From assembly GCA_034190465.1 (NCBI GenBank), contig JAXINV010000075.1:1-12592 (forward strand): a stretch of DNA of 12,592 nt, written 5' to 3'. Below, one piece after another: positions 1 through 12,592 of this stretch. This DNA is from Candidatus Asbonarchaeum danakilense (lineage in GTDB: Archaea > Nanohalarchaeota > Nanosalinia > Nanosalinales > Nanoanaerosalinaceae). Under the pieces are notes generated by a model. The model searched no databases. It was not told where the DNA came from and worked only from the letters and a program-made list of their open reading frames with translations. The position numbers and the translations under genes are program-made. Positions within the stretch are counted from its first letter, which is position 1, and every line of letters starts with the position of its first letter.

Positions 1-3
1 CAG

Positions 4-342
4 TCAGCCGATGTAGTTGCCGTCGAACGCCTGCTGCGGGACCTGTTGCTGCATCCCGGTGGCCTGGTCCGGGGCGGCCTCGAACTGCTGCTCGTACGTC
101 TCCCAGACGGCCTCGGCTTCCTCGCCGTCCAGCACGTGCGAGGCGATCTGTTTCGGCTTCGGCATGTCGTACTGCTCGTCCGGGTAGTAGTCCAGCAGCA
201 CAACGTCCCCCTCCGCCACGTCAGCGGCCTGGATGCGGTCCGCAGTGTTGACAGTGAACGTGTTCTGGTCCCATGTCTGCACCATCAGCACAGGACCGTC
301 CTCCGCGTCGATGACCTGTTCGACCTTGGCAGGATGGTACAT
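4..342 (-). CDS. Hypothetical protein (~112 aa); possible OB-fold resembling the PAN/Rpt N-terminal OB domain, with a Gln-rich tail ending NYIG
   Basis: Acidic ORF with the same C/G-ending codon style as the housekeeping genes. Stop TGA at 4-6. ATG at 342 is preferred over GTG at 348 because a CTTAAG box at 365-370 lies at leaderless-promoter spacing. The OB-fold call is my pattern inference. Confidence 0.8.
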   Translation of the reverse strand: MYHPAKVEQVIDAEDGPVLMVQTWDQNTFTVNTADRIQAADVAEGDVVLLDYYPDEQYDMPKPKQIASHVLDGEEAEAVWETYEQQFEAAPDQATGMQQQVPQQAFDGNYIG

Positions 343-364
343 GGGCACGTCTTGGTCGGGAACG

Positions 365-410
365 CTTAAGAGTCCCGGCCCCGTTCATGACCACCCGCCG
401 TGATTTTAAG
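365..410. promoter_or_regulatory. Divergent promoter region with two TATA-like boxes (CTTAAG 365-370 for the - strand gene; TTTTAAG 404-410 for GINS)
   Basis: AT-rich boxes in GC-rich DNA, each starting about 28-30 nt upstream of its ATG (342 and 434), with no SD. This is typical of leaderless archaeal transcripts. Confidence 0.6.
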
Positions 411-433
411 CCTTCACCTTCCATCCATGCCCG

Positions 434-1342
434 ATGGCCGACGAGGACGTCCTCACCTTCGAACAGCTGAAAAACCTGCAGAACAAGGAACAGGACAGCG
501 ACACCCTGCAGGAGCTCGACGAATCCTTCTTCGACCGGGTCAAGGACTACCTCGACCGCAAACAGCGGATCGGCGGCCACCTCAACAACAAAGAATACCG
601 CAACGCCAAGCACATCGTCGAAGACATCCTCGACGCCCGGCAGAAAAAGATCATCCGGCTCGCCTTCCTCGCCACCAAATCCCAGATCACCGTCGACAAC
701 CTGCTGCCCGAGGAAGAACTCCTCTTCGACAGAGTCCAGGAAAGCATCAAAGAACACCGCAGCGAGATCGAGGACCAGCTCTTCGGCGAGGACGACGCCG
801 AAGAACTGGGCGACGAACGACCCGAAGGCGACAGTCCCGGCGGACAGCAGGACAACAGCGACGGAAGCGACGAGGAGACAGGGCAGGACGAAGCAGAAGA
901 GGGCGGCGAGAGCGGAGGAAGAACGGAGAAAGACGAGACCAGGGACGACGGCACGGTCGAGCAGGAGGACGAGACGGACGAAACGGAGAGCGACGAGGAC
1001 AGTGAAGACGGCGAAGAAGCTGACGACAGGGACGAAACCGCGGAGGACGCCGGAGACGAGGATGAAGACGGCGAGGAGCTACTGTTCGGCAGCGACGACA
1101 GCGACGAGGATGAAGGCGGGACGGATGACGGAGACGAGGAAACCAACACCGGGAGCCAGGACGACAGCGAGGAAGCGGACGGCGAGGAGCTGGTCGAGGT
1201 CCGGATGACGGCCGACGTCACCGAGTTCATGGGCGTCGACCTCCAGCCGTACGGCCCGTTCGACGAGGGCGAGACCGCAGAGATACCCGCCGAGAACGCC
1301 GAGGTCCTCGAAGAGCAGGGCAAGGCCGAACAGCAGGACTGA
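434..1342 (+). CDS. DNA replication complex GINS protein (Gins15/Gins51 type, COG1711-like) with a long acidic linker
   Basis: N-terminal helical A domain (LQELDESFFDRVKDYL...ILDARQKKII...NLLPEEELLF) and C-terminal B domain (VRMTADVTEFMGVDLQPYGPFDEGETAEIPAENAEVL). It lies directly upstream of rpl44e-rps27e-aIF2alpha-nop10, as in the conserved archaeal cluster. Confidence 0.88.
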   Translation: MADEDVLTFEQLKNLQNKEQDSDTLQELDESFFDRVKDYLDRKQRIGGHLNNKEYRNAKHIVEDILDARQKKIIRLAFLATKSQITVDNLLPEEELLFDRVQESIKEHRSEIEDQLFGEDDAEELGDERPEGDSPGGQQDNSDGSDEETGQDEAEEGGESGGRTEKDETRDDGTVEQEDETDETESDEDSEDGEEADDRDETAEDAGDEDEDGEELLFGSDDSDEDEGGTDDGDEETNTGSQDDSEEADGEELVEVRMTADVTEFMGVDLQPYGPFDEGETAEIPAENAEVLEEQGKAEQQD

Positions 1343-1361
1343 CCGGTGCAGCGAACGATAC

Positions 1362-1400
1362 TTTAAAAATGTTGAGGCCGACTTCCTTCCATCGAGGGAT
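1362..1400 (+). promoter_or_regulatory. TATA box (TTTAAAAA 1362-1369) and possible SD (GAGGGAT 1394-1400) for the rpl44e operon
   Basis: Intergenic AT-rich box 45 nt upstream of ATG 1407, plus a purine-rich element just before the start. Confidence 0.6.
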
Positions 1401-1406
1401 CAAGGC

Positions 1407-1706
1407 ATGGTAACTATTCCGAAAGAAATGAAGCGGTACTGTCCGCACTGCGACTCCCACCAGGAGCACATCGTCAAGGAGGACACCAAGGGCAAGACGT
1501 CCGCGATGTCGAAGAAGCACCGGAAGCGGCAGCGGAAGATCGACAAGGGCTACGGTAGCTTCCCGTTCGAAGACCCGTCCCACCGTTCCCGCGGTCGGAA
1601 GAACCCGACCAGCGAGAAGAAGGACCTGAAGCTGCAGTGCAAGGACTGCGGCAAGGCCCACAAACCCAAGAACCCCATCCGAGCTGCAAAGTTCGACATC
1701 GAGTGA
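1407..1706 (+). CDS. rpl44e: 50S ribosomal protein L44e (eL42)
   Basis: 99 aa basic protein with YCPHC..H..H and LQCKDCGKAH zinc-ribbon motifs and a GYG loop. Directly upstream of S27e. Confidence 0.96.
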   Translation: MVTIPKEMKRYCPHCDSHQEHIVKEDTKGKTSAMSKKHRKRQRKIDKGYGSFPFEDPSHRSRGRKNPTSEKKDLKLQCKDCGKAHKPKNPIRAAKFDIE

Positions 1707-1712
1707 TCCATC

Positions 1713-1898
1713 ATGGTACGACGCAACAGCCCCGACAGCAACTTCATCGAGGTCAAATGCCCCGAATGCGGTAACGAACAGACCGTCTTCGACAAGCCCG
1801 CAGAGGACGTCAACTGCCTCGTCTGCGAAGAGCCGCTCATCGAAGCCACAGGCGGCCGCGGTGACGTACAGGGCGAACTCCTCCAGGAAGTCGCGTGA
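1713..1898 (+). CDS. rps27e: 30S ribosomal protein S27e (eS27)
   Basis: PDSNFIEVKCPECGNEQTVF...CLVC...TGG, the C4 zinc-finger signature of S27e, plus synteny. Confidence 0.97.
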   Translation: MVRRNSPDSNFIEVKCPECGNEQTVFDKPAEDVNCLVCEEPLIEATGGRGDVQGELLQEVA

Positions 1899-1906
1899 CA
1901 TAAGCT

Positions 1907-2668
1907 ATGCGGAGCTACAAGGACAGACCCGACGAAGGAAGCCTCGTCGTCATCGAGGTCGAAGAGATCAACCCCCATTCTGTCTACGCACAGCTTGAAG
2001 AATATCCCGGCGTCAACGGCCTCATCCACATCTCCGAGATCTCCCGTTCCTGGGTGCGTGACATCCGCAAGCACCTCGACGAGGGAGAGAAGACAGTCGC
2101 ACTCGTCCTCGAAGAGGATGACGACGACTCAGACAGCGTCAACCTCTCCCTCAAGCGTGTCAACGACAACCAGAAGCGGGAGAAGATGCAGGAATGGAAC
2201 AAGGAAAAGAAGGCCGACAAGTTCATCGAAAAGGTCGCCGACCGGGCCGGTGAGGACTTCGACGAGGTCTACGAGAACGTCGCCTTTCCCCTCCAGCAGG
2301 AGTTCGGCAACACCTTCGACGGCTTCGAGGAGGCCGTCGTCGACCAGGAAGCGATCGAGGACGTCATCGACGACAGATACCGCGACGACGTCATCGACGT
2401 CGCCAAGGATAACATCTCCCTCAAACAGGTCAAACTTGAGGGCGAGCTTGACATCGAGGTCCCGACAGGACACGGCCTCGCCACGATCAAGGAAGCTATC
2501 AAGGCAGGGGACGGTGTTGAGGTCGACTACATCTCCGCTCCCAAATACAAGATCAAGGTCTGGGGACGGAACCAGCAGCAGGCCAAGAAACGGATGGACA
2601 AGGCCGTCAACTCCATCAGAGGGCAGATCGAGGACGCCGGCGGCACGTTCGACTTCGAACGCGCCTAA
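1907..2668 (+). CDS. eif2a: Translation initiation factor 2 subunit alpha (aIF2alpha)
   Basis: N-terminal S1 domain (LEEYPGVNGLIHISEISRSWVRDIR...VNLSLKRV), C-terminal YISAPKYKI motif, 253 aa, and position between rps27e and nop10. Confidence 0.97.
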   Translation: MRSYKDRPDEGSLVVIEVEEINPHSVYAQLEEYPGVNGLIHISEISRSWVRDIRKHLDEGEKTVALVLEEDDDDSDSVNLSLKRVNDNQKREKMQEWNKEKKADKFIEKVADRAGEDFDEVYENVAFPLQQEFGNTFDGFEEAVVDQEAIEDVIDDRYRDDVIDVAKDNISLKQVKLEGELDIEVPTGHGLATIKEAIKAGDGVEVDYISAPKYKIKVWGRNQQQAKKRMDKAVNSIRGQIEDAGGTFDFERA

Positions 2669-2674
2669 AGGGCG

Positions 2675-2680
2675 TTATAA
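2675..2680 (+). promoter_or_regulatory. Candidate internal TATA box (TTATAA) upstream of nop10
   Basis: Lies in the 32-nt aIF2alpha-nop10 gap, 26 nt before ATG 2701, with no SD. Confidence 0.45.
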
Positions 2681-2700
2681 CGCGACCAGCGGTACCAGCC

Positions 2701-2865
2701 ATGGGCAACATTAAAAAATGCCTCGAGTGCAACGTGTATACGCTAGCGGACACGTGCAGCCAATGCGGCGGGGAGACGACGGATCCCGGCCCTCCAGCAT
2801 TTTCCTTCCCGGACAAGTACGGCAAGTACCGCCGCGAAGTCAAGAGCAGTACATCAGAAGGTTGA
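2701..2865 (+). CDS. nop10: H/ACA RNA-protein complex protein Nop10 (54 aa; absent from the supplied ORF track)
   Basis: Manual translation: MGNIKKCLECNVYTLADTCSQCGGETTDPGPPAFSFPDKYGKYRREVKSSTSEG*. It has the CxxCxxYTL..CxxCG zinc ribbon and the PP.FS..DKYGKYR signature, at the canonical position after aIF2alpha. Confidence 0.96.
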   Translation: MGNIKKCLECNVYTLADTCSQCGGETTDPGPPAFSFPDKYGKYRREVKSSTSEG

Positions 2866-2869
2866 TATC

Positions 2870-3664
2870 ATGAATAACACAGCCAAAGACCACGATAGCA
2901 CCAACGTTCTCATCCACGACGAACCCGACCTCGAAAACCCCGTCTTCATCGAAGGCCTCACCGGCATCGGCCATATCGGCAGGACAGCCGTCGACTACCT
3001 CATAGACCACCTCGGCGCCGAGAAGTTCGGCGAGATCCTGTCCCACCACTTCCCGCACTGGACCATCGTCGACGACGACAGTCAGCTCGACATCCTGAAG
3101 AACGAACTCTACTACCTCGAACGGGATGACGGCCGCGATATCATCTTCCTCATCGGCGACGCACAGAGCCTCGATCCAGAGGGCCATTACGAGGTTGCTC
3201 ACGCTATCGTCAACCTACTCGACGACATGGGCGTCGAGGACCTCGTCACCATCGGCGGCTACGGCACCGGCGAGACCGTCGACGATCCCGATGTCTTCGG
3301 CGTCGTCACCGAGAAGGATCTGATCGACGACTACGACGACTACAGTGTGAGTTTCGACCACAACGTCGGCCAGATCATCGGGGCTTCCGGCCTCCTGCTC
3401 GGTATCGGCGAGCGGTACGGCATGCAGGGCGTCTGCCTGCTCGGCGAGACACCCGGCTTCCTGCTGTCCGACCCCAAGGCCACCGAGGCCGTGCTCAAGG
3501 TACTGGAAGACATGCTCGACCTGGATCTCGATTACGATAACCTCGACGAAAAGATCGAAGAAGCCGAAGAAGTCATCAAGAAGATCCAGCAGATCCAGCA
3601 GCAGGTCCAGGAACAGCAGGAGAAACAGGAGCAAGGCGGCAAGGACCTCAACTACATCGGCTAA
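2870..3664 (+). CDS. Proteasome assembly chaperone family protein (PAC2 family, archaeal Pba-like)
   Basis: FIEGLTGIGHIG, IGDAQ, VTIGGYGTG, GQIIGASGLLLG and CLLGETPG...DPKA motifs, with a coiled tail ending DLNYIG. Canonical position after nop10. Confidence 0.93.
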   Translation: MNNTAKDHDSTNVLIHDEPDLENPVFIEGLTGIGHIGRTAVDYLIDHLGAEKFGEILSHHFPHWTIVDDDSQLDILKNELYYLERDDGRDIIFLIGDAQSLDPEGHYEVAHAIVNLLDDMGVEDLVTIGGYGTGETVDDPDVFGVVTEKDLIDDYDDYSVSFDHNVGQIIGASGLLLGIGERYGMQGVCLLGETPGFLLSDPKATEAVLKVLEDMLDLDLDYDNLDEKIEEAEEVIKKIQQIQQQVQEQQEKQEQGGKDLNYIG

Positions 3665-3670
3665 GGTGAT
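3664..3670 (+). promoter_or_regulatory. Shine-Dalgarno (AGGTGAT) for rpoK, overlapping the PAC2 stop
   Basis: Matches the archaeal GGAGGTGA-type SD, 3 nt before ATG 3674. Confidence 0.6.
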
Positions 3671-3673
3671 ATC

Positions 3674-3865
3674 ATGACCACAGACACACAGCGATACACG
3701 CGGTTCGAAAAAGCACGCCTCATCGGCGCTCGTGCCCTCCAGATCTCCGAAGGCGCACCACCGCTCCTTGAGATCGAGGAAACCGACCCCATCGAGGTCG
3801 CCCGGCAGGAATTCCACGAAGGCGTGCTCCCGATCGCGATCCGGCGCACAGAGCCCGGAGCGTGA
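3674..3865 (+). CDS. rpoK: DNA-directed RNA polymerase subunit K (Rpo6)
   Basis: YTRFEKARLIGARALQISEGAP...DPIEVARQE...LPIAIRR is the Rpo6/RPB6 signature. Confidence 0.97.
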   Translation: MTTDTQRYTRFEKARLIGARALQISEGAPPLLEIEETDPIEVARQEFHEGVLPIAIRRTEPGA

Positions 3866-3890
3866 TCCCTTCCTTTCTTTTTTCTCTCCC
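3866..3890 (+). terminator. Probable oligo-T/pyrimidine-tract archaeal terminator after rpoK
   Basis: TCCCTTCCTTTCTTTTTTCTCTCCC immediately follows the stop codon. Confidence 0.65.
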
Positions 3891-3897
3891 CCGCCAC

Positions 3898-3906
3898 AAT
3901 TTTATG
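3898..3906 (+). promoter_or_regulatory. TATA-like box (AATTTTATG) for enolase, at leaderless spacing
   Basis: About 29 nt upstream of ATG 3929, just downstream of the T-tract. Confidence 0.5.
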
Positions 3907-3928
3907 CCAGCAGCGGCAACCTTCCAGC

Positions 3929-5065
3929 ATGCAGATCGACGAGCTGGGACTGTACACCGTCATGGACAGCCGGACAAACCCTACCATCCTCGCAGAGATC
4001 AACGGCACGACAGCCGCCGCACCGTCAGGCGCCTCCACAGGCAGCCACGAGGCACGCGGCTTCGTCCCCGATGACCTCGACGACGTGAAACAGCAGCTGC
4101 AGGACCGGCTCGTCGGCAAAGAACTCAGCCAGGCAGAGCTGGATCAGGAACTCGAGGACCTCGACGGCACACAGCTGTTCAAAAACATCGGCAGCGTCGC
4201 CATCGCCACCTCACTCGCCTTCCGCCAGGCAGCAGGCATCGACAGAGAAGCCGCCTTCCCCTACCCCCTCGGCAACGTCGTCGGCGGAGGGGAGCACGGC
4301 GGCAACACCGCGATCCAGGAATTCCTCGTTGTCCCCGTCGAAGCCGACAGCTTCCCCGAGGCCGCACAGACCAACGCCGCCATCTACCGCGAGATGAAGG
4401 ACCGGTACAGCAGCAAGATCCGCGGCATCAACGACGAAGGAGCGCTCATCACCTCCATGGACGACGAGAAGACGCTCGACGCACTGACAACGGTGGCGGA
4501 CGAGCACGGAGCCAGGGTCGGACTGGACGTCGCGGCCAACGAGCTCTGGGACGGCGATAAATACGTCTACAAGAGCATGGGAATGGAGATCGACCCCGAC
4601 CGGCAGCTCAAATACATGCAGAAACTCGTCGACGAGTACGACCTGTTCTCCGTCGAGGACCCGTTCCACGAGGACGACTTTCGCAGCCACCAGCTGCTCC
4701 GCCGCGAGACAGACTGCCACGTCATCGGCGACGACCTGTTCGTCACCGACCAGGAGCGGCTGCAGCAGGGCATCGACGACGGCGCCGGGAACAGCATCCT
4801 CATCAAGCCCAACCAGGCCGGCACCGTCACCAGGACGAGGAAGACCGTCGAGCTGGCGCAGCAGGAGGACTTCATGCCGGTCATCTCCCACAGGAGCGGG
4901 GAGACCTGCGACACCAGCATCTCAGACCTCGCACTGGCGTGGAACATCCCCATCATCAAGGCGGGCATCGCCGACATCCGGGTCACCAAGCTGAACCGGC
5001 TCGCCTACCTGTGGCAGCGGATGGAGCAGGAGGACAGGCAGCCGCGCATGGCCGCGCTACCGTGA
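3929..5065 (+). CDS. eno: Enolase (phosphopyruvate hydratase), compact 378-aa form
   Basis: DSRxNPT, PSGASTG, GGxH, QEF, DEG, LDVAA, EDPF, GDDL, LIKPNQ, SHRSGET and IKAG motifs are all present. Synteny rpoK-eno-rps2. Confidence 0.96.
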   Translation: MQIDELGLYTVMDSRTNPTILAEINGTTAAAPSGASTGSHEARGFVPDDLDDVKQQLQDRLVGKELSQAELDQELEDLDGTQLFKNIGSVAIATSLAFRQAAGIDREAAFPYPLGNVVGGGEHGGNTAIQEFLVVPVEADSFPEAAQTNAAIYREMKDRYSSKIRGINDEGALITSMDDEKTLDALTTVADEHGARVGLDVAANELWDGDKYVYKSMGMEIDPDRQLKYMQKLVDEYDLFSVEDPFHEDDFRSHQLLRRETDCHVIGDDLFVTDQERLQQGIDDGAGNSILIKPNQAGTVTRTRKTVELAQQEDFMPVISHRSGETCDTSISDLALAWNIPIIKAGIADIRVTKLNRLAYLWQRMEQEDRQPRMAALP

Positions 5066-5083
5066 GGCAGAAGGACGGACCAC

Positions 5084-5130
5084 TTATAAATGTTGCACGT
5101 CAACTGGGTGCTGTCTACAGAATTCGGTGA
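5084..5130 (+). promoter_or_regulatory. TATA box (TTATAAAT 5084-5091) and SD (GGTGA 5126-5130) for rps2
   Basis: Intergenic TATA consensus 56 nt upstream of ATG 5140 and an SD 9 nt before the start. Confidence 0.65.
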
Positions 5131-5139
5131 CATACAACG

Positions 5140-5742
5140 ATGCTGCTTGATAAAGACGACTACCTCGAAGCCGGCGTTAACATCGGTATGCGGCGCAAGG
5201 TCGAAGACATGGAGCCGTTCATCTACCGGGTCAAGAAGAACAAACTCGCCATCATCGACCTCGAACAGACCGACGAACGTATCGCAACAGGTGCACACTT
5301 CCTCGCACAGTACGACCCGGAAGACATCCTCGTCATCTCCCGCAAGGAAGCCGGCCACGAGCCGATCGTCACCTTCGCCGAGGCAGTCGGCGCCGAACGG
5401 ATCTACGGGCGTTTCATGCCCGGCACACTGACCAACCCGACCAACGAGGACTTCCGCGAGCCCGAGCTCGTCGTCGTCACCGACCCCGTCGAGGACAAGC
5501 AGGCGGTCAGGGAGGCAGTCCAGGCACACATCCCCGTCGTCGCGATCTGCGACACAATCAACAAGCTCGAGTTCATCGACTACTGCATCCCCGCCAACAA
5601 CAAAGGGACACGCAGCCTCGCGACCATCTACTACCTGCTCGCACGCGAATACCAGAAGGAACGCGGCGAACTGGACAGCGACGACGACTTCGACTACACC
5701 ATCGACGACTTCGAAGCCGAGGACGTCGAGGACGAGGAGTAG
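5140..5742 (+). CDS. rps2: 30S ribosomal protein S2 (uS2)
   Basis: YLEAGVNIG, MEPFIYR, GRFMPGTLTNP, EPELVVVTDP..D.QA..EA, IPVVAICDT and IPANNKG..SL motifs. Confidence 0.98.
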   Translation: MLLDKDDYLEAGVNIGMRRKVEDMEPFIYRVKKNKLAIIDLEQTDERIATGAHFLAQYDPEDILVISRKEAGHEPIVTFAEAVGAERIYGRFMPGTLTNPTNEDFREPELVVVTDPVEDKQAVREAVQAHIPVVAICDTINKLEFIDYCIPANNKGTRSLATIYYLLAREYQKERGELDSDDDFDYTIDDFEAEDVEDEE

Positions 5743-5763
5743 GGTTTTTCTTCCCCGCTCCCC
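5743..5763 (+). terminator. Possible T-tract terminator after rps2
   Basis: GGTTTTTCTTCCCC directly after the TAG. Confidence 0.5.
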
Positions 5764-5775
5764 CATTGGTCAGTC

Positions 5776-6582
5776 ATGCGTCGCGCCACCGCGGGCCACT
5801 ACACCCACAGCGAACCCCGGCTCAGACAGCAGCTCGGCCAGCTGTTCCACGGGCTCCCCGATCCCGGGCTCGTTCCGCAGCTTGTTGTAGCGCCGCATGG
5901 CAGCCTCGACGCATCCGGCCAGGTCGCCGCCAAGGTGTACAACGCCATCGACTTCTCACAGTTCAGGAACGCCGTCGTACTCGGCGCCAAGCACCGTGAC
6001 ATCGGGCCCGACATCGCCGTCTCGCTCGAGCCGTGGGAGACACCGTTAGGCCGGACGGACATCGACCGCATGTTCACCGACCAGCTCGTCACCAAGGACC
6101 TGGCAGAGCAGTCGGAACAGGCGCACAGGCACGAGACATCGATCGAGATGCAGCTGCTGATGCTGCAGTACTGCTGGGACGACTTCGACCTGGCCCCCGT
6201 CCTGATCGACAACGAGGTCGATGATGACACGTTCAACGACCTGGTCGCAGGCATCAAGGACGCGCTCAACCCGTCAGACCTCCTCATCGTCGGCACTGAC
6301 CTGGTCAGGGCCGGCAGGAAGTACTACACCGTCGGGGATGACCACCCCGAGCAGGAGGTCGAACAGGCGGACAGACAGTTCATCGAGCTGCTCGACCGGC
6401 AGGACCAGGAGGATATCGGTGCGTTCGGCCGTGAGCACCATGTCTGCGGGTGGCGGCCGTTGCAGGCAGGCATGGCCGCCCGTGACCTCGACCTGTTCCA
6501 CCGGCTGGGGCATACTACAAGCTTTAAATCCGACAGCGACGAACGTACAATCACCGGCTACGGAGGCTTTTGTTACACATGA
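5776..6582 (+). CDS. MEMO1 family protein (AmmeMemoRadiSam protein B-like), divergent
   Basis: VAPHG..ASG, VVLGAKH, WETPLG, H..ExSIEMQL..LQ, GTD, VCG..P and terminal GY motifs. MEMO1 commonly follows rps2 in archaea. Confidence 0.88.
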   Translation: MRRATAGHYTHSEPRLRQQLGQLFHGLPDPGLVPQLVVAPHGSLDASGQVAAKVYNAIDFSQFRNAVVLGAKHRDIGPDIAVSLEPWETPLGRTDIDRMFTDQLVTKDLAEQSEQAHRHETSIEMQLLMLQYCWDDFDLAPVLIDNEVDDDTFNDLVAGIKDALNPSDLLIVGTDLVRAGRKYYTVGDDHPEQEVEQADRQFIELLDRQDQEDIGAFGREHHVCGWRPLQAGMAARDLDLFHRLGHTTSFKSDSDERTITGYGGFCYT

Positions 6583-8999
6583 AACAGTGGCTCGGCGCTG
6601 TCCTCATCGCATCCGTCCTGCTCGCCGGCTGCGTCGGCAACGGCGGGAACGGCGGCGACCAGTTCGCGGAGCGTAACATCACCAAGGACGACATCTTCGA
6701 GATGGTCAAGGACCAGGCCGACGTCTACGACTACATCCAGCGCCAGCGCAATCCCAAGGCCGGCACCAACTTCTGGGCGTGGAGCGCCATCCAGCGGCTC
6801 GGCACCAACTTCACCTGCTATCCGCAGCTGGAGCAGGGCAGCAACTACTTCCGTGTCACCATCTTCGGCAACACCTCCGTCATGGATGTCTGGATGGAGG
6901 CCGACAGCTACAGGATACACTGCGCCAAGGTCCTCGGCCGTGAGGAAGCCATCGAGCAGGGTATCCACCCGGACCAGACCGACAAGGATCCGATCAGCAA
7001 GGAACGGGACGACGATGACAACGATCAGGACGGGACCAACAACACCGGCAACGGGACGACGGGTAGTGATCTCAGTCTCTCCATCACCGGGTACGGCCCT
7101 ACCGCGACAGGTCACCTCGTCTACGTCGCAGTCAGCTCCGGCCTGTCCAGCACCGTCCAGACCACGCTCGAGTACGGGTCGAACTCGCGTTCCATCCAGG
7201 TCAGCCCCGGTGACAACACCTACTCCATCGAGACCACACAGACAGGTGACGTGACGTTCACACTCACCTACCAGGACAGCGACACCTCCAACAACGCCGA
7301 CACAGTCACCTTACAGGACGACAGCACGCAGAACGACACCAACAACGGCAACGGCGGGACGACGAACGACACCGACAGCAACACCACCGACGGCACCGAG
7401 GTCACCTACAACTTCTGGATGGACGCGTTCACCATCTACCCCGACGACCCGAACCAGGGCGACGATGTGGACTTCGGGATCAGGATCAACTCCACCCGGT
7501 TCAAGAACTACGTCGACCTCGTCATCACGTCAGGTGCAGGGACGACCATCCGCTCGAAGCGCATCGCCGTCAACGGCACCCGGATCCTGACGATAACCTA
7601 TACCTACGACGGCGAGGACAGTTTCACCGCTACGCTCGACCCCGACAACGAGTACAACGAGACAGACGAGACAGACAACAGCAGGTCCGTCACCGTCTCC
7701 TCCGGCGGCACCCAGGACGTCGCCGTCACCGGTGTCAGGACCGATCCCGCCGATCCACACAACCAGGAGAACATCAGCCTGATCGCCGACCTGTCCAGCG
7801 ACGGCTACAACGGCGACGTGACCGTCACCTTCAGCTGGGACGGCAGCCAGGTCGGGTCGAAGACCATCTCCATCTCCTCCGGTGTCAGCACCAGCGTCTC
7901 CGTCCACAAGGTCGTCAGCTCTGGCTCCCACGACCTTACAGCATCGATCAGCCTGTCCGACGGGAACACAGACAACAACCAGGCATCGAAGGCCGTCGAC
8001 GTGGCCGACTACACCACGTTCAACGTCAACTGGGAGCGGAACATCGGCTACCCGGCGCTCAACCTGATACATGACAGCGGCACGCTGTACACGCTGGCCG
8101 CCGGCATCGTCTTCGCGCTCGATGCCAACAGCGGGGACACTAAGTGGCGGAAGGACGTTGGCCACAACGTCGAGAGCCCGCTCTCACCGATCATGGGCAA
8201 CGGCTTCCTGTTCTACGGCGAGAACGCCGGCAACCAGGCCGTCGGGTTCAGCATCTCCTCGCAGAGCGTCGCATGGACCTACAAGACCGGGTACTCTGTC
8301 CGTTCCGGCGCCGCCTACGCCGATGGACGGGTCTTCATGGGATCGGACGACGGCTCGATGTACGCCTACGATGCCAGCAGCGGTGACGTGCTCTGGAGCA
8401 AGGGCGGCGGCGAGCTCCGTTCCAAGCCAGCAGTTAAGGGAAGCACCGTCTACCACGGCCAGTGGGATCCAGCGACCATCTACGCCCGCGACGTTTCCGG
8501 CGGCAGCCTGAAATGGTCCGTCGGCCTCAGCGGCAAGATTGAACGGTCCTCCCCCTACGTCGGCAGTTCCAACGTCTACGTCGGCACCACCGCAGGCACG
8601 ATGTACGCCATCAGCAGGAGTAGCCAGAGCGTCATCTGGCAGTTCGACGCCGGCAGCGAGATCACGTCCTCCCCGACCCTGGCAGACGGCAAGGTCGTGT
8701 TCGGTGGCAGTGGTGGCAAGGTCTATGCGGCCTGGGCGGCGAACGGCACCCAGGCATGGAGCTTCCAGACCTCAAGCACAGGGACAGTCACAGCCTCCCC
8801 CGCAGCGGCGAGCGACACCGTCTATATCGGCAGCCCGAACGGCGTCTTCTACGCGCTTGACATCGACACCGGGACGCGGAACTGCGAGTACGATACAGGG
8901 GCCGGATCCATCGTGACACGGCCGACGATCGTCGGAGATACTGTCTACACCAGCACACAGAGCGACAAGGTCTTCAGCTTCCAGACCTGCCCATCCTAG
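6579..8999 (+). CDS. Surface lipoprotein (806 aa): lipobox, N-terminal domain, D/N/T-rich linkers, Ig-like/CARDB domains and a C-terminal PQQ-like (BamB-type) beta-propeller
   Basis: ATG 6579 overlaps the MEMO1 stop (ATGA), with GGAGG at 6562-6566. Signal peptide MKQWLGAVLIASVLLAG-C. CARDB signature ATLDPDNEYNETDETDN. Repeated (Y/F)A.D..SG...W blades from about 8010 to the end. Confidence 0.85.
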   Translation: MKQWLGAVLIASVLLAGCVGNGGNGGDQFAERNITKDDIFEMVKDQADVYDYIQRQRNPKAGTNFWAWSAIQRLGTNFTCYPQLEQGSNYFRVTIFGNTSVMDVWMEADSYRIHCAKVLGREEAIEQGIHPDQTDKDPISKERDDDDNDQDGTNNTGNGTTGSDLSLSITGYGPTATGHLVYVAVSSGLSSTVQTTLEYGSNSRSIQVSPGDNTYSIETTQTGDVTFTLTYQDSDTSNNADTVTLQDDSTQNDTNNGNGGTTNDTDSNTTDGTEVTYNFWMDAFTIYPDDPNQGDDVDFGIRINSTRFKNYVDLVITSGAGTTIRSKRIAVNGTRILTITYTYDGEDSFTATLDPDNEYNETDETDNSRSVTVSSGGTQDVAVTGVRTDPADPHNQENISLIADLSSDGYNGDVTVTFSWDGSQVGSKTISISSGVSTSVSVHKVVSSGSHDLTASISLSDGNTDNNQASKAVDVADYTTFNVNWERNIGYPALNLIHDSGTLYTLAAGIVFALDANSGDTKWRKDVGHNVESPLSPIMGNGFLFYGENAGNQAVGFSISSQSVAWTYKTGYSVRSGAAYADGRVFMGSDDGSMYAYDASSGDVLWSKGGGELRSKPAVKGSTVYHGQWDPATIYARDVSGGSLKWSVGLSGKIERSSPYVGSSNVYVGTTAGTMYAISRSSQSVIWQFDAGSEITSSPTLADGKVVFGGSGGKVYAAWAANGTQAWSFQTSSTGTVTASPAAASDTVYIGSPNGVFYALDIDTGTRNCEYDTGAGSIVTRPTIVGDTVYTSTQSDKVFSFQTCPS

Positions 9000-9030
9000 C
9001 GCCATCCTCGGGCCGACCGCGGTGCAGACC

Positions 9031-9044
9031 GGTAAACCTTTAAA
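9031..9044 (+). promoter_or_regulatory. BRE/TATA-like promoter (GGTAAA-CC-TTTAAA) for the three-gene surface operon
   Basis: TTTAAA at 9039-9044, 30 nt before ATG 9069, preceded by a purine-rich BRE-like stretch. Confidence 0.6.
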
Positions 9045-9068
9045 CCGACGACCCCAACAAGAACCCAG

Positions 9069-10262
9069 ATGTCGATCAAGAAACTGCTCTACGCAGCCAC
9101 CATCGTGCTCCTGCTCGCATCGAGCGGGACAGCACTCCGTTTCTACTCGCTTGACACCGGAAGATCGACATACGAACCCGGGGAGACAGTCAGGATCTCA
9201 GCACAGCTCGTCAACGGCGAACAGCCACGCGCCGACCATCAGATCGAATTCGCCATCGCGTACAGCCCCATCTACAACAAGAACCGGGCGATGGATGGCG
9301 AGACCATCCAGGTCCAGCGACATATCCCGATCGAATTCACACCAGGCGAGACCAGGTACCTGAACCACACCTGGCAGCTGTCCGACAACGCAGCTCCCGG
9401 CAGCTACAAGATATACTACTTCGTCCGTGACGCGAACGAGAACACGGTCGTCGTCAACACCGCACGGTTCAACGTCTCATACGCCGGGCAGGAAATCCGC
9501 GCGATCCTGATGGACGACCTCCTCTTCCACCAAGGTAATTCCATCGGGTACAGCCTCGAGGGGCTGCGTGTCACACCGAACAAGACGGCCAACACCACGA
9601 TGATGGTCACCAACGTCGGCAACGTCGAGCTCGACATCACGATGACGATGGATATGCAGTACAGCTTTGACCGGACACAGAGCGCGTTCAACATGACAGA
9701 GCAGGTAACGATCGCGCCGAACCAGACAGAGAAGGTCGTCTTCGAGTTCATGCCGCCCGACGAACCGACCTCGTACACCCCCGTCTTCACCGCGTACGAC
9801 AGCCAGGGCACCTTCCTCGGACAGACCCATGGCCGGCTCGTCGTCCGGGGGAACAGCGGCCGCATCCTGAACGCAGGCATCGGGAAGCTCGGCTATGCCG
9901 GCGGCCAGCCTATCACCCTGACGGCCGAGCTCATCGGCCCCGCCGATTACAGCGGCACCATCCAGGACGCCACCCTCAACTACACCGTGGAAGACAGTCA
10001 GGGCGTCCTGATACAGGGTGAGCGGACCGTCGACATCGGCGGGCAGATCACGGATGTAAAGATACAGGAAGAGGCACCGCGGGCGTTCGCCAACCCGAAC
10101 GTCACCATGGTGCTGCACAAGAACGGCAACGTCTACGACAGATACCATGTCAGCTACACCGGCGGCGAAGTACCCGAAACCGGGCTCGACCTGCGGATCA
10201 TCGCCGGGATCGTCGTCCTCGTCCTCGCAGCAGGACTCCTCGTCTGGAGGTGGCGCTCATGA
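9069..10262 (+). CDS. Secreted, C-terminally anchored protein (397 aa) with about three Ig-like beta-sandwich domains
   Basis: N-terminal signal peptide and beta-rich segments (YEPGETVRISAQL, PGSYKIYY, VTNVGNV, YAGGQPITLTAEL). Eight N-X-S/T sequons by manual count. Ends VPETG, then a hydrophobic helix, then WRWRS. Confidence 0.8.
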   Translation: MSIKKLLYAATIVLLLASSGTALRFYSLDTGRSTYEPGETVRISAQLVNGEQPRADHQIEFAIAYSPIYNKNRAMDGETIQVQRHIPIEFTPGETRYLNHTWQLSDNAAPGSYKIYYFVRDANENTVVVNTARFNVSYAGQEIRAILMDDLLFHQGNSIGYSLEGLRVTPNKTANTTMMVTNVGNVELDITMTMDMQYSFDRTQSAFNMTEQVTIAPNQTEKVVFEFMPPDEPTSYTPVFTAYDSQGTFLGQTHGRLVVRGNSGRILNAGIGKLGYAGGQPITLTAELIGPADYSGTIQDATLNYTVEDSQGVLIQGERTVDIGGQITDVKIQEEAPRAFANPNVTMVLHKNGNVYDRYHVSYTGGEVPETGLDLRIIAGIVVLVLAAGLLVWRWRS

Positions 10263-11572
10263 GATTCGGCAAGACACTCCTCATCATCACGGTAGTGGCA
10301 GCATCCATAAGCCTGGGCGCAGCAGCTCCTGTCGACCAGGTTTCCTGCAACAGCTACACATTGCATGACATCGATGCCAGTTCGATAACGTATTCAGACG
10401 ATCCTAACAACAATAAAAACCTGGAAAGATACATGAGCCCGCGGGAAGAGGTCTCGCTCGAGTTCGAGTACAACCTCCCTGCCTGCGACAACTCCGCCGA
10501 CCACTCCCGGCACGTCGTCAGGTTCTACGACGGACAGGGACGGTACCTCGGCAAGAAGGTCGACCTGCAGATGAAGCAGGGCAACTGGGACAGCTACACC
10601 ACGTACAACGTCCCCATCACCATCCCCGAGTTCAACACCTCCACCGTCCGGGTCGTGGTCGATATCTACTCCAACTCCGTCCACGGCTCCGACGTCTGGC
10701 ATGAACAGAACATCGAGCGGGCGTACGACAAGGTCATCACCGACACCGTGCCCGAGGCCGGAGACCGGCTCAACCTCGACAAGCTTCCCGTCGGCCAGGA
10801 CAATATCCAGATGCTGAAGGACGCGCAGACGACCAGCAACTTCTGGGGCGACTGCGCCAACATCGCGCGGTCGATCAACAACAACTCATACGTCACCAAC
10901 CCCGGCATGCCCGGCCTCCACATCTCACGGGACAACTGGTACATGGACTCCGGTGGCGGCCACCCATGCTACATCTTCTCCGCCTACGAGCAGGCACGGG
11001 CGATGTACAACTGGTTCAAGGTCATCGACTACAACAGCCAGAACGACAACAAGATCGGCAAGGCCGGTGCCTGCGGACCCAACCCGAACCGGCAGCACAA
11101 CGGTGCCGGCTACTCGACCGGCCACTCCCGAACGTTCAAGCGCGCCTGCCCGGACTACAACGGCGAATGGGTCGCTTCAGGGGACAACGTTGCCTGTGAC
11201 GACGGGTCACGTATGCAGGCAAGCAACCACGACGGTGAGATCATCACCATCGACCGGAACGGGAAGACCACCCACTATGTCTCCGACGGCTCGAATTGGA
11301 TCCCGGAGACCGCCTCCGACAGCAGCCAGAACGCCTGTCAGGCATTCATCGATGCACAGGGCAAGGGCAACTGGGCCGACAGCGGCGAAATCGTCGCCGA
11401 GGCATCCGGCGTCGCCGGTGCACGCTGCAACCTGGAGCTGACGCAGGACAAGTTCATCGTCGGGAAGACCCTGTACCGGAGCGGCGAGAAGGTGGACTGC
11501 ACCTCGCCGACCGGCGTCCAGGAATCAGTGACCATCAAAGGGACAACCTACTACTGCAAGGGCATCTCCTGA
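10259..11572 (+). CDS. Secreted hypothetical protein (437 aa, 11 Cys), no membrane anchor
   Basis: ATG 10259 overlaps the upstream stop (ATGA), with SD GGAGGTG at 10246-10252. Signal peptide MRFGKTLLIITVVAASISLGAAA. No recognisable family. Confidence 0.78.
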   Translation: MRFGKTLLIITVVAASISLGAAAPVDQVSCNSYTLHDIDASSITYSDDPNNNKNLERYMSPREEVSLEFEYNLPACDNSADHSRHVVRFYDGQGRYLGKKVDLQMKQGNWDSYTTYNVPITIPEFNTSTVRVVVDIYSNSVHGSDVWHEQNIERAYDKVITDTVPEAGDRLNLDKLPVGQDNIQMLKDAQTTSNFWGDCANIARSINNNSYVTNPGMPGLHISRDNWYMDSGGGHPCYIFSAYEQARAMYNWFKVIDYNSQNDNKIGKAGACGPNPNRQHNGAGYSTGHSRTFKRACPDYNGEWVASGDNVACDDGSRMQASNHDGEIITIDRNGKTTHYVSDGSNWIPETASDSSQNACQAFIDAQGKGNWADSGEIVAEASGVAGARCNLELTQDKFIVGKTLYRSGEKVDCTSPTGVQESVTIKGTTYYCKGIS

Positions 11573-11588
11573 CAGCGAGGAACCAATC

Positions 11589-12536
11589 ATGCAAGCAATC
11601 AAATACGGGCTCATCGTCCTTTCACTCTTGATGATCGCCCCTGCAGCCACCAGTGCTGCGCCATCGGAGTACACGTGGAGTACAGACCCTTCGTCCGGCA
11701 GCGTCCAGGACGGCTTCTGCTACCAGGGCGTGCCCCCTGACAAGGACATCGACTGTGCCGGCGTCAACAAATGGTGTGATTCACGCAGCACCAACCAGGC
11801 CTGCGACGAATCAGGTGACACCTGGCTGTGCAACAACGGCGAATGGGCCTGTGACAACGGCGAACGGAAGGAACCCAACAACGTGAGTGCCTGTACCTCC
11901 ATCCAGCTCAAAGCTCCCGGCTGCTACTCCGCGTTCAGCGGTACATACAGGTGTTACAGCGACGGAAAAACACGGTGGTCCGCCCTGAAACCCGGCGGCT
12001 GCTCATGTCAGAACGACTATGAATGTACCAGTGGCCTCTGCCAGTCAGGAGCATGTATCTCCTACGTAGCTCCCAGTATATCATTCAGTCCCACGATCCA
12101 GAGCCTGACCCTCGGGATCGACGAAGAACAGACCATCAACATCAGGATAGGTAACGATATGGCCCGTAAAGACACCATCAACGTCAGTCTGGGAGGCCGG
12201 GCCGTGACGGAGGGACTCATCGCGTGGGACATCACAGAGAGCTCCGGCGTCAGCTGCAACGACGACGAGACCAGGTGTCAAGTAAACGTGGATGGTAAGA
12301 GTTCCACCGTCATGTCTGTCTCTCTGGTCGGTGCAGCCTGTACCACAGACAGCTGCACAGGCGAGCTCGCAGTCACTGCCGTTTCCTCGGTCTCCCGGCT
12401 TGAGACGACGGACAGCATCCCGGTTCAGATCCAGGCCGTCAAGGACGGGAAGACCGTGCAGGCACCTGGCATGACTCTCGTCTATCTCCTCGTCCTGCTT
12501 GGACTGGCAGGCGCATACAGCTTCTGGCAGCAGTGA
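11589..12536 (+). CDS. Secreted Cys-rich protein (315 aa, 18 Cys) with an Ig-like domain and a C-terminal APGM + transmembrane anchor
   Basis: Signal peptide, 14 Cys in the N-terminal ~115-aa domain, a beta-rich domain with two further Cys pairs, and the C-terminus QAPGMTLVYLLVLLGLAGAYSFWQQ. GAGG at 11577-11580. Confidence 0.8.
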   Translation: MQAIKYGLIVLSLLMIAPAATSAAPSEYTWSTDPSSGSVQDGFCYQGVPPDKDIDCAGVNKWCDSRSTNQACDESGDTWLCNNGEWACDNGERKEPNNVSACTSIQLKAPGCYSAFSGTYRCYSDGKTRWSALKPGGCSCQNDYECTSGLCQSGACISYVAPSISFSPTIQSLTLGIDEEQTINIRIGNDMARKDTINVSLGGRAVTEGLIAWDITESSGVSCNDDETRCQVNVDGKSSTVMSVSLVGAACTTDSCTGELAVTAVSSVSRLETTDSIPVQIQAVKDGKTVQAPGMTLVYLLVLLGLAGAYSFWQQ

Positions 12537-12545
12537 CGAGCAAAG

Positions 12546-12557
12546 AAATTTTTTATA
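12546..12557 (+). promoter_or_regulatory. AT-rich element (AAATTTTTTATA): terminator T-tract and/or TATA box for a gene possibly starting at GTG 12580
   Basis: Follows the stop at 12536. TTTATA lies 28 nt before GTG 12580, with AAGGAG at 12572-12577. The window ends before an ORF can be verified. Confidence 0.4.
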
Positions 12558-12592
12558 CCGGTGCACGAAACAAGGAGACGTGCGTACAGCGA

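Follow-up and report, generated by a model that had tools for sequence, protein, structure and literature searches.

Genomic context of P0002

The window, by which we mean the whole 12,592-nt stretch of the Candidatus Asbonarchaeum danakilense contig that was analyzed, is GC-rich and encodes acidic proteins. At its left edge lies the gene for a small protein, P0002, with an OB barrel, a helix and a tail (Table 1). The open reading frame has a high codon score, 15 of 16 candidate homologues (P0002 itself counted) matched at E ≤ 1e-24, and one homologue from Candidatus Nanohaloarchaea is 61% identical; it is confirmed as a real gene. An in-frame GTG at position 348 is an alternative start that would give a product of 114 amino acids. 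We assigned the start to the ATG at 342 because all 15 close homologues have MYHPA as their N-terminus; all 15 also end in YIG. The motifs that a sequence-only reading of this DNA had quoted for the protein (HPAKVEQVID, VLMVQTWDQNTFTVN, VAEGDVVLLD, IASHVLD, AEAVWETYEQQF, a glutamine-rich linker and an NYIG end) were all found in P0002.

The gene is divergent from a run encoding GINS, L44e, S27e, aIF2alpha, PAC2, RpoK, enolase and S2, and the two directions are headed by back-to-back TATA-like elements, which we take to be promoter boxes on the model of the haloarchaeal consensus. The element upstream of P0002 suggests a separate leaderless transcript for the gene. The gene for the PAC2-family proteasome chaperone lies 2.5 kb from P0002 on the opposite strand. 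The GINS subunit (434-1342, plus strand) carries about 140 acidic low-complexity residues between its helical and C-terminal domains. On the plus strand, 6570-12536 codes for four large proteins that are probably secreted or at the surface. One is a beta-propeller of the PQQ type with CARDB, another is Ig-like, and the other two are rich in Cys.

Table 1. Features of P0002 and its surroundings in the window.
Feature	Position	Strand	Details
P0002 gene, 112-aa OB-helix-tail protein	4..342	-	ATG at 342, TGA at 6-4; stop codon included
YIG terminal tripeptide, candidate alpha-ring docking tail	7..15	-	Identical to the end of the local PAC2
Gln/Pro-rich linker, residues 90-109	16..75	-	Low-confidence, variable; from model and alignment
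C-terminal helix, residues 73-89, with W80	76..126	-	W80 in 138/150; positioned as in HypC and eIF1A
OB barrel, residues 1-72, five strands	127..342	-	From AF2 model and fold matches
W24-D25-x-N27 hairpin	262..273	-	W and D in 150/150 rows, N in 144/150
TATA-like TTAAG	365..369	-	23-27 nt upstream of ATG342; from sequence
TATA-like TTTTAAG	404-410	+	Precedes the GINS operon; back to back with the P0002 TTAAG box
PAC2-family proteasome chaperone, ends NYIG	2870..3664	+	TIGR00162 above cut-off; in the GINS-L44e-S27e-aIF2alpha operon

A patchy family of stand-alone archaeal proteins

A profile search for relatives of P0002 recovered 85 representatives at E ≤ 0.001, and a second, word-based search matched 105 of 621 candidates. 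Apart from a few fragments and two slightly longer forms, the members are stand-alone proteins of about 100-125 amino acids; among 8000 scored candidates no longer form appeared at E ≤ 0.001, which is weak evidence. One protein of 1622 amino acids (P0098, E 2.4e-4) was set aside because its match is probably fortuitous. No Pfam model above its cut-off and no NCBIfam model covers the family, and sequence searches of the PDB with P0002 returned nothing below E 0.08; Rpt6 was among the matches at E 0.16-1 and was gone with a wider profile. The literature searched, which lay outside most subscription journals and outside supplements, whose arCOG tables might include the family, does not describe it.

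The family is patchy over five archaeal phyla, in 3–21% of the genomes searched: 5 of 70 in the window's phylum, 18 of 111 in Aenigmatarchaeota, 23 of 151 in Micrarchaeota, 6 of 201 in Nanoarchaeota and 8 of 38 in Hydrothermarchaeota, all counts being of incomplete drafts under the phylum names recorded for the centre loci. Loci are present in Iainarchaeota and Undinarchaeota too. One Micrarchaeota genome (G077) carries two divergent copies, on C69 and C43. On viral contigs, none of 115 pattern matches to the family was confirmed; a BFVD search gave generic S1/IF1-like matches alone. No RNA holder was among the matches listed. A family tree of 51 of the 52 loci, built with the tails removed, groups many rows by lineage on an unresolved backbone that gives no donor or order of events. 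The gene is an accessory one, probably ancient and frequently lost.

The genes adjoining family members differ between lineages, and several copies stand next to ribosomal-protein genes. Proximity to a proteasome chaperone, which the sequence-only reading had stressed, is literally correct for the window and is shared with a same-genus genome (G003), but it is not kept outside the genus: none of the 47 distant family loci (1.6-12.3 kb) contains PAC2, a 20S alpha or beta subunit, Cdc48 or PAN.

Predicted structure and conserved residues

The AlphaFold2 (AF2) model of P0002, computed from an 82-row alignment, has a mean pLDDT of 88.9 and places strands at residues 2-11, 18-23, 28-33, 47-51 and 66-71, a helix at 73-89 and a low-confidence tail at 90-112. 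The model of a second member, P0031 (pLDDT 91.9), has the same arrangement, with a five-stranded OB barrel followed by a single helix and an end predicted at low confidence. Strand 1 begins at residue 2 in the models, which leaves no N-terminal coiled coil. The absence of Walker motifs noted at the outset extends to the whole family, as Walker A occurs in 0 of 172 sequences.

Across the family W24 and D25 are invariant, and H3, N27, Y52 and W80 almost so; a conserved His stands within the first four residues of 139 of 172 members. The WDxN hairpin is aligned with the S-T-G-P of the PAN beta2-beta3 hairpin, which forms the pore lining in PAN's OB ring. From W80 to the C-terminus the median distance is 29 residues, and the unconserved tether is about 20 residues long. 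The net charge has a family median of +4 and is -18 in P0002.

Fold relatives and the question of ancestry

For P0002, the OB domains of proteasomal ATPases outranked other OB folds. Foldseek placed Rpt and PAN N-domains first, though none reached E ≤ 0.001. A wide structural alignment matched Mpa (Z 8.8, rmsd 1.2 over 57 residues) and PAN (Z 8.6, rmsd 1.4 over 59 residues) along with HypC (Z 7.3, rmsd 3.5 over 70 residues) and eIF1A (Z 7.3, rmsd 3.1 over 77 residues). In a second structural comparison, proteasomal ATPases made up all 50 of the 50 matches listed, with human Rpt chains reaching Z 9.7 (1.2 Å, 61 residues). The initial suggestion of a PAN/Rpt-like OB fold is therefore supported for P0002, a stand-alone OB protein whose best solved matches are PAN, Mpa and Rpt, but it is weakened by P0031. 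This second member, whose beta1-beta2 loop is of the longer kind usual in the family, gave a tie between HypC (Z 7.5), PAN (7.4), eIF1A (7.2) and Mpa (7.1). Because PAN, eIF1A and HypC tie for P0031, a PAN ancestry of the family is plausible but unproven.

Sequence profiles gave a similar picture, scoring 81-83% for PAN-OB (with 4 of 21 rows left out of the profile), 73-84% for HypC and 35-38% for aIF1A on small templates, and the comparison does not separate PAN from HypC. The Pfam model of the proteasomal OB domain (PF16450) matched 2 of 82 members weakly, below significance. HypC was the best named structural match in the Atlas (TM 0.60). The nearest named language-model clusters of P0002 and P0031 were PmrD/IraM (0.78-0.80, below the reliability bar), which are small anti-adaptor proteins. 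As modelled, the barrel core is nearest to PAN/Mpa and the barrel-plus-helix layout nearest to HypC; these OB types lie close together, as described in PMC5683377.

The likeness to the PAN, ARC-Mpa and Rpt domains (PF16450; 2wg5, 3h43 and 3fp9) lies in a barrel that superposes at 1.2-1.6 Å over 56-61 residues, in the profile match and in a chain that ends in a docking-type tail. The family differs in lacking the coiled coil and the AAA module; it has one helix more, a loop inserted after beta4, and the invariant WDxN hairpin. Having neither AAA module nor coiled coil, P0002 was not classed as a PAN/Rpt member.

The layout raises the alternative that P0002 is a HypC-like protein-binding chaperone or adaptor whose tail binds a partner other than the 20S proteasome. 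The whole chain follows HypC over 70 residues with the helix included (Z 7.3 and 7.5 for the two members), and HypC/HupF proteins (PF01455) share with the family the stand-alone OB barrel, the C-terminal helix and an N-terminal P-[AG]-x-V; the profile and Atlas results agree with this. We nevertheless consider this alternative improbable. The superposition on HypC is looser (2.8-3.5 Å versus 1.2-1.6 Å for the PAN/Mpa core), the VHxG motif is missing, and a Cys at positions 2-3 occurs in 0 of 172 members, whereas all three HypC proteins compared start with MC; lacking Cys2, P0002 was rejected as a HypC member. The family also adds a tether and a tail, and the mirroring of that tail in Cdc48 and PAC2 (see below) would be left unexplained.

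Another possibility is that P0002 is an RNA-binding OB protein of translation, similar to aIF1A/IF1, and that it might link the ribosome to the proteasome in the way suggested for Pbp11. The match to eIF1A and aIF1A (Z 7.0-7.3) includes the helix, 4 of 82 members weakly match the aIF1A/eIF1A model (PF01176; best E 7.7e-4), ribosomal-protein or EF-2 genes adjoin several loci (L027, L054, L062-L067), and the median charge of the family is positive. We judge it improbable as well, given the low aIF1A profile score, the rmsd of 3.1-3.3 Å, invariant residues (W, D, N, H and Y) that are not basic and the strongly acidic charge of P0002 itself. Furthermore, P0002 does not match PF01176 and the genome encodes a separate, true aIF1A, and P0002 was rejected as an aIF1A on both counts. 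Pbp11 (Q9UZY3) of Thermococcales is another small archaeal protein with a beta-barrel and a proteasome connection, but PMC9540759 describes it as a monomeric, helix-free barrel that resembles EF-Tu domain II and has PAN and tRNA as binding partners. Pbp11 was absent among the fold matches listed for P0002.

A conserved C-terminal tripeptide shared with Cdc48 and PAC2

The end of the tail is more conserved than the linker before it. In 170 sequences (12 of 182 proteins, either outside 95-130 amino acids or identical duplicates, were left out), the entropy ranges over 3.4-3.9 bits from position -15 to position -4 and falls to 2.3, 2.3 and 1.7 bits at -3 to -1. Y or M is preferred at -3, I/V/Y/M at -2 and R or G at -1, with Ile or Val penultimate in 114 of 170. 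An end of the form [YMF]-Φ-[GRA], a pattern chosen after the tails had been inspected, closes 116 of 170 members. Of the 1208 rough gene calls for this genome it closes only 18, and among neighbouring ORFs 2 of 497. The narrower Y-Φ-G end occurs in five of the 1208 genes (0.9 expected), namely Cdc48 (YFG), PAC2 (YIG), P0002, an uncharacterized acidic protein and an ORF of questionable status. The acidic protein (G000:C2:50174-50908(-), 244 amino acids, ending in YLG) is the sole other well-scoring gene of this group.

The resemblance extends to the other carrier genomes, where 26 of 29 complete Cdc48 tails fit [YMF]-Φ-[GRA] (one truncated locus of 30 was left out) and 27 of 27 TIGR00162-like PAC2 tails end in Y-[IV]-[GR] (three loci of 30 were left out, two being distant paralogues ending in MYA or MYG and one truncated). 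Moreover, the last residue of the family protein is G in 19 of 19 genomes whose PAC2 ends in G versus 4 of 8 whose PAC2 ends in R (Fisher p 0.004, overstated since kin are not independent). Because three unrelated families share this terminal motif, two of them known types of 20S partner, we read the P0002 tail as a candidate 20S docking tail. This reading assumes that PAC2 proteins ending in YIG or YIR bind the 20S particle in these lineages. DPANN PAC2 and Cdc48 proteins (L159-L188 and L079-L108) mostly have Y-Φ-G/R or M-F-R ends and not canonical HbYX. The tails ending in R are found mostly in Micrarchaeota and Iainarchaeota, a distribution that suggests a lineage-shifted alpha-pocket code.

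The canonical HbYX pattern is [LVIMGAPFYW][FY]x (PMC3493965). It is met by 7 of 7 complete PAN tails and by 20 of 170 family members; the YIG of P0002 has its Tyr at -3. The idea that P0002 has its own docking tail thus stands as regards three conserved final residues that match Cdc48 and PAC2 of the same genomes, but not as regards the canonical motif. According to PMC3493965, many canonical-type tails belong to proteins that are not regulators. Multivalency is described as relaxing or overriding the tail consensus, from which archaeal Cdc48 departs (10.1101/2021.04.28.441858).

Proteasome partners and the relationship to PAN

The genome of the window encodes one 20S alpha subunit, one beta subunit, Cdc48 and two PAN-like ATPases. 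The latter are divergent coiled-coil-OB-AAA proteins for which PAN is the best model, at scores below the NCBIfam cut-off; they lie at G000:C35:3251-4603(-) (L007) and G000:C1:47962-49416(-) (L008), with tails IFA and YIQ. PF16450 alone was discarded as a criterion for calling PAN absent, since neither of these genes matched it and one of its 10 matches was an aIF1A. Since such genes escape the PF16450 and NCBIfam cut-offs, standard annotation may miscall these archaea PAN-less. With a profile built to include these two, 59 of the phylum's 70 genomes, among them all five family carriers, showed a PAN-like gene.

In carrier genomes the 20S alpha subunit was found in 37 of 40, PAC2 in 38 of 40 and Cdc48 in 33 of 36; the Lys motif of the alpha pocket was recognized in 25 of 31 by pattern and in the other 6 by eye. 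Because genomes without the family probably often have alpha, Cdc48 and PAC2 as well, this co-occurrence goes no further than failing to refute docking. By eye, two DPANN AAA ATPases (L112 on G148:C3 and L077 on G089:C17) resemble ARC/Mpa with apparently tandem OB domains. Many Cdc48 genes (L103-L108) have open frames of 1100-1700 amino acids in which the profile match is split, the pattern expected of inteins.

The sequence-only reading had cast P0002 as a minimal regulator standing in for PAN in a reduced genome. A PAN N-domain was not seen in 27 of the 36 carriers outside the window's phylum, and in 4 of 5 carriers checked the sole strong AAA modules were the two of one Cdc48. We give replacement of PAN almost no credence, however. 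The genome of the window has Cdc48 and two PAN-like ATPases, and, as noted above, every carrier of the phylum has a PAN-like gene. Nine of the 36 carriers outside the phylum have both PAN and the family gene, several of these nine having helped build the PAN-like profile. In Aenigmatarchaeota a PAN-like N-domain is found in 1 of 111 genomes, yet the family gene is confined to 18. Thus, the family gene neither needs nor replaces PAN.

A proposed model for ATP-independent regulation of the 20S proteasome

Our preferred reading, to which we assign about an even chance, is that P0002 docks by its tail on the archaeal 20S proteasome and serves it, without ATP, as a small regulator or adaptor. The carboxylate of the tripeptide would dock in the pockets between alpha subunits, by analogy with PAN, Cdc48 and PbaB. 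Several copies of the tail would likely be needed because it lacks the gate-opening penultimate Tyr, and P0002 would therefore probably oligomerize, a PAN-like OB ring being the obvious form. The conserved face of the barrel may capture unfolded substrates, or a single partner, and keep them at the gate with no need of ATP. P0002 would be an accessory alternative to Cdc48, PAN and PbaB and not a PAN replacement. On its own, the ARC N-domain acts as an ATP-independent holdase (cited in 10.1101/2020.11.13.381962).

The closest functional parallel is PbaB, a PAC2-family protein whose tetramer activates the 20S particle without ATP through tails on flexible segments (PMC3605417). Like P0002, PbaB has a folded core, flexible C-terminal segments, a docking tripeptide and no ATPase, and the local PAC2 shares the NYIG end with P0002. 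However, the P0002 fold is unrelated and less than half the size, the PbaB tested in PMC3605417 ends in GYL, and PAC2 is nearly constant in carriers while the family is patchy. Cdc48/VAT, another 20S partner with the same tail vocabulary in the same genomes (compare PMC3493965), differs as a double-AAA unfoldase from P0002, which has no motor. The family likely acts like the tail-docking ATP-independent regulators, on a scaffold that the literature searched does not describe for them.

A bolder version of the model has P0002 as a free-standing PAN-type OB ring, that is, a motor-less oligomeric cap without a coiled coil in which the WDxN hairpins would line the pore and tethered tails would grip the alpha ring. 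We hold this version to be unlikely, if still worth entertaining. In PAN, the coiled coil pairs the subunits; its absence from the predicted family structures counts against the preferred reading.

A tail that docks need not open the gate. Eukaryotic PI31 consists of a small folded domain, a Pro-rich tether and a terminal motif, and by analogy with this layout P0002 could occupy the alpha pockets of the 20S particle as a competitor or brake against Cdc48, PAN and PbaB while the gate stays shut. The conservation of the tail is equally expected of such a brake, the linker is rich in Gln and Pro, and Cdc48 coexists with the family in nearly all carriers. Furthermore, the penultimate residue of the family is mostly Ile or Val, whereas the open gate is stabilized by a Tyr in that place, as described in PMC3493965. 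Cdc48 and PAC2 of the same genomes have the same non-canonical tails, so a protein without this Tyr may still activate, and we regard a braking role as doubtful.

Significance

Forouzan et al. (PMC3493965) considered that further archaeal proteasome partners may await discovery, and the P0002 family is a concrete, small and easily expressed candidate. Because Cdc48 and PAC2 of DPANN archaea use Y-Φ-G/R ends, searches for canonical HbYX would miss tails of this kind. If the family does form an OB-ring cap, ATP-independent proteasome caps would gain a new scaffold, one that either descends from the PAN/Rpt entry ring by reduction or survives as a relic of its precursor, and it would be the sole OB-type cap in many DPANN cells seemingly without PAN. 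Such a ring would also mean that proteasomal ATPases have an OB entry ring able to function as a separate gene, with a bearing on the modular assembly of PAN and the 19S base and on the control of proteolysis in minimal archaea with Cdc48 alone.
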